Positions 1 to 61,323 of a stretch of 61,323 bases of DNA are shown here, piece after piece (the first letter of the stretch is position 1; each line of letters starts with the position of its first letter). The notes beneath the pieces are model-generated. The model ran no database searches. It was given only the letters and a program-made list of their open reading frames with translations, and had not been told where the DNA came from. The DNA is from a virus (lineage: Duplodnaviria; Caudoviricetes): positions 1-61,323 of the IMG/VR virus record IMGVR_UViG_3300027647_000002; one strand, written 5' to 3'. The position numbers and the translations under genes are program-made.

Positions 1-893
1 GCTATGCCCACCGTGGCGGCTCCGGCTCCCATGGGGGCATCCCCCCACCCCTATATGGGGGTATGTGTGCGGGTGCGCATACATACGAGGGAGGTTCGAG
101 TCGGGCGCCTCATGGCCATGGGACGCAGGCTTGTGTGGGCTGTTTCGATCGGCTTCTCTGCCCCGGTGTTGATGGTGCTGCGATGGCGTGGACTTGGGTG
201 GCCGTACCGGCAACGGTGGATGACGGTTGATCCCCGTCCGTATTCGACGGTTGCCGTCGGGGCCGGCGGGTGGTGGTCGCCGGTCGATGGGTTCAGGTGG
301 CCGTCCGGATGGCGGTCGGGCGGGCTGAGCCGGTTCCGGTGACGGGTTGTTGGTGGGTCGAGCGCGGTAGGTCTCGGTGCTCGGTGGTCTCGGTTGGTCC
401 GGTCTAGTCCTGGGCTGGCCGTTGGGGCGATCACCGTGCGGTTCACTGCCACGTTCGGGTTCGCGCTCAGCGTTCCAGTTCAACCGTGATCGCTGATCTG
501 GATGGTGGGCCGGCCGGTTCAGGTCTCGGGTTGCCGGGTTCGGCGGGCAGTGAACGGTGTGGGGCCAGGGCGTTCGATGGTCGAGGTGTCGGGGTCGCCG
601 GGGTCTGGGCCGTTCGGTCGGGCGCGGAGATGGCTCGGGGTTCACTGCGCCCTGCCATGGTTCGAGGGGTAAGCAGTCGGTGAGCCGGTGCGGTGGCAGT
701 GCCGGCTGGGGTGGCTGTGGTGCCTGGCTTGTGGCTGCGCCGTCCTTGGTGCTTCACGGGATACCCGTCCAGTGGGCTGGGGGCTTGATGGGCCGGAGAT
801 CCCGGCGTCCGACCGGAGGGGGGTAGGGGGTAAGGGGGGGTGGTGGGTGGTAGGGGGTGGCCGCCGGTGGTAGGGGGTGGCGACTGAACCTCC

Positions 894-1193
894 CTACAGC
901 AGGCCAGGGTGGCGGGGCTTGGGTCGTCGAGCGGAGTGCGCTGCCCTACCGGCCGCGGCCTCCCGTTGGATCTTCACCTTGTGGCAGGGGATGCACAGCG
1001 TCATGCCGTTGTCGACGGTAGGTGTTCCGCCACGGGCTACGTTGTGGACCTCGTCGGCTTGCAGGGTGCGGCCGGTGCGATCGTGGTGTCCGCACTTCTG
1101 GCACGTGTAGCTGTCGCGCACGAGAACCGCCCGGCGAAACCGGCGGTGTTCCGGCGTAGTGGTGCGGGGCCGGCCGCCGTTGGCCCAGGCCAT
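894..1193 (-). CDS. Terminal HNH endonuclease (cos-phage packaging-associated type)
   Basis: RRAVLVRDSYTCQKCG...ADEVHN...DNGMTLCIPCHKVK; last gene before the genome end. Confidence 0.85.
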   Translation of the reverse strand: MAWANGGRPRTTTPEHRRFRRAVLVRDSYTCQKCGHHDRTGRTLQADEVHNVARGGTPTVDNGMTLCIPCHKVKIQREAAAGRAAHSARRPKPRHPGLL

Positions 1194-1822
1194 CAGAGCT
1201 CCACCGCCCAATCGGTCCAGCGCTCGCGGGTTCCGGTGCGCCACGCCACCCGGGGTTCGGTGCGGGTCTTGCCGTCCCGATGCTGCACCAGAGTGGGTAG
1301 GTCGCGATGGTTGACCAGGCTCGGCCACGCATACCCGATGCTATGGCCACGGTTGCGGCACCACATGCCCATCCGCTCATCGATCGGCAGGGTCGAGGTG
1401 TTCGCCCACTCCAGCCAGTCGTCCCGCAGCTCGGCACGCATCACGATCGCCACAGCGTGCAGCATGTGCGTACCGGTGACCCAACATGCGCCTTGCTCCC
1501 CCGCAGCGACGAGCGCCCGGGAGATCCGGTCCTGGAACCGCTTCGGCTTCGACCGGCCCAGGTACAGGGACACGATCGGAGTCGGCGCTACGGCCAGTGC
1601 TGCGTCCACCTGCTCGGCGAACCTGGGCGCCAGGATGGCGTCGTCTTCCATCACGCCGAAGTGTGTGGCGCGGGGGTGGTCAACCCTGCTCCATGCCCGG
1701 AGGTGGTTGTCGTCGGCGCCCAGCGTGCCGTCGTCCATGGAGGCGACAGCATCGAGGGAGTGGACGAGGTCGGTGGCGTGGATACGGCGGGACTCGTGAC
1801 CGACGACAGCCCAGGAGATCAA
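1193..1822 (-). CDS. Glycosyltransferase (GT-A, GT25-like actinophage type)
   Basis: VMEDDAIL motif, PIVSLYLG, LPIDE, PSLVNHRD; TTG start overlaps upstream stop. Confidence 0.75.
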   Translation of the reverse strand: MISWAVVGHESRRIHATDLVHSLDAVASMDDGTLGADDNHLRAWSRVDHPRATHFGVMEDDAILAPRFAEQVDAALAVAPTPIVSLYLGRSKPKRFQDRISRALVAAGEQGACWVTGTHMLHAVAIVMRAELRDDWLEWANTSTLPIDERMGMWCRNRGHSIGYAWPSLVNHRDLPTLVQHRDGKTRTEPRVAWRTGTRERWTDWAVEL

Positions 1823-2514
1823 CGCGTGGCCTGCCAAGCATCGAAGTCTTCCGGCTTGTCGAAATCTTCGGTGCGGTCGTCGATGTACCTGTAGCACGGG
1901 TAGCGGCGATGGAACCGCATCGCTTCACCGGTGGCGCCGGCCATCGCGCGGGCGATCTCCCAGCCGCCGGAGCGCTTCAGCTGCCCGGCACGGTGAGCTT
2001 CGGCCGCGGCCTTGATCGCATCCCGGTAGCGGCCGTGATGCTCTGGCCAGAACGACACCGCCCAGTTCTCGCCGAAGCTGCGATGCCCTGGGAGGGTGTT
2101 TGTTTTCGAGCCGGTGAAACGGCACCAGTTAAGCCACTCTCGCTCATCACTGGCGAGGATGGTGTCGAGGCCAGCGTCGGAGAACCAGACGTCGCCGTAG
2201 CAGATGATCGTCCGGCCGAGGGTGTTCCAGAACGGCTCGGTGTTGGCGAACTTCGTCGCCCCCAACCATTCATCGGTATCGGCGAGCACGTCCGGGGTGA
2301 ACACTTCCACGTGGGCGGGCACGTATTCGGCGTAGTAGGCGGGCCCGGACACCATGACGTCGGTGATGCCGCGTTCGGTGAGCTGGCGAGTGGTGCGGGT
2401 CAGCAGTGGTTCGCCGTCTGGCTCGCACAGGTGCTTCGGGACACCGCCGAACGGCTCTCCGTCAGCGCCACGCCAGCGTTCCCCAGAACCGGCGGCCATG
2501 ATTATGCAGCGCAT
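1819..2514 (-). CDS. NTP-transferase (LicC/MobA-like nucleotidyltransferase fold)
   Basis: IIMAAGSGERW...PKHL...GEPLL N-terminal signature; YGDV; EDFDKPEDF near C-terminus. Confidence 0.8.
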   Translation of the reverse strand: MRCIIMAAGSGERWRGADGEPFGGVPKHLCEPDGEPLLTRTTRQLTERGITDVMVSGPAYYAEYVPAHVEVFTPDVLADTDEWLGATKFANTEPFWNTLGRTIICYGDVWFSDAGLDTILASDEREWLNWCRFTGSKTNTLPGHRSFGENWAVSFWPEHHGRYRDAIKAAAEAHRAGQLKRSGGWEIARAMAGATGEAMRFHRRYPCYRYIDDRTEDFDKPEDFDAWQATR

Positions 2515-3251
2515 CTCAACAACCCTTCAATCGGCCATTTCGCATGCTTTCTCTGATTGCACGCGGCGCAAGCTGGGCGCAAATTCGCGAGAATGTGTGC
2601 CCCTCCTTTGGATAGCGGCTTCACATGGTCGATGTGCTGGTAATCGCTATCTCGGCACATCCAGCATTTGCCTCCGTAGTACGCAATCCGCTCGGCCAAC
2701 TGACGCTCGGTGAACGGCACGTAAGACGCCGCGTGCCGCCTTGCGCGTCGTCGCGCTGCCGCCTTAATGCGTTTCACGCGGTAGTCCGGATCGGTTTGCC
2801 GATAGTGTCGGTCGCACATGTCCTTACGTACGGCGATTTCAGCGCAAGAGCCGATGATGCATGCATGACCTCGCCTTAGCACTTGCCGATGCAGGTCATG
2901 GCCTCGGCGATGCCTGAGGTAGTGGGCGACGCAATACCCTTTCGACTTATGGGGTCGGCCACATTGCGCGACCGTGCAAGTTTCGGGGTGATTTACACGA
3001 TCAATCGGCGTTAATGGTCGACCAACAGACTGTTGCCAATGATGCGTGCTGCATAGGCCGTTCCCGTGAACGTATCCGCCGCAGCCGTCGAACACGCAGT
3101 TCTTCCGGCATTCACCAGGGATGCGACCGCGACGCCGACCTGATTCGCCGGGATGTCCCAGCCTTTTCCAGCGCTGCCAGTGCATCGAGCAGTAACCTCG
3201 ACCTACTGTCGGTCTTTCGCACCCATCGATTGAGCACGTACGATCAGCCAT
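2502..3251 (-). CDS. Mobile HNH endonuclease with four N-terminal Cys/His zinc-finger repeats
   Basis: 4x C-x4-C-x9-C-x2-H repeats; CWMC...HIDHVKPLSKGG...NLRPACAACN; lower GC than neighbours. Confidence 0.88.
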   Translation of the reverse strand: MADRTCSIDGCERPTVGRGYCSMHWQRWKRLGHPGESGRRRGRIPGECRKNCVFDGCGGYVHGNGLCSTHHWQQSVGRPLTPIDRVNHPETCTVAQCGRPHKSKGYCVAHYLRHRRGHDLHRQVLRRGHACIIGSCAEIAVRKDMCDRHYRQTDPDYRVKRIKAAARRRARRHAASYVPFTERQLAERIAYYGGKCWMCRDSDYQHIDHVKPLSKGGAHILANLRPACAACNQRKHAKWPIEGLLRCAA

Positions 3252-3325
3252 GTCGATCTCCTATACAGATCGGCCACACCCCGGGGCAGTTGACGCTGTC
3301 GCCGGGGCCTTATGTTTGAAATCTA
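3252..3325 (-). promoter_or_regulatory. Leader of mobile HNH: GC-rich hairpin plus SD-sequestering hairpin
   Basis: Minus strand: TAGATT...GGCCCCGGCGACAGCGTCAACTGCCCCGGGGTGTGGCC GATCT-GTATAGG-AGATC GAC ATG. Confidence 0.5.
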
Positions 3326-3351
3326 TTGTCGCAGAGCAACAGCCATGATGA

Positions 3352-4278
3352 TCACCCGCACAGCCCGACCTCCTTCAACACCCGCTCCATAGCCGCCTTC
3401 CAGGTGTGGCGTTCACCGATCAGGGTGATCGCCGCGTCCCGCATATCGCGGATCTCCCGGTCGGACATCGACGTGTACCGGTCCAAGATGGTGTCGAACT
3501 CGCCGCGGGGGAAGCGGATCAGCGTCTCGTCGGTGAAGCCCTGTTCGTCCATGCCCTCCACGTACGGGTGGGCGAGGATGCCGCCGCGGCCCAGCGTGCG
3601 AGGAATGCGGTCCGACCAGTAGTAAGGCGCGTCCGCCGAGTCGCCGAGCACGATGTCAGCGGAGGCATACAGCCGGTTCAGATCCCAGCCCCAGACCTTC
3701 CGGTCCCGGCGGGTGCCGTACAGGGCGTAGCCGGCGCCGAATGTTTTCTCGGCCCACGCGAGTAGTTCGCTGCGGTGTCGTCCGTGCAGTCTCGGTATCG
3801 GCCGGCCGACGAACACCGCCTGGTGTCGGTACCTCTCCACCGTCGGGGCGAGGCCGAGATATCGGGTACCGAAAGCCGGAGGGAACCACCGGTGGTTCAC
3901 GCCCCGCCAATCACGGGGCCCGCCGTCCGCAGTGAACACGTACTGGCAGGACCACCACGCGGTTTTCCCGATCTCGTCCTGCCGGGGGCTCAGCCCGTGG
4001 AACAGGTCCATGTGCAGGCCCACCGTAACAACGCCTCGGGACTCCAGTTCACGCAGGCAATCCCGGACCTCACGGTCCGGGGATTTCGGGGTGTCCTTCA
4101 ACCACAACAGCATGTCCGCGTCGCGGGCGGCGTGGCGGATATCGGCGACGGTCGTTTCGTCGTTCGGCAGGGTCGCGGTCACCCGGTGGCCGAGCTGACG
4201 TAATCCCTCGACGGTGTCGGGGCGCCAGGACTCGACGATGTGGTTCTCGTGCTTCCAGCCCAGAACGACGATGTTCAA
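3352..4278 (-). CDS. Glycosyltransferase (GT-B, CgeB/Glyco_trans_1_2-like)
   Basis: AVFVGR...VWGWDLNRLYASADIVLGDS...YYWSDRIPRTLGRGG...HTW. Confidence 0.85.
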   Translation of the reverse strand: MNIVVLGWKHENHIVESWRPDTVEGLRQLGHRVTATLPNDETTVADIRHAARDADMLLWLKDTPKSPDREVRDCLRELESRGVVTVGLHMDLFHGLSPRQDEIGKTAWWSCQYVFTADGGPRDWRGVNHRWFPPAFGTRYLGLAPTVERYRHQAVFVGRPIPRLHGRHRSELLAWAEKTFGAGYALYGTRRDRKVWGWDLNRLYASADIVLGDSADAPYYWSDRIPRTLGRGGILAHPYVEGMDEQGFTDETLIRFPRGEFDTILDRYTSMSDREIRDMRDAAITLIGERHTWKAAMERVLKEVGLCG

Positions 4279-4282
4279 GGGG

Positions 4283-4357
4283 TTACGCCAAGATGGTCAA
4301 GACTGCGACGGCGACCTTGGCCATGACGAGCAGCAGATCGAGGCTCACGGATCCCAT
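4283..4357 (-). CDS. 24-aa hydrophobic peptide MGSVSLDLLLVMAKVAVAVLTILA
   Basis: AGGAG RBS then ATG; translated by hand. Confidence 0.55.
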   Translation of the reverse strand: MGSVSLDLLLVMAKVAVAVLTILA

Positions 4358-4432
4358 GTTCAGTTCTCCTAATCGGTCATATCGGGCGAAACATACCGGG
4401 TGGATTAAGGCCACCTGCGGTTATGGAGGAGT

Positions 4433-4516
4433 TCAGTAGCGGAATCGGGCGATCCGCAGCAGGAAGCGGACCAGCCGGAGGTGCAGGGAGTCGAGCAGGG
4501 CGTTCAGTCGGTCCAT
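4433..4516 (-). CDS. 27-aa amphipathic peptide MDRLNALLDSLHLRLVRFLLRIARFRY
   Basis: Overlaps end of upstream gene; high-GC3 codons; translated by hand. Confidence 0.4.
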   Translation of the reverse strand: MDRLNALLDSLHLRLVRFLLRIARFRY

Positions 4517-4704
4517 CCCCGAGTCCGCTTACGCTGCTCCTCCTGGGCCCGGATGTATGCGCTGGCTCCCCGGGTCATGTACTCCCACACCTCGTCTTCG
4601 GTGAGCTCCGTACCGTAGGTCTCCCGTTCGGAGTACGGCGGCCACAGCTTGTTCTGGAGCCACTGGGATACCTCACCGATCAGGCCGGCCAGCCAGCGCC
4701 GCAT
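4504..4704 (-). CDS. Hypothetical protein
   Basis: Translationally coupled small gene. Confidence 0.55.
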   Translation of the reverse strand: MRRWLAGLIGEVSQWLQNKLWPPYSERETYGTELTEDEVWEYMTRGASAYIRAQEEQRKRTRGWTD

Positions 4705-4871
4705 CAGCGCTTCCCACCCCACATGTCGCTCTGGAGCTTTGCGCCCCGCTCGACCATCTCGTCCCAGGGATTGCGGGCAGCTACGGCTCGGCGGGCGTTG
4801 ATGAAGCCTTCCGCAACCGCGGCCGGCATGCCCTTCACGAGTTCGCGTTCCTCGTCGGTCAAGTCGTTCAC
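4704..4871 (-). CDS. Hypothetical protein (55 aa)
   Basis: GTGA coupling; VNDLTDEERELVKG... Confidence 0.55.
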   Translation of the reverse strand: MNDLTDEERELVKGMPAAVAEGFINARRAVAARNPWDEMVERGAKLQSDMWGGKR

Positions 4872-5029
4872 GGCAGCGGCTCCCAGTTCAGTTTCCGCAT
4901 CGCGTCCCGCACCGCCTCGATATCATCCTGCGGGCCCAACGCGATAGCGATGAGCCGGCGGACTTCCAGTTCTTCGGCGTAGGTGCGGGTCTTGTACTCC
5001 CGGCCGGAGGAACCGGTCAGGGTGGTCAT
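4868..5029 (-). CDS. Hypothetical protein (53 aa)
   Basis: ATGA coupling; MTTLTGSSGREYK... Confidence 0.55.
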   Translation of the reverse strand: MTTLTGSSGREYKTRTYAEELEVRRLIAIALGPQDDIEAVRDAMRKLNWEPLP

Positions 5030-5220
5030 TCCCCGGCCATCTGTCGATGACGATCAGCACGAGCACGGACAGCTTCTGCGTCAGCGCGATGCGCCCGGGA
5101 CAGCTGCTCGGCATACGGGCCGTCGTGGATGCCCGCCAGCTTCTCGAAGTGGTCAGCGATGGCATCGCACTCCGCCGCGGCGATCTCGTGCTCGCGGGAA
5201 GATAGCTCGGGGAAGCTCAC
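5026..5220 (-). CDS. Hypothetical protein
   Basis: GTGA coupling; VSFPELSSREHEI... Confidence 0.55.
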   Translation of the reverse strand: MSFPELSSREHEIAAAECDAIADHFEKLAGIHDGPYAEQLSRAHRADAEAVRARADRHRQMAGE

Positions 5221-5315
5221 CACGTCACCGCCATCAGCACGGTGGGCTCCACGAACACCAACGGCTTCGGGGTGGGACGACACAGGGAGTGCAGCAGGGC
5301 GGCCAGGTCGATCAC
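5217..5315 (-). CDS. Hypothetical peptide (32 aa)
   Basis: GTGA coupling at both ends. Confidence 0.4.
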   Translation of the reverse strand: MIDLAALLHSLCRPTPKPLVFVEPTVLMAVTW

Positions 5316-5500
5316 AGATCCTCCTCTGGCCACTTGGCCATCAGTTCCAGCCCGGGGCGCCAGCGTTCGATCTCGGCGTCGATCATCTCGGAGGTGATCT
5401 CCGCAGCCGCTGTCCGCTTCTCGCATGCCCGGTCGCCGCGGGTGCAGCAGCCCCGAGAGCAGGACCAGCGCATCATTCCGGCCATCGGCGAACCATTCAC
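5312..5500 (-). CDS. Hypothetical protein
   Basis: First ORF after the putative late promoter and leader. Confidence 0.45.
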   Translation of the reverse strand: MNGSPMAGMMRWSCSRGCCTRGDRACEKRTAAAEITSEMIDAEIERWRPGLELMAKWPEEDL

Positions 5501-5723
5501 TCTCGGTTAAGGGTTGAAGCAGCAGCGCCGGTGACCTTTGAAACGTGCCGGTCAGGTCCTTTGACGATCCGGTCTTACCTTGCCGAGACTGCTACGAGGG
5601 CCGCAGCGCTGCGCAGGGGGTCGCCGGGATGGCAGTTGCAGCGCTACGGAGATTGTGGGGCCAAATGGCCGATGGTGGGATTTCGAAACACCTTGCGCGG
5701 ACACATCACGCGCGAATGCGCTC

Positions 5724-5732
5724 AGCATAGCA
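5724..5732 (-). promoter_or_regulatory. Putative late promoter, extended -10 (TGcTATGCT)
   Basis: TGn-TANNNT just downstream of the putative activator gene, ahead of the long late operon. Confidence 0.5.
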
Positions 5733-5761
5733 AATAGGGTGTCCGTAAGCGTCCGTCGGGG

Positions 5762-6508
5762 TCAGGACGCTTCCGCGTGTCGTTCTCGGATCGGCACGGC
5801 CAGGTGCGCGTCCAGCACATCACCTACCCGATACAGTGCTGGCCAATCCCTACGCCACGGCCCCGGAACCGGATGGATACGCTTCGCCTCCTTGAGGACA
5901 TGCACGCGGCGCTTCGTGAGGTGCCGGTACTCCTCCCCCAACTCTTTCGCGAGGGCGACTATCCCCGAGATGTTCAGGTACATGCGCCGGGCCCGTTCGT
6001 GCTTCGCCTCGTCCCACGTCACTCGCATCGCGGGAGGGCACACCACCTTCGCTGCTCGGTCCTTGAGGTCGCCCAACTCATCCAGTGCGCCCTCCGCGCC
6101 TTCGGTCATGCCGAGGGAGATCAGGTGGCGTTCCAGCCATCGCGCCAGCCCGGCCGTGGAAGTCGGTCCCTTGTACTCCATTGCCCGCTGCTCACAGACG
6201 AGGCGCACCCAGCCGACGAGGGCGCTGTGGAGCTCATCGGCGATCCGAGCGGCGTCGACGTGAAACGGGAGTGGCTGCTCCGATGGCCGGCGGGGCTTGC
6301 GTCCGCGCCCGACCTCGCCGAGGCGTGCCTGTTTGGTGATGGTGGTGGGTAGTTCGGCGGCGATGGAGGGGATCTCCTCCAGGATTTCCTTGAGCTTCTT
6401 CAGCTCGTGCCGCGGGATGAACATGTGGTTCGGGTTGATCTCTACGACTGCCGCCCGGTTTCCCATGTACCCGGAGCCTACGCCGAATCGTTGACGATCT
6501 CGAGCCAC
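5762..6508 (-). CDS. Putative late-gene transcriptional activator (C-terminal HTH-like region)
   Basis: Resembles a conserved actinophage family (L..WVRLVCEQR...LARWL...LYRVGDVL); lambda Q-like position. Confidence 0.6.
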   Translation of the reverse strand: MARDRQRFGVGSGYMGNRAAVVEINPNHMFIPRHELKKLKEILEEIPSIAAELPTTITKQARLGEVGRGRKPRRPSEQPLPFHVDAARIADELHSALVGWVRLVCEQRAMEYKGPTSTAGLARWLERHLISLGMTEGAEGALDELGDLKDRAAKVVCPPAMRVTWDEAKHERARRMYLNISGIVALAKELGEEYRHLTKRRVHVLKEAKRIHPVPGPWRRDWPALYRVGDVLDAHLAVPIRERHAEAS

Positions 6509-6543
6509 GATCAGGTGTGGTCAGGGGTGATATCGGCCATGCC

Positions 6544-6753
6544 CTACCGCCGCAGATCAGTGCGCGCTCCTCGGCCGGGCCGCTCCCAGTTGTCGACCGT
6601 TTCCGGCAGCCATCCGACATGCGGCGGTCCGTCGCCGATCTGCGCATCCGGCTCGGGCATGAGGTGCCGCTTCATATGCCAGTAGTGCTTGACCGTGCCG
6701 TACGCCAGACCTGCGCGCTCGGCGAACTCCTTAAGGCTGAGATATCTGACCAC
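6544..6753 (-). CDS. AlpA/excisionase-like HTH DNA-binding protein
   Basis: YLSLKEFAERAGL...PEPDAQIG...GWLPETVDNWERPGRGAR; TATAGT just upstream of GTG (leaderless). Confidence 0.75.
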   Translation of the reverse strand: MVRYLSLKEFAERAGLAYGTVKHYWHMKRHLMPEPDAQIGDGPPHVGWLPETVDNWERPGRGARTDLRR

Positions 6754-6813
6754 TCCCGCACTATACAGCCCCCTGGTTTACATTACATCTCTCCGGCTGT
6801 ATTGTCTGCCTTA

Positions 6814-7679
6814 GAGGATGTCTTACGTGGGTGTAATTCGTTGTCCGGCATGATGTGAACCGTGGTCGACAGGCTTGCTCAACGACTGGTCCCGGATGCG
6901 TTGTGGGACATCGTGAAACCGCTGCTCCCCGAATTCACGCCAAGACCGCAGGGCGGCGGGACCGCACCGGTGGACGAGCGAGCGGTGTTCACCGCCGTGG
7001 TGTTCGTGTTGACCAGTGGTTGCGCGTGGCGGCATCTGCCGCCGTCGTTCGGAGTGAGCGTGCCGACCGCGCATCGCCGGTTCACGGTGTGGGCCGACGC
7101 CGGAGTATTCGAGGCGTTGCACCGGGCAATCCTCGACCGGCTCGGAGCCGCCGGCGATCTCGACTGGAGCGCGGCGATCCTGGATGCGGCGAGCGTGCGA
7201 GCAAAAAAAGGGGCTCCCTGACCGGACGCAGCCCGGTCGACCGTGGCAAGAAAGGATCGAAGATCCACGTCATCTCGGACGCGAATGGGATTCCCCTGGT
7301 GACTGGTGTTTCCGCCGGGAACACCCACGACTCGGTGATGCTTGCACCGATGGTCGCCTCGATCCCGAAGGTGCGCTCGCGGCGAGGCCCACGCCGCGGC
7401 AAACCCGCCAAGCTGCGGGCGGACAAGGGCTACGACTTCGACGTCCACCGTCGCTGGCTACGTGCCCGCGGAATCGTGCCCCGCATCGCCCGTCGCGGGA
7501 TCGAGGATCCCACGAGGTTGGGCAAGCATCGGTGGAAGATCGAACGGACTATCGCGTGGTTGACCGGATACCGGCGATTGACGATCCGATACGAACGCCA
7601 CGGCCGTCTCTTCGCAGCATTTCTGCAACTCGCCGCAGCTCTCACCTGCTACAAGAAACTACCCACGTAAGACGTCCTC
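6814..7679 (+). mobile_element. IS5-family insertion sequence (866 bp), intact
   Basis: 19-bp terminal IRs GAGGATGTCTTACGTGGGT / ACCCACGTAAGACGTCCTC (1 mismatch); TTA duplication at 6811-6813 and 7680-7682. Confidence 0.95.
6862..7670 (+). CDS. IS5-family transposase, orfA (6862-7221) joined to orfB by -1 frameshift
   Basis: orfA SGCAWRHLP; AAAAAAAG slip site at 7203-7210; orfB ADKGYD...RWKIERTIAWL. Confidence 0.92.
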
Positions 7680-7708
7680 TTAATAGCCACACCGGCAAGG
7701 AGCTTCAG

Positions 7709-7960
7709 ATGGCGAAAGACCGCAGCATGGCAACCGGCCCGTACCCCCTACGTGGCCGATTCGACAAAATCGTTCACACAGGTTCATGCAACCGTGTGAT
7801 CTGGGTCGGCCGCCAGGTCGTACTCGTCATGTCAGACGGGGCCGAAATCCGTTGCACCCACCACAACGGACACCGGAAGAACGAGACGGCAGTCGCGTGC
7901 GCGACCAGGCTGGTGCGCGTGCTGAATGACGCAGCAGGAATACCCCGCGATAAGCAGTGA
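7709..7960 (+). CDS. Hypothetical protein (83 aa)
   Basis: AAGGAG RBS; MAKDRSMATG...; followed by hairpin. Confidence 0.65.
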   Translation: MAKDRSMATGPYPLRGRFDKIVHTGSCNRVIWVGRQVVLVMSDGAEIRCTHHNGHRKNETAVACATRLVRVLNDAAGIPRDKQ

Positions 7961-7971
7961 CCTTCGCACGA

Positions 7972-8008
7972 CTACGGCCCCTCACGAAGGGGATGCGAGG
8001 GGTCGTAG
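7972..8008. terminator. Hairpin between convergent genes
   Basis: CTACGGCCCCTC...GAGGGGTCGTAG inverted repeat. Confidence 0.45.
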
Positions 8009-8067
8009 AGGTGCGCCCGCCCAAGGCGCGGTGCATTGGGATTATGCAGGATTGATGCTACCCCGAA

Positions 8068-8511
8068 TCAGCTGGAATGCAGGGTGAACTCGACGGAATA
8101 GTCCACCCGCCCGGGCGCCGTTGTGTGCCCGTTGGTGGCCGTGAACGCACAGGAGGCGACCAGCCGGTACTGGGTGTCGAGCTGGAGGTTCGGGATCACG
8201 CTGTGCCACTGATAATCGGCAGGGATGGACGGATGATGATCCCCGTACCCTCGCTTACCCTCCACGGTCGCGCCGCAGGACATGGGGCCCTGGACCAGGG
8301 AGCGCACGTACTCCGACAAGCGCAAGGACCAGAACAGTTTGTTCTCAGGACCGTAGACAGCGTCACCAGTGAAAATGCCGTGGTCCCCGTCGTATCGGTA
8401 GGACGTTTCGGTCGGGGTGAAATGTGCCTCCCCCGGTTTCGCCGAGGCGGGGCCGGCGGTCAGGACTGCCAGGACGCAGGCGAGGACAAACAGATACGTG
8501 AGGCGCGGCAT
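8068..8511 (-). CDS. Secreted protein (signal peptide, beta-rich)
   Basis: MPRLTYLFVLACVLAVLTAGPASA signal sequence with AxA site. Confidence 0.75.
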   Translation of the reverse strand: MPRLTYLFVLACVLAVLTAGPASAKPGEAHFTPTETSYRYDGDHGIFTGDAVYGPENKLFWSLRLSEYVRSLVQGPMSCGATVEGKRGYGDHHPSIPADYQWHSVIPNLQLDTQYRLVASCAFTATNGHTTAPGRVDYSVEFTLHSS

Positions 8512-8693
8512 TGGAAATCCCCCTGTGGTGTGTGGTCGATATCCACATCGACAGGGAGCCCCTCGGCCACATCACCGAAGGCGGCGTTGTCGAATGCGGA
8601 GAAGTGGAACCACACCAATTCTCCGCTGTCGGAGCGGATTACACCAGTACCTTTGGTGGGGCTCCAGCGCCATATAGTGCCGCGGGAGGTCAT
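8460..8693 (-). CDS. Cold-shock domain protein
   Basis: GTIWRWSPTKGTGVI (RNP1-like), VWFHFSAF (RNP2-like), EGLPV. Confidence 0.75.
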   Translation of the reverse strand: MTSRGTIWRWSPTKGTGVIRSDSGELVWFHFSAFDNAAFGDVAEGLPVDVDIDHTPQGDFQCRASRICLSSPASWQS

Positions 8694-8932
8694 GGACGGC
8701 CTCCCAGCTCGCCGTAGTAGCCGTCCATCATGACGTTCAACTCCGCGAGGTCGGGATGCTCGGCCAACTCCTGGTCGTAGCCCTCCTGCATGGCGCTCAC
8801 GAATCCCCGAAGGGCGGCGGAGGCTGTCACCATCGAAGCTCGCATCCGGAGCGTCGCGGCCTGGAACTCATGTGCAGACGCCTCGACGCGCAGCCAGGCG
8901 GCCTCGATCTCCTCGGGCGTTGGTTCGCTCAT
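8690..8932 (-). CDS. Hypothetical protein
   Basis: Coupled ORF. Confidence 0.65.
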   Translation of the reverse strand: MSEPTPEEIEAAWLRVEASAHEFQAATLRMRASMVTASAALRGFVSAMQEGYDQELAEHPDLAELNVMMDGYYGELGGRP

Positions 8933-9078
8933 GGGGTTGATCCTCCCGCCTGGATGGCCGCGATCTGCTCGTTCGCTCGGCGGACCTTGCGCGCGTTGAC
9001 TGTGACCCCGATCCAGCAGGCGACACAGACAAGCAGGGCCGCCACGCAGATGATCAGGTTGACGTCCTCGATTGTCAT
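8929..9078 (-). CDS. Small membrane protein
   Basis: One TM segment; ATGA coupling. Confidence 0.6.
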   Translation of the reverse strand: MTIEDVNLIICVAALLVCVACWIGVTVNARKVRRANEQIAAIQAGGSTP

Positions 9079-9317
9079 GGGCGGTCTCCTGCCTCGTCGG
9101 CGTCCCGGGACATAGCCGCTACCAACGCCCGCCGGGTGAAGACGATGTCCTCCAGGCTCGATGTCCGCCACAACCCCTCCAGCTCAGGACGGGCAGGGAA
9201 CAGGCGCCGATCCAGAGCGGACAACCCCAGCTCGGCTCCCCAGCACAAGACAGCAGCCAAGGGGTAGCCGATCGCCGCGCCGATGACGGCTTGAGCGAAC
9301 CAGGGCAGGTCGTTCAC
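9075..9317 (-). CDS. Membrane protein
   Basis: Hydrophobic N-terminus; coupled. Confidence 0.6.
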   Translation of the reverse strand: MNDLPWFAQAVIGAAIGYPLAAVLCWGAELGLSALDRRLFPARPELEGLWRTSSLEDIVFTRRALVAAMSRDADEAGDRP

Positions 9318-9622
9318 GGTGTCTCCGTCTCGTCGGTGTCCACGGCTGGCTCATACGCCTCGCGGAAGAAGTCGGCGGATACCACCTGGCACCATCTTCC
9401 CCCGGTCGCGCTGCGGATGACCCAATCCCCGGTGCGCATATAGGTGCGCGGCTCTTCGTAGCTCTGGCCGGTGAACAGGGACCCCGTCGCGTCGCCGAAC
9501 AGGGAACCGTCGTACGTTTCAAAGTCGCCGTTGGTGAACTCGATCATGGCGGCGGCGTTGGTGCCGTCCCACTGGATCGCCAGGACGTCGTAGGGCTTCC
9601 GCCGGTAGATGCTCACGCTCAT
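9314..9622 (-). CDS. Conserved phage protein (PGDYG-like)
   Basis: YRRKPYDVLAIQWDG...GDWVIR...FFREAYE. Confidence 0.7.
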   Translation of the reverse strand: MSVSIYRRKPYDVLAIQWDGTNAAAMIEFTNGDFETYDGSLFGDATGSLFTGQSYEEPRTYMRTGDWVIRSATGGRWCQVVSADFFREAYEPAVDTDETETP

Positions 9623-9834
9623 CGGCCAGCCTCGTCGGTGTCCTCGGTGTAGATGGAGGCCAGCAGCAGCCGCCGCGATGACGGGTCGCCCGAACGTCCG
9701 CGTTCGATCTCGCGGTATCCGCGCTTCTCGTCGACTACTGCATCCCAGGTGATCTCGCCCCGGAGGAAGCGCTGGGCGGTCGCGTCCCGACCCAGGCCGG
9801 CCCGCAGACGGGACAGAGAAGCATCGAGGGTCAT
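9619..9834 (-). CDS. Hypothetical protein
   Basis: MTLDASLSRL...; ATGA coupling. Confidence 0.55.
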   Translation of the reverse strand: MTLDASLSRLRAGLGRDATAQRFLRGEITWDAVVDEKRGYREIERGRSGDPSSRRLLLASIYTEDTDEAGR

Positions 9835-10058
9835 GCCGCCCACTCCAGCTGGTAGTCGGGATGATCGGACCAGATCGCGGCGATCGGTTTGATGATGCCG
9901 CCCCGGACCGCAACCCACGCCAGCGCGCTGAACTCCTTGCCGTTCTCGCTCATCAGCTCCCATGTGTCCAGCGCGGAACGGGCGGCGGTCGCCAGATTCG
10001 CGTCGCCTTCCACGATCCGGGCGTCGATGAACTCGACGAGGTTCGGGCGGGGGGACAC
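9831..10058 (-). CDS. DUF6221-like protein
   Basis: LVEFIDARIVE...AAIWSDHPDYQLEW. Confidence 0.6.
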   Translation of the reverse strand: MSPRPNLVEFIDARIVEGDANLATAARSALDTWELMSENGKEFSALAWVAVRGGIIKPIAAIWSDHPDYQLEWAA

Positions 10059-10136
10059 CGCACCGGTTCGGGCACACCCCGTTGTAGTACAGGGATGAGG
10101 AGTGCAGGTCGCAGGTCGGGCAGGTCGCCTTCTCGC

Positions 10137-10664
10137 TCACGCGGGCACCCCATCCCGGATAGGGGTGCTGTCGCCCCGATGATCCCGACCGCATTCCCAG
10201 ATCGGCGCCTCACCCGAGATGAACACCGAACCGCCGTAGCGGCAGCGGGCGCACTCGTAGGTGTAGTGCATCTCGACCACGACCTCCCGCTGCCGGACGG
10301 TGTCGGGAATGTAGATGCCCTCGGGGTTGGTGCAGTTCGGGTCATCAATCCCCGTGCAGCCCGGGTTGGTGCAGGCCGCCTTGTTCGGGGCGGACAGCAC
10401 TTTCCGTTCGTGCTTCTGGTGGTCGATCATCGTCTCCCCGCATGCGATGCACTGCTCGGTGACGTCGTCGATGCGGTGGTGGCGGCAGCCGCGCGGGTCG
10501 GGGGCCGGGACGCCGCACTCACCGCAGCTGAACTTCTCGTCGTGGGTCATGGTGATGCTGGGGTGCTCACACGGGACCACTTCGCGGTATGCCTGCTCGG
10601 CGGCGGCCAGTTGCGCCTTCGCTTCGGCGAGACGTGCCTCGGCCTCACGCCGATCCCCGCTCAC
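10137..10664 (-). CDS. Cys-rich multi-zinc-ribbon protein
   Basis: Several CxxC pairs; GTGA coupling. Confidence 0.6.
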   Translation of the reverse strand: MSGDRREAEARLAEAKAQLAAAEQAYREVVPCEHPSITMTHDEKFSCGECGVPAPDPRGCRHHRIDDVTEQCIACGETMIDHQKHERKVLSAPNKAACTNPGCTGIDDPNCTNPEGIYIPDTVRQREVVVEMHYTYECARCRYGGSVFISGEAPIWECGRDHRGDSTPIRDGVPA

Positions 10665-11056
10665 CACGAGTAAACCTTGGCCGTGGCCGGATCCGAATCG
10701 GCCGTCTGCTCCCATCGCCGCAACCCGCCACACTGGCACGTGACAAACAAAGTCTCGCTGGTAAGCGGGACCCGCCAGTCTTCGGCCGGCCCGCCGTCCA
10801 GACCCGGGTATTGCACCGTGGCGTAGGCCGAGACGTGATCGCGGTCGAGCTTCCGAACCAGGTCGCTGCCGCCGCATTTCGGACACTTCTCGATACTGCG
10901 CGCGGGCGGCAGTGCAGCCAGGTTCGCCCTGGCCTCCCCGAGAACCTCCTGCACGGCAGCATCCCTCAGCCGGCGGCGTTGCTCTACAGTCAACGCCGGG
11001 GCGGGTGGCGTACGGCGTCTGAACATAGACAGGCCGCTCTCGATAGACTTCTTCAT
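10661..11056 (-). CDS. Zinc-ribbon hypothetical protein
   Basis: CPKCGG...TCQCGG...WEQTAD. Confidence 0.65.
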   Translation of the reverse strand: MKKSIESGLSMFRRRTPPAPALTVEQRRRLRDAAVQEVLGEARANLAALPPARSIEKCPKCGGSDLVRKLDRDHVSAYATVQYPGLDGGPAEDWRVPLTSETLFVTCQCGGLRRWEQTADSDPATAKVYSW

Positions 11057-11153
11057 GGCTGAATCTTCCTCTCACGGAACTCAGATTCGGTCGGTGGCCG
11101 GGTGGTGTACGAGACCCCCGGCCACACCCGATTTTACCAGTTCACAAGGCATT

Positions 11154-11708
11154 TCACGCATCAGTGACGGGGAAGTCACGCACCTTCAGCTTCGCCCGTC
11201 GGCCGTCCGGGTGATGCCACACGATGCCCTCGGTGCTGCCATCCACCACAGCGGCCAGCCACGACCGCAAACCGTCGTAATCCCCCGGCAGATCAGTCGC
11301 CACATCGGCGCCGTGACGCACCAGCCGGTGATCCGGGAAGCCGTGCGGGTTGCCGTTCACCTTCGGCCCGACCAACTCGAACGTCTCACCCGGCGCCGCA
11401 TCTACAGGCTTATCCACAGTCGTGAACACCTTCGCGTACGAGGACTGCTCGATCGGCTCCCACCCCACCCGCTTTCCGGTCACCTCGTCGGCGTCGACCT
11501 CCTGCCACTCCGGCGGCGGAGTATTGCCCGGCTTCACTTCCCGGCGCGCCCACCAGCGTTCCCCGTCGAACATGGTGCAGGTGCCGTCGTACTTGATCGT
11601 GGCCACGCCTTCACCGGCAAGGACCCATTCACAACCGGGGTTCACCTCGGGGAGGACGTGGGCGCGGTTCTCCGGGTCGCGCTGGAACACGGTCGGGATC
11701 TTCTTCAT
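11154..11708 (-). CDS. RNA-ligase-like protein (DUF5565-like)
   Basis: MKKIPTVFQRD; KYDGTC (KxDG motif I); FELVGPKVNGNP; EGIVW; AKLK. Confidence 0.75.
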   Translation of the reverse strand: MKKIPTVFQRDPENRAHVLPEVNPGCEWVLAGEGVATIKYDGTCTMFDGERWWARREVKPGNTPPPEWQEVDADEVTGKRVGWEPIEQSSYAKVFTTVDKPVDAAPGETFELVGPKVNGNPHGFPDHRLVRHGADVATDLPGDYDGLRSWLAAVVDGSTEGIVWHHPDGRRAKLKVRDFPVTDA

Positions 11709-12169
11709 GCTGTCTCCTCGGTCAGGTCATAGACGGATATCCACACTCCCGGCTGACATCCCGGGTCGGCCAACCGTTTGTTCGCCGACAGCTCCACCAC
11801 CTGAGCGTCGTCGGAGAACGTGATCCCCGTAAGGGCATCCAGAATCGCCCGGGCGAGCTTGTCCAGGTCCGGCCGCTTGATCGCCGGCGGGGTCCGAGTC
11901 TTCGGAGTGGACTTCGGCCGCGGCATCACGAACGTCAGGTCCAACGACACCGGGCCCTCCAGGTGTGGGCAGCCTTTCTGGTGCACCGCGAGGGCTACCC
12001 GCTCCCGCCAGGGACCGACTGCGGCGGAGGACTCGATCATCCGGCCGTGACCGACATGGCGTTTACTGCCCTGCGGGGCCGGGGTGCCGGGGATGAACAA
12101 GCGGGTCGGGGGGAATACCGCTCGCGGTATCGGACGGTGCTCGTCGAGGTCGACGACTTTGTCTGTCAC
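11705..12169 (-). CDS. rusA: Holliday junction resolvase RusA
   Basis: GTPAPQGSK...RPDLDKLARAILDALTG...DDAQVV. Confidence 0.9.
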   Translation of the reverse strand: MTDKVVDLDEHRPIPRAVFPPTRLFIPGTPAPQGSKRHVGHGRMIESSAAVGPWRERVALAVHQKGCPHLEGPVSLDLTFVMPRPKSTPKTRTPPAIKRPDLDKLARAILDALTGITFSDDAQVVELSANKRLADPGCQPGVWISVYDLTEETA

Positions 12170-12453
12170 TCGGTCACGCACTCGGTGAAGTACCGGCGCT
12201 CGCGGCCGTAGACGGGCAGAGTCGACCGGTGGCCGTCCCCGTGCATCCACTCCACGCCCCCGTCAACGGCTCTCGTCTCCGTCCCGGTGGGCAGTAGCCC
12301 GGCCGCGGCGAGAGCATCGACGTATGGGGCGGCTTTGCGTCGATACCGGGGAGCCCAGTCGTCGAACGACTGGTCGTTGCCGGGCTCGTCGGCTGCGAAA
12401 AGCTCGCGGGCGATCACCTCGACGGCCTCGGCCCGGATCTGTTCGGCGTTCAT
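12166..12453 (-). CDS. Hypothetical protein
   Basis: Coupled ORF MNAEQIRA... Confidence 0.65.
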   Translation of the reverse strand: MNAEQIRAEAVEVIARELFAADEPGNDQSFDDWAPRYRRKAAPYVDALAAAGLLPTGTETRAVDGGVEWMHGDGHRSTLPVYGRERRYFTECVTE

Positions 12454-12659
12454 GCTGTCCTGTCCTTCCGCGGGTAGTTGAGGTCGTGGAGGCTCTCCCC
12501 GAACCGCAGGAACCGGGCACGATTCATGGCGTAGTTGTCCGGGCCGTTGACGAACCGCAACGCCTCCAGCTCGGTGGGGAACACGACGATGTTGTCGTCG
12601 TTGCCCATGGCGTCGGCGACTATCCACACGCCAGCCTGGTCTTCGGTCTGCTCGGTCAC
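12450..12659 (-). CDS. Hypothetical protein
   Basis: Coupled ORF. Confidence 0.65.
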   Translation of the reverse strand: MTEQTEDQAGVWIVADAMGNDDNIVVFPTELEALRFVNGPDNYAMNRARFLRFGESLHDLNYPRKDRTA

Positions 12660-13048
12660 GGCTGGACCTCCCGCAGCTCGATCAGCTTGAAATCCACGCC
12701 AGGGTTCTCCTCGACCTCATGCGCCAGCTCCTGCTCGGCACCCGAGCGCATCGGTTCCGGGCCGCCGTAGTCCCGGTTGAAGGTCCAGCCGTGAGCGCTG
12801 TAGTAGCCGACGACGTACCCGAGCGGGGGACGCTGCGCCGCCTCATCTCGCCGGACGATCATCTGCTTCAGCTCGTCGATGCGGGCACGTGCGTCGTGCA
12901 GCTGCTCTTCCGTACGGTCGAGCTGACTGGTTAGCCGATTCGCCTTCTCAAGTGCGGCGATCGCCCTCGCCATCACCTCGTCATAGGTCGGCGCACTGAC
13001 CGGGCCGGGGTCCGGCGCAGGAGCTGTGTGCTTATCGAACCAGGCCAT
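12656..13048 (-). CDS. Hypothetical coiled-coil protein
   Basis: GGAGG RBS; coupled. Confidence 0.65.
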   Translation of the reverse strand: MAWFDKHTAPAPDPGPVSAPTYDEVMARAIAALEKANRLTSQLDRTEEQLHDARARIDELKQMIVRRDEAAQRPPLGYVVGYYSAHGWTFNRDYGGPEPMRSGAEQELAHEVEENPGVDFKLIELREVQP

Positions 13049-13208
13049 TGACGGCCTCCTTGGGTGTGTTCCAGGTGATCGGGTCGTGGTACTTGTGCAT
13101 CCCCTTGTGGCCGGCGTCCCGACTGCACTGGAGGATCAGGGTCGAATTCGTGTAGCCGTCCCCGACATCGGGGAGAGGGACCTCCAGGACGGCACGGCAG
13201 CGGGTCAC
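13032..13208 (-). CDS. Hypothetical protein (Cys/His)
   Basis: VTRCRAVL...CSRDAGHKGMH. Confidence 0.5.
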   Translation of the reverse strand: MTRCRAVLEVPLPDVGDGYTNSTLILQCSRDAGHKGMHKYHDPITWNTPKEAVNGLVR

Positions 13209-13483
13209 GGCGCGGCCTTCCTCGCGGCACGCTCCTGCTGGGCCGAGCGGATCCGGGCACGCCGCTGCTCCTGTGACTCGAACCCCGCTTTCTCGAACGT
13301 CTTCGCGACGTTCTTCATCCACGCCTCGATCCCGTCGTGGAACGCCTTGTGCGCTTCAGGGATCACCACCTGGGCACCGCACATACGGCAGAGGGCGGGC
13401 TGGATGAACATGTCCTCCATCGCCTTGGCTTCCTTCGCGCGGGCTTCGGCGAGCATGGCCTCGATGTCGATGCTCTCGGTCAT
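13205..13483 (-). CDS. Hypothetical protein
   Basis: CRMCGA...H..FH. Confidence 0.65.
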   Translation of the reverse strand: MTESIDIEAMLAEARAKEAKAMEDMFIQPALCRMCGAQVVIPEAHKAFHDGIEAWMKNVAKTFEKAGFESQEQRRARIRSAQQERAARKAAP

Positions 13484-13692
13484 TCGGTATCTCCGTTCTC
13501 GGGGGCGTCGAGTTGTTCGGCGATCTGCCCGCGCACCCACGCCAGCAGGCCGACACACAACATGGACACGGTGTGGAAGTCCTCGGGGCTGAGCTGCTCA
13601 CGCACACGGCGGGGCAGGTATTCAGCGGGGTTGATCGGGTAGGTGAGGTGGTCGAGCACGATCGCGCGGGACAGTCGGTTCAGGTCAGTCAC
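13480..13692 (-). CDS. Hypothetical protein
   Basis: VTDLNRLS...; coupled. Confidence 0.6.
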   Translation of the reverse strand: MTDLNRLSRAIVLDHLTYPINPAEYLPRRVREQLSPEDFHTVSMLCVGLLAWVRGQIAEQLDAPENGDTE

Positions 13693-13835
13693 GGGGTGTC
13701 TCCGTTCTCGACGTCCCAGGAGGCGGCCAGTTCGAGCCGGATCTTCCCGGTTGGGAGATCGACCTCCAGCCCGGTGACCGGGCGGTCGTCGACGAACAGT
13801 TTGTTGCTGTAGATCAGGTCCCACAGGTCGGTCAT
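13689..13835 (-). CDS. Hypothetical protein (48 aa)
   Basis: MTDLWDLIYSNK...; coupled at both ends. Confidence 0.55.
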   Translation of the reverse strand: MTDLWDLIYSNKLFVDDRPVTGLEVDLPTGKIRLELAASWDVENGDTP

Positions 13836-14191
13836 CGGTTGTCTCCGTTCTCGGGGGTGTGCAGGACGGTGACGCCGGCGCCGCGACAGGCGGCCAGAAG
13901 TTCGGCGCTGGTGTACGCGCGCTCACCGGTGGGCTTGAGCCACAGCGGCAGGTCGACAAGCTCGCTGGGCACCGATTGGTGGGCCACCCCGTAGGCGAGT
14001 ACGACGCACATGTACGGCAGCGCGTCGAGTTCGGCGGGGTCGGTGATGACGCGAGCGGGTGGACGCCACCCAGTGGCGAGAACAGCGTCGACCAGAGCGA
14101 CGGCGACAAGGGCCGGGGCGTTCCAGGTTCGGCTGTCGATCACCTCGCGGGCAAGCCGCTCGAGCTGGTAGCGAGGGGTCTGATCTGGCAT
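13832..14191 (-). CDS. Hypothetical protein
   Basis: GWRPPARVITDPAELDALP...VTVLHTP, a common actinophage pattern. Confidence 0.7.
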   Translation of the reverse strand: MPDQTPRYQLERLAREVIDSRTWNAPALVAVALVDAVLATGWRPPARVITDPAELDALPYMCVVLAYGVAHQSVPSELVDLPLWLKPTGERAYTSAELLAACRGAGVTVLHTPENGDNR

Positions 14192-14198
14192 TGGTGAG

Positions 14199-14345
14199 TC
14201 ACTTCCCATGAGTGGTGACCGATTCCCCGCTGGTGGCGGGCCGGTGGATGGCTTGCATGCAATGGACCGAGCAGTAACCCCGGGGGAACCGCGGCGGCTG
14301 GGGAAGCTCTCCCCCGCACCGGAAACACCGCTCGAACTCAGTCAT
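14199..14345 (-). CDS. 48-aa zinc-finger peptide
   Basis: CFRCG...YCSVHC; ATGA coupling. Confidence 0.5.
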   Translation of the reverse strand: MTEFERCFRCGGELPQPPRFPRGYCSVHCMQAIHRPATSGESVTTHGK

Positions 14346-14923
14346 GCCGATCCCGTTTCGTGCCGTGCGCCCCGCTTTCGCGAATCCCGGTTGTTGCGAT
14401 TGCCGGGCATCATCAACCGCTCGATCTCCCGTAGCTCACGACGCCGGTCCTCGATGACCGACGCGAGCGACGACATCTCCGCGGCCCGCCGGCGTATGGC
14501 CAGCTCTCGATCACGGGACGCCCGGGCCTCCGCACGGCGCTGGGCAGCGAACCGCTCCCGGGCCCGCATCGCCTCCTCGTGGCGCCGATCCAGCTCCGCG
14601 CGCTGCTTGGCGACACGGGCACGCTTCGCGGCTTCCCGGATATCGGCGAATCTCTGCTGGAGTTTCGCTTCTTCCTCGGCGCGGCGGAGGGCTATCGACT
14701 CGGATTTCGCCTTCTCCTGGGCGAGCCGTTCAGCCTCGGCGGCAACGCGGGCCGCCTTGGCCTCGGCTGCCGTTAGCGCCTTCTGGGCTTTCCGGTACCG
14801 GCGCTCAAGGCGAGCTGTAGCCGCATCGACTTCCATCTCATACCGCTCGTCGACGGGATCCGACCGGAAGGTGAGGGCTTCACTCGGAATGCGGTGGCGC
14901 GACCTGGTCGGCTTCTTCGACAT
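14342..14923 (-). CDS. Charged helical/coiled-coil protein
   Basis: E/R/K/A-rich. Confidence 0.7.
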   Translation of the reverse strand: MSKKPTRSRHRIPSEALTFRSDPVDERYEMEVDAATARLERRYRKAQKALTAAEAKAARVAAEAERLAQEKAKSESIALRRAEEEAKLQQRFADIREAAKRARVAKQRAELDRRHEEAMRARERFAAQRRAEARASRDRELAIRRRAAEMSSLASVIEDRRRELREIERLMMPGNRNNRDSRKRGARHETGSA

Positions 14924-15491
14924 CGCTCATAACCTCCTCACCGGCGTTCGCTGCGATCCCCTTGAATTTCGACAACAGATCACGATCTCGAAAGGTCTGT
15001 TCGCGGCCATCTGCATTTCGATTGCCAATGACCTTCTTGGTCGTCAGCCGCCGGGCTTCCCGAGAACTGAACCCACCGCATCCGACCTTGTCCAGAACTT
15101 CCGACGCATACGTGCCACCCCTGGACGATCCGACGAACTTGTTGAAATAGACGTCCAAATCGCGGGGAAGGAAGCTCGCCTCCGGGTTTTGTCGGCCGAT
15201 CCCAATGAGCAGGTCTCGAATAGTTTCGGCCGCGAGCACCGCCAGGCTTTCGGCTTTACGCTCCGCTGTGTCGGCTCGGGAGTTAGCGACCTGGACATCG
15301 GCCCGCGCAATCGATCCAGCTTCACGGATTGCCCGGCTATGCAGGTTGCGTTCGGCGGCCTGGACTTTCAGTCTCTCGACATCAAGCTCCGCGCGTAGGG
15401 CGTCACGCTCGGCGACTGCCTGCTGCAACAGCTCGTTGTCCAGGTTGGCCATCCGGTTGGCGGCCTTCGCCGTGTACTTACCTTTTGTCAT
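14880..15491 (-). CDS. Coiled-coil hypothetical protein
   Basis: GGAGGA RBS; lower GC3. Confidence 0.7.
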   Translation of the reverse strand: MTKGKYTAKAANRMANLDNELLQQAVAERDALRAELDVERLKVQAAERNLHSRAIREAGSIARADVQVANSRADTAERKAESLAVLAAETIRDLLIGIGRQNPEASFLPRDLDVYFNKFVGSSRGGTYASEVLDKVGCGGFSSREARRLTTKKVIGNRNADGREQTFRDRDLLSKFKGIAANAGEEVMSDVEEADQVAPPHSE

Positions 15492-15494
15492 GGT

Positions 15495-15731
15495 TCAGTC
15501 CTCCTCGGTTTGCTGCTGGGAATGTCGGTCCTCCTGGATCCGCGCCCACTGCACGAGCGCAGCGATCGCGTCGTGGAACTCGTCATGCTTGGGCTGGTCA
15601 CCGACCCACGCGCCGCAGCGGGGGCACACCTCCGCGCCTGGAGGTAGGTTCCTGCCCGCTGGATGGGCCGTGGACGGGCTGGAGGGGGCCCGCTGGGATA
15701 TCCGGGTGACCCGGGGCAACTGCTGGCTCAT
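15495..15731 (-). CDS. Hypothetical protein
   Basis: CPRCGAWV...HDEFH. Confidence 0.6.
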   Translation of the reverse strand: MSQQLPRVTRISQRAPSSPSTAHPAGRNLPPGAEVCPRCGAWVGDQPKHDEFHDAIAALVQWARIQEDRHSQQQTEED

Positions 15732-15892
15732 TTCGGGCTCTCGTTCCCTGCTTCGTGAATGCGGGCCACACACGGGACACCGCGGTACTGGTCTGTGATC
15801 GGGTTGAGGCAGTAGTCGTTCGGCTCGGCGCGGCACCGGCGGCAACGAAGGTGGATGCAGTCCGCATAAGCGGCCGCGATCGGGTCAGGCAT
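15728..15892 (-). CDS. Small zinc-finger protein
   Basis: CRRCRAEPNDYC...PCVARI. Confidence 0.65.
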   Translation of the reverse strand: MPDPIAAAYADCIHLRCRRCRAEPNDYCLNPITDQYRGVPCVARIHEAGNESPK

Positions 15893-16107
15893 CACGGCTC
15901 CCCATCCGGGTAGAACGCGCGGCCTGCCTCCAGCAGGGCCGACGCGGCATCGAAGTGCTTGTCGTCGCCGGAGAGCATCGGGATCACGTCCTCGGCGTGG
16001 AACAGCGGCGGCTTCAGATGCGGGAAGTTCCGCCGGTAGGCGCCCACCGTGTTCGCGATGACCTCCGCCGAGCACCGCGGCGGCGCGGCCATCTTCGGAT
16101 CAGGCAC
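15892..16107 (-). CDS. Hypothetical protein
   Basis: Coupled ORF. Confidence 0.55.
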   Translation of the reverse strand: MPDPKMAAPPRCSAEVIANTVGAYRRNFPHLKPPLFHAEDVIPMLSGDDKHFDAASALLEAGRAFYPDGEP

Positions 16108-16441
16108 GGTCCACCGACTTCTTATCGGCCAGCTCCCGCACCAGCCGCATCACCTCGGCGCGCTTCTCCGAGCTCGCCGGTGGTGCCGGATCCAGTGCGC
16201 GGAGTTCGGAGATCGGGGCGGGCTGGCGACGGGTGAGTCGGATCCGCTCCGTGACGTGAGCCGGCTTCAGGTATTCCGTCGAGTGCGCGTTGTGCTCGTG
16301 AACCGCCTCCACCGCCTCGGCGAATGTCCACCGGGCCCGCCGTGCGGATTCGGACCACACCGCGACCGCAGTGCTGTCGATGACGCGGCTGTCGTAGTGG
16401 TGGATGACCTGCAGCAAGGTGACGATCTCGTCGTGCGTCAT
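16100..16441 (-). CDS. Putative helicase loader/inhibitor-like protein
   Basis: Follows Rep; EIVTLL...D.R...W...YLKPAHV pattern. Confidence 0.55.
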   Translation of the reverse strand: MTHDEIVTLLQVIHHYDSRVIDSTAVAVWSESARRARWTFAEAVEAVHEHNAHSTEYLKPAHVTERIRLTRRQPAPISELRALDPAPPASSEKRAEVMRLVRELADKKSVDRA

Positions 16442-17406
16442 GCCAAACCTCCCGCGATGGCCCGGAGCTCGACAGCCGGACCGGTCTCGATACCGGCGCG
16501 GCGGAGCAATTCGTGGTCGGGGTTCTGCTTGAGGAGTTCGGCCTGGGCGATGGCCACCTCCTTCTTCGACGGACCGCTGGCCGGCGCCGAGGAGCGGTAC
16601 TGCTCATTGGCCTTGAGCCGGAGCTGGTCGTACTTCTCCCGGAACTTCGGCATCGACAGGATGTTGGAGTTCCAGAACGAGTCCTGCTGGCACCAGTCGA
16701 TGAGGCGCAGGGCCTTGTCGAGTTCGCGGCCGTCCTTGTCCAAGAGGAGACGGGCCTCGGTCCGCCACTTCGCGGTGACCGTGGGCGCCTTGTTGCCGTT
16801 CTCCACGATGCGATCCCGGAGGCGGGTGCAGAGCGCTTCGACATCGGGGCGGTCGGCTTTGCTCGTCGGCGGCTTTGCCGACGAAGAAATCTCTTTCTCC
16901 TCTGTTCCCCTGTTCCTCTGTTCCCCTGTTCCAGTCAATGGGGTCTCGCGAACCTCTCGCGAGGGTGTCGCGAGGGTGTCGCGAGGGTCCATTGGATCTC
17001 CGGAGGGCGTAGCGCCCAGACCTGCGCAAACGCTTTCGTCGACATCCTGGGAGTACTCGATCGTCCCGTCCGGGCGTGGATGCCGGCCCTTGTTCGGCCG
17101 ATCCACGCGCTGGAGCGTTTTCCAGTTGCGGACGTAGATCAGGCGCTCGCCGCCCATGGTGTAGCGGGCCACCAAACCGGCGTCACAAAGCTCCTGCAAC
17201 CCTCGCGACACTCTCGCGAGGGTGTCGGGATTCCGTGCGAGATCGTGCGGGAACACGTCGGCACAGATCAGGACTTCGGAGTCTTTGCCCACGCCGTTGT
17301 CGTCGACGTAGGACTCGATCCCTTTCAGGATGAGACGGGCATCCCAGGTGAGTGCCGCGATCGTTTCCGACCGCCAGAACTCCGGTTTGGTTGAGCGGAT
17401 ACGCAC
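16438..17406 (-). CDS. Replication initiator protein (Rep)
   Basis: MRIRSTKPEFW...YVDDNG...; C-terminal FWNSNILSMPKFREKYDQL; internal iterons. Confidence 0.85.
   Translation of the reverse strand: MRIRSTKPEFWRSETIAALTWDARLILKGIESYVDDNGVGKDSEVLICADVFPHDLARNPDTLARVSRGLQELCDAGLVARYTMGGERLIYVRNWKTLQRVDRPNKGRHPRPDGTIEYSQDVDESVCAGLGATPSGDPMDPRDTLATPSREVRETPLTGTGEQRNRGTEEKEISSSAKPPTSKADRPDVEALCTRLRDRIVENGNKAPTVTAKWRTEARLLLDKDGRELDKALRLIDWCQQDSFWNSNILSMPKFREKYDQLRLKANEQYRSSAPASGPSKKEVAIAQAELLKQNPDHELLRRAGIETGPAVELRAIAGGLA
16891..16990. repeat. Putative origin: CTGTTCC repeats plus tandem 11-bp iterons
   Basis: TCGCGAGGGT(G) at 16957, 16968 and 16979; more copies at about 17199-17227; CTGTTCC x4 at 16902-16932. 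Confidence 0.7.
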
Positions 17407-17488
17407 TACGGCACCTCCTGCATTTCATCGATCGCGGTCATGTACTGGTCCCCGGGCGCCGGATCCGCCCGCGCCTCAACCACTCCGG

Positions 17489-18217
17489 TCACCGGACACC
17501 CCGATTCACGGCGGCGGCGAGCTTCCGGCAGTAGCCCTGCGCCACGTAGTCCGTCGTGTGCCGACCGGTCAGATACCCCTTGGCGTCATTGATCGCTCCG
17601 CCCCAGGTCTGCCAGTTCTCGATCGACCACCACCGCTGCCACCGACGCTGTGCTGCGCGAGCAACCAGAGCGTTCGCCCACGCTGCCGCCTCCGCCGGGT
17701 AGCTGAGAGAGAACCACTCAGTGGTGTCTGCGATGGACCGCAGCGGGGACCCGGCCCCGGCCGAGGTGATGCAATCGGCCGGATTCGCTGCCCAGTAGGT
17801 TTTGACGCCTCGGCCGTAGATCGGGCGCGCCCCGGCGATGCCGTACCCATCCGCCGGGTGAAGGCCAGGTATGCCGCCACCGACCGGACGGAGGGGGTCG
17901 GCGATCAGCGCGACCGCGTCCAGCTCCAGATCGGGATGGAGGCCGGCGCCGATCTCCATCGCCACATCTCCACTGATGCCCGCACCCTGCGAAAAGCCGC
18001 CGATGCAGGCACGGTTCGGGGTGGTGCGGATGGCGTCGATGAGGATGCGGCGTCCCTCGGTTACGGACTGCCCGTATGACGGGGCGCCGTACCCGGCGGG
18101 ATAAGCCAAGTAGTGGAACGTGAATCGGTCGTCCAGGGCGTCGCGGAAGGCGGCGGAGACGCCCTCGATCTGGCTACCCCAGCCGGTACCGCCGAGCCAG
18201 AAAAAGTCGATGGTCAT
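17489..18217 (-). CDS. Cutinase/PE-PPE-fold serine esterase (lysin B-like)
   Basis: YPAGYG...GGFSQGA nucleophile elbow...IADPLRP...DCI...HTTDY. Confidence 0.8.
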   Translation of the reverse strand: MTIDFFWLGGTGWGSQIEGVSAAFRDALDDRFTFHYLAYPAGYGAPSYGQSVTEGRRILIDAIRTTPNRACIGGFSQGAGISGDVAMEIGAGLHPDLELDAVALIADPLRPVGGGIPGLHPADGYGIAGARPIYGRGVKTYWAANPADCITSAGAGSPLRSIADTTEWFSLSYPAEAAAWANALVARAAQRRWQRWWSIENWQTWGGAINDAKGYLTGRHTTDYVAQGYCRKLAAAVNRGVR

Positions 18218-19851
18218 GCGGATACTCCTTCGACAGATGAGAGAGGCGACTCGGCGGTATGCAGGACGGCACGGAGGCGGGAGCCGATCCACGCCCCCAC
18301 CGACGGGGACACGGCGTTACCGAAGCCGTCGACCTGGTTCCGCTCCGAACCCCAGACCACGAACGAGCCCTCATGGCCGGGGAAGGTAGTGTCGAATCCG
18401 CACCCCTTACCGACCTCGTGTGCGCCGAGCATCCGGAAGCGGCAGTCCTCCACTGGGATATCGGCCAGGGTCTCTACCATTTCGGCGGTGAGCAGTCCGG
18501 GGATCTGGCCAGCCGTCACTGTCGGCATCGGCTGAGTGCCGAGCGTTGCCGTCGTGTGCTTCCGGAACGGGATGACCCCGGACATCAGGCTCAGCGTCTC
18601 GGACGCGAGCGTCGTCGGCAGCGGATCGGCGAGAGCGCGCGGCGCGCCCTGATAGTTGTTCACCGCAGCGAACAGCATCGCCAGCTCATGAGTCGAAGTG
18701 ACCGTGTCCATGGGCTGGCTGATGTTCTTGCCGTCCCCGTTGTGCCGATGCGCCGCGAACACTGCACCGGTCGCGATGAGCGCGGTTTCCTGCTGGCTGG
18801 TCTGCGTGGACAGCGGCTGCCACGGGTGACGTTCTGTCCCGTGCACTCCCTTGGCGGGCATGAGGAACGCGGGGAACTCGGCGAACCGCTTCCGGCACCG
18901 TTCGATGCGCGCCATCGTGTTCGGCTTGAGCGGCTTTGTCCGGTCACCGATCCGAGTGCCGAGGTTGGTGAGGTCCAGCGCATGCATGGACGGCGTCATC
19001 GGCGGGACCACCTCACGCCTGCATCGCGGGCACCGATAGTTGTACTGCGTGCCGTACCGCACCGTCCCCGCCGGTGGAACCCCGGTCTTCCACGACCACA
19101 CCGCTTCGACATCGTCATCACACAGGTGACACCGAGACAGCGGCCGGTGCTCCAGGTCCGGGGCCGGTAGGCGCTTATCCCACAGGGCCAGGTAGTAGCG
19201 GTCCCTGCTCTGCGGCACGCCGAAGAACTGGCTGTTGAGATACATCACCCGGTGGTCGTAGCCCTCGATGTCGAACTGCTTCAGCCACCACCGATACGTC
19301 GACCCGTCACCGACTTTCGTCCGGCCGGGAAGCGCAGGCCCCCACGAGGTGAGCTCCGTCGTGCACTCGATCAGGATCAACCTGGGGTGGTGCTTCTGGG
19401 CGTAGTGCAAGACACAGTTCGCCGTGGCCCGGTCCCGCTCGCTCCGGGAAACCCGATCGGCGTACTCGGGATCCTCCATGTCGAACAGGGTCAGGCCCTG
19501 TCGGTACGCCTTCTGGGTGTTCGCTTGCGAGTGATTGACGCAGGACACCCCCGCGGTGAGCAGGTCTGCGGCGGGGAGGTCGCGCACGTCGTGGTAGTCG
19601 GCGGACCGCGGGTCCACCAGGTCGGCGATCCAGTGCTCGACGTGCTGGTTATTGGCCTCGTGAACGCGCGTCTTGTACTCGTTGTGGTTGGCGGCCATGA
19701 TCGTGTCGAATCCGGCCAGCTCGATAGCGAGCGTCAGACCACCGAATCCCGAGAAGAGGTCGACGGCGAGCGGGTTGTCGTGCTTGAACCGCCGGCGGCG
19801 CAGCGCGGGCCGATGCATGGCCGTGCGCTGGGTCTTCGTGCGTCCGCTCAT
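18214..19851 (-). CDS. DNA cytosine-C5 methyltransferase
   Basis: DLFSGFGG (motif I); SC in place of PC (motif IV); GVPQSRDR; GNAVSP. Confidence 0.9.
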   Translation of the reverse strand: MSGRTKTQRTAMHRPALRRRRFKHDNPLAVDLFSGFGGLTLAIELAGFDTIMAANHNEYKTRVHEANNQHVEHWIADLVDPRSADYHDVRDLPAADLLTAGVSCVNHSQANTQKAYRQGLTLFDMEDPEYADRVSRSERDRATANCVLHYAQKHHPRLILIECTTELTSWGPALPGRTKVGDGSTYRWWLKQFDIEGYDHRVMYLNSQFFGVPQSRDRYYLALWDKRLPAPDLEHRPLSRCHLCDDDVEAVWSWKTGVPPAGTVRYGTQYNYRCPRCRREVVPPMTPSMHALDLTNLGTRIGDRTKPLKPNTMARIERCRKRFAEFPAFLMPAKGVHGTERHPWQPLSTQTSQQETALIATGAVFAAHRHNGDGKNISQPMDTVTSTHELAMLFAAVNNYQGAPRALADPLPTTLASETLSLMSGVIPFRKHTTATLGTQPMPTVTAGQIPGLLTAEMVETLADIPVEDCRFRMLGAHEVGKGCGFDTTFPGHEGSFVVWGSERNQVDGFGNAVSPSVGAWIGSRLRAVLHTAESPLSSVEGVSA

Positions 19852-20243
19852 GCCGCACCGTCCCCGGCCGGGATCGCCAACCCGTGATCGGTCAACCGCA
19901 CCCACCGACCCCGATACAACACCGGCTTCTCGACAGCGATCGGCACCTGGTTCCGCGGGATCAGCCAGCCGTTCTCGTAGGCGGTGTTGCGGTTCTGCTC
20001 GATACGGTCATGGCATCTGGCCGCCAAGTGGAGCCCGTTCGCTGCCCGGTTGATCCAGGGCAGGCTCGTGCCCCCGGCGCCGCGGGGCGCCCGATGGTGA
20101 AAGTGCTCAGCGGGGCCGCACGAGTCGAGCTCGCACAGGCCCTGTGAGCGGCGGGCGATGATCGCCTTCACCTTGGGCGGGAACCCATCGCGGTTCGGCT
20201 TCGGCCGGCGGGATTGGGTCTTCGACCAGGACTGGCGGATCAT
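19848..20243 (-). CDS. HNH endonuclease-like protein
   Basis: RSQGLCE...HHRAPRGAGG...NGL...CHDRIE. Confidence 0.7.
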   Translation of the reverse strand: MIRQSWSKTQSRRPKPNRDGFPPKVKAIIARRSQGLCELDSCGPAEHFHHRAPRGAGGTSLPWINRAANGLHLAARCHDRIEQNRNTAYENGWLIPRNQVPIAVEKPVLYRGRWVRLTDHGLAIPAGDGAA

Positions 20244-20596
20244 CGCTCACCCACCCCGGCCACGTTGTAGGCGCTGACAACCGACTTGTTCACCGACTGC
20301 CAGGCACGCAGCTCCGCCTCCAGAGCGCGGGCGCGGCGGTCCGCGTACTTGTAGGCCGCATCGGTCGCGTCGCGGTGGGCGCGCTCGTCCTGGGTTTCCA
20401 GCTCGGCGACGTACTTCTTCGCGTGTGCCGGACCCTCGGCCGCCAGATAGGCGCGGGCGTAGGCCGCGTCATAGGCGCGATCGGCATCGAGGAACAGCCC
20501 GTATCGCTCGCCGCAGACCGTGACACCTTCAGCGATCCGGTTGGCGCAGTCCCTGATCGACTGCTCGATTTGAACGGGGTTGTAGTCGGTGCTCAT
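20240..20596 (-). CDS. Conserved helical protein of recombination module
   Basis: Coupled downstream of ERF gene. Confidence 0.7.
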   Translation of the reverse strand: MSTDYNPVQIEQSIRDCANRIAEGVTVCGERYGLFLDADRAYDAAYARAYLAAEGPAHAKKYVAELETQDERAHRDATDAAYKYADRRARALEAELRAWQSVNKSVVSAYNVAGVGER

Positions 20597-21219
20597 TCGG
20601 CCGCCGCCGCGTCCACGTAGTACTTGGTCAGCTCGGTGATGGCCTCGACATCAGTGGACATGCCGAGGTCGCCGTGACCATCCGACTTGAATTTCTCCGC
20701 CGCCTTGCCCGGAGAGACCTTGATGGCGCGCAGCAGGCGGGACAACTCCACCCGGGCGGCAACCGCCGGATCCTGCTCCGCGGTCGACCGTTCGTAGGTG
20801 TCCTCGTTCGGGTCCTTCTCATCGGTCGGCAGGCACAAGGTCTGGATCATCGCGGTCCGGAACGCGACCGAATGCGCCTTGGCCGTGGCCTTGTCACCAC
20901 TGTCGAACGCCTCCCCTGCGGCGACGGTCACCAGGGAATCCCCAGCCGGCCCGTACCAAGTGAACTCGATCAGCAGCCGGGCGTGACCCATCTGGGTCTG
21001 CTTGTGGCCCACGGTCACTGTGCCGTACTTCGAGTCCAGAACCTTCGGGGCGATGATCACGCCGTGCTCGCGCAGCGCCGGGCCGACCGCGTTGGTGACG
21101 GCGTCGATGCCGCGGAACTTGTAACCCGCGCCGGGGGCTTTGTTCTCTTCGTTCTTGCCGACGCCGCGGATATCGGTCATGACAGCATTCAGGGCCTGGT
21201 AGATGGTCTTCTCGGTCAC
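20593..21219 (-). CDS. ERF-family single-strand annealing protein
   Basis: YKFRGIDAV...GEAFDSGDKATAKAHSVAFR. Confidence 0.88.
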   Translation of the reverse strand: MTEKTIYQALNAVMTDIRGVGKNEENKAPGAGYKFRGIDAVTNAVGPALREHGVIIAPKVLDSKYGTVTVGHKQTQMGHARLLIEFTWYGPAGDSLVTVAAGEAFDSGDKATAKAHSVAFRTAMIQTLCLPTDEKDPNEDTYERSTAEQDPAVAARVELSRLLRAIKVSPGKAAEKFKSDGHGDLGMSTDVEAITELTKYYVDAAAAE

Positions 21220-22136
21220 TACGCCTCCGCGGTGTCGTGGCGCGCCCAGTAGGGCAAGCGCATGGGATGGATGGATTCGCCGTAGCCGGGCCACACACCG
21301 GTAGCCGTGCATTCGGCGTAGATATCGATGGCCCTGCGGTTGAGGCGGGCACCGATCTCGCGGTCCTCGGGCCCGTACTCGTGCACGGTGACGAGGTAGG
21401 GCGGTTCCTTCTCCTGCGCGATGAACACGAACCGCGGATTGTCGTCCAGCAGTAGCTCCCGGGCGCCGTCCGTGTACCAGGCGTCCTGCTGGTGGTAGCC
21501 GTACTTGTGCGCCGAAGAGGCGAACGGGCGCGGGCTTGCCGAGGTGGTCGTCTTGTAATCCACGAACGTGAGCCGGCCGCCGGGCTGGGTCATCCAGTCG
21601 ATCCGCGCCCGCAACCGCGTCCAGGTCGCGGGATCGGTCCAGTACAGGCTCATCTCGGCCTGCCCGTTGGACAGCAACTCCGCCGCCAGGGGATGCTCGC
21701 GCACCTTCACGGCCATAGCCCGGATGGCTTCCAGGTCATGGGAGAGCAGCGGTACCTTGCCTTCGGCGCGGATCGCCTTCCGCTGCTCCTGCGCGGCCTT
21801 GGTCTTCCAGTCCTTCGCCTTCACCTCGACGATGTCCAGGCCGGTGCCGAGCACGAGAGCGTGCGCTGCGTGGCCGAAGTCGAAGTAGTCCTGATGCTCC
21901 GGCGGGGAGTCCAGGGCTTCCTTGAACTTCGCCGGGCAGGACGGCGGCAGCAGCTTCAGCGCGCCGGAATGCGACAGCGTCGTCCGGTCAGCGTGATAGA
22001 CCGATTCGGGGATATCGCCGTACACGCCCGGTTCGGTCGGCGCGGTTGCCGCGGGCTCGGTCTTCGCCTGGCAGTGCCAGCAGATCCCGCGGTCCAGGTC
22101 GGTGACCCGGCAGATGTCGTTCCAGTCGTCGCTCAC
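21219..22136 (-). CDS. RecE-like PD-(D/E)XK exonuclease (DUF3799)
   Basis: YHAD..LSHSG...FGHAAH...RARIDW...VDYKTT...YGYHQQDAWY. Confidence 0.9.
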   Translation of the reverse strand: MSDDWNDICRVTDLDRGICWHCQAKTEPAATAPTEPGVYGDIPESVYHADRTTLSHSGALKLLPPSCPAKFKEALDSPPEHQDYFDFGHAAHALVLGTGLDIVEVKAKDWKTKAAQEQRKAIRAEGKVPLLSHDLEAIRAMAVKVREHPLAAELLSNGQAEMSLYWTDPATWTRLRARIDWMTQPGGRLTFVDYKTTTSASPRPFASSAHKYGYHQQDAWYTDGARELLLDDNPRFVFIAQEKEPPYLVTVHEYGPEDREIGARLNRRAIDIYAECTATGVWPGYGESIHPMRLPYWARHDTAEA

Positions 22137-22357
22137 CGCTGGCCCTCCATCCGCTCGATCAGCTGCCCCAACCACTCGTGAACCCGGCGGACCTCGGCCA
22201 GGCCGTGCGTGGTGTAGTGCACGCACTCCGGATCCCGGTCGGCCTGGTAGCCCTCGACCGCGAGCCGCAACTTGCCGGTCAAACCCTCATAGACCGGGAT
22301 GAACTTCGTCCGGGAGTGCCCGTCGTATCCGTCGGGCAGGATCAGGAAGTCGCTCAC
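22133..22357 (-). CDS. Hypothetical protein
   Basis: GTGA coupling. Confidence 0.6.
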   Translation of the reverse strand: MSDFLILPDGYDGHSRTKFIPVYEGLTGKLRLAVEGYQADRDPECVHYTTHGLAEVRRVHEWLGQLIERMEGQR

Positions 22358-22704
22358 GACGCCACCTCCGCCCGGAGCTGCCGGAACCCCCACCGCTCCA
22401 TCGATTTCTCCGACGCATCCAGCCCCGTCGTCACCCACGCGCACGCCTGGCTGTGACAGAAACCCAGAACCTCCCGGGCGAAGTAGTACTCATCCCACGC
22501 CGCCAACTCCCGCAGCGTCGCCAGGCCGCCCTCCACCGCCGACCGCGGCACATCCACCGGATGCGACGGGGCGCCCGGCAGCGACATCTCCAGCCGGTAC
22601 CCGTCATCCAGGGACCGGGTCGCGGGGAGGGTGGTGCCGGCCGCGATCTCGCCGACATCGGTCACCACCGACCGCCGCAACGTCACCAACACCTGATCGG
22701 TCAC
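22354..22704 (-). CDS. Hypothetical protein
   Basis: Coupled ORF. Confidence 0.65.
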   Translation of the reverse strand: MTDQVLVTLRRSVVTDVGEIAAGTTLPATRSLDDGYRLEMSLPGAPSHPVDVPRSAVEGGLATLRELAAWDEYYFAREVLGFCHSQACAWVTTGLDASEKSMERWGFRQLRAEVAS

Positions 22705-23192
22705 TTGGCCGCCGCCTTCTTCTCAGCGCGACGGACCACCGTGTAGCAGGTGTTGCACAACCCGCGGGCGCCGTACCGTTTCCCGCCGGGGATCGGCTCT
22801 TCGGTCTGCGCGAGATAGGTGGCCACACCGCACTTGCCGCAGCGGCCGGTGTTCTCAGGGGTCCGGGCGGGCTTCGGCTTGACCGGCTGCCCGGACTCCT
22901 CCAGGAACTGTTTCCGGCAGGGGCGGGAGCAGCAGCCCTTCATCCCCGACTTCGGGCCGAGCGTCCAGGCCTTCAGTTCGCCGCCGCAGACCCGGCAGCC
23001 CGACGTCTCAGCCTGGACGTCGTCGAGGAGGCCGAGCATGTCCAGCATCTGATGGAGGTCGCCGGCCGGATCGTCCTGCCGCTGAGCGAACTCAGCGACA
23101 CGGAGGCGGGCCGCGGCACGCTCCTCCTCGGTCGTGCCGAACAAGGACTCCGTGACGACCCTCTTGGTGAGCGAGCCCTGACTGATGCTCAT
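22701..23192 (-). CDS. Zinc-finger protein
   Basis: CRVCG...CCSRPC; CGKCG...ARGLCNTCY. Confidence 0.7.
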   Translation of the reverse strand: MSISQGSLTKRVVTESLFGTTEEERAAARLRVAEFAQRQDDPAGDLHQMLDMLGLLDDVQAETSGCRVCGGELKAWTLGPKSGMKGCCSRPCRKQFLEESGQPVKPKPARTPENTGRCGKCGVATYLAQTEEPIPGGKRYGARGLCNTCYTVVRRAEKKAAAK

Positions 23193-23359
23193 GTGGCACG
23201 CCCTTCCAGCTCGAGCGACTCCTCGATCCAGACAACGTCATCGACACGAGACCCGAGATGCAGCCACAGGCCGTAGATCACGACCGACGGCACCCCAATC
23301 ACGGTGGTGCCGACGAACGCGTACGCGACCGCGGCGAAGGCGAGAGACGCGATGCTCAC
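23189..23359 (-). CDS. Small membrane protein
   Basis: Hydrophobic; AAGGAG RBS. Confidence 0.55.
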   Translation of the reverse strand: MSIASLAFAAVAYAFVGTTVIGVPSVVIYGLWLHLGSRVDDVVWIEESLELEGRAT

Positions 23360-23532
23360 TGCTGCTCCTTCTCGTTCAGGGGATTGGTGACGTGGGAGAA
23401 CGGCAGTCCCGGGTAGCGGCAATCACATCGGCCGCCGCCGGTGATGACGCGCATCCGGGAGTCCGGGCGGGTGGTGCGGTCGAGCCAGTCGAAGAGGCTC
23501 TCCCCCGGCCGGCGGGATTCACGAACGGCCAT
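23356..23532 (-). CDS. Hypothetical protein (58 aa)
   Basis: Translated by hand, MAVRESRRPGESLFDW... Confidence 0.45.
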   Translation of the reverse strand: MAVRESRRPGESLFDWLDRTTRPDSRMRVITGGGRCDCRYPGLPFSHVTNPLNEKEQQ

Positions 23533-23983
23533 CGGTCACCGCCTCGTTCGCGATGGCCAGCAGCACATCGGCATGACATGCCTGATCGAGCGGGCACCAG
23601 CAGGCGAGATCCCGGCCGGCCAACTCGGAACGGACGACAGCGGCGCGCGGCTCGCCATAGCCGACGTTGTCCACATCAAGGCCGAGCGCGCGCAGCCGGA
23701 ACATCTCGACGCACTGCTCCCGGGTGGCGAGCTGGACGTCATGCCAGAAACCGACCGGCATCCCGATGTCGTCCGTGCCGGTGCAGTAGAACGTCCGCGT
23801 ACCGGCCGTCGCGTGCAGGCGGCCCTCGTACTCCCATTCGGCATCGACACCAGGGACACGGATCAACGTCTTGCCGACGGCGAAGGGGTTGCCCCACTTC
23901 GTGCCACGGCCGACATAGACGGCACCCTCGGGCATCCGCCACCCGGCGGTGCGGCGGCGCTGGATCCGCTTAGGCGCGGCCAT
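23519..23983 (-). CDS. DUF4326 domain protein
   Basis: RIQRRR..GWRMP...YVGRGTKWGNPF...LAGRDLACWC...CHADVL. Confidence 0.85.
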   Translation of the reverse strand: MAAPKRIQRRRTAGWRMPEGAVYVGRGTKWGNPFAVGKTLIRVPGVDAEWEYEGRLHATAGTRTFYCTGTDDIGMPVGFWHDVQLATREQCVEMFRLRALGLDVDNVGYGEPRAAVVRSELAGRDLACWCPLDQACHADVLLAIANEAVTDGRS

Positions 23984-24272
23984 CGACGCTCACCACCTCG
24001 TAGCCCAGCTCCCGCAGAGCACGGATCGGATCCAGATGCCCCCAGCAGTCCGGGTTCAGCGGGGCGAACTCGGCCACCTCGCCGTTGTCGTAGGCCGGGA
24101 ACAGGTCCACCAACTTCGCCATCTCGTTGATGGCGGCGATCACAAACGAGGTGACGCCCTCCGCGTGGATGTGCGGCGGGTCCAGCTCGAACACGATCGC
24201 GTTGCCGGACTCGATGAACGGACCGAACTCGGTGGTCGCGGTCAGGTCGGTCTTGTACGCAGTGCCGGTCAC
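23970..24272 (-). CDS. Hypothetical protein
   Basis: Coupled ORF. Confidence 0.6.
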   Translation of the reverse strand: MTGTAYKTDLTATTEFGPFIESGNAIVFELDPPHIHAEGVTSFVIAAINEMAKLVDLFPAYDNGEVAEFAPLNPDCWGHLDPIRALRELGYEVVSVDGRA

Positions 24273-24472
24273 TGGGCCCCCCCGTCCTCATCGGACAGCG
24301 GCACAGTCCGCCAGTCGTCGCCGTCACACTCGACGAGCTCGACGGTCACCGGGTTGTTGTTCCGGGCCTGCTGCTGACGACGGGAGATCACGTCGGCCGT
24401 GGCGGAATCGAGGCCACGCCCGGGCAGTTCGAACACCATCCCGGCGGGCTTGTAGCGGTAGCCGTACATCAC
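24269..24472 (-). CDS. Hypothetical protein
   Basis: Coupled ORF. Confidence 0.6.
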   Translation of the reverse strand: MMYGYRYKPAGMVFELPGRGLDSATADVISRRQQQARNNNPVTVELVECDGDDWRTVPLSDEDGGAQ

Positions 24473-25023
24473 CGGTCACCGTCCTGGGCACGCAGCAGAT
24501 CCAGCTCCGTCACGGACTCGGCGACGACCTCCACCCGTGGAGCGGGGATCGGCCGGCCCTGACTCTTCGGCACGTCCGCGTCCGGGACGAACTTCCGGGC
24601 AGCAGCCTTGAGCTGATCGTTCAGCGACCGCAGATACTGGAGAAGCTTCGCCTCACGCTCCCCGGCGGTACGGGTGGCGAGTGTGGGGGTCATATCGCCG
24701 CGCAGGCCGTGGCAGGCGATGTCCGCGACGAACGCCTCCAACTCGGCGATCCGGGCGCGAGCCTGCCGCTGCTTCTCCCGGAAGCTCTCGAACGACTCTG
24801 CGGTGCCGTCGACGATCTTCCGGTTCGCCTTCTCCAGTACGACGATCCGCTCCATGGCTGCCTCGAAGTCGCTGCGCTTCGCGTCGAGGTCGTTGCGGAG
24901 TGCGGCGATCTCGGCGCGGGCGGCGAGCAGTTCGGTCGCGAGCCGTGCACCGTGCGGCGCCCAGCCGTTCTCCGCGGTCTCCCGCAGCTCCTCGTCGGTC
25001 AGGGGTTCGGTGATCTCAGGCAT
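24469..25023 (-). CDS. Coiled-coil hypothetical protein
   Basis: Heptad-rich ORF. Confidence 0.65.
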   Translation of the reverse strand: MPEITEPLTDEELRETAENGWAPHGARLATELLAARAEIAALRNDLDAKRSDFEAAMERIVVLEKANRKIVDGTAESFESFREKQRQARARIAELEAFVADIACHGLRGDMTPTLATRTAGEREAKLLQYLRSLNDQLKAAARKFVPDADVPKSQGRPIPAPRVEVVAESVTELDLLRAQDGDR

Positions 25024-25303
25024 CGCGCGCCGCCTTCCGTTCGGCCAGGTACTGCTGGAACTCCGCGGCCATCGCCGACACCGCGTTCGACATCACCGCC
25101 CACTGAAAGCCGCCCTCGGCTTCGTTCTCGAACGGCTCGAACGCCGTCTCCACCACACGCGCCGGGAAGTCACGCCCGGGCGCGCCTTCCTCCCGCATCT
25201 GGCGGAGGACGTTCACGAACACCGCGGCCACGAACGGGCCGTTGCTGTCGTGGAGGTGCGATTCCCAGACGCTGGCGAGGCGATCCTGGATGGACCGGCT
25301 CAT
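25016..25303 (-). CDS. Hypothetical protein
   Basis: ATGA coupling. Confidence 0.6.
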   Translation of the reverse strand: MSRSIQDRLASVWESHLHDSNGPFVAAVFVNVLRQMREEGAPGRDFPARVVETAFEPFENEAEGGFQWAVMSNAVSAMAAEFQQYLAERKAARDA

Positions 25304-25659
25304 CGCGCACCGCCCTCGATGACGGCGGCCTTCTGCCCGGTCCACGGCAGTGCCAGGCCATCGCCGGCGCGCCGGGGCACGTAGTGCACGTGGAGATGGG
25401 CGACAGTCTGCGTGGCCGCCGGGCCCGACGAGGTGATGAGGTTGTAATCCTCACCGCGATGATCGCCATAGTTTTCGGCCCACTGCATCGCGGCGCGCAC
25501 GCCTTCGAGGCTCGGATGCTCCGCATGCCAGACCGGGACGAACAGCATGTGGCCCTCGACAACCGGGTTGAGCGGTTCGAACCGAACGACGGTGTCGTAG
25601 CTCTGCTCGTAGTCGAATCGTTCGACGCGATCACAGAACGGGCAGCTCATGTTAGGCAT
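25300..25659 (-). CDS. HIT-family nucleotide hydrolase
   Basis: CPFC...PLNPVVEGHMLFVP..H...QTVAHLHVHYVPR. Confidence 0.9.
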   Translation of the reverse strand: MPNMSCPFCDRVERFDYEQSYDTVVRFEPLNPVVEGHMLFVPVWHAEHPSLEGVRAAMQWAENYGDHRGEDYNLITSSGPAATQTVAHLHVHYVPRRAGDGLALPWTGQKAAVIEGGAR

Positions 25660-25819
25660 CGGTCTTCATCTCCTTGCGGCCGTGCTCGGCCATCCACTGA
25701 TCGGGGGTAGGCCACTCGTTCCACCGCGCGACAGCGGCGGGAGTGGTGAGGTCATCGGCACGCAGGCCGGAATGCCGGAAGTGAGCGAACGTGGTGAACC
25801 GCTCGGCGAGAAGGCTCAT
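25652..25819 (-). CDS. Hypothetical protein
   Basis: ATGA coupling. Confidence 0.55.
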   Translation of the reverse strand: MSLLAERFTTFAHFRHSGLRADDLTTPAAVARWNEWPTPDQWMAEHGRKEMKTDA

Positions 25820-26166
25820 CGGGCCGCTCCCTCGATGAACTCCCACTCGACGTAGTCCGGCACGTATGACTCGACGTTGATCGGGCCTGACATGCCCGGC
25901 CGGTATCCGCAGTCGTCGAGGAGGGTGATGGGGTCGTCGGCACACGGCGCGGTGCTGCCGTTGTCGAACCACGACTTCATCCAGCACTCGTCGTGCTTCA
26001 CGAATGGGTGACCGGCTTCGTCTACCTCCTCGCCGAGCAGGTAGACCTCGCAGTCGCAATCCGGATAGCGGTGGCACTCCGCGTCCTGACCGCCGCGGCA
26101 GGTGAACTCGATGCGCGGCTTGTCCGTAGTGCCGGCGATGGAGACGTAGTGCAGGTGCTCGGTCAT
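25816..26166 (-). CDS. Cys-rich hypothetical protein
   Basis: Coupled ORF. Confidence 0.65.
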   Translation of the reverse strand: MTEHLHYVSIAGTTDKPRIEFTCRGGQDAECHRYPDCDCEVYLLGEEVDEAGHPFVKHDECWMKSWFDNGSTAPCADDPITLLDDCGYRPGMSGPINVESYVPDYVEWEFIEGAAR

Positions 26167-26384
26167 GCCGCACCGCCGACCAGCAGCCGCAGCACCTCGG
26201 CCGCCACCTCATACGCCCGATCCACCGGCGGATGCATCTGCATCACACCCGCCAGATACGCCAACATCGCGGGCACACCGGAACCGAGATCCCACAGGTC
26301 ATCAGCGATCCAGTGATCGACAGACTCGGGCGGGGCGGCCAGCAGTTCGGACACGTACATGGAGGCGGCAGACATGGCGATCAT
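26163..26384 (-). CDS. Hypothetical protein
   Basis: Coupled ORF. Confidence 0.6.
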   Translation of the reverse strand: MIAMSAASMYVSELLAAPPESVDHWIADDLWDLGSGVPAMLAYLAGVMQMHPPVDRAYEVAAEVLRLLVGGAA

Positions 26385-26593
26385 CGCTGCGCCCCCTCGG
26401 TGAGCAGCGGCCACAGGCGGCGCATGAAATCCCCCACCGGCGTGCCCTCGTCGTCATCCCGGTACTCCAGGATCCGATCCCGGATCTGGTCATCCGACAG
26501 ATCCCGGAACTCTGCGACCATCCGCGCGAACTGCGGATCGTCCTGCGCGGCGGACAGATATCTGTCACACGCCGGCGTATGAATGGTGCTCAT
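26381..26593 (-). CDS. Hypothetical protein
   Basis: AAGGA RBS. Confidence 0.65.
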   Translation of the reverse strand: MSTIHTPACDRYLSAAQDDPQFARMVAEFRDLSDDQIRDRILEYRDDDEGTPVGDFMRRLWPLLTEGAQR

Positions 26594-26664
26594 TTGGTAT
26601 CGTTCCTTCTCGTTGTGTTAGATGCGGGGCCGGTGACGTGAGACCTCCCGGCCCCGCATGCATG

Positions 26665-26841
26665 TCAGGGGCTGGTTGTCCCGGCGGTGTCCGTTACCGC
26701 CGGGACACGCCCATCTCCAGGGCTCATCACCGGGGATGGGTGGACCAGGACCGCCCAGGCGATGAAGACAGCCAGGACGACGACCATGGGCACGGCGACC
26801 AGCAACATGGCGTGGTCGAATTCCCGCTCAGCCCTGGTCAT
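26665..26841 (-). CDS. Small membrane protein (58 aa)
   Basis: MTRAEREFDHAMLLVAVPMVVVLAVFIAWAVLV; followed by strong hairpin at about 26621-26659. Confidence 0.6.
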   Translation of the reverse strand: MTRAEREFDHAMLLVAVPMVVVLAVFIAWAVLVHPSPVMSPGDGRVPAVTDTAGTTSP

Positions 26842-27101
26842 GACGCCGCCTGCAACTGCTCGGCCTCCCGGACCGCCGCACGCCGCCGGGCAGCAGCCAC
26901 AGCGCGACGCTTCCGCTCGACTTCACGGCGAGCGACCAGCCGTTCCAGGCGAGTACGAGCCTCGATCAACTCCCGGAACGTCACCATGTAGTGGATGTAG
27001 AACCTGCCGCCCAGGTAGGCGGTCAACTCCGAGCGGTCAACGGCGTCCTGGAGAACTCCCAACCGGTCATTGAGCTCGGCGATCTCGGTGTCGTCGTACA
27101 T
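26838..27101 (-). CDS. Hypothetical protein
   Basis: Coupled ORF. Confidence 0.6.
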   Translation of the reverse strand: MYDDTEIAELNDRLGVLQDAVDRSELTAYLGGRFYIHYMVTFRELIEARTRLERLVARREVERKRRAVAAARRRAAVREAEQLQAAS

Positions 27102-27104
27102 CGC

Positions 27105-27515
27105 TCAGCCCTCCATCGGGGTGAGGACGACGTCATCCAGCTCGACCGCGACAGCGTCCGGGCCGATCTCGATATAGCCGGGGCCGTCAACGATCTCGAT
27201 CTGGATGATGTCCGAGCACGACAGGTTCCCGCACAACGTCCAGTTCGCGAGGAAGTCGCTGGTCGGGGTCACCTTGTAGGTGCCATAGCCGATCTCGGAC
27301 GGCACCAGCCAAGTCCCGTTCGTGGACAGCGGATCCACCGGCGCGGGGATCTCGATCGTCGACGTCGGAGCAACCCACTCACCGACGCCGGCATCCACCG
27401 TCTGCGGGGTCGGGGTGGCGTAGCCGTCGATGGTCTGCGGGTCGCAGGCAGTCAGACCGATCACCGCGAACGCTGCGGCGGCGATGATGGCAGTAGCCTT
27501 GAACTTGTTGAACAC
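27105..27515 (-). CDS. Lipoprotein
   Basis: Signal peptide with LTAC lipobox; GTWLVPSEIGYGTY. Confidence 0.75.
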   Translation of the reverse strand: MFNKFKATAIIAAAAFAVIGLTACDPQTIDGYATPTPQTVDAGVGEWVAPTSTIEIPAPVDPLSTNGTWLVPSEIGYGTYKVTPTSDFLANWTLCGNLSCSDIIQIEIVDGPGYIEIGPDAVAVELDDVVLTPMEG

Positions 27516-27593
27516 TTCGATCTCCTTGATTGGTTGGGGTGTTCGACTGGGGTCGCTGGGGGTCCATCCCGGCGGCCCCTCCTCATGGGGAGG

Positions 27594-27785
27594 TCAGAGG
27601 TTGATGCGCTGGACATCGGCCGGCGCCACGCGCACCACCCGGCCGCTGTCCGCCGAGACGTGGACCCACTTGCGGCCCACCTTCATCACGTCGCCGTAGT
27701 GGTGGCCGCGGCGGTGCAGGTCGGAGCTGGGCAAGATCACGACCCGGTCGAGGTGCCGGATCTGGATGCCTTTGCGGTCGGTCAT
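27594..27785 (-). CDS. Hypothetical protein (SH3-like)
   Basis: GGAG RBS; G.VMKVGRKWVHV. Confidence 0.6.
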   Translation of the reverse strand: MTDRKGIQIRHLDRVVILPSSDLHRRGHHYGDVMKVGRKWVHVSADSGRVVRVAPADVQRINL

Positions 27786-27847
27786 GGTTTCTCCAAGCGG
27801 TGGATGTTGTGGGGGGATCAGCGATGCGGGTACGGGGTTCTGGCTGG

Positions 27848-28687
27848 TCATGACGCAGCCCCGATCTGGCGAGGGAGGTCCAGCGTCCCGTTGGCATCGA
27901 GGTGCCGGAAGATCCGCTCCCACGCGTATTCCTGGCCGCGGGCGGTCAACTTCCCGGTGACGTAGTTGTGGCCGTTCAGGGCGGTGTCCTCGCGGTTCAC
28001 CGCATAGCCCTTCTCGATCGCCCACGCCGTGGCCTGCCCCGAATCGGAGCGGTTGCCGCGGATGAACAGGCCGAGTTTGCGAGTGGACAGGAACTCCACC
28101 ACCTGTGCCTGTTTCACCTCGACGCCGTGGTTGTCGTGCGCCCACTGCTTCACCTCGCGGAAGAACTGCTGGCGCGTCTTCTCACCGGCCGCGGTGGCGT
28201 GGGTCTTCGCGCGCTCGACCAGCGGACGGTCGGATTCGACCTTCTCCTCCAGCGCGATCCGGCGGGCACGCTCGGCCTTCGCGACCTTGGCCACCTCGAT
28301 CAGCTTGTCCAGCGCGGTGTCCGGGTTCGTGAGATCCAGCTCCGCTTGCGAGCCGGGCGCGATGTAGGCGCCGCCGGTCTTGCGGATGGTGGGCAGGACC
28401 TCGGAGGTGATCCAGCGGCGGAAGGCCACGGCCTCCGGCTTGTCCGAGCGGATGACGACTTCGTACATCCCGGGCTCATTGACGATGGTCACCGAACGTC
28501 GCTGGCCGCCCGAGCTGATATCAGCCTGACTGATAGCAGCCTCATCGAGCCGCCGCGCCGTCATCGCCGGGTTGCCGATGCCGAGAACCGAGCACAGGTC
28601 CGCGAGGACGAACCACGGCTCTCCGTCGATGACGACAGTTCGGACGGTGGCACCCTCGTAGGTGAAGGGCATCAAGTCGACGCTCAT
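27848..28687 (-). CDS. BRO-N / KilAC antirepressor
   Basis: VRTVVIDGEPWFVLADLC...VNEPGMY...RSDKPEAVAFRRWITSEVLPTIRKTG; LTARGQ. Confidence 0.9.
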   Translation of the reverse strand: MSVDLMPFTYEGATVRTVVIDGEPWFVLADLCSVLGIGNPAMTARRLDEAAISQADISSGGQRRSVTIVNEPGMYEVVIRSDKPEAVAFRRWITSEVLPTIRKTGGAYIAPGSQAELDLTNPDTALDKLIEVAKVAKAERARRIALEEKVESDRPLVERAKTHATAAGEKTRQQFFREVKQWAHDNHGVEVKQAQVVEFLSTRKLGLFIRGNRSDSGQATAWAIEKGYAVNREDTALNGHNYVTGKLTARGQEYAWERIFRHLDANGTLDLPRQIGAAS

Positions 28688-28833
28688 GCCGCACCCCGCT
28701 CGACCCGGTCCTGCATGGTCGGCCGGAAGTGTCGGCGCAGCACCGTAACCTGGAATTCATCCAGGGGCGCCCAGCCCTTCTGGCACTCGGCGAACCACGC
28801 CTCTTCGGCGGGGGTGAACGTTTTCTTCTCCAT
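28684..28833 (-). CDS. Hypothetical protein (49 aa)
   Basis: Between cro and antirepressor; coupled. Confidence 0.55.
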   Translation of the reverse strand: MEKKTFTPAEEAWFAECQKGWAPLDEFQVTVLRRHFRPTMQDRVERGAA

Positions 28834-28835
28834 GG

Positions 28836-29054
28836 CTACGCCCCGTCCGTGGGGAGGAGCTCGGGGAGCCGCCGGTTCAGGGCGTGTGCGATCCAGTTGA
28901 GCTGGCGGATAGAGAAGGAATCCTTGGCATCGAGGCGTCGGCCGAGAGTTGCCTTCGGGATCCCCGAGAGGCGGGCCAGTTGATTGATGCCTACCTCTTC
29001 GGCGTCCATGGCCTGGCGGACCCGGCAGGCCGTCTCCTCGTCAATGTGGTCCAT
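28836..29054 (-). CDS. Cro-like HTH protein
   Basis: INQLARLSGIPKATLGRRL; divergent from repressor. Confidence 0.85.
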   Translation of the reverse strand: MDHIDEETACRVRQAMDAEEVGINQLARLSGIPKATLGRRLDAKDSFSIRQLNWIAHALNRRLPELLPTDGA

Positions 29055-29168
29055 ACGGGCCAGATTACTCCCGTTTCGACCGGAGTCAAGTCCGTACGGT
29101 CCAGATTGCCAGAAGCTTGCCGTCCCGTGGTTGATAAGGGCAGACTTGCCAGATGGTCCAAATGGGCC
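29049..29168. promoter_or_regulatory. Immunity switch: leaderless cro promoter and three candidate operators
   Basis: Minus-strand TTGACT-16-TAATCT-7-ATG; GGTCCATACGGGCC (29049), GTCCGTACGGTCC (29090), GGTCCAAATGGGCC (29155). Confidence 0.65.
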
Positions 29169-29182
29169 GTTTAATTGCCCGC

Positions 29183-29473
29183 ATGGACCACGAAGCTATC
29201 GCGACAGCGATCGACCAAGCAGTGGCCGCTGAGCTTCGAAGCCTCCGCGGCCGGCACCGACTCTCCCGAGCCAAGCTCGCGGAGCTCAGCGGTGTCGCAG
29301 AGAAAACGATTCAGCGATTCGAGAACGAGGAACGCAGCCCCGACATAAACCAGCTAACCAAGCTGTGCCGGGCCTTCGGGATATCCCCGCGCGCATTCAT
29401 TGATGCTGCACTGGCCGACATCGACACGGACCCGGTCGTCGAAGAAAAGTCGGGGATCCAGTCCGAGACCTAA
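29183..29473 (+). CDS. Immunity repressor (XRE HTH, 96 aa, no S24 peptidase domain)
   Basis: LSRAKLAELSGVAEKTIQRFENEERSP; divergent from cro, next to integrase. Confidence 0.85.
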   Translation: MDHEAIATAIDQAVAAELRSLRGRHRLSRAKLAELSGVAEKTIQRFENEERSPDINQLTKLCRAFGISPRAFIDAALADIDTDPVVEEKSGIQSET

Positions 29474-29771
29474 GGCGCGGTGTGCCAATTCGTGGACGGT
29501 GATTTCACCAAGCATCACCTCTAGTTGAAGTGACTCCTTTTGAGCACTTGACATGGCAATTCCCTCGCAAACAAGCCCCGACAGCTAATTCGTTACACCA
29601 CACAACATCTCGGGTCGATCGTAACCACAAACCGAACACCTGAGCGAGTGTTTTCAGAGGAATCGTCCGGTTTATCCACATCGTTACGCGGGTAAGACCC
29701 ACCGGTCGGTATGCCCCCCCGCAACCTTCCAGTAAGTACGGAGCACCGAGTTCTTTTACATCCCAACGCTT

Positions 29772-31424
29772 TTACGACAGAGTGAATCGCGCCAATTTCG
29801 GATCGAGGCTCAGGCGCATAATCCGCCCCCGATCCCCACCGGCCCGCTCGGCAGCCAGAACACGCTGCCGCTCTTCAATTCCGACGCCCTTCAAATACGC
29901 CACCACCTGTGGAACTGTGTAGTCCCCTGGATCACCGCCCTCCCCCAACGGCAGCACCGGCAACGGCCCCGACGGCCGAGGCACTTCCGAACCCACCCAC
30001 CACAACCGGACAAACTTCGGATTGACCAGCCGCTGCCCCCGGATCGGAGCCTTGTAGATCCGCACCTCCACCACCGCCCGCAGCACCTCCCGCCGCTGAC
30101 GAACAGTGAAATTCGCCCACGCCTCCCGCGCCTGCGGGCCGGCCATCTCCGCCACCAGAGGCGAACTGATCGAGGCCCGAGCCCTCCGCTCCGCCGCCGC
30201 AATCTGCGGCCTCAACTTCGCCTCCACCCGAGCCAGCGCCGCCGGCGACAACGACCCGTCTGCCGCCTGGTCGATGAACGCGTCCAGCCGCTCACGCAAA
30301 GTCCGCGCCTCGGCGAACGCCTCCGCCGCCGTGTCATCCTCACTGGCCAGCAGTTTCAGTGCGTCCGGGGATTCCAGCCGCCGCAACACCGCCTCCGTCA
30401 CCAGCCGATCCACACCCTGGACACTCCGGGCGACACAGCCGTTCTCGACACACGTATACATGTGGGTCCCCCGCGGACTGACACGCAGCAGGGGATCGTC
30501 GCACTCTCCGCAGATCGCGATATTCGTCAGCAGCCATTTCGGCTCGATGCCTCGATGGGTAAGGCGCCGGGAGTCATTCAGAAGGGCCTTGATCCGCTCA
30601 TGCTCGTCGACCGTCAAGATCCCTTCCCAGGTTGCTGGGCCTGTCACCTCCCCCTTCGTCACCCGCAATCCCGCATACGTCGGCGACAGGACCAGACTCC
30701 GTACTGTGACGGACCGCCATTGCGTCGGCCCGCCAGCGTTCGGCCCCTTCCGCGCCGGCCGTGGCGCCGGGATACCCCGGGCGTTGAGGTCTTGGGTGAT
30801 CGACCGGAGAGGCTCCCCGGCAAGGATCCGTTTTGCGAGCTCCCGGACGATCGGCGTCGTCTCCTCATCCGGCACACGATCAATCGCCCGACCGGTCCGC
30901 TGATCCCGGACGATCCGGTACCCGTACTTGATTTTGCCGTGCGGGCGGCCGGCCTCGGCGTTCGCGCGCATGTCACGCAGGACCCGCTTGCTGGTCTTCG
31001 CAGCCTCGTACTCGTCGTCCACCGCGTCTTGCGCTGTGCGTCGCCGGTCTTCGGCGTTGCGCATGTCGTAGACCCGGCCGTCGTAACACCACAGTGCACC
31101 GGTCTCTTCGCAGATCTCCCGCAGCGTCAGATAGACCTTCAGGTCACGTTGCGCCCGGGATGACTCCCAACTGACCAGGATTCGCCTACGCTGAGACGGC
31201 TGCTTCAGCAGTCGGAGTGCCCGCTCGTAGTTCTCGCGGCGCGCCCGGGAGTAGCGGGATGCGCCCTTGTCGGGGTCGGCGAGTACTTCGAGGACTGGGA
31301 TGCCTTGGCGCTCACACCATCGCTCACTGTCTCTGACCTGCTGCTCCGGAGATCGGGAGCGGCCGTCCCGGTCGTCGCTGACCCGGGCGTAGATGACTGC
31401 TTCGAGTTCGCCCCATTCGTTCAC
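29772..31424 (-). CDS. int: Large serine recombinase (integrase)
   Basis: IYARVS catalytic motif, recombinase domain (YGY...SPTYAG), zinc ribbon CGEC...C...C; start GTG 31424 or ATG 31442. Confidence 0.95.
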   Translation of the reverse strand: MNEWGELEAVIYARVSDDRDGRSRSPEQQVRDSERWCERQGIPVLEVLADPDKGASRYSRARRENYERALRLLKQPSQRRRILVSWESSRAQRDLKVYLTLREICEETGALWCYDGRVYDMRNAEDRRRTAQDAVDDEYEAAKTSKRVLRDMRANAEAGRPHGKIKYGYRIVRDQRTGRAIDRVPDEETTPIVRELAKRILAGEPLRSITQDLNARGIPAPRPARKGPNAGGPTQWRSVTVRSLVLSPTYAGLRVTKGEVTGPATWEGILTVDEHERIKALLNDSRRLTHRGIEPKWLLTNIAICGECDDPLLRVSPRGTHMYTCVENGCVARSVQGVDRLVTEAVLRRLESPDALKLLASEDDTAAEAFAEARTLRERLDAFIDQAADGSLSPAALARVEAKLRPQIAAAERRARASISSPLVAEMAGPQAREAWANFTVRQRREVLRAVVEVRIYKAPIRGQRLVNPKFVRLWWVGSEVPRPSGPLPVLPLGEGGDPGDYTVPQVVAYLKGVGIEERQRVLAAERAGGDRGRIMRLSLDPKLARFTLS

Positions 31425-31446
31425 CCAATCAGCATGACACATCCCC

Positions 31447-31480
31447 GTATTGACAATTGAGTCCGCTCACTGTTCTATAC
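31447..31480. other. Candidate attP
   Basis: Imperfect IR GTATTGACAATTGAG-TCCG-CTCACTGTTCTATAC (11/15 match) just upstream of int. Confidence 0.55.
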
Positions 31481-31484
31481 CCCC

Positions 31485-32165
31485 ATGCCTAAGAACAATC
31501 CCAAATGGAACGCCCGAGTCGCCGCCGCACTGACCGCCGCCGCCGCGACCTTCCTGGTGAGCACCCCCGCGCAGGCCGCGCCCATCCCCGGCATCGATCA
31601 CACCCTCCAGATCGACACCCGACTCCGCCTCGTCGGCATCAACCCCGTCGACATCGACGGCTACGCCACGAAGGTGTGCGACACCCTCCACGAGGATCCC
31701 ACCGCCGACGGCAAACGCGCGGCCCTCGATCTCCTCGCCGAGGACTACCCCCACCCCATGGCCCAGGGCTACGCCCTCGGCGTCATGGCTGACGTCCGAT
31801 GCGACGACATGACGCCCATGCTCCTCAATGTCCCCACCGCCACCGTCGGCACCCCCGAAGCGAAGGCGGTCGCCAGTCAGGCCGAGAACACCGAGGCTAT
31901 GGGCGCCTGGTCCGCGAAGGTCGGCGTCGCCACCACCGCGGGCAGCCTGATCGGCGCTGGCATGGGCTTCGTCCTCGGCTGCTTCCTCGGCGGGGTCGTC
32001 ACATCCCCGACCGTGGTGTTCATCCCGCTGGGCTGCCTCACCGCTGGCGTCACCGGCGCCGGCATCGGCGGAGTCGTCGGAACCCTCGTCGTCGGCGGGC
32101 CGACCGCGGTCATCGCCGGTATCGAGATGGTTCAGGTGCTGCTGACCCCGGCGCCCGCGAAGTGA
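31485..32165 (+). CDS. Secreted protein with C-terminal glycine zipper
   Basis: Signal peptide ending AQA; GxxxG arrays with paired Cys. Confidence 0.8.
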   Translation: MPKNNPKWNARVAAALTAAAATFLVSTPAQAAPIPGIDHTLQIDTRLRLVGINPVDIDGYATKVCDTLHEDPTADGKRAALDLLAEDYPHPMAQGYALGVMADVRCDDMTPMLLNVPTATVGTPEAKAVASQAENTEAMGAWSAKVGVATTAGSLIGAGMGFVLGCFLGGVVTSPTVVFIPLGCLTAGVTGAGIGGVVGTLVVGGPTAVIAGIEMVQVLLTPAPAK

Positions 32166-32425
32166 GCGCCGACCAGATACGCGCATTGCCGCTCCCGGGA
32201 GTCCTCGCCATCACCGATCCCGGACGCCTCACCGATCCCGAGTACATCGCCGCCTACGTGGATCAGCTGATCAGCGAAGCTCCGACGGCGGCCGAAGCGC
32301 ACTTCCCTGGGGACGATCTCGATGGCAGAGCTTGCCGGGCAGCGTTCCACAGGGCGTGGCTGGAACAGGGCATGCGCACACTCGCCGAGTCCATCCGCGA
32401 ATCCATCAGCACCACACAGCGATAG
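32162..32425 (+). CDS. Hypothetical protein coupled to glycine-zipper gene
   Basis: GTGA overlap; 87 aa. Confidence 0.65.
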   Translation: MSADQIRALPLPGVLAITDPGRLTDPEYIAAYVDQLISEAPTAAEAHFPGDDLDGRACRAAFHRAWLEQGMRTLAESIRESISTTQR

Positions 32426-32519
32426 CCCGATTCTTCAAACCATGTAACACGTCACAGTCCCCGGTGGATAAGAGTCCGCCGGGATCGACTGCGCGTCATC
32501 CACACATCAAGGGGAAACA

Positions 32520-33137
32520 GTGACCACCCAGCCCTACCCTGAACAGCCCTACGGTTCGTATCCGCCACCACCACCGCCGAAGAAGAAGCGTGTGTGGCCG
32601 TGGATCCTCATCGCCGCCCTTCTCGCCCTGTGCGGGTTCGGTGGCTGCGCGTCGATCATCGCCAACAGCGACAAAGCCGCCGACTCCTTCCAGGAAGGGT
32701 TCGAGGACGGCATGAAGGGCGCCGCCGGCAACGACTCCGACACCGCCCCGGCAGGCTCGGCGGTCCGGGACGGCAAGTTCGAATTCCAGGTCACCAAGGT
32801 CGAGCAGGGCGAGGCGGCCGTGTCCTGGTCCAGCCTGGTCACGCGGGAAGCTCAAGGCCAGTTCGTGATAGTGCACGTGACCGTCACCAACATCGGCGAC
32901 ACGGCGCAGTTCTACTTCGGGCAGAACCAGACCCTCATCGACAGTCAGGGCCGCGAGTTCACCAACGACTTCACGGCCGAGGCGTACGTGAACGAACCGG
33001 GCGAGGGTGCCGGCGAGATCAACCCGGGGCTCAAGTTCGAGCGAGTGCTGGTGTTCGACGTCCCTGCCGATGCTCAGCTCGCGGCGATCGAGTTCCATGA
33101 CTCGGCGTTCTCCGGCGGGGCGAAGGTCGCGCTGTAG
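32520..33137 (+). CDS. DUF4352 (Mpr-like) membrane protein, candidate superinfection exclusion
   Basis: Pro-rich N-terminus, one TM, VRDGKFEF...AQGQF..V.VTVTN...EINPG...VFDVP. Confidence 0.85.
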   Translation: MTTQPYPEQPYGSYPPPPPPKKKRVWPWILIAALLALCGFGGCASIIANSDKAADSFQEGFEDGMKGAAGNDSDTAPAGSAVRDGKFEFQVTKVEQGEAAVSWSSLVTREAQGQFVIVHVTVTNIGDTAQFYFGQNQTLIDSQGREFTNDFTAEAYVNEPGEGAGEINPGLKFERVLVFDVPADAQLAAIEFHDSAFSGGAKVAL

Positions 33138-33195
33138 CGACACGCCCGGAATGAGACACAGGTAACACAAGCTCTGCCAATATGGATCAACCGGT

Positions 33196-33229
33196 AGCGG
33201 ACCCGTCGCTTGGGGGCGGGTCCGCTTTC
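33196..33229 (+). terminator. Intrinsic terminator
   Basis: AGCGGACCCG...CGGGTCCGCT followed by TT. Confidence 0.6.
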
Positions 33230-33317
33230 GTATACAGGGGTTCCAAATTTGTCACCACCAACCACTACACTGGGAACACTCGGAGACACCGATGAAGCAA
33301 TGCAAGCAGGGGCAACC

Positions 33318-33776
33318 ATGGCCGGCAATCCGATGAGCGCAATCGACATCGCCCGGTGGTTCATCGCCTGGGCGGAGAACATCGACGCCGACGTCACCAA
33401 TCTGAAGCTACAGAAGCTGCTCTACTACGCGCAGGGGCACCACCTCGCCGAGACCGGGCAGCGGCTGTTCAAGGAAGACATCGAGGCATGGGGCCACGGC
33501 CCCGTCGTGCCGGAGGTGTACCACGAGTACAAGGGCTACGGGTCGAATCCCATAGACCCCAGCGAAGCCCTGGACATGTTCTTCGACTGGGACGATTACA
33601 AGCCCGTCGAGAAGCGCCTCCTCAACACCTGGGATGTCTACGGAAGCCTGGCGGCCTGGGCGCTGCGCAACAAGACACACACCGAGGCGCCGTGGCGGGA
33701 GGCCTTCGAGACGGAGGCCTACAACGAGGTCATTACGACCGAGCGCTTGCAGCGTTTCTTCGCGGATGGCGTCTAA
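33318..33776 (+). CDS. Panacea-domain (DUF4065/SocA) antitoxin
   Basis: TNLKLQKLLYYAQG...IEAWGHGPVVPEVY...THTEAPW. Confidence 0.9.
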   Translation: MAGNPMSAIDIARWFIAWAENIDADVTNLKLQKLLYYAQGHHLAETGQRLFKEDIEAWGHGPVVPEVYHEYKGYGSNPIDPSEALDMFFDWDDYKPVEKRLLNTWDVYGSLAAWALRNKTHTEAPWREAFETEAYNEVITTERLQRFFADGV

Positions 33777-34185
33777 CGGCAGACGGGGATCGGCGCCTAA
33801 GCATGACCCCGTGGTCAAACCTGCCTCCGTCCCCACATCCGCGAGCAATGGCTACCCGATCCTTTGCTTGAGGCATCTGCAGGACAAGTTCGGGATCGAT
33901 CAACTCGATGCGCAGCAGTGCCAGGAGTTCCTCAAGAAGTGGCACAAGCGAGCGAAGCTGACTTGGAACGAGCTGAACCAGCACGGGAAGTATGGGCTGG
34001 GCTCGGAGAAGCTGCCGAAGTCGGCGTTCAGGCCGTGCATCCCCGAGCAGTTCGAGCAAGAGAAGTACATGGTCTTCCGCCATGCCGGGAATCATCCCTT
34101 CGCGGGATTCCGTGCGGGCGATGTGTTCCACGTGCTGTGGATCGAAGCGAAGTGGAACGAGCTATACGACCACGGCAGGAAGTGA
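33766..34185 (+). CDS. Putative toxin (RelE-like/MAG6450-type) paired with Panacea antitoxin
   Basis: Overlaps antitoxin; LTW...GLGSEKLP...VFR...GFR.GDVFHVLWI...LYDHG. Confidence 0.7.
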   Translation: MASNGRRGSAPKHDPVVKPASVPTSASNGYPILCLRHLQDKFGIDQLDAQQCQEFLKKWHKRAKLTWNELNQHGKYGLGSEKLPKSAFRPCIPEQFEQEKYMVFRHAGNHPFAGFRAGDVFHVLWIEAKWNELYDHGRK

Positions 34186-34319
34186 TCCGAACCACCTTCA
34201 TGCAGTCCCGGCGGCGGCCCAACCGATAGACGGGGTGGATGCAGCAGTTCCTTTCCTCTGCAGCCCTCTCAGGTTGGGCCGCCGCTCCACTTCTGCCAAG
34301 TCTTAGGGCGGCGGCCCGC

Positions 34320-34493
34320 TCAACTTTCCTCGCGAACCAGCGCGCCGAGCGGCATGGAGAACGGATACCGGCCGGCCGCCGACTCGTCCGCCGCCTCGAT
34401 CACCGCTCGCCCCTCGGCCTCGGCGACCTCCTGCACCACGAACCGGGACACTCCACTCTCACCGATGCGCACCGTATCGCCGACATTGATCAT
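34320..34493 (-). CDS. Small SH3/KOW-like protein
   Basis: MINVGDTVRIG...FVV... Confidence 0.6.
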   Translation of the reverse strand: MINVGDTVRIGESGVSRFVVQEVAEAEGRAVIEAADESAAGRYPFSMPLGALVREES

Positions 34494-34502
34494 GCCTTGG
34501 AC

Positions 34503-34523
34503 CATAATCGAACATGTGAGCGA
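34503..34523 (+). promoter_or_regulatory. -10 box plus imperfect LexA (SOS) box over a leaderless start
   Basis: CATAAT then TCGAAC-ATGT-GAGCGA, versus actinobacterial consensus TCGAAC-N4-GTTCGA. Confidence 0.6.
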
Positions 34524-34839
34524 GACCTGGCAGCCCGTCTACGAGGTCCGCGGCCGTGTCGTCCCGGACCCGCTGCGCCTCTACCCCGTGCCCGGCGGGG
34601 TGGCTGAGCCGGCGCCCATCGAATGCCGGCACGGGCACCAGCTGAAGGCGAACACCTGCACCGTGGGCTGGCAGTCCTGCCCCATCTCCGAAGTCCGTGG
34701 CGGACACCGCACCCACACCTGCCTCCGCTGCCGCGCCATGGACAAAGAGGACGCGGTCATCTACACCCCGCCCCTCGATCCGGACTGCCCGTGCCTGGAG
34801 GGAACCAGGACGTTCGGAAGCACGTCCAACCCTGCATGA
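34516..34839 (+). CDS. Zinc-binding protein, probably SOS-regulated
   Basis: CRHGH...VGWQSC...GGHRTHTCLRC. Confidence 0.7.
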   Translation: MSETWQPVYEVRGRVVPDPLRLYPVPGGVAEPAPIECRHGHQLKANTCTVGWQSCPISEVRGGHRTHTCLRCRAMDKEDAVIYTPPLDPDCPCLEGTRTFGSTSNPA

Positions 34840-34946
34840 CACAGCAGATACCCGAGTACGAACCACCCACCGTCGACGACCCCGAGCCTGACGAGCGAGA
34901 CTCTGAGACCTGGAGGAAGTGGCTGGAGGAACGGCCCCAGACATGA
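34836..34946 (+). CDS. 36-aa acidic peptide
   Basis: ATGA coupling; MTQQIPEYEPPTVDDPEPDERDSETWRKWLEERPQT. Confidence 0.5.
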   Translation: MTQQIPEYEPPTVDDPEPDERDSETWRKWLEERPQT

Positions 34947-34947
34947 C

Positions 34948-34982
34948 GAGAGCCCGGCCGGAACGTATCCGGCCGGGCTCTC
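34948..34982. terminator. Hairpin between convergent genes
   Basis: GAGAGCCCGGCCGGA-ACGTA-TCCGGCCGGGCTCTC perfect IR. Confidence 0.7.
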
Positions 34983-34993
34983 CCCCGTTCTAC

Positions 34994-36181
34994 CTACCGC
35001 ACACCGACTCGCTGGGCGAGTCCACGCAGCGCGGTCGGGCGCTCCTTCTCCAACAGCTCCCCCACCACATGCCGCAGCAAGGTTTGGTACTGGGTCCACT
35101 CCGGCCCGCCGACACGCTCCGCGGTGAGTAGCATGTCCAGCGCCTTCTGGTGCTGGCCGATCCGGTTCAACGCCGCCGCGCGGTCCAGCAGATGCCGGGC
35201 CTGACTCACCTGCGCGAGCCCTGCACCCTGGTTCGGCATCCGCTTCGCCGCCTTCAACGCCTCCGGATAGCGCTCGCTCGAGACATTGATATCGACGGTT
35301 TGCATCACCACCTGCGACGGACCGAAATTGCACTCATAGTCCTTGGTGTCCACACCGAGTCGGTCGGCCACCTCGTCCGCCGCCCGTGCGAGATCCAGTG
35401 CCCGATCCGGGTCCTGTTCACGCCCGGCCGCGGTCGCCCCCTGCAGCAGAAGAGACCCGTACACCGCAAGCTCCGGGGTAGATGCATCCCCGACCGGCTC
35501 GACACCGGCGGCGGCCTTCAACGCGACTTTGTGCGACTCCTCGTAGCGGCCTTGGACGAGCAGCTGCCACGCCACCGACCCCCGCAGGGTGGCGGCGAGC
35601 AGTGGGTCGTTGCCGCGCTCGGCCGCAGACAGGGCGGACCGGATCGCGACGAAAGCCGGGTCGGCCTGCCCGAGATGCACGAGCGTGCAACCGGTGACCC
35701 AGTACATGCGGGCCAGAAGTTCATTCGCTGTAGGGGCGTCGCCGTTCTGCGCGGCGTGCGCGGTGGCCCGCAACTGGGTGAGGCCGGGAGGCAGTACGGC
35801 CGCGAGGGTTTCGTACCGGCCGCCCCAATACGCACCCCACGCATAGTCCACCGATCGCCGCGCCTCACGTAGCGAGATCGGAGTCTGCTCGGGATCATCG
35901 TCGATCAGGTCGTCGACCGGGCTGAGCGCACGCCGGATCGCGACGACGCCGGCGTCTGGGTCCTCCGACGGTATGCCATACCGCTTGCCCACGAGGTCGG
36001 CGATGTCCACGTCCAGCGCTTTCGCGAGCTTCTGGAGCGTGGCGATGCTGGCGTTGGAGCGTTTGCCCTGTTCCAACTGTCGGATCAGGGACAGGCTCAC
36101 GTCCGACTGTTCTGACAGTTGCCGCTGTGTCATTGCTTTGCCGCGGAACTTCTGGATCCGCGCGCCGATGCTTTCAGACAT
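34994..36181 (-). CDS. XRE-family regulator with large helical (TPR-like) C-terminal domain, 395 aa
   Basis: MTQRQLSEQSDVSLSLIRQLEQGKR HTH; Ala/Leu-rich helical repeats; FGPSQV motif. Confidence 0.85.
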   Translation of the reverse strand: MSESIGARIQKFRGKAMTQRQLSEQSDVSLSLIRQLEQGKRSNASIATLQKLAKALDVDIADLVGKRYGIPSEDPDAGVVAIRRALSPVDDLIDDDPEQTPISLREARRSVDYAWGAYWGGRYETLAAVLPPGLTQLRATAHAAQNGDAPTANELLARMYWVTGCTLVHLGQADPAFVAIRSALSAAERGNDPLLAATLRGSVAWQLLVQGRYEESHKVALKAAAGVEPVGDASTPELAVYGSLLLQGATAAGREQDPDRALDLARAADEVADRLGVDTKDYECNFGPSQVVMQTVDINVSSERYPEALKAAKRMPNQGAGLAQVSQARHLLDRAAALNRIGQHQKALDMLLTAERVGGPEWTQYQTLLRHVVGELLEKERPTALRGLAQRVGVR

Positions 36182-36243
36182 TGATGTGTGGCGTCCTTCG
36201 GTAGCCCCTTCTGTATTGAGCGTACCGAGAAAACCCGCCAGAA

Positions 36244-36262
36244 GTAACACGCAGCGTGTTAC
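36244..36262. promoter_or_regulatory. Perfect palindrome, candidate XRE operator
   Basis: GTAACACGC-A-GCGTGTTAC between divergent genes. Confidence 0.65.
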
Positions 36263-36402
36263 CCCCCTGGCGCAAACCGGCCATACCTTCGAATCAACCA
36301 CCCGCCGCGCCGGGCCGAACCCCCCGACTCGGACCCGGCCGTGGCGGTGGCCACCACCACGCAACACCACAACAACCACAACACAACACAACGAGGTCTC
36401 CG

Positions 36403-36657
36403 ATGACAGAGACAAGCGAACTCCCGGTCAGGACCAGCTACCGGGCCGTGACCCTGCAGCGCTGGCACACCAACAGCCGGCACCTCATCACCCGAGTCCT
36501 CGCCGGACTCCGGGCACTGGACTACCCCGACGCATGCCGGTCACAGGAAACACCGCACGGGTACTCCCACGCCCACCTGATCGCCGACAGGCACGCCCGG
36601 CATCGCTGCCCCCGGTATCAGCTCGCCATCGCCTACCGGCAACAGGCGCGCCCGTGA
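36403..36657 (+). CDS. Hypothetical protein (His/Cys-rich, 84 aa)
   Basis: GAGG RBS after CAA-rich leader; AH...H..H.CPRY. Confidence 0.7.
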   Translation: MTETSELPVRTSYRAVTLQRWHTNSRHLITRVLAGLRALDYPDACRSQETPHGYSHAHLIADRHARHRCPRYQLAIAYRQQARP

Positions 36658-37130
36658 TCACATCCGATCCAGCGACATGCGAATGCCGCACCCACCCGTG
36701 GGTGACCATCGGCATGCTCGGCCACACCCAGGCCAACTCCAGCGACGTGATCCGGTGCCCCGACCGGGAGCACTGCCACTTCGGTGCACCAATCCGCGAC
36801 GGCGTCATCGCACCCCACTACCGGAACATGACCGGCCGCTGCGCATGGGAAGGCCTCCGGGTACGGGCGAGCATGCCGTGCGAGTGCGGCGGTTGGCCGT
36901 GGATCCGAGCCGACGTCCTCCGGAACGTCTCCCATGAGGACATGATCCTTGTCAATCCCGTCCGGGCCGCGAGCTGCCCCGGCTGCCGCAAGCGGGTCGA
37001 CGTCGAGAAGAACCGGTTCGCACTGCACCCGTTGAAGACCGGCGGGTGCGTGTGGTCCGGGATCTACATCGCGACCGGGGCGTCGGTGCCGCCTCGGGGT
37101 GTTCCAGCTCCCGCGTCTACTCGGGTATGA
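36654..37130 (+). CDS. Protein with duplicated Cys/His metal-binding domain
   Basis: Two copies of CEC..xPW...CP...H...C.W.G; GTGA coupling. Confidence 0.7.
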   Translation: MITSDPATCECRTHPWVTIGMLGHTQANSSDVIRCPDREHCHFGAPIRDGVIAPHYRNMTGRCAWEGLRVRASMPCECGGWPWIRADVLRNVSHEDMILVNPVRAASCPGCRKRVDVEKNRFALHPLKTGGCVWSGIYIATGASVPPRGVPAPASTRV

Positions 37131-37150
37131 GAGGTGCCCCTGTAAACACG

Positions 37151-37199
37151 GAAGGCGCCCCACCGATCCTGATGTCAGGACTGGTGGGGCGCTTCTTTT
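37151..37199. terminator. Terminator between convergent accessory and tail genes
   Basis: GAAGGCGCCCCACC...GGTGGGGCGCTTC followed by TTTT. Confidence 0.75.
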
Positions 37200-37215
37200 C
37201 GGGTTCGCGCTTGAG

Positions 37216-38238
37216 CTAAGGCCGGGTGGCCCGTACGTAGCTCGCGGCGTTCGGCTGGGCGGAGATGCTGTTGGTGAGATTGCAGCGCGCCTCCAGGCGG
37301 ATCTTATCCCCAGCCGTCACGGTCACATTCGTAGCTGTCAGAGACAACGTGCCGGAGCTGCTCTGGCTCAGCTGCAAGGGGGTAACCGTCGTCGCCAGGA
37401 TCGTCGATGCGCCCTGTCTCAGCTGCATGTAAATATCGCGATTGCCGAAGGCGTGGTGCGTCGTCCAGACAACGCTGGCCTCAATCGTTACGCCCGTGGC
37501 CGATCTTTGGATCACCAGGTCACCGCCGTCGACGGTCGAGCCTGGATAGTTCGTAGTGTCCGCCGCCCAAGTGCCGTCGACTTGAGCGAAGGATGTCCCC
37601 AGCCGGCTGGAGGCACCAGACTTCGTCATCCCCGACGGGATGAACGTAATCACCTCGTAGTCGACATCCGGTGCCATGGCGAGCGATGCAACCGCAGTGG
37701 CATCCAGCGACGCGACCGGAGCCACCGCCGGCGACATCGACAGCCCCGCCGCAGCGCCGATGACCCCTGCGATTGCGACGTCCGCGGTCACCGTCATCGT
37801 GGTGATCGCGTCCGCAGTCACCACCGCCACCGGGATTTCCGCCATCCCGGGGGACATCGACAGCCCCGCACCCGCCTCGACCACACCCGCATGCTCGACC
37901 ACGGCATCCGGGGTCATCGTGAACGAGACCGTCGGGAACAGCTCGTCCGGGATGATCGCCGCGATCGGCGTCATCACCAGCCCAGCCGCCGCCTCCAACA
38001 CCACCGATGCCACAGGGCTAACGCCGGGAGACATCGAGAACACGACATCAGCGGTACGCCACGGCAACACAGCCCACACCGCAGCAGGTGTGAGCGTGAA
38101 CGATACGTCGGCGTAGACAAGCATCACCGGCGCCGGCGGGAAATCCTCGAAACCGACATCAGGGCCAGGGAAGTCCGCGAGCCCTGCGTCGACGGCCGGG
38201 AAGTCCTCGACGCCGGTGTCGGCGTGAGGGAACCCCAC
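37216..38238 (-). CDS. Minor tail / receptor-binding protein
   Basis: DFP repeats, A.LSM(S/T)P beta repeats, C-terminal PSGMTKSG domain. Confidence 0.75.
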   Translation of the reverse strand: MGFPHADTGVEDFPAVDAGLADFPGPDVGFEDFPPAPVMLVYADVSFTLTPAAVWAVLPWRTADVVFSMSPGVSPVASVVLEAAAGLVMTPIAAIIPDELFPTVSFTMTPDAVVEHAGVVEAGAGLSMSPGMAEIPVAVVTADAITTMTVTADVAIAGVIGAAAGLSMSPAVAPVASLDATAVASLAMAPDVDYEVITFIPSGMTKSGASSRLGTSFAQVDGTWAADTTNYPGSTVDGGDLVIQRSATGVTIEASVVWTTHHAFGNRDIYMQLRQGASTILATTVTPLQLSQSSSGTLSLTATNVTVTAGDKIRLEARCNLTNSISAQPNAASYVRATRP

Positions 38239-38240
38239 GA

Positions 38241-38597
38241 TCAGCTCCAGGCCACGTACAGGCCATCACCCGACGAGGGAGTGACCTTCAGCTCGCCCGC
38301 GGGGGACACGGTGGCGTCCACGGTGTCGATGATGTCCCGCAAGGTGGTTCCGTCGTCGGACCACCGGCACATGTGCGTGACGTCCCCGTCCGGCACAGCG
38401 AAAGTCATCTGGCTACCGGTGACCTTCCCGCCGGATGCGGTGCCCCAGGTGGTCGACTGGCGTTCGTATCCGCCGCCCGTCACCTCGTTCGCCGTACCCG
38501 CACTACCCGGGTCTCCGGTGTGCAGTGAGTACACGTCACCCAGGGCTGCCCACGCCTCGGCAACTTCGTTTGCGGTGGCAAGAACATTCAGCGCCAT
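38241..38597 (-). CDS. Minor tail protein
   Basis: SLHTGDPGSAGTANEVTGGGYERQ motif. Confidence 0.8.
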   Translation of the reverse strand: MALNVLATANEVAEAWAALGDVYSLHTGDPGSAGTANEVTGGGYERQSTTWGTASGGKVTGSQMTFAVPDGDVTHMCRWSDDGTTLRDIIDTVDATVSPAGELKVTPSSGDGLYVAWS

Positions 38598-38606
38598 GTG
38601 ATGCTC

Positions 38607-38918
38607 CTAGTCCTGCGGGGTGCGGTGGGCACGCCCGGTTTTCCAATGGAAGTCGTTCTCGGACTCGGTGTCCGGATTCGGGTAGCGGATGAACATGTCG
38701 TAGGCGGTGCCGTGCGGGATGACGTCCGGGCCGCAGTCCTCGGCCTCGACCCGCCAGGACACGGTGTTGCCCTCGACCGTTGCGTCCCAAGTCACGTCAT
38801 TCGCCCAGATGATCTGGGCGGTCGAATCTGCCGGTACACCAGCGCGGGCGGTGCGTTCATAGATGAAGTCGCCCTTGTTGAGGTCGAGGATTTCGAATAT
38901 CGGCTTCCAGCCGGCCAT
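38607..38918 (-). CDS. Minor tail / baseplate-associated protein
   Basis: MAGWKP...L.L.KGDF...W.A.V; position. Confidence 0.65.
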   Translation of the reverse strand: MAGWKPIFEILDLNKGDFIYERTARAGVPADSTAQIIWANDVTWDATVEGNTVSWRVEAEDCGPDVIPHGTAYDMFIRYPNPDTESENDFHWKTGRAHRTPQD

Positions 38919-38919
38919 G

Positions 38920-39243
38920 TCAATTTCCCCCGTTCAGTGACTGATCGAGTTCGTATCCGCCCAGCATCAAGAGCGCCAGCCAGTAGCAGCCGTCGATGTC
39001 AACCGGTTCGTCGGGCGTGAAGCTCCCCGTCCGCCGGTGAAGCTGCGGCGTGATGCAGGTGCCGTCATCGGTGGCCGGGTACACCCGGACCTCCGGGGAC
39101 TGCTGGCCGATCCTCGGCTGGACAGCCACAGTGACGTATTCGCATTCGGTTCCGCTGATCACCCGAGGTGGGTCCAGTCGGAAACAGCGCGCCACACCAA
39201 AATACCCGCCCACGTTGTTGAGGTGCACGGTCGCGGTAGCCAT
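38920..39243 (-). CDS. Conserved hypothetical protein (tail region)
   Basis: ARCFRLDPP...YVTV...AL.MLGGY. Confidence 0.7.
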   Translation of the reverse strand: MATATVHLNNVGGYFGVARCFRLDPPRVISGTECEYVTVAVQPRIGQQSPEVRVYPATDDGTCITPQLHRRTGSFTPDEPVDIDGCYWLALLMLGGYELDQSLNGGN

Positions 39244-39710
39244 CACGGCGCCCAGGACGGATCGTCGACCTTCATCGCAGCAACGAATCCGTCCAGAACT
39301 CCAGGCGTGTAACCCGAGTCCGACCGACCCAATGCGGGGGTGGCATGAATATCCGAGTCGTAATACCCAAAGACCATCTGGTACGAGTTGTACCGCTGGT
39401 CGTTTGGCTTGATTTCGTGCTTCAGTATCAACCGCTCGCGGTCATCCCACCACTTTGAAAGGACCTCTTTGGTGTTCGAATTCTGCGGGGACGGCCCCAC
39501 ACCCCAATTTCCCGGATCGTCCAGGTCCATTCCGCTGTATATGACGTCACTGAGCAGGCGAGAGGCCATCCGGAACGCATCCCCCAGCAATGAGTCCATC
39601 CCGCTGCGGTACCGGTGAAGATATGTAGCGACTTGCGGTGTTCCGAGAATGAACAGTTCCATACTCGGAGACCAGATGAACGCGCGAGTGTTCTCAAGAG
39701 CGTCTGTCAT
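39243..39710 (-). CDS. Hypothetical protein (lower GC)
   Basis: AAGGA RBS; ATGA coupling. Confidence 0.7.
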   Translation of the reverse strand: MTDALENTRAFIWSPSMELFILGTPQVATYLHRYRSGMDSLLGDAFRMASRLLSDVIYSGMDLDDPGNWGVGPSPQNSNTKEVLSKWWDDRERLILKHEIKPNDQRYNSYQMVFGYYDSDIHATPALGRSDSGYTPGVLDGFVAAMKVDDPSWAP

Positions 39711-40309
39711 TGGGTGTCCTTAATGTATTCGAGTACGACGACGCACCCCGCGCCGCCATTGGCATTTGCGCCACCGCCTCCAGACGGAAATCCACCAGTC
39801 TGGCCGGCGTTTCCGCCACCTCCGGATTGGCACCATTGCCATAGGGCGGGGCTCGAGACGCCGGCGTCTACGAATCCCGATTTGCCTCCAGTGGATCCAG
39901 CACCCGCCCCGCCGCCTCCGGCGGCTAGAAGTCGCACGATGCCCGAAGTGGTGGATTGTCCAGGTTGCCCGGACACGCCCCCATTACCGCCCCGCATTCC
40001 CGAGACGATCCCCCCCATGCCGCCGTTGCTACCGCCGAGACCGCCCGGTGCGGATACGGGGCCGAAGGAGCTGTGGCCCCCATCGGAGCCAGCAGCGCCC
40101 CCCGCGCCTACTTCGACCGAAATGACGTCCTCTAGTTCAGCAGCTTTGATTCGTAAGAGTTGTACGGCAGCGCCACCACCACCACCGGTCGTTGAGTCAC
40201 CTGCACCGCCCGCCCCCCGTACGAGTACGTCCACCGCTATAAGTCCCGGAGGTTTGGCCCACGCAGCGGACTCGGTGTACACATGCATGGCGAGAATCGC
40301 ATTCGCCAT
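39707..40309 (-). CDS. Glycine-rich minor tail protein
   Basis: W.KP.G...V...GAGG...GGAGCVVVLEY. Confidence 0.8.
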   Translation of the reverse strand: MANAILAMHVYTESAAWAKPPGLIAVDVLVRGAGGAGDSTTGGGGGAAVQLLRIKAAELEDVISVEVGAGGAAGSDGGHSSFGPVSAPGGLGGSNGGMGGIVSGMRGGNGGVSGQPGQSTTSGIVRLLAAGGGGAGAGSTGGKSGFVDAGVSSPALWQWCQSGGGGNAGQTGGFPSGGGGANANGGAGCVVVLEYIKDTQ

Positions 40310-41334
40310 TACGTGAATCTTTCGATGATGTAGACGATGCCGTTTCCGCCGCGACCGCCGTTGGCGTTTTCGCCACCACCGCCACCGCCACCGGCCGGGT
40401 AAGCTCCCGCACCGCCAACGGCCGTGTAGGTGCCGCCTCCGCCACCACCGCCACCGGTGGCTACTACGGTCGACGGCGCCTGCCCGGGCTGACTTATTCC
40501 TCCGCCGGGAGAAATCCCACCAATGCCGCCAATGGACGCCCCCATGCCCGCGACCGAGTTACCGGCACCACCCCCACCACCCCCACCGCCTCCATTTAGC
40601 GAGTAAGCACTGGTGGAGTTGCCCCCAGGGGAGGATGACATCCCGACTGTGGGACCTGCGCCCACGCCTCCGGGGCCGCCAACGATCATCCCGGCGCCTC
40701 CAACCCCGCCGTCACCGGGGTAAATGTTGACCCCGGCATTACTTGTCCCGCTGCCTCCCTGCCCGCCGCCTGCCGTAAGCCAGGTGCCAAGGGTGGTGTT
40801 TCCGCCGCCGACCCCAGGTGCAGAGTTCGTGTTCGTGGCGAAGCTCCCGCCGTTTCCTCCAGTGCCTATGCCGATGGTTATCGGGAGGAAATCGCCGTTG
40901 CCATCAGTGGGTAGCAGGCTGGCCGGCACAAGGGTATGCACCTCGCCGCCGCCACCACCGCCACCGCCACCGGCCCGACTGGCCGGGAGAGCGTCGCCGC
41001 GACCTCCTCCACCACCCGCACCCGCACCAATGAGGATCACCTCGAGCGACAAAACCCCCTCGGTCGGAGTCCAGGTCTCGCCATCGGTGAAGACCCACGC
41101 ATTGCCCTGGAGGATCAGCTGCTGGAATGCGGCCTCCAGGTCGGCGAGCTGCTGCGTGTGGTCGTTGATGACACTGTTGTAGTTTGTGTGCGCCATGTCC
41201 TGGGCGCCCTCCCAGGACCCGATCACGCCGCCCTTCATGGCGTTCTTCGCATCGCTCTCGGTGGTGGCCTGCCACGCCGCGAACCCGCCGACGCCCAGGC
41301 TCCCGCCGGGAGACGATCCATCGGGGGCGGTCAC
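40309..41334 (-). CDS. Glycine-rich minor tail protein
   Basis: WTP.EG...LIGAGAGGGGG...GGNGIVYIIE. Confidence 0.85.
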   Translation of the reverse strand: MTAPDGSSPGGSLGVGGFAAWQATTESDAKNAMKGGVIGSWEGAQDMAHTNYNSVINDHTQQLADLEAAFQQLILQGNAWVFTDGETWTPTEGVLSLEVILIGAGAGGGGGRGDALPASRAGGGGGGGGGEVHTLVPASLLPTDGNGDFLPITIGIGTGGNGGSFATNTNSAPGVGGGNTTLGTWLTAGGGQGGSGTSNAGVNIYPGDGGVGGAGMIVGGPGGVGAGPTVGMSSSPGGNSTSAYSLNGGGGGGGGGAGNSVAGMGASIGGIGGISPGGGISQPGQAPSTVVATGGGGGGGGTYTAVGGAGAYPAGGGGGGGENANGGRGGNGIVYIIERFT

Positions 41335-41335
41335 G

Positions 41336-41791
41336 TCACAACCCGCATGTCGGGTCGGTGTACGGGTTTTTCGCGCGGCGGTCGTTGGCCTCGACCGACC
41401 ACGTCTGATAGTCGCTCAGCGCCTGGCGGATTCGATCCCGGCTATTCGGCTTGGGGTTCGCGGATTCGTCAGCTATCACCCCGACCATGTCATCGAGATG
41501 CCGTTGATTCTCAATCGACACCGCGGACCGGGCTACCAACGTGGATCGGAACTCGCTGTTGCATTTTTGCTGGTCAGCAGACTGCATCGCAGCGAACACC
41601 GTGGACGCCACCGCCAGGACGGCCACGACGATCAGCCAATAAGCCTGCTGCCGATCGGTACGCGGCAGGGTGGGAACGGCGATCCTCCGGCCGCCGCGCC
41701 GGAATTCACGCCAGCTCAGTGATAGCCCTGCGAAAAAACCGATCGCGATGCACGACGCACCGAACAGAAGCTGCAGGATGACGTCATTCAT
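41336..41791 (-). CDS. Membrane protein (lysis cassette)
   Basis: Two TM segments plus Cys-bracketed helical domain. Confidence 0.75.
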   Translation of the reverse strand: MNDVILQLLFGASCIAIGFFAGLSLSWREFRRGGRRIAVPTLPRTDRQQAYWLIVVAVLAVASTVFAAMQSADQQKCNSEFRSTLVARSAVSIENQRHLDDMVGVIADESANPKPNSRDRIRQALSDYQTWSVEANDRRAKNPYTDPTCGL

Positions 41792-42011
41792 CAGTATCAC
41801 CTTGGGTTTCCGGATTTCGGTTCCGTGATGCCTGGAATCTCGCGGCGCCCAAAAGTCCGATGATCGCGCCCATGATCCCGTTCACGCCCGTGTTCCCCTG
41901 ATATGTGTCGATCACCAGCGGCGCAAAGATGTTCGCCGCCCAGCACACTGTCACGACGTACACCAGGACACTGACCGTGCGCGTCGACACCCCGAAGTCG
42001 CTGCTGGTCAT
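41784..42011 (-). CDS. Membrane protein (lysis cassette)
   Basis: Two TM segments; GAGGAGG RBS. Confidence 0.75.
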   Translation of the reverse strand: MTSSDFGVSTRTVSVLVYVVTVCWAANIFAPLVIDTYQGNTGVNGIMGAIIGLLGAARFQASRNRNPETQGDTDE

Positions 42012-42073
42012 TTACACCCTCCTCATCCACCACACCCCGACTACGAGCCGGAGCACCGGCAGTGAACAGGGCC

Positions 42074-42307
42074 TCACTCCTCGCCACGAGGACGCGCGGC
42101 CGGCTTCGGCGTAAACGGCGCCACCTGTGACCGGATCCCGGCCGTGAGCGGAACGCCCAGCGCGAGCGCCAGGAGTGCGGCGATCAGGTTCGCCGAATCC
42201 TCGGTCATCAGCCCGCTCGTCACGAGATACGCGAAAGCCGCGGTAATCAGCGCGCCTACACCCGCGGCCACTGGCTCCCGTTTCAGCAGATCCTTGAGTT
42301 TGCTCAC
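42074..42307 (-). CDS. Holin
   Basis: REPV...two TMs...IRSQVAP; directly after lysin. Confidence 0.75.
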   Translation of the reverse strand: MSKLKDLLKREPVAAGVGALITAAFAYLVTSGLMTEDSANLIAALLALALGVPLTAGIRSQVAPFTPKPAARPRGEE

Positions 42308-43251
42308 TTGGCCAGTCCTTCCAGGAGTTCGATGATCCGCTCGTTCTGCGCGATCAGGTGGGCGATGGCGTCGGCCTGAGTGCGCCGCGGGGCGTCGGCC
42401 TTCTTCGCCCGTTCCGCCTGCGCAGCCTCGCCCGTGCCGAGTTGGGGCCAGCCTTCGAAGTTCGGCCCGCCGGCGAGCTGCGTAAGGATGACCGCGACCG
42501 CCTCGGTGAGGTACCGGTTCCGCGAGTCCTTGCCGGAGGTGGTCTCCACGGCCTTGCCGAGGATCGCGAACCCCTTCCGGTCTCCACCCATCAGCTGAGT
42601 CGCTACGTCTTCCGCGGACATGTCGTCCTCCGTTCCTGCGCCGAACAGCGCGTCGAATTCCTTCTCGCTGCGAACCGCCCAGGCATCGACCAGCTGGCCG
42701 GCCACGCGAGCTTTCTGTGTGAACTGCAGGACCGCGACCGTGTTGCCGCCGTAGCCGGACCAGCCGGCGTGATCGGCGCCTGGGTAGAGCAGGGACGCGA
42801 AACCGGGTAGGTCTTGGCCGTAGTGCGATGCCATGAGTGGCGGCAGTCCCGACAGATCCGGGGAGCCGATATGCCCCTGCCAATACCAGCGCGGCAGATA
42901 CGTGAGCGGCACCCGGTAGCCGCGGCGCACGAACTCCGCGTGCACAGCCCGCAGCATGCCGACGCCACCGGAGTTCAGTTCGTGGTCGAGCATCACCGGC
43001 ACCGCCCGGTCTGGCTCGATCCGCACGAAGTTGTCCACCTGCGCGGCCGGACTAGTGTCCCGGACGTAGTGGTAGGCCATGAACTTCATCCCGGCGCGCT
43101 CGGTGCCCGACTTCTGCGCCCGGTACTCCGGGTTGATGTAACCGCTACCCTCGGTGGCTTTCGCGATCACCGCCCGGAATCCGCCGGCCGCCACCTGTGT
43201 GAGGTTGAGACCCTTCTGCCAGGACGAGATGTCGATGCCGAAGATGGTCAT
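42304..43251 (-). CDS. Lysin A, GH25 muramidase subunit
   Basis: FGIDISSWQ...KATEG...AYHY...MLDHE...LQFT. Confidence 0.9.
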   Translation of the reverse strand: MTIFGIDISSWQKGLNLTQVAAGGFRAVIAKATEGSGYINPEYRAQKSGTERAGMKFMAYHYVRDTSPAAQVDNFVRIEPDRAVPVMLDHELNSGGVGMLRAVHAEFVRRGYRVPLTYLPRWYWQGHIGSPDLSGLPPLMASHYGQDLPGFASLLYPGADHAGWSGYGGNTVAVLQFTQKARVAGQLVDAWAVRSEKEFDALFGAGTEDDMSAEDVATQLMGGDRKGFAILGKAVETTSGKDSRNRYLTEAVAVILTQLAGGPNFEGWPQLGTGEAAQAERAKKADAPRRTQADAIAHLIAQNERIIELLEGLAK

Positions 43252-43856
43252 TTCGGCCCCATGAATTGGCCCGCGATCTCATCCCACAGTCCGGTTTCCG
43301 GCCGCGCGGCCGCGGCGTAGGCGTACCCTTTTGGTGGGATTAGGGTGGCGAGCTGGTCGTACGACAGCCAATACCCGTACGGCGCGAACCCGCTGTCGGC
43401 GATCCATACCCTGCGCGGCCCGTCGTCGCTGTAGCCCATGACGGTGAAGTAGTGCCAGACCGTGGAGCGCCCATAATTCGGCGAGATCGTCGACGGCGCC
43501 ACCGCCCGAGGCTGATTACCGACCGGGGCGACGATGTTGGTGATTACTCCCCAGCCGGCGTTGACCGACGAGACGATGTGCTCCCACAAGCGCTCTTTCT
43601 GCGACGCGGTGGGCGGATCGTCCGGCATGTTCACGGACGTGTACTGGGCTTGCGGGACACGTACATCCAGGACCCGCTCGATCAGCCCGATAAAGTCGGT
43701 GCCGTTCCAGGTGGTGCCGATCTCGCGGGCCAGCACAGATTCCGCCACCCGGATGCCGCGGGAGTCGAGTACGACCTGGGCGCTCGCTGGCCCGCACCAA
43801 TACCCGGTCTCCTGTGGGACGATGGCGCGGTCGTAGGGCAGTACCCGCTCGGGCAT
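43248..43856 (-). CDS. Lysin A, C39-like peptidase subunit
   Basis: QETGYWCGPAS...HYFTVMGY...IADSGF. Confidence 0.9.
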   Translation of the reverse strand: MPERVLPYDRAIVPQETGYWCGPASAQVVLDSRGIRVAESVLAREIGTTWNGTDFIGLIERVLDVRVPQAQYTSVNMPDDPPTASQKERLWEHIVSSVNAGWGVITNIVAPVGNQPRAVAPSTISPNYGRSTVWHYFTVMGYSDDGPRRVWIADSGFAPYGYWLSYDQLATLIPPKGYAYAAAARPETGLWDEIAGQFMGPK

Positions 43857-43866
43857 GCGGACTCCT

Positions 43867-44469
43867 TTACAGCTCGAGGTGGGCGACGATGCGGTCCGCG
43901 ATGTCGCGGCCGATCAACGAAGTGGGGGTGACGGTGAGCCCGAAACGGCCGAGGACGCCCGTGATCTCATCGACGGGGACGTCCAGGCGCTTGGCGACAT
44001 CCGACACCCTGTACTGCCCGGGCGGGACGTCGGGAGCGTCCGTGAGGCCGATCTTCTCCTTCACGTAGGTTTCGATCTCGGCGCGGTCCACAGCAGGAAG
44101 GCTCGACACCACATCCCTGATGGACGACCGCTCCGGCTCCGGAGTGCCGGGGTACACCCACTGCCCAGCCGCCAGCCAAGGATTCGCCGCCACGTGCAGC
44201 GGTGCCTGCCATTGCAGCCCCGGCTCGCCGACGAGATCGGCGCCGAGCACGCACTGGCGCCACGACACTTGCTCCCAGTACTCGACCGGGAACACCAGCG
44301 GCGCACCCTTCACGCCCGGCAAGGCGGTGTACATCCACAGGAACTTCTGCCGCGGATTGGTCAGATCGCAGTTGTCCCGGGTCGGTACACCTTTGCCGTC
44401 CCACGCCGGCCAGTCCTCGAACCGCTTTCCGTCGACCAGCCCGAGCTGAGACGATTTCGCCACGGTCAC
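43867..44469 (-). CDS. Minor tail protein (DUF2744-like)
   Basis: PTRDNCDLTNPRQKFLW...LPG..GAPL. Confidence 0.75.
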   Translation of the reverse strand: MTVAKSSQLGLVDGKRFEDWPAWDGKGVPTRDNCDLTNPRQKFLWMYTALPGVKGAPLVFPVEYWEQVSWRQCVLGADLVGEPGLQWQAPLHVAANPWLAAGQWVYPGTPEPERSSIRDVVSSLPAVDRAEIETYVKEKIGLTDAPDVPPGQYRVSDVAKRLDVPVDEITGVLGRFGLTVTPTSLIGRDIADRIVAHLEL

Positions 44470-46139
44470 ACTCCCAACTGCTGCAGCGCGGACACGATGG
44501 ACTCGATCCGCTCGTACGCCTTCGCCACCGGATCCTGGAATTCGCTGTTATCGCCGATCGTGATCGTCCATTCGGGAGCGGTTTGGCGGTCCCACGACAG
44601 CTGCACACGGGAGACTCGGTCCATGTAGATCCGGCCGGTCTTGTCGCCGCGGATCGTGTAGCCCGCCCGGTCGGACAACCACACATGTCCAGCCTCGCCG
44701 ATCAGGAACGGCATGCCGTCCCCGGCGCTGAATTCCGATGCCTCGAAACTCCTTGTGGCCCATATCCCGGCGCGCAGCACCATCAGCGAGGAGAGGGTGT
44801 AGGCCTTTCCTCCGCCCTCCTGGAAGTACTCGAAGTACCGTGTCCAGCCACCGTTGTTGGCGCGAGCCTCGGAAGTTGCTCGAATCCAGGCGAACAGGGC
44901 ATCGGTGTAGAGCGGGGCCAAAATTGCGTCAGCCACACCGCCAAGAGGCGGGACGCCGATCATCATGGCCGCGAGATCCCCCGCCAAAACGATCCCCGCT
45001 TTGATGGTCTCGTTGACCATGGGGGCCGAGTGGCCGCCAGTGATGACCTGGATACCCTTCGCCGGGCTCTTGCGATACCGGTAGTTGGTGAGCCCGGTCT
45101 GCTCGCCGTCGCGCCACACCGCGATCGGCAAAGCTTTCTGGGAGCGCTTCGATCCGACCTCGTAGTACTCGGGTGGGATCGAAGCGTCGGTGGACGTGGA
45201 CACAACCGGGTCGATCATGTCGCCCACAAACTCGGTCACCGTGCGGGTCAGACCATCCCAGATCGTGCCGCCATGGCTCGTGCCGGTGAAGGTGCCGGAC
45301 CGGTCGACGAACTCGACCACCCGGGTCCCATGACGCAAGGTCGGGGCGCCCGGCCACGGAGGCGGATCCCCGTTCAGCCAAGGTTTGATGACGACCGCGA
45401 TCTCACCATCGGCCATCATCGCCTTGGCCATCTCGTGAAAGTTCTTGAAGCGGGAGATCGCGATCCCCCACAGACAGCCCGACGCCATCGCATCGACGAA
45501 GCTGATCGGCTTCACCACCATGGACCACGTGGACTGATTCAGGCCGCCACGCTGCGCGGGATCCATCGGGTCGGACGGCAGCGCCCAGCTCGACGCGCGT
45601 TCACGCATCAGTTGGAGATCGAGGGTCAGAGACAGAACCCAGAGGATCGGACCCGGGAGCATAAAAATTTGCGGCCACTGGATCCAGTCGGGCAGAAACG
45701 GATTCGACCAGACCGAATACCACTTCAACCGCTCATAGTCGCTCAGAAATTTCGCGACGATGACCTGGTCGCCGGCCTCGTCCGCTTCGAGGTCCACCGA
45801 GTCCAGCAGTCCACCGACCGTGGAACCGCAGTACCTCACGGTGATGTTGACGTTGCGTTTCTCACCACGGTCGATCCGGCCCTGCTCGTCCCACAACCAC
45901 TGCCCCACCGGATGGTCGAACGGGTGGCGTAGTTCGATCGGGCCGGAGTCGTTCTCCGGTACGTCGACGTTCATCGAGTACTCGGCGCCGACGACATGCT
46001 GGAGCAGCATCTCCCCATCCCACAACTGCACCAGCGGCGGGATTTTGCGCATGTTCAGTTCGCGCTCACGTTCGCCGCGGGTGTGAGCCCAGATCTGTTC
46101 GCATTGATCGAGCAGGGAGGCTTCGAGGTCGACGGCCAT
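44466..46139 (-). CDS. Minor tail protein (baseplate hub type)
   Basis: PPLVQLWDG...WSNPFLP...GGHSAPMVN; position. Confidence 0.85.
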   Translation of the reverse strand: MAVDLEASLLDQCEQIWAHTRGERERELNMRKIPPLVQLWDGEMLLQHVVGAEYSMNVDVPENDSGPIELRHPFDHPVGQWLWDEQGRIDRGEKRNVNITVRYCGSTVGGLLDSVDLEADEAGDQVIVAKFLSDYERLKWYSVWSNPFLPDWIQWPQIFMLPGPILWVLSLTLDLQLMRERASSWALPSDPMDPAQRGGLNQSTWSMVVKPISFVDAMASGCLWGIAISRFKNFHEMAKAMMADGEIAVVIKPWLNGDPPPWPGAPTLRHGTRVVEFVDRSGTFTGTSHGGTIWDGLTRTVTEFVGDMIDPVVSTSTDASIPPEYYEVGSKRSQKALPIAVWRDGEQTGLTNYRYRKSPAKGIQVITGGHSAPMVNETIKAGIVLAGDLAAMMIGVPPLGGVADAILAPLYTDALFAWIRATSEARANNGGWTRYFEYFQEGGGKAYTLSSLMVLRAGIWATRSFEASEFSAGDGMPFLIGEAGHVWLSDRAGYTIRGDKTGRIYMDRVSRVQLSWDRQTAPEWTITIGDNSEFQDPVAKAYERIESIVSALQQLGV

Positions 46140-47081
46140 CTACTGGCCTCCGATCGCTTCGGACCACAGGCGTGGCTGCACCAGCTGCACCATCGCCCCA
46201 CTCGCGGGCGCATCCGTCACTGTGACAGGCAATGGGATGGGGGTCGTGGTCCATGGCGGTATCGGATACTCGAAGAACATGCCCGGAATAGGCATCTGCC
46301 CCAGCAGGTTGGTGCCGTGGGCGTCCCGGACCATCAATTCCATCGGGTCCAGATCCACCACGCCACCACCATGCAGGGCGGTGATCTCCGGCATCAGGAT
46401 CGTCCGCTCCGAATCATCGCGGCCGGTGAGCTTGCTCGGCCCCGGAACACGACCCCGGCGGGGCCCGGTCCACGAGAGGTCCGGCAGCGTCCACTTCCCG
46501 CGGGTGATGATCCATTTCTGGTACATCACCTGATCGGTCGGATTGGAGACCAGCACAGTCCCGGACCCCGACGTCGAGTCCGTCGACCAGTGGGTGATGT
46601 GGGGTTGCTCGTACCAGAACGGCTGACCGGCGCGCAGCGGCAGGATCGGGTTCCCGTATCCGGTGACCAGTGGGTCTATCCCGGGATCGAAATCCGGCTC
46701 CTCGTACAGCTGCACATCCAGGAAGCGCGTCGAAGTGTCGGTGGACACCTCGATCATCGCCAGCCGGGCGTCCGGGTCCCAGTCGTCCTCGCGGTAGTCG
46801 AACGCCTGCCGGAACCGGGACATGATGTCTTCCTGGTCCCCGTCTTCGACGAACTGCTCGGCCACATGGAAGCCCAGCGACAGGTCCCGCCATTCGAACC
46901 AGCGCCCCTTCGGCCGGCCACCGACCCCGCGTGCGGTGGCCTTCCACTCCGTCCGGACCGGCGCCGCGAACAGTCCCTTCACCTGCTCGGCAGAAAGGAT
47001 CACACCTTCCGTGCCCTGCCCCTTGCCGTGAACCTGCCAGAAGGACTTGTCGGTCCCGTGGATTTTGATGTTCAGGCTCAC
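46140..47081 (-). CDS. Distal tail protein (Dit)
   Basis: Directly after tape measure; LRAGQPFW...SNPTD. Confidence 0.85.
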   Translation of the reverse strand: MSLNIKIHGTDKSFWQVHGKGQGTEGVILSAEQVKGLFAAPVRTEWKATARGVGGRPKGRWFEWRDLSLGFHVAEQFVEDGDQEDIMSRFRQAFDYREDDWDPDARLAMIEVSTDTSTRFLDVQLYEEPDFDPGIDPLVTGYGNPILPLRAGQPFWYEQPHITHWSTDSTSGSGTVLVSNPTDQVMYQKWIITRGKWTLPDLSWTGPRRGRVPGPSKLTGRDDSERTILMPEITALHGGGVVDLDPMELMVRDAHGTNLLGQMPIPGMFFEYPIPPWTTTPIPLPVTVTDAPASGAMVQLVQPRLWSEAIGGQ

Positions 47082-50000
47082 TTGAACGGCCTCCCCGCAT
47101 AGCGCATCGTTGCCCGCTCCTGTTGGCGCATCCCGTACTTCACCGCGGCCATACCGTCGGAGAAGGTGGGGTTGTGGATGTTGACCGAGAAGTCCGGCGG
47201 CGCCGCCGCGGCTGGCTCCAGCAGCGAGCCCTCCATAAATTGGCGCATCTGATCCGGGCCGTTGAAGATCGGCTCCGGACGGTTCGACAGGTTGACCGCC
47301 ATCTGCCCCGGCTCCAGCCAACCGCCCTGGTCATAAACGCCCAGTGGCAGCATCTTCAGCCACTCCGCGATCCGCAACGGCGCCAGAGCCGCATACGGCG
47401 TCAGCAGTGACGGGTCGCCGTCGGTGGTCACCGGGAGCTGGTTGTCGATCTCCCCTTGCGTGAACGACCTGGCCCGCGCCTGCCCGATCAGCGAATCAGC
47501 GTGCGGGGTGTGGTTCTCGAAGTCCGGAAGCTCGATATCGAGCCACCGCGACTTCCCGATGCCGAACGGGATCTCCTCACGGACCGTGTCCACGAACATG
47601 CCGAAGATGTCGGAACCGAACTGCTTGATCCGGTCAGCGATCGACCCGGCAAGGGAATCCTTCTCGCCACCCTTCAAGGCTTCGTCGCGGGCGCGGATAG
47701 CGTCCGAATAGTCCAGGTCCGCCGACTTGAGGTCCGCGTCCGTCGATTCCGGGTCCGCATACACCTGATTGCGCTTCTGCTTCGCCGCGTCCACCGCAAG
47801 CTCCGCGCGTGCCAGGTCGGACTCCTCTTCGGAGTACTGCCGTTCCAATGGCGGCGCCTCGGGCACGTAGTCGTCGGTGACGGCGTAAGCGGCCTCGTCC
47901 TTCTCCTCCTGTAGTTTCACCACGGACTGTTCGGCTTGCCGGACCCGCATGTCCGCGCGACGGCGCTCGAGGTCGGTGGACTCGGCGTCGTCGTACACCT
48001 TCTGCCGGGCCTGTTTGGCTTCCTCGACATCGAGCATCGCCTCGTCGAGCTTCAGCTGGTCCTCTTCGGTCCAGCCCTCCTCATCCGCAGCGAGGCCGAC
48101 CCCCGGCCGGCCGATACCCTCGATGAGAGCGTTCGGGAGGTGGAAGTGGTTGGTGTACTGAGGGTCCGTCGCGCCCACTGCAGGGGATCCGACACGGGCG
48201 GTGCCATGCGAACCGCCGGACTCGACCGGCTGCCCGGCGAGAGTGGCCGACATGTGCTCCTGGTTCACCCCGACCCGGAACCACGTTCCCGAGGGCCCGA
48301 GGCCACGCACCAGGCCCGCGGTCGCACCGTCAAGCAGCGAGTATGTGGTGTACAGGCGGCCGATCGGTTCGGTCACACCCATCAGCAACTGCTGCACCCA
48401 CCCGACCAGGCCGGAGCAGTCGAAGTTACTGGGCCCGGTGCCGCCCCACTCGTAAATGCTTCCGGTCACCGACCGTAGCTTGGACAGGGCCCGGGACACA
48501 CCAGTCGGGACGGTGCCGCCCTCAGCGAACGCCGGCAGCCACCGCTTCAACGCCGGATCGTCCCGGTTGATCATCTTCAGCAGACCACGCCACTTGCTCG
48601 CCGAGGACTCTTTGATGACCTCCTCGCCGCGCGACACCCACGATGTCGGGATGCCGGTCGCCTGGTCGATGCCCAGGATCGAGTCGGATGTCCCCGTACC
48701 CGGGCCGGAGATCGTGCCGCCACCAGCGTTGCGCGGCAAGATCGGGCCCTGCACATTCGGTCCACCCAAGGCGGCCGCGCGCTGCTCGGCCTCGATCAGC
48801 GTCCCGATGATGTTGAACTTCTTGTCCGGGATCGGGGTCGTCGCGATCTCTTCCAGCTTGCGCTTCGCCTCGTCGGTCTCGGCGATGACCGTGATCTTCC
48901 CGTCGACCTCCGACAGCCGGATGCCCTCGTCCTTGAGGTCCAGCAGTTTCTGCTTCGCATCATCGGTGAGCGCATCCGCGCGGACCGTCACACCCTCACC
49001 GTTCGCCTCCAGCAGGGATGCGATCGTGGTGAGTTCTACCTGCACGGAATCGGCGCCCTCGAGCTCCGCCAGCATCCGGATCCGGTCCGGCACATACCCC
49101 GCCGCCGCGGCCAGCCCCTCGACCTCCTGGACAGTGAGACCAGCAGCATTCGCCAGCGATTCGAACTGCTTACGGTCCCCCTCCAGCGCAGCTTCCAAAT
49201 CGCCGCCGGATTCCGCGACACCCAGCGTCACATCCATGATCGCCTTGAGGGTGTCGTACAGTCGCTGCCCGTTCTCGGTGGATGTATCCACCGACCCGGC
49301 GAGCGGGCCCTCCTGCAAGATCAGCTGCTGGCCGGCGCCGAGCTCCGCATTCCACTCCTGCGTAACACGGGTGGTGTCGCGGACCTGCTCGTTATAGTTC
49401 GCCAGAGCGTCCTGGGCGCTGATCTGCTTACCGGCCAACACCTCCAGAGCGGTGCGCATCGCCGAGATCCGGTCCGACGCGGTACCCGACTCATCCGCGA
49501 TGGTCTTCATCGCATCGGCGAGAGTGAAAAACCCGGGAGTGGTGTCCTTCGCGATCTGCTTCGAATCCAGCATGCCGTCCCGGACCGCCTGCAGATGCGA
49601 GACGGCGAACCGGCCGGCAGTGCCCATGTCATTCAGGCGGGCCGTGAGGCTGGCGAACTCAGCGTCATCCGCCAAGGCTGCCGACAACTGCTCGTCCGAC
49701 ATCTTCAGTTCATCGAGCGCCTTGACGGCGTCCTTCCAGGTGTCAGCAGTCCACTGCCGGTCCCGGGCCTCGTTGAACTTCGCGGGATTCAGGTACTTGT
49801 CCCACATCCCAGGGGTGTCCTTGGACAGCGCCTCCATCTCGCGGCGCATGATCCCGATCTGGCTGCTGGCGTTCGACAGTGCCTCGTCGTCGAACGCGCC
49901 CGAAGTCCGGGACAGGATCTCGGTCATCTCGCTGCGTGCGACACCGATATCCCGGGCGACAGCCGACAGTTCACGGACGGTCTGCTTCGCCTTCTCTGCG

Positions 50001-51598
50001 TCGGAGGCCAGCTTCATCAAGCCGACCGTCGCCGCCATGATCGCGATCGTCCACGGACCGCCGAGAGCCCCCACCAGCCCCGAGCCCGCCGCGCGCAGCC
50101 CCGTCGTCGCCGCGGCGGCAGTACCTGCGGTGCGACCGAAGTGGCTGGCGCCGGCAGCGGCGTTCATGAACGACTGCTGCATCTGGCCGACGATCGGGCG
50201 ATGGGTGCCGAGCTGCTGCACCGCAGAACCGAACCGGCCCAACTGGGTAGCGCCGACACCGGCGACCTGGGCGACGCCGCCGGTCGCCGTGGCGACACCA
50301 CGGACCGCGGTGATCGCGCCGCCCGCGCTGGAGCCGATCGCGCCGAGCCGGTCGCTGATCGGTGCCATAACCCGCGGCAGGTACCGCCACGCCAAGAAAG
50401 CGCCTGCGAGAGCGAGTACCGCGGTCTGGTTGGAGGCCATCAGCCCGCCGACCGCACCCAACGTCGGCACCAGGACACCGGCGGCGATCTGCGTGACACC
50501 CTGCAGTGTGGTGGTGAGCGCAGTCCAGGCGCCGACACCGAGTGCGCCCGAAGCAGCGCCCAGAGACTTCGCGATATCGGCGATGGCAGGACCGGCAGCC
50601 TGGGCGGCTTCGACGACTCCGCCGATCGTTGCCCGCGCCTGGTCCAGGCCATCAGCAAGAGTTTTGGCCGCGTCGGACCCGGCGAACGCCGTCCACATCG
50701 CAGCCACGCCGGGGACTACACGCTTGAATATGAGCGCGTCGATGCGTTCAGCGAACGGCCCCATACTCTCGGTGGCGTTGTCGATCTGTGCGGTCAGCCC
50801 GCCGAATCCTGCGCCGAGGCGGCCGAACACCGGTTCCAGCGCTGCGGCGCCGAGGCGGCCGAGGGCCGCATTGGTGTTGGCGATAGCGCCCTTGACCGTG
50901 GCGCCGGATTCCAGTGCGGCGCCGCCGAGGCCGGTCCGCATAGCGTTGGCGAACGCTTCGAAGTTGACCTTGCCGTCGGAGGCAAGCTTGACCGTTTCCT
51001 CCGCGGTCTTCCCCAGCTCCTGCGACAGCAGCTGAACGATCGGGATGCCCTTGTCACCCAACTGGTCGATGACATCGCCCTGGATCTTGTTGGACGTGGC
51101 GACCTTGTTGAAGATGCCGCCCATCTCCGAGATCCCGACACCGGCGATCGTCGCCGCGTCGCCGACCAGCTTCAGATGCTTGGTCAGCTCCTCGCCGGGC
51201 TTGATGCCAGCAGCGACAGCACCGGCGGCCGTGGTTGCCGCGTCACCCAGGCCGAAGGCTGTGCCCTTCACCGCCGCCAGGGCGTTGTCCATGATCTCGG
51301 CGATCGTGGCCGCATCATGTCCGAGGCCACGCAACTTGCCCTGCGCGTCGTCGATCGCAGTGAGCCGGCCGAAACCCTTCGTGAGAGCAGTTGCCATCAC
51401 CCCGCCAGCGACAGCGCCAGCAGCGATAGCGCCCGTCCTCAGTGCGGCCCCCATGCCCGCGGCGAGCCGGCGGCCGATGGTCTCACCCTGAGCGTCCGCG
51501 TCCCGGCCGCCCTGCTGAATGGCGTTGTTGATCTGCCCGGGAATCTGGGAGGTGTCGGCGACGAGTGACACGTAACCCACGGCAAGCTCTACGGCCAC
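47078..51598 (-). CDS. Tape measure protein with NlpC/P60-like muralytic motif
   Basis: About 1506 aa, Ala/Gly-rich; GPGTGTSDSI; YEWGG...DCSGLV...H. Confidence 0.95.
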   Translation of the reverse strand: MAVELAVGYVSLVADTSQIPGQINNAIQQGGRDADAQGETIGRRLAAGMGAALRTGAIAAGAVAGGVMATALTKGFGRLTAIDDAQGKLRGLGHDAATIAEIMDNALAAVKGTAFGLGDAATTAAGAVAAGIKPGEELTKHLKLVGDAATIAGVGISEMGGIFNKVATSNKIQGDVIDQLGDKGIPIVQLLSQELGKTAEETVKLASDGKVNFEAFANAMRTGLGGAALESGATVKGAIANTNAALGRLGAAALEPVFGRLGAGFGGLTAQIDNATESMGPFAERIDALIFKRVVPGVAAMWTAFAGSDAAKTLADGLDQARATIGGVVEAAQAAGPAIADIAKSLGAASGALGVGAWTALTTTLQGVTQIAAGVLVPTLGAVGGLMASNQTAVLALAGAFLAWRYLPRVMAPISDRLGAIGSSAGGAITAVRGVATATGGVAQVAGVGATQLGRFGSAVQQLGTHRPIVGQMQQSFMNAAAGASHFGRTAGTAAAATTGLRAAGSGLVGALGGPWTIAIMAATVGLMKLASDAEKAKQTVRELSAVARDIGVARSEMTEILSRTSGAFDDEALSNASSQIGIMRREMEALSKDTPGMWDKYLNPAKFNEARDRQWTADTWKDAVKALDELKMSDEQLSAALADDAEFASLTARLNDMGTAGRFAVSHLQAVRDGMLDSKQIAKDTTPGFFTLADAMKTIADESGTASDRISAMRTALEVLAGKQISAQDALANYNEQVRDTTRVTQEWNAELGAGQQLILQEGPLAGSVDTSTENGQRLYDTLKAIMDVTLGVAESGGDLEAALEGDRKQFESLANAAGLTVQEVEGLAAAAGYVPDRIRMLAELEGADSVQVELTTIASLLEANGEGVTVRADALTDDAKQKLLDLKDEGIRLSEVDGKITVIAETDEAKRKLEEIATTPIPDKKFNIIGTLIEAEQRAAALGGPNVQGPILPRNAGGGTISGPGTGTSDSILGIDQATGIPTSWVSRGEEVIKESSASKWRGLLKMINRDDPALKRWLPAFAEGGTVPTGVSRALSKLRSVTGSIYEWGGTGPSNFDCSGLVGWVQQLLMGVTEPIGRLYTTYSLLDGATAGLVRGLGPSGTWFRVGVNQEHMSATLAGQPVESGGSHGTARVGSPAVGATDPQYTNHFHLPNALIEGIGRPGVGLAADEEGWTEEDQLKLDEAMLDVEEAKQARQKVYDDAESTDLERRRADMRVRQAEQSVVKLQEEKDEAAYAVTDDYVPEAPPLERQYSEEESDLARAELAVDAAKQKRNQVYADPESTDADLKSADLDYSDAIRARDEALKGGEKDSLAGSIADRIKQFGSDIFGMFVDTVREEIPFGIGKSRWLDIELPDFENHTPHADSLIGQARARSFTQGEIDNQLPVTTDGDPSLLTPYAALAPLRIAEWLKMLPLGVYDQGGWLEPGQMAVNLSNRPEPIFNGPDQMRQFMEGSLLEPAAAAPPDFSVNIHNPTFSDGMAAVKYGMRQQERATMRYAGRPFK

Positions 51599-51703
51599 GG
51601 ACACCTCCTATTTCGTTGTTTCATCGCCCACCGAAGTGGGTAACCGGTAATGTTTGTTCTCTCTCGCGCCGAGGCGACGCGCGAACTTCCCGAAGGGAAC
51701 TCC

Positions 51704-52177
51704 ATGAGAACGCGCGTCATAACAGCGCTGGCGACGCTCACTGTCGGGTTGGCTGCCGGTTGCGGCAGTGGTCCTGCCGACGAGGGGTCAGCGCCTACCG
51801 CCGAGGAGCAGTCGGTCCTGCCCTGGACCGACATGGCGATCCAATACGGAAACGTCACAACCAAGGACTGCTCGATACACCCAACGATTCAGCTGGTCGG
51901 CACCTGCCACCTCATGCTGAAATCCGACATCACATCTATGTCCCAATACGCCACCGAGGCACTTCATGTCAGCAAGGAACGCACCGACCTGACTATCGCC
52001 ATCAACAATTGGCAGGAGACGGTGAGCGAGTTCCAAGACAACATGTGCTTCAGCCGCGAGAAGGCCATTGAATGCATCACCGGCGAGACGCTGTTGAACC
52101 TGAAGTTGACCACCATTCAGGGCCGCATCCAGCAAGGAGTGAAGGCGGAGCAGGACCGCAACAGGGCGGCCGGCTAA
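51704..52177 (+). CDS. Lipoprotein moron opposite the tail operon
   Basis: LAAGC lipobox; own RBS; lower GC. Confidence 0.8.
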   Translation: MRTRVITALATLTVGLAAGCGSGPADEGSAPTAEEQSVLPWTDMAIQYGNVTTKDCSIHPTIQLVGTCHLMLKSDITSMSQYATEALHVSKERTDLTIAINNWQETVSEFQDNMCFSREKAIECITGETLLNLKLTTIQGRIQQGVKAEQDRNRAAG

Positions 52178-52584
52178 CCCGCCTGCTTCGCCCGAGCTCG
52201 CGCTCGGCGTGCGGCCAACTCGTCCTTGATCTTGTCGATCGGGACGACCTTCGCCGGTTTGCGTTCCGGCTCAGGACGAGTCGGCTCGAACAACTTCGGC
52301 CGAGACCCCTTCCCGCCGCCGCGCTGCCAGTTCGCACCCTGAAGAGCAAGCAGCTGGGCGGAGGCGATCTGGGTCGGGGTGTCGTACCACCAGTCGTCCG
52401 GGAACCTCGCCCGGTACAGGGCCGAGGTTCCGTTCGGTGGAAGGTTTTCGAGAATCACCCGCAGCTCATGCCATGAGAGGCGGTCGCCGATGTCGTAGAG
52501 ATGCCAACCGCGTTCGAGGAGGTCGGCTTCGATAGCCTCCGCATGCTCTCCGGTCAGGAGCGCGCGGAGGCTCCGGATTCCCCC
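52174..52584 (-). CDS. Tail assembly chaperone, -1 frameshift extension (GT)
   Basis: GGGGGAA slip site at 52578-52584; AIEADLL..G...LSW...LQGANWQRGG. Confidence 0.8.
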   Translation of the reverse strand, partial: GGIRSLRALLTGEHAEAIEADLLERGWHLYDIGDRLSWHELRVILENLPPNGTSALYRARFPDDWWYDTPTQIASAQLLALQGANWQRGGGKGSRPKLFEPTRPEPERKPAKVVPIDKIKDELAARRARARAKQAG

Positions 52585-52928
52585 ACCTTCACTCCGGAGG
52601 CTTTGAGCCACTGGTTATCGATGTCGATCAGCACGCCCCGCGCCAGCCCGGTCACTTTGCTATAGGTTTCCGCCGGCAGGAGCAGCTCGAGAAGTTTCAG
52701 CATCGGGTCATAGGTGCGCATCTTCTTGCGATCGGCGGCGCTGGCCTTGGTGCTGGCTTTCACCTTCTTCTCCCACTCTTCCAGCCACGGCTCGTACTCC
52801 TCCATGACGGGTTCGGGAAGGTATTCGACCTTGGGGACGGTGAATTCCAGGACGGAGCCGTCGTCGAGTTCGACCTCGAAGTCCACCTGGTTTTCGGGAT
52901 TGCGCGCACCTGCGATGCGGATAGCCAT
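52554..52928 (-). CDS. Tail assembly chaperone (G)
   Basis: Between tail tube and tape measure; slip site near 3' end. Confidence 0.85.
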   Translation of the reverse strand: MAIRIAGARNPENQVDFEVELDDGSVLEFTVPKVEYLPEPVMEEYEPWLEEWEKKVKASTKASAADRKKMRTYDPMLKLLELLLPAETYSKVTGLARGVLIDIDNQWLKASGVKVGESGASARS

Positions 52929-53035
52929 GTGATCCGGACCTTTCGATGAGAGGTGGAATCCGGGCCCGAAGGCCCGCCCCGGCAGGGCAGGCCCGGATCA
53001 AGGGGTGAATTGAAACCCCGCCGGGGCGAGTCTGG

Positions 53036-53605
53036 TTACGATCCGTCAGGCACTTCTTCGATGTATTCGATGACGTTGTCGCCAAACGGGTTCGGGTACG
53101 CCTTCACGGTGAGCTGGTACTTCACCATGTCGGTGTGCACGACGGTGATATCGCCGACGGCGGTGACCTGGCCGATCGGGATAATCTGCCGCTTCAACCG
53201 GTCGTTATCGCCGATGGTGTCGATCACGAATACCGAGCGGGGCAGGCGCACCTTGTTGTGCTTGACGGTGATCAGCCCGCTGCCGTTGTCGGTGACGTTG
53301 GAGTCGCCGAACGTGGTCTTCAGAACGTTGAGGTTGCCGTCCTCAAGCAGGGTGACCTGCACCGACCAGTCGTAGCTGTTCTGCGTGGTGGCGACGGTGT
53401 CGCCGCCGAACGCTTTCAGGTCGGTGATGTCACGGGCCGAGGTGATGACGAATCCCTCTTCGCCGGCGTACCCGTGATCGAGATAGTCGACCGCCAGCTC
53501 CGTGGACGCATCCGTCGGCAGCGCGGTGCCCAGTAGTGCCCGGTAGAAGACTCCTGCGCCTCCGGGCCGGGGCGCGGGGACGTAGACGTTAGCCGAATCG
53601 GCCAT
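53036..53605 (-). CDS. Major tail tube protein
   Basis: ALLGTALPTDA...GYAGEEG...AFGGD; ends PDGS. Confidence 0.9.
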   Translation of the reverse strand: MADSANVYVPAPRPGGAGVFYRALLGTALPTDASTELAVDYLDHGYAGEEGFVITSARDITDLKAFGGDTVATTQNSYDWSVQVTLLEDGNLNVLKTTFGDSNVTDNGSGLITVKHNKVRLPRSVFVIDTIGDNDRLKRQIIPIGQVTAVGDITVVHTDMVKYQLTVKAYPNPFGDNVIEYIEEVPDGS

Positions 53606-53665
53606 GATGATTGCCCCTTTCGAAGGCGATGTGATCCGGGCCTGAAAGGGAAATCTGAGAAAGGA

Positions 53666-54082
53666 CTATCGTTTGACGGCGAGACCGAGAGTGCCGATGA
53701 CCTGCCAGCGCGCCATTCCTGGCCGGTCCAGGTCAGGGTGTGAATTGGCGCCCGCGTCTTTCCAGTAGCGGACGAACGCCTCGGCGTGCCGTTCGCTGCG
53801 GGCGCCGGTGAGGCAGGCCCGGACATGATTGGCCAGCCGTTCGGCCTCGATATCGCCGGTTGTCACGCCGGGCACAGCGCGCGCCCAGCACTCGAAAAGC
53901 ATGAACGGGGCATCGGTGACCATGTTGGTCATGCCCCCGTGCAGACGGTCTACCCGCACGACCCGATCGTGATCGGTGTCCGGGAAATGCGAGGACACCC
54001 ATACCGGGCCCGTTTCGAGCTGCGGCAGCTTCGCCTCGAGTAGCGCCACCGCGACCGACACCGCGGGGTGAGCGACCAGCAT
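53666..54082 (-). CDS. Tail terminator
   Basis: VRVDR.HGG...TDAP...ECWA; position. Confidence 0.8.
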   Translation of the reverse strand: MLVAHPAVSVAVALLEAKLPQLETGPVWVSSHFPDTDHDRVVRVDRLHGGMTNMVTDAPFMLFECWARAVPGVTTGDIEAERLANHVRACLTGARSERHAEAFVRYWKDAGANSHPDLDRPGMARWQVIGTLGLAVKR

Positions 54083-54351
54083 CAGTCTCTCGCCGCCCCG
54101 AGCGACCGCAGCAGCGTGTTGTTGCGCTGGTTGTCGATCATCGCCGGGGCGGTCACCGCCGCCACGCTCACGCGCCAGCGGCCTTGTGGGCGTTTGCGGC
54201 CTTGCCGGGAATCGAGCACGTAGCCGGCCCGTTCCCCGCCCACGTCGGCGAGCACACGCTCTCCGCGCGCTTCCAGATCAGCGACCACACCGGGCTCGGA
54301 CCGCAATGCGTAATAGCCTGCGATCTTGTGGACGACTCTCGTTGCCCTCAC
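54082..54351 (-). CDS. Neck / tail completion protein
   Basis: Position; GRWRVSV...NNTLLRSL. Confidence 0.7.
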   Translation of the reverse strand: MRATRVVHKIAGYYALRSEPGVVADLEARGERVLADVGGERAGYVLDSRQGRKRPQGRWRVSVAAVTAPAMIDNQRNNTLLRSLGAARD

Positions 54352-54515
54352 TTGCCCTCCTCCTGGGTGACCGACTTCCACGTTCGGGCCGCGTATAAGC
54401 GGACCAGAGTCCCGGCGTCGTTGTAGACGCAGAGGTTGTTGTGTTCGTCGGTGGCGTACCGGCCGACCTCGGCGAGGACGTCGGATCCGTCGCCGGAGAT
54501 CACAGTCAGTTGCAT
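54348..54515 (-). CDS. Hypothetical protein (55 aa)
   Basis: AGGAG RBS; translated by hand. Confidence 0.55.
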   Translation of the reverse strand: MQLTVISGDGSDVLAEVGRYATDEHNNLCVYNDAGTLVRLYAARTWKSVTQEEGK

Positions 54516-54522
54516 GACGCTC

Positions 54523-54882
54523 CTATCCGGTGACCCTGCGGAGATGGATCGTGGACCCGGGCACCCAGCCGAAAGGGTTCCCGTCAGTGGATTCCGGGAT
54601 CCCGATCACCTCGCAGTGCCCGATCCCCGGAACCGCGACAATGTCCCGCGGCGCCGGCGAAAACCCCGGCGCAGCGAACAGCTTCACGTCCACCGTCACC
54701 CGCTGGTCATGCCCCGGCTTGTCCGGCTCATCCGATCTAGGTGTTTCCCACCCGATGACCTGCACCGGCGCGCCCGGTTGCCCCAGTGGCGGTGTGTACA
54801 CCGAGACCGCGCGGCCGTTGGCGTCCCGGCCGCCGTCGCCGTGCACGTGATGCCCGACAGTGTGTGGAGTCGGAAAGTTCAC
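54523..54882 (-). CDS. Head-to-tail stopper
   Basis: D..G...EVIG.P...NPFGWVPG...LRRVTG. Confidence 0.8.
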   Translation of the reverse strand: MNFPTPHTVGHHVHGDGGRDANGRAVSVYTPPLGQPGAPVQVIGWETPRSDEPDKPGHDQRVTVDVKLFAAPGFSPAPRDIVAVPGIGHCEVIGIPESTDGNPFGWVPGSTIHLRRVTG

Positions 54883-55250
54883 GACCGCTCCGACCCCAGG
54901 CTCACCGACACCATTCCACCGCCGAGCAGCTTCTTATCGGCCCGTGTCAGCCACGGACCACCACCCTCGCCGCGATTGGAAAAGTTCCGGGTGACCTGGA
55001 AGCTCCCGGCCGACATCTGTGTCGACTCGATGCCGTCGGAATCCGCCGGCGCTTGCAGAACGCGAGCAACCATCCGGGACACCACGATCACGATCTTGTC
55101 CGGGATGTCATCCGGATCGATCGGGCACCCGTAGTAGTCGGCGACGATCACCGACGCTTCCTCCAGAAGGCCCGGGAGCCGGGCTTCCTCCGCTTCGGTG
55201 AGTGTGCGCCCGAGCCGGGCTTCCACATCAGCCTGGGTAGCCAGTTCCAC
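54879..55250 (-). CDS. Head-to-tail adaptor
   Basis: LATQADVEARLGRTLT...LLEEAS...MVARVL...WLT. Confidence 0.85.
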   Translation of the reverse strand: MELATQADVEARLGRTLTEAEEARLPGLLEEASVIVADYYGCPIDPDDIPDKIVIVVSRMVARVLQAPADSDGIESTQMSAGSFQVTRNFSNRGEGGGPWLTRADKKLLGGGMVSVSLGSERS

Positions 55251-55266
55251 GACACACCTTGCCCTT

Positions 55267-55296
55267 CCAGCCCCGACCCGTCACAGGTCGGGGCTG
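55267..55296. terminator. Hairpin after capsid gene
   Basis: CAGCCCCGACC...GGTCGGGGCTG. Confidence 0.55.
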
Positions 55297-55307
55297 ATCG
55301 TCGAGGG

Positions 55308-56273
55308 TCAGCTGCCGTCGTTGACCACAGCCGCGACCGGGCTGTTCGTCGACACCGTCTGACCGGTGGCGATGTTGTCACCCAGCGCGTACGCGAACCG
55401 CGCCTTGAAGCGCAGCGCCACCATGTCGCGCTCGGCCAGGTTGATACCACCGACGGTGGCCTGGTCGAGGAACTTCACGGTGATGTCCTGCCGGACACCG
55501 ATCAGCACCCGGGAAGCATCGACCACGATCGCCTCTGCGGTATCGGGGTCCCACACCAGCCGGTCCCCACCGGAGCCGTCATCGACGGTGCCCGACACCC
55601 AGTGCGCGTTCAGGCCGTGCACGCTGTCGCGGGCATCCGGTCCCGTCGACGTCGACGGCGTGAAGATCGGGGTGCCGTCGACGTTGCGGAGGTTGGCCAG
55701 CTTGTAGCGCAGGCCCTTACGGGCCAGGATGTCGCTCGGGTCGTAATAGTCGGCGACCGCGCCGGCTGCCCACAGGATCGAACCGGCAAGATCATCCTCG
55801 GTGCCTACGGCGCCCACCGTGAAGGTGTTACCGCTGTCCTCGGCGGACTCCAGCAGGTACTTGGAGGTCCAGGTAGCGGGCTTGGAGATACCGAAGATCA
55901 CCGCGGCATCGAGCGCGTTGGCGATACCCTCGGCGCCTGCCCGGGTGAGCTGAGCGAGGACGTCTTCGGTGGCGTCGTCGAGGACGTTCTCATGCACCGG
56001 CACGATTACTGCAAGTTCCTCGGCGACCAGTTCCTTCGATCCCCAGGTCGCCTTAGCGGTCGGCTTCACGCCCGCCGACTCGGTCGCGGACTCACCGACC
56101 CACTTCGCATGTGGCTTGGTGGCCAGCACCGGCAGCCGGTGCGTTTTGGTGCCCATGCTCCGGGTCGGGAACGCGTTCAGCACCGAGGAGGTCTTGTGTG
56201 CGTGGGCAAGGAAATCGTTCGCGTAGGCGTCCTGAATGAGCGCCGCCGCGTCGGTACGGCTGATATCAGCCAT
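55308..56273 (-). CDS. Major capsid protein (HK97 fold)
   Basis: AKWVGE...[10 protein letters not shown]...[11 protein letters not shown]; ends NDGS. Confidence 0.95.
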
Positions 56274-56320
56274 GTTGGATCATCCTTCCTGGGTGTCCCG
56301 CGACGCGAGCGGTCGGGGAT

Positions 56321-56818
56321 CTATCGATCACGGACTCCGCGCAACGCCATCGCTGCGCGTTCTTTTGCCGTGGTGGCGTCGCCTCCGGATGCACCGGAGC
56401 GCAGACTGGTTTTCTTCTTGTCGACGCCGCGCCACTGGACGAGTTCGTCCGCAGACGCCTCCATCTCTTCGCGCGTCGAACCGGTGATGTTCTTCGCCGG
56501 CACACCCTTCGCCGCGGCGACCGCTTCACGCAGCGCCATGGTGACCTCGCTGTCCTTGGTTTTCAGCGTCGTTTCCAGTTCGGCGATACGGTCGGTCAGC
56601 TTCTGCTGCTCCGACTTGTTCGCATCCTCGAGTTCCTGGAGTCGCTGAGCCTTCGACTTGAGATCGTCGTAATCGGCATAGTGGGTGTCTTTCTGCCGCG
56701 CCAGCCGCTCACCGACGATCTTGTCTACGTCGGATTGAGTGAAGGTGCGGCCCGCCGTTTCGGTCTGCGTTTCCGCAGTAGTCGTTTCGGCAGCATCCGT
56801 CTGAGACGTGTCAGTCAT
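56321..56818 (-). CDS. Scaffolding protein
   Basis: FTQSDVDKIVGERLAR...YADYDDLK. Confidence 0.9.
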   Translation of the reverse strand: MTDTSQTDAAETTTAETQTETAGRTFTQSDVDKIVGERLARQKDTHYADYDDLKSKAQRLQELEDANKSEQQKLTDRIAELETTLKTKDSEVTMALREAVAAAKGVPAKNITGSTREEMEASADELVQWRGVDKKKTSLRSGASGGDATTAKERAAMALRGVRDR

Positions 56819-56894
56819 TTCGTTCTCCGTGAGCCCGTCGGCATATCCGCCCGTTGAGCGCCGGGCGTGGCGCCTACCCCAGTGGCGGGGGAAG

Positions 56895-57719
56895 CTACTG
56901 CGCGCCGTTGCGGCGCATATGGGCGAGTACAGCGCGGGTGTCGATCGCGCCATACTTTCCGGTTCCGGGTGTTTCGCGGGTGGCCTCGATGTACTGCTGT
57001 TCCCATTCGTCGACGTACGACGGAGGGGTGTAGCTGTCTCCAGCGCGCACGGGTACCGGCAGGCATCGACAGTTGTCATGGAATCGCTCACCCATGCCCT
57101 GTGTTCCGCGGGTCCTGGCGCCACCGGCCATGAACCGCCCCGCAGTTCTCCGAGTGTGGCCAGCGGCCCGCCGCCGGCGCTCGGACAACGACACCTCTTG
57201 CCCGCGTCCGACTACCACGCCCGCGGCCGACTCCGACGTATAGGCGGCGCCGCGGGTGGCGAGCATCCGGCAGAACGCACATGCATTCGCCGACGCATAC
57301 CGGGCCCATCGCACGCCCTCGCGGGAGGAGTTGTCCACCAGGGTGTTCCGGGCCCCGGAAAACACATACCGTTGCGCCGCGCCGGCCAAAAGGTCCAGCA
57401 CCGGCGCCGCGCCCCGGCCGTACAACGGTCCGGTCGCCCAGCGGACACTCGCTTGGATCTGCTCCGTCGGCGGTGGGGCGGCCGGGACAGCGGCATACGG
57501 CGCATCGGACAGCTCCGAGTACCAGACCGTCGCGAGATCGGACGCGCCCACGATGTAAGGCTCCAGTGCTGCGGGAATCGCTCCCTGCAGTACCGCAGTA
57601 ATCACGTCCGGGGACTCCTCGGACAACTCCCGCCACACCGCGGCTACGTCCCGGATCGCCAGCACGCCCAGGCCGTTGAGCGCGGACCGGAATGCTTCGA
57701 TATCAGGCAGTGACGGCAT
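56895..57719 (-). CDS. MuF-like / capsid maturation protein
   Basis: WAR...ACAFCRMLATRG...FHDNCRC. Confidence 0.85.
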   Translation of the reverse strand: MPSLPDIEAFRSALNGLGVLAIRDVAAVWRELSEESPDVITAVLQGAIPAALEPYIVGASDLATVWYSELSDAPYAAVPAAPPPTEQIQASVRWATGPLYGRGAAPVLDLLAGAAQRYVFSGARNTLVDNSSREGVRWARYASANACAFCRMLATRGAAYTSESAAGVVVGRGQEVSLSERRRRAAGHTRRTAGRFMAGGARTRGTQGMGERFHDNCRCLPVPVRAGDSYTPPSYVDEWEQQYIEATRETPGTGKYGAIDTRAVLAHMRRNGAQ

Positions 57720-59112
57720 CGGTCCGAGACGCCAACTCGTCGACCACAGGATCAGCGACAGCCTCCTGAGCCGCCGGACGGAGTGCATCGATCAGACGCG
57801 CCACGCCCTGCGACCGCATGGCCTCTTGCACGCCGAGGATCTGCTGCTGCGTCATCCCGGGGATCATGGTCAACAGCGATTCGATCGGGACACCGGCTTG
57901 CGCCAGCTTCGTCACCCCGTCGACAACCGCACCGAACGAACGTGCTTCGGTGTCGCGCCACACGACTTCGGCATTGAGGTCGTCGGCCGTATCCTGGTCG
58001 CCGGCCATCCGGGCGCCGAGGCGGATCAACTGTTCGTGCGACTCCCCCAGCGACAGCCGCATCGCAGCGAGTTTGCGCTGCTGGTCGGCTTCAGCGGCGG
58101 CCAAGGCTTCAGCGGAGATGTTGACCATCTTCCCCGTCACCCGAGCGGGAGAGATCTGCGCCTCCATCGCGACATGCTCCATCAGCTCGTTCAGCAGACC
58201 GTTGTACGGCTCCACCGACGCGGCCGGAAACACCTGGGCTTTGACCTCGACATCATCGAACGTCCACACCCGTTTCGCCGACGCGGCGAGCACCTCGGAC
58301 TTCGACCCCGTCCACCCGGAAATCACCTTCTGCGGGAACGCACCGAACCTACTGACGATCAGGCGGTCGAAGTTCACGGAGTTGATGGTGCGCTGCAGGT
58401 CGATCAGGGGCTCGATCTCGCCGACGATCAGATCCTCGGCATCCCGAAGGCAGATGTACCGGACCACCGGGCACACTTCGGCACCGTGTCGGATCGGCTC
58501 CCCGATGCCTTCCGATGCGATCGTCAGGCGCTGGATTACACCCTCACGGATAGCTGATTGGTCGATCCGGCCGAGGTCCAGCGGGTACAGGTATTCGTCG
58601 TCGTAGAGCATCGCCTTCCGGCGCGGCTCGGTGTTGCTGGTGTCCACCCATGTCTCGAGCGCGTACTGCGGCCACTCGTCGACCTGCGGGTCCTCGTAGA
58701 CGGCGATCAGCTGCCGCGGCGACCGCGGCCGGAACACCGGCCCGTCATCGCCGGGTGTCACCGTGACATAGGTGACGCCGTAGGCGACGCACGGGCGGTT
58801 GATTTCGGACTGGCGCGCATCCATCCGGTTGCGCTGCCACATCTGCCATGCCGGAAGATTCTCCCGCGACCCCGCGGTCTTGTAGCCGACCACGGACAGA
58901 TTCTGCGTGAACGAATCCCGGACAACCCGCAGGACGTTCTTGATCGACAGCCGGGCCAGTTCGCGTACCTCATTATCCGCTTCCTCTGGCAGCTGCGGAT
59001 AGCCCAGGCGGCCGTGGAGGTAGTCGTGGATGCGCTGGAACCGGGGCAGCTCCTGCTGATGCCACTGCCACATGTTCGTGACGTGCTCACGGATTTCATC
59101 GGGTTCCAGCAC
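57703..59112 (-). CDS. Portal protein
   Basis: W..NRMDARQ...GEIEPLIDLQ..IN...NISAEAL. Confidence 0.92.
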   Translation of the reverse strand: MLEPDEIREHVTNMWQWHQQELPRFQRIHDYLHGRLGYPQLPEEADNEVRELARLSIKNVLRVVRDSFTQNLSVVGYKTAGSRENLPAWQMWQRNRMDARQSEINRPCVAYGVTYVTVTPGDDGPVFRPRSPRQLIAVYEDPQVDEWPQYALETWVDTSNTEPRRKAMLYDDEYLYPLDLGRIDQSAIREGVIQRLTIASEGIGEPIRHGAEVCPVVRYICLRDAEDLIVGEIEPLIDLQRTINSVNFDRLIVSRFGAFPQKVISGWTGSKSEVLAASAKRVWTFDDVEVKAQVFPAASVEPYNGLLNELMEHVAMEAQISPARVTGKMVNISAEALAAAEADQQRKLAAMRLSLGESHEQLIRLGARMAGDQDTADDLNAEVVWRDTEARSFGAVVDGVTKLAQAGVPIESLLTMIPGMTQQQILGVQEAMRSQGVARLIDALRPAAQEAVADPVVDELASRTDAVTA

Positions 59113-59123
59113 TCCCCCTCCTT

Positions 59124-60869
59124 TCACACGAACATCGCTTTCCCGGACCGCGGTTTGCGGAGTTTGCCGCTGTTCAGCACCAGCCGGCGCCCGAGTAGGG
59201 CGCCGACCATGCACACAGCGAGGTCGACCAGCTTCTTGGACTCGCGGTTTTCTTTGCCGAGGCTCACACCCCACTGGTTCGGTCGCCGCTTCGCCGCATG
59301 GACATGCATTCGCAGACCTGCGTCGCCGTCGTGGGTGAGAGTGCCGTCCTCGTCGATCGCTTTCGCGGTCAGCTCGGCCTGCTCGGTGAACGCTCGGTTG
59401 CGGTCGGCGCCGCCCTTCTGTGAGAGCCGCATATCGAACTTCACCGCATGTCCCTGTGCGCCGGGAGTGGCCCACAGCAGCAGCTTCCGTCCGAAATCTC
59501 GATGCCACCGGTCGATCAACGGCACCCAGTACAGGGCTTCGTCCTCATCGTCGCGGGCGGGCGAGGGGTCCACGCCGAACCAGGTCACCGCGTAGCGGTC
59601 GAACGCCGCCCGCACTGTCGCATCGACCTTCTCACGCGGGGCGAGCCAGCCTTTCCCGCGGTCGCCGTGTGGACGCTGCCACAGCCCCAGCGTGAACACG
59701 TGGCCGTCGGAAATCCGGGCACCCATCAGAGCCGTGGAGTCCGACGATTTCGAGCAGTCCAGGAACATCGCGATCTGCTCACCGTCCGCCACTGCGACAT
59801 CCGGTTTGGCCAAGGCGTCGAACGCTCTCGGGTCCACCCAGGCGTCCTCGGCGGCGGCCAGGCCGTTCAGGTAGTAGCGGATCGCGTCGGCCGCGGTGGT
59901 GCGGGTGTCGCCCTGGATCTCGTCGGCGAGCCGCTCGAGGTCCGACCAAGGTGCATCCTGGTACGCCTGCCCGAGCGCCCGCATCAGCTGGACACGGTCG
60001 GACAGATCGGTTGCCGGGTCGGCCTCGATCGAGTCGTAGAGGATATCGATCTTCCCCGTCCGGACTCTGCCGCGGACCTGGTTCTGCCACGCCTCATACG
60101 AGCGTTCAGCGACCGAATCCATCCCCTGCTGGTGGGCGTTTGTGTATTCACACACCCGGGCCTGCAGGGTGGCCGGCGACTTCGCGACGTTGCGACGAGC
60201 CACCTCGGCGACCTTGTGCCCGCCGGAGGACTGCGTCATATGGTGCGACTCGTTCAACGCGATAAACGTCGCCGGGTCACCCTCGGAGGATTTTTCCGAC
60301 GCGGTCAACAGTTCGAGCCGGCCGCCGTCCTTCACGATCGTCCGGGTCTCGCCACAGTCGATGCCGTAGTACTCGCGAGCCTCGGCATTGAAGAGGGCGT
60401 TCGCGATACGCAGCATGTCCTTCGACTGCGCCTCCGAGTTCGACGCGACCTGAACCAGCGGCAACAGGTGCCGCATGCCCGTCCACTCGCCGTTGTCGTC
60501 GAGCACCAACTGGGACGGACCCACCAGCTCGAGGTCGCATATCGACGCTCCGAACGGGTCCTTCCCTGTCCCCTTGGCGCCGCGCTTCACCGCCGACCGA
60601 TACAGCCACCGGCCGCGCTCGTCGTAGGCGTAGAACAGGATCAGGAACCGCTTCTGGCCCGGCGTATACCGCCACGGCCGGCCGGTTAGGTAATCCACCA
60701 GCCCCGGCTCGTCGGTGCGCCACTCCGCCCAGTCGATCAACCCTGGACCGAGGCTCGACGACACCAGCGCCATCTTCTCGTCCGGGTCGCTCGGCCACGG
60801 CAAAGTCACCCATGCGCCGAGCTCGTCCATCCGGTAGCCCGGTGGAAGTTCAGAGGTTGCGGTAGTCAT
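59124..60869 (-). CDS. terL: Terminase large subunit
   Basis: KRGAKGTGKD Walker A; LNESHH Walker B; FLDCSKSSDST nuclease; KLVDLAV. Confidence 0.95.
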   Translation of the reverse strand: MTTATSELPPGYRMDELGAWVTLPWPSDPDEKMALVSSSLGPGLIDWAEWRTDEPGLVDYLTGRPWRYTPGQKRFLILFYAYDERGRWLYRSAVKRGAKGTGKDPFGASICDLELVGPSQLVLDDNGEWTGMRHLLPLVQVASNSEAQSKDMLRIANALFNAEAREYYGIDCGETRTIVKDGGRLELLTASEKSSEGDPATFIALNESHHMTQSSGGHKVAEVARRNVAKSPATLQARVCEYTNAHQQGMDSVAERSYEAWQNQVRGRVRTGKIDILYDSIEADPATDLSDRVQLMRALGQAYQDAPWSDLERLADEIQGDTRTTAADAIRYYLNGLAAAEDAWVDPRAFDALAKPDVAVADGEQIAMFLDCSKSSDSTALMGARISDGHVFTLGLWQRPHGDRGKGWLAPREKVDATVRAAFDRYAVTWFGVDPSPARDDEDEALYWVPLIDRWHRDFGRKLLLWATPGAQGHAVKFDMRLSQKGGADRNRAFTEQAELTAKAIDEDGTLTHDGDAGLRMHVHAAKRRPNQWGVSLGKENRESKKLVDLAVCMVGALLGRRLVLNSGKLRKPRSGKAMFV

Positions 60870-61272
60870 CCATGCTCGTCACCGACGCCGACTCCGGACG
60901 CTCCGGCTCAGCGTCGACATATCGGATCCGCAGATCTCGCAGGAAGTCGCGCGTCGTCCCCAGTACCCGCTCCCGGTTCCGAAGTTCCGTCGCCACCCGA
61001 TGATTACCTTCATGGAACTGCGCGGCCAGTTCCAGGGCATCGAGAGCGAAGTCCCACTCCGCCGGCCCCCACAGCCGGCAGTGCGGCATTGTCGACCACG
61101 CCGCCCACTTCTGCCGGGTCCGGGCCATCCACGGCCGCCCATCGCAACGAGTCTCCGGAAGATCCGGCGCATCCTCGAACGGGACGTTCTCGACCTCGGT
61201 CCAGTCGTGAACCGGCTTCACACGGTTACGGGCCTGGCCTTGAGGTTTCGGCTTCCGTCCGGCGACCGGCAT
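60850..61272 (-). CDS. terS: Terminase small subunit
   Basis: First gene of late structural operon; W..W...W.FALD...ELRNRE..LGTT...LRI. Confidence 0.85.
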   Translation of the reverse strand: MPVAGRKPKPQGQARNRVKPVHDWTEVENVPFEDAPDLPETRCDGRPWMARTRQKWAAWSTMPHCRLWGPAEWDFALDALELAAQFHEGNHRVATELRNRERVLGTTRDFLRDLRIRYVDAEPERPESASVTSMDDYRNL

Positions 61273-61323
61273 AAAAATCGCCTCCTGAAAACCATTCTCG
61301 ATTCATACGGACTGTCAGACGCT

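Follow-up and report, generated by a model that had tools for sequence, protein, structure and literature searches.

A probable free-standing HNH homing-endonuclease cassette at the 5' end of a phage NTP-transferase gene, with a replacement gene start

Introduction

To our knowledge, survival of homing endonucleases inside genes is thought to be limited to introns, inteins, or split products that reassemble. The free-standing nucleases of phage T4 embed signals of neighbouring genes, which favours their retention (PMC2988022). The locus described here lies in a 61,323-nt stretch of phage DNA, called the window. It resembles the T4 seg and mob genes ("intronless homing"), as outlined in PMC2988022, in that the nuclease gene is located outside any intron or intein and beside the gene presumably cut. 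The arrangement is likewise compact, with overlapping starts and stops and with signals of the neighbour inside the nuclease ORF. Co-conversion of flanking markers is also listed in that source, while homing of the window element is a prediction only. The T4 elements as described there are intergenic or divide a gene so that two polypeptides are made, whereas the window element lies inside a coding sequence, and the gene would stay whole through a cassette-borne start, with the old start left stranded. Unlike the T4 nucleases in that outline, the window nuclease consists of Cys-rich repeats and an HNH domain and is accompanied by a conserved structured leader.

It is important to compare this locus also with the insertions in fungal mitochondrial genes, such as Allomyces atp6, Ophiostoma rps3 and Phlebia cox2/atp6 (PMC4019555). 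In these, as in the window, an endonuclease is found close to one end of a gene, a substitute for the terminal coding segment comes with the insert, and the displaced resident segment persists alongside. The fungal cases presented in that source concern 3' ends in organelles, and the endonuclease is usually fused in frame and often of the LAGLIDADG or GIY-YIG type. The window case concerns a 5' end in a phage; the HNH tail contains the new start codon in a different frame, with no in-frame fusion. The phage record G002, described below, is a closer analogue of the fungal cases, since it concerns a 3' end.

Among actinophages, an HNH element was reported inside the methylase gene of ShiLan, with neither intron nor intein and with overlapping frames (PMC11855218), which is similar to the window. 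As described there, translation continues in frame through the ShiLan element, which adds an extra loop to the host protein, and the HNH is concealed in a different frame. The host protein of the window gains no extension; it has its terminus exchanged, and dual coding is confined to 13 nt. The free-standing HNH genes upstream of lysA in Cluster J mycobacteriophages offer a further parallel, being present or absent between close relatives (PMC3706429). Their junctions are sometimes imprecise, with the target sequence lost or rearranged, which was attributed to repair errors or to a donor in a different context, and they were proposed as drivers of mosaicism. Terminus replacement and a shared leader are unmentioned in the portions of PMC3706429 available to us. 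The literature searched gave no phage precedent for either one, which is not proof of absence.

Results

Organization of the locus

All genes of the locus are located on the minus strand, and the coordinates given are positions of the whole stretch. The upstream gene of the ORF list codes for a glycosyltransferase (GT) of 308 amino acid residues (3352..4278; Pfam Glyco_trans_1_2, E 8.8e-09; phrog_28745 glycosyltransferase, E 6.8e-86), which has 62% identity to the GT of the related contig L002. The following NTP-transferase gene codes for 231 residues (1819..2514). It was assigned by its fold and by Pfam NTP_transf_3 at 26.1 bits, just below the cut-off of 27; six homologues have identities of 38-54%. 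The AlphaFold model of the full-length protein (pLDDT 88.4) has the fold of sugar/phospho-nucleotidyltransferases, and the top Foldseek matches are LicC, PntC, RmlA and MurU, with E from 2.5e-08. In the predicted structure, strand beta-1 spans residues 2-6 and is followed by the loop A-A-G-S-G-E-R. The N-terminus is essential according to this model, with strand beta-1 located beside the G-x-G-x-R loop.

Between the two genes, the GT stop TGA (3354-3352) is located within a stranded start of the NTP-transferase, GTG CGG GTG ATC ATC ATG GCT (M-R-V-I-I-M-A, 3341..3361), identified from the sequence and from relatives. A perfect AAGGAGG (3369..3375), read from the sequence as the RBS of the ancestral NTP-transferase start, is found 7 nt 5' of the GTG at 3361, and purine-rich counterparts occur at the same place in the relatives L016, L017 and L030. 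The stranded frame is open for 12 codons only.

The inserted cassette of approximately 846 bp (2495..3340) is delimited by the GC change points and by the absence of this block in L016, L017 and L030. It consists, in order, of a pre-leader, a structured leader, the HNH gene and the replacement start codons. The pre-leader of about 30 nt (3311..3340), defined by the alignment of leader copies, contains the hexamer TAGATT of the TANNNT type, which may act as a promoter. Leader hairpin 2 (3276..3310) is a G+C-rich stem of 12 pairs (CCCCGG...CCGGGG with an inner 3-bp stem; RNAalifold, 11 sequences). Hairpin 3 (3254..3272), supported by covariation, has a stem of 5-6 bp; its loop and 3' arm contain the HNH RBS TAGGAG, and it ends 2 nt short of the HNH ATG at 3251. 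The HNH endonuclease gene (2502..3251) codes for 249 residues and matches Pfam HNH (PF01844, E 1.5e-11), HNH_5 (9.1e-09), phrog_1271 and other phrogs. The 13-nt overlap (2502..2514) reads ..R-C-A-A-stop in the HNH frame and M-R-C-I in the NTP-transferase frame. The whole replacement or "patch" start, ATG CGC TGC ATA ATC ATG GCC, occupies 2494..2514, and GAAGGG, located 8 nt 5' of the ATG at 2514, is the own RBS of this working start. In the model, the ATG at 2514 and its six following codons restore strand beta-1 and would so keep the gene whole.

The first-pass annotation had claimed that the GT stop overlaps a stranded M-R-V-I-I-M-A start with a stop after 12 codons, that the last HNH codons carry the working NTP-transferase start in another frame, and that the insert is lower in GC. 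The coordinates of the first hold (3361..3341, TAG 3325-3323). The second agrees with the overlap at 2514-2502 and with the family-typical HNH tail described below, and the third with the GC values of 0.575 inside and 0.663 outside the insert and change points at 3354 and 2498.

The nuclease and its dual-coding tail

The HNH protein contains four Cys-rich modules of the form C-x3-C...G-x-C-x2-H, followed by the HNH domain. The residues C196, C199, D208, H209, N223, C228, C231 and N232 are kept, and these are all the columns invariant in 15 aligned family members; judged from this alignment, the catalytic motif is intact. The best homologue among 5.8 billion proteins searched is 39% identical, and Optimus gp51, from the Cluster J mycobacteriophages, has 47% identity to the C-terminal 96 residues. 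Tails of the homologues end in L-A-A in 8/14 and in A-A in 9/14, while the window HNH reads C-A-A. The working ATG sits in the HNH gene's own family-typical tail, and the 13 nt are therefore truly dual-coding. The HNH frame differs from both flanking frames. Both the rare codon ATA (29 of 14,008 codons in the long ORFs of the window) and the rare stop TAA (5 of 51 stops) occur in the overlap. A second, small HNH is found at 1328-894 and fits the packaging type (phrog_333).

The stranded remnant and the patch

The patch and the stranded start are identical in 14 of 21 nt and in six of seven residues. A search of all six frames of the window gave just two hexapeptides that agree with RCIIMA in at least five of six positions, and these start at 2511 and 3358. 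The duplication of seven residues is not significant in BLAST (E 0.16). The remnant is nevertheless more than a chance resemblance: its position, RBS, start codon and codons are all right. The sequence ATCATGGC had been described as a direct repeat at both flanks; the positions stand (3349-3342 and again 2502-2495), while the repeat is best read as the I-M-A codons common to the old and new gene starts, and is probably not a target-site duplication. TTGAAGG, common to the GT end and the HNH end, was considered as homology and rejected, since the frames differ and the intervening sequence is unlike; it is read as two RBSs.

Composition and borders

The HNH gene has GC 0.58 and GC3 0.60, while GC3 is 0.86 in the GT gene and 0.81 in the NTP-transferase gene. 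A fit of GC with two change points, separating the cassette from the outside, places the borders at 3354 and 2498, with 2-lnL ranges of 3265-3566 and 2449-2537. Codons 1-24 of the NTP-transferase have a somewhat low GC3 of 0.60-0.67. This suggests that the right-hand crossover could sit up to about 50 nt inside the NTP-transferase gene, although the change-point fit does not require a foreign block beyond about 2450. The folding energy of 3365-3240 is unremarkable relative to shuffles (z -0.02). A single weak sigma-70-like site (2530-2501) came from a promoter scan; with 0.6 sites expected, it was not used as evidence. No terminator-like site was found in the insert.

Relatives without the cassette

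An alignment with HNH-less relatives had been proposed earlier as a check. In L016, L017 (which forms one contig with L029) and L030, the end of the GT gene and the start of the NTP-transferase gene share 4 nt; there is no nuclease gene between them, nor any ORF of 70-80 residues or more (the cut-offs of the ORF lists). The junction of L016 is GT stop / ATG, and L016 has ATCATCATGGCT in common with the stranded start; the junction of L017/L029 reads GTGA. The start of L030, GTG AGG GTG TTG ATC ATG GCT, has nearly the codons of the remnant, in agreement with the expectation that an empty site begins like the remnant. One homologue of unknown context, P0005, reads ..LRCILMAAG. This suggests that the Cys at residue 3 may be a natural allele and not a by-product of the overlap, and the new N-terminus could be an ordinary allele. 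It is important to note that all these empty-type relatives are distant (62% identity for GT, 50-54% for the NTP-transferase); an empty site at the nucleotide level is available only for a sister cassette.

The GT/NTP-transferase junction holds other genes in some contigs, namely an ORF of 217-220 residues in L004 and L005 and one of 204 residues in L039. The insertion site is among the top 5-7% of conserved 18-nt windows of the gene (47th of 676 with the four closest sequences, 37th of 676 with 12 sequences); it is conserved, yet other DNA windows of the gene are more so.

Only one copy of the exact cassette was found. No counterpart of 1700-4400 was detected by megablast among 50,697 phage records, and an exact-peptide scan of viral contigs and genome contigs gave no close NTP-transferase relatives. 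A degenerate pattern of A-A-stop fused to I-M-A-A-G gave no second copy of the HNH/NTP-transferase junction in IMG/VR. Eight IMG/VR stretches that matched the pattern were rejected as unrelated low-GC contigs, seven of them with a small ORF ending in ELAAA. Two DNA runs from one soil-metagenome sample contain the region, and no RNA run is listed with it. The only run that covers the region in full is probably the one from which the record was derived, and fragments from the second run match the insert interior with no differences, none of them spanning a junction, so that the junctions are seen in the full-length run only. No reads or contigs skipping the insert, and no differences, were seen in these two runs of one sample, which are uninformative on polymorphism and expression.

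The shared leader

The insert opens with a structured leader of about 65 nt, and the window copy (3310-3254) aligns with ten other copies. The leader was found in 11 other actinophage records, five from IMG/VR and six sequenced phages. The genes 3' of it code for HNH, HNH_3 and GIY-YIG nucleases; a nuclease (HNH, HNH_3, "endonuclease VII" or GIY-YIG, by Pfam or record annotation) follows in nine of these 11 loci. In the remaining two, G001 has a Cys-rich ORF with DUF6131, and L060 has an ORF of 108 residues followed by HNH. The core of hairpin 2 occurs once each in G001-G004. The consensus contains 17 predicted pairs, with 96.3% of cells paired and double changes in six pairs. The covariation score of 0.287 compares with 0.105 for shuffles, none of 500 reaching 0.287, and with at most 0.102 for slid controls. 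The inner pair of hairpin 2 is UA in six copies, AU in three, CG in one and GC in one, and hairpin 3 has compensatory double changes in four of five pairs, with 90.9% of cells paired. On this sequence evidence, the window cassette is a member of an actinophage nuclease-cassette family with a common leader.

Gordonia phage Spooky provides the empty site at the nucleotide level: it has neither leader nor nuclease where Malisha and Squiddly are occupied. As judged from these genomes, the comparison shows that leader and nuclease are mobile as a single unit. In Malisha, the insert begins 41 nt ahead of the hairpin, and its TTGCT...TATGAT stretch resembles the pre-leader of the window. Beside the insert, the tail assembly chaperone gene begins with codons that are not the same in Malisha and Spooky, with changes at several sites, some synonymous and others nonsynonymous. 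These differences would fit co-conversion, and are not proof of it.

Other patched loci

Duplication of a gene terminus was found in three of the 12 leader loci: the window, G002 (a complete 92.9-kb phage record) and G004 (an isolate-derived provirus). Nine do not have it, of which G003 is covered for only 227 nt upstream, and patching is thus an occasional outcome and not a defining property.

In G004, the TGA of the upstream gene overlaps a stranded GTG start, M-T-I-E-E-F-I-S-A-R, followed by the leader and an HNH_3-like ORF. This ORF ends in a TGA that overlaps the working start of a DUF6221 gene, V-S-T-I-E-D-F-I-T-Q-R, and the codons GAG, ATC and CGA of the remnant correspond to GAT, ATT and AGA in the patch. 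G002 is the mirror image, at a 3' end. Its gene X ends in an AT3-rich copy, A-R-S-Y-Q-A-A-E-R-E-L-D-R-F-H..., followed by the leader and an HNH_3 nuclease, behind which the GC3-rich native tail A-R-S-Y-Q-A-A-E-R-D-L-D-R-F-H-A-D-N-R-A-H-P is stranded (E 6e-11). Third positions differ in 12 of 15 codons between patch and native tail, while 14 of 15 residues are kept, and the nuclease ORF runs in frame into the stranded tail. The uninterrupted homologue P0129 ends in exactly this stranded tail, so that of the two other patched records one, G002, is confirmed at the level of sequence. Each patch was seen once, and no patch is common to two records. Phage-database searches with gene X of G002 and with the gene upstream of the G004 remnant found nothing.

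Discussion

It seems probable that a free-standing HNH homing-endonuclease cassette was inserted seven codons into the 5' end of the NTP-transferase gene and supplied a replacement start. The 3' end of the cassette would provide the new RBS, the ATG and the recoded first codons M-R-C-I-I-M-A, with splicing unneeded. The first four patch codons would be read from the 13 nt that encode the HNH tail and stop, and the native start M-R-V-I-I-M-A would be left stranded behind the GT stop. The nuclease may have cleaved an allele without the insert, at the conserved codons for the nucleotide-binding loop, and the break may have been repaired from a donor in which the cassette immediately preceded a diverged allele of this gene. 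Such repair would be homologous on the gene side and non-homologous on the other, and the recipient's own first codons would have stayed because the far side was non-homologous. We infer that the occupied allele has no intact target and that the two copies differ too much for the cassette to be lost by recombination between them. A clean deletion of the HNH gene would presumably remove the start codon of the enzyme.

That an HNH cassette of about 850 bp entered the gene, as the first-pass annotation proposed, is supported by the intact motif, the foreign block and the relatives without the block. Its second proposal, that a dual-coding start keeps the gene without splicing, is supported by two other patched records and by the lack of any matching intron model.

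An alternative that differs from the above only in the origin of the patch is that the replacement start evolved as an integral part of the mobile unit, with the HNH tail and the new N-terminus selected together. The unit (remnant arm, leader, HNH and patch) would then home by two-sided recombination among phages with the GT/NTP-transferase junction. The GC change point at 2498 coincides with the patch end, the HNH tail leaves the family consensus L-A-A exactly at the ATG, the rare ATA and TAA coincide in the overlap, and the patches of G002 and G004 look like directed recoding. However, Cys-3 is present in P0005, and no patch recurs in a second record. In Malisha against Spooky, an ordinary member of the family precedes a gene whose first codons depart from those of the empty allele, and a captured donor allele accounts for such a pattern too. 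We regard this origin as rather unlikely.

Plain mosaic recombination is considerably less plausible. In this reading the HNH gene is merely carried along, or has a role in packaging or some other phage function, and it arrived by illegitimate recombination independent of its nuclease activity, with the remnant as an ordinary scar. The other genes in L004, L005 and L039 indicate that the junction is a mosaic boundary, and HNH proteins also act in packaging, with a second small HNH in the window itself. However, that small HNH already matches the packaging type, and in 12 of 12 loci the leader is associated with nuclease genes, which belong to three families. Presence or absence at a precise site (Malisha and Squiddly against Spooky) and three independent cases at gene ends with function-preserving patches also argue against such a scar.

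An assembly chimera, or a remnant that resembles a gene start by chance, is very improbable. The record is from a soil metagenome and the only full-length run is probably its own source, but the second-run fragments are identical inside the insert, though none spans a junction. The remnant is right in the four respects named above, and the architecture recurs in the provirus G004 and the phage record G002.

HNH genes occur in phage introns, and if the 846 bp were a group I intron or an intein, with the stranded start still real, the upstream "exon" would end in the T of GCT, as group I introns prefer; but this is hardly credible, as no Rfam model matches 1700-4400 at E up to 1, the HNH ORF takes up all but 89 nt of the insert, the folding energy is not unusual, the working start has its own RBS, and an intein is excluded because the stranded frame closes after 12 codons and differs in phase from the HNH.

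With the insertion of a start-supplying cassette as the preferred explanation, a broader proposal can be made tentatively, and we hold it with clearly less than even confidence. The window, G002 and G004 may represent a widespread class of actinobacteriophage cassettes with one shared leader, which colonise intergenic gaps and also, by means of a synonymously recoded patch, the first or last 7-25 codons of genes, and the leader may be an undescribed cis-regulatory RNA that limits translation. If true, the patch would keep the host gene working without splicing, and would erase both the nuclease's own target and the homology with the stranded remnant. The nuclease gene would become undeletable, because the start or stop of the host gene now lies in it. 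This would be a fourth in-gene lifestyle for homing endonucleases, beside introns, inteins and gene splitting, and a new mode of survival, in which a free-standing nuclease in a coding sequence repairs the damage with its own copy of the gene end.

Such cassettes would offer a concrete route to mosaic gene ends in phages and might explain small orphan ORFs after stop codons. They would also be a warning for annotation, since the true start of a gene may lie in the preceding nuclease gene. The shared leader would allow them to be found systematically. Malisha or Squiddly against Spooky (Gordonia terrae), and LilSpotty (Mycobacterium smegmatis), are direct test systems for homing, co-conversion and leader function.

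The NTP-transferase gene is followed in the window by a second glycosyl/glucosyltransferase gene (1193..1897, minus strand; phrog_854 glucosyltransferase, E 4.8e-63). Similar ORFs are also found 3' of the NTP-transferase gene in L017, L015 and L021, and the NTP-transferase belongs to a glycosyltransferase / NTP-transferase / glucosyltransferase module.

Results and Discussion

The locus belongs to an IMG/VR virus record of 61,323 bp (linear class, completeness estimate 84%) and is read on the minus strand. A glycosyltransferase (GT) gene of 308 aa (4278-3352; Glyco_trans_1_2, E 8.8e-09; phrog_28745) is followed by an HNH nuclease gene of 249 aa (3251-2502; PF01844, E 1.5e-11), an NTP-transferase gene of 231 aa (2514-1819; NTP_transf_3, 26.1 bits with a cut-off of 27) and an ORF assigned to phrog_854 glucosyltransferase (1897-1193). 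These family assignments indicate that a nuclease gene interrupts a glycosylation module of the phage. The GT stop codon TGA (3354-3352) is overlapped by a stranded frame, GTG CGG GTG ATC ATC ATG GCT, which has its first base at 3361 and closes at TAG 3325-3323 after 12 codons. The sequence ATCATGGC is found on the minus strand at 3349-3342 and at 2502-2495. The features listed in the first-pass annotation are all borne out by the sequence. Its reading, an HNH cassette that supplies a replacement N-terminus to the NTP-transferase, is supported by this anatomy, by the foreign composition of the insert, by relatives of the empty type, by the native tail of the nuclease, and by the shared leader, the joint mobility of leader and nuclease and the repeated occurrence of replaced gene ends described below.

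The start of the NTP-transferase gene (ATG CGC TGC ATA) and the end of the HNH gene (R-C-A-A-stop) have 13 nt in common. A rare codon, ATA (29 of 14,008 codons), and a rare stop, TAA (5 of 51 stops), are located inside this overlap. Among 14 aligned HNH homologues the C-terminus is L-A-A in 8 and A-A in 9. The HNH tail of the window reads L-L-R-C-A-A and, judged by these family ends, belongs to the nuclease itself rather than being a product of read-through. The NTP-transferase ATG coincides with the HNH position at which the family Leu is changed to Cys. All residues invariant among the aligned homologues are kept, including the C-x-x-C pairs, D-H and N, and judged by these residues the nuclease looks active.

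The GC content of the HNH gene is 0.58 and its GC3 is 0.60, while the GC3 values of the GT and NTP-transferase genes are 0.86 and 0.81, respectively. A two-change-point fit bounds the low-GC block at 3354 and 2498 (2-lnL ranges 3265-3566 and 2449-2537), in agreement with the junctions read from the sequence. The lower GC of the insert is borne out by both the GC3 values and the fit. A perfect AAGGAGG is located 7 nt 5' of the stranded GTG. Across all six frames of the window, RCIIMA is matched at 5 or more of its 6 positions by just two hexapeptides, the working start and the remnant; the 7-residue match of remnant and replacement start (the patch) has a BLAST E-value of 0.16 and is too short by itself for BLAST. 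Just 3' of the patch, where GC3 is still low, the NTP-transferase has a 5-residue insertion relative to all six homologues, at residues ~15-24 (the R-G-A-D-G-E-P-F-G-G region, 2443-2472). This stretch could be the mark of a short co-conversion tract.

The AlphaFold model of the NTP-transferase has a pLDDT of 88.4, and its best PDB matches are the nucleotidyltransferases LicC, PntC, RmlA and MurU (E from 2.5e-08). In the model, strand beta-1 is predicted to consist of residues 2-6 and to be followed directly by the A-A-G-S-G-E-R loop. With beta-1 in this position, an insertion after codon 7 would take away a core strand unless a substitute is provided. Around the insertion site the DNA has a mean pairwise identity of 0.81-0.83 compared with a gene mean of 0.60 and ranks 47th among 676 windows; the site is conserved, yet other stretches of the gene are more conserved. 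An intron or intein is rejected as the nature of the insert, since no Rfam match is found over 1700-4400 at E up to 1, the non-coding part amounts to 89 nt only, the folding of the region as a whole is not unusual (z -0.02), and the reading frames of the remnant, the HNH gene and the NTP-transferase exclude an in-frame element.

The closest NTP-transferase homologues are only 38-54% identical (n=6), and the empty-type relatives of the locus are distant. In three distinct related contigs (L002/L016, L017 and L030), the stop of the GT homologue and the NTP-transferase start share 4 nt, with nothing in between. The junction of L002/L016 reads ...CTG GCA TGA over ATG AGC GTC CGA CAC ATC ATC ATG GCT GCC GG, and the NTP-transferase of L017 (same contig as L029) starts with GTG AAG GTA CTC ATC ATG GCC GCC GG. 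The contiguous reading that had been predicted for the empty allele is found in L030, where GTG AGG GTG TTG ATC ATG GCT GCG GG is almost identical to the stranded start of the window. Another gene is located between GT and NTP-transferase in L004 and L005 (217-220 aa) and in L039 (204 aa), which marks the junction as a mosaic boundary. On the gene orders compared, it is a recurrent site of gene insertion. P0005, an NTP-transferase homologue of unknown context, reads ..LRCILMAAG, so that Cys at residue 3 is not peculiar to the occupied allele. One copy of the window cassette was found. No reads skipping the insert were present in the two runs, both from one sample, that contain the region; the run with the full-length copy is probably the source of the record.

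Directly 5' of the nuclease ORF is a leader of ~65 nt with two covarying hairpins (3254-3310, minus strand; RNAalifold on 11 sequences). In the alignment of these 11 sequences 96.3% of cells are paired, with double changes in 6 of the 17 pairs. The covariation score is 0.287 compared with 0.105 for shuffles (0/500 reach 0.287), and slid controls give 0.102 at most. The second hairpin is predicted by RNAalifold to enclose the ribosome-binding site. The leader is present once in the window and has no match in Rfam.

By read comparison, the 41 nt just 5' of the HNH ATG are also found in other contigs from the soil sample that supplied the two runs. Two contigs, of 3,857 nt and 1,505 nt, have the leader at 36/41 identity to window positions 3247-3287, preceding an ORF start unlike that of the window, so that several elements with this leader are present together in the community. 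Pattern scans located the leader core in five IMG/VR records, with one copy in each (G001-G004 and L060). Five further stretches from these scans, without the surrounding context, were rejected as chance matches. With blastn the leader was found in six sequenced actinophages, LilSpotty (91% over 66 nt), Malisha, Squiddly, Maddy2, Faith5x5 and GMA1. At 12/12 leader loci (the window, L052, L054, L055 (G001), L056 (G004), L060 and L063-L068) it is located directly 5' of a nuclease-type ORF, or of a small ORF followed by one. These ORFs include HNH, HNH_3, 'endonuclease VII' (by record annotation) and, in Faith5x5, GIY-YIG types. In the window, Maddy2, Malisha and G002, DNA conservation extends into the first ~12 codons after the leader (M-A/S-D-R-T-C-S-I/V-D/E-G-C).

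The Gordonia phage Spooky matches phages Malisha and Squiddly on both flanks and is without the block of leader and nuclease. The Malisha insert begins directly after GGGACAACAC, 41 nt 5' of the hairpin, and ends within the last few nuclease codons; the nuclease ORF extends into the tail assembly chaperone's native ribosome-binding region. Compared at the nucleotide level, leader and nuclease move together as a unit. In Malisha and Squiddly this cassette is positioned between genes, which is the ordinary case. On the insert side, the first chaperone codons of Malisha and Spooky differ at several sites, both synonymous and non-synonymous. The left junction of the window is ~30 nt 5' of the hairpin, in a stretch resembling the start of the Malisha insert. 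An ORF of 47-48 aa overlaps the major tail protein stop in Malisha (gp14, L064), Squiddly (gp15, L066) and Spooky (gp14, L069); since genomes with and without the cassette have this ORF, it is no stranded chaperone remnant.

Replacement of a gene terminus recurs at two other leader loci. In the provirus record G004 (positions read in L056 coordinates), a stranded GTG ACG ATC GAG GAG TTC ATC TCG GCA CGA overlaps the TGA of the upstream gene and meets a stop nine codons later. It is followed by the leader and an HNH_3-like ORF of 254 aa, whose TGA overlaps GTG AGC ACG ATC GAG GAT TTC ATT ACG CAG AGA. With these codons a DUF6221 gene begins, and its Pfam match starts at profile position 1 (E 8.1e-23). 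Judged by these reading frames, the architecture is the same as that of the window.

The second case is G002, a complete 92.9-kb record with terminal repeats. The order here is gene X, leader and HNH_3 nuclease (44 bits). Gene X has an AT3-rich end, A-R-S-Y-Q-A-A-E-R-E-L-D-R-F-H-S-S-S-A-G-Q-S-P, and the nuclease ORF continues in frame through GC3-rich codons for A-R-S-Y-Q-A-A-E-R-D-L-D-R-F-H-A-D-N-R-A-H-P. Between these copies, 14 of 15 residues are shared, and 12 of 15 codons differ at the third position. An uninterrupted homologue 85% identical to gene X (P0129) ends exactly in the stranded version, which identifies the upstream copy as the replacement. On this comparison, G002 is the mirror image of the window case, at the 3' end. 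No terminus duplication was found at the other nine leader loci, with G003 checked over 227 nt upstream only. In G001, where an upstream duplication was looked for and none seen, the Cys-rich ORF behind the leader (1557-2144 of L055) ends in a complete DUF6131 domain, with residues 145-195 matching profile positions 1-59 of 59. This may be another cassette ORF running in frame into a neighbouring small gene.

These arrangements allow us to propose a mechanism. The nuclease would cut unoccupied alleles at the conserved loop codons of the NTP-transferase, and during repair the cassette would be copied from a donor where it immediately precedes a diverged version of this gene. Homology would be available on the gene side only, the other end being joined without homology, and the recipient's own first codons would stay behind. 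Repair with such one-sided homology would explain why the remnant ends near the insertion point, why the patch codons are diverged and why a mirror-image case exists at a 3' end. Imprecise HNH acquisitions in Cluster J mycobacteriophages, as outlined in passages of PMC3706429, agree with this proposal.

The patch might be a captured donor allele or might have been shaped by selection. In G002 the synonymous differences are near saturation, and in the HNH tail Leu has changed to Cys; both observations lean to selection, while P0005 and the Malisha/Spooky pattern lean to capture.

The cassette would work like the free-standing homing endonucleases of the T4 type. In T4, promoters of neighbouring genes are located inside seg and mob genes (passages of PMC2988022). 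By analogy, the occupied allele would have no target site, excision would be suppressed, and the nuclease gene would be retained since it holds the start of the host gene. A similar situation is found in fungal mitochondrial endonuclease insertions, where a substitute gene end comes with the insert and the original end is displaced (passages of PMC4019555). The cassette differs from gene-splitting insertions such as Aeh1 nrdA (same passages of PMC2988022) and from the in-frame ShiLan element of actinophage methylases (PMC11855218). In the portions of the literature searched, neither a phage case of terminus replacement nor a description of the leader was found. The window cassette belongs to a broader, apparently undescribed class of nuclease cassettes with this leader, which sometimes land inside gene ends and patch them.

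Two other features of the window were observed. A second, small HNH gene of 144 aa is located at the end of the same operon (894-1328, minus strand; PF01844, E 1.2e-05; phrog_333), and L017 has a similar small HNH 5' of its GT. We take the gene at 894-1328 to be probably of the packaging-associated type. At 6855-7670 on the plus strand, the overlapping ORFs 6862-7221 and 7184-7960 have an orientation opposite to the flanking genes. Judged by appearance, they may encode an IS-type transposase divided between two frames, which would be an unusual passenger for a virus.
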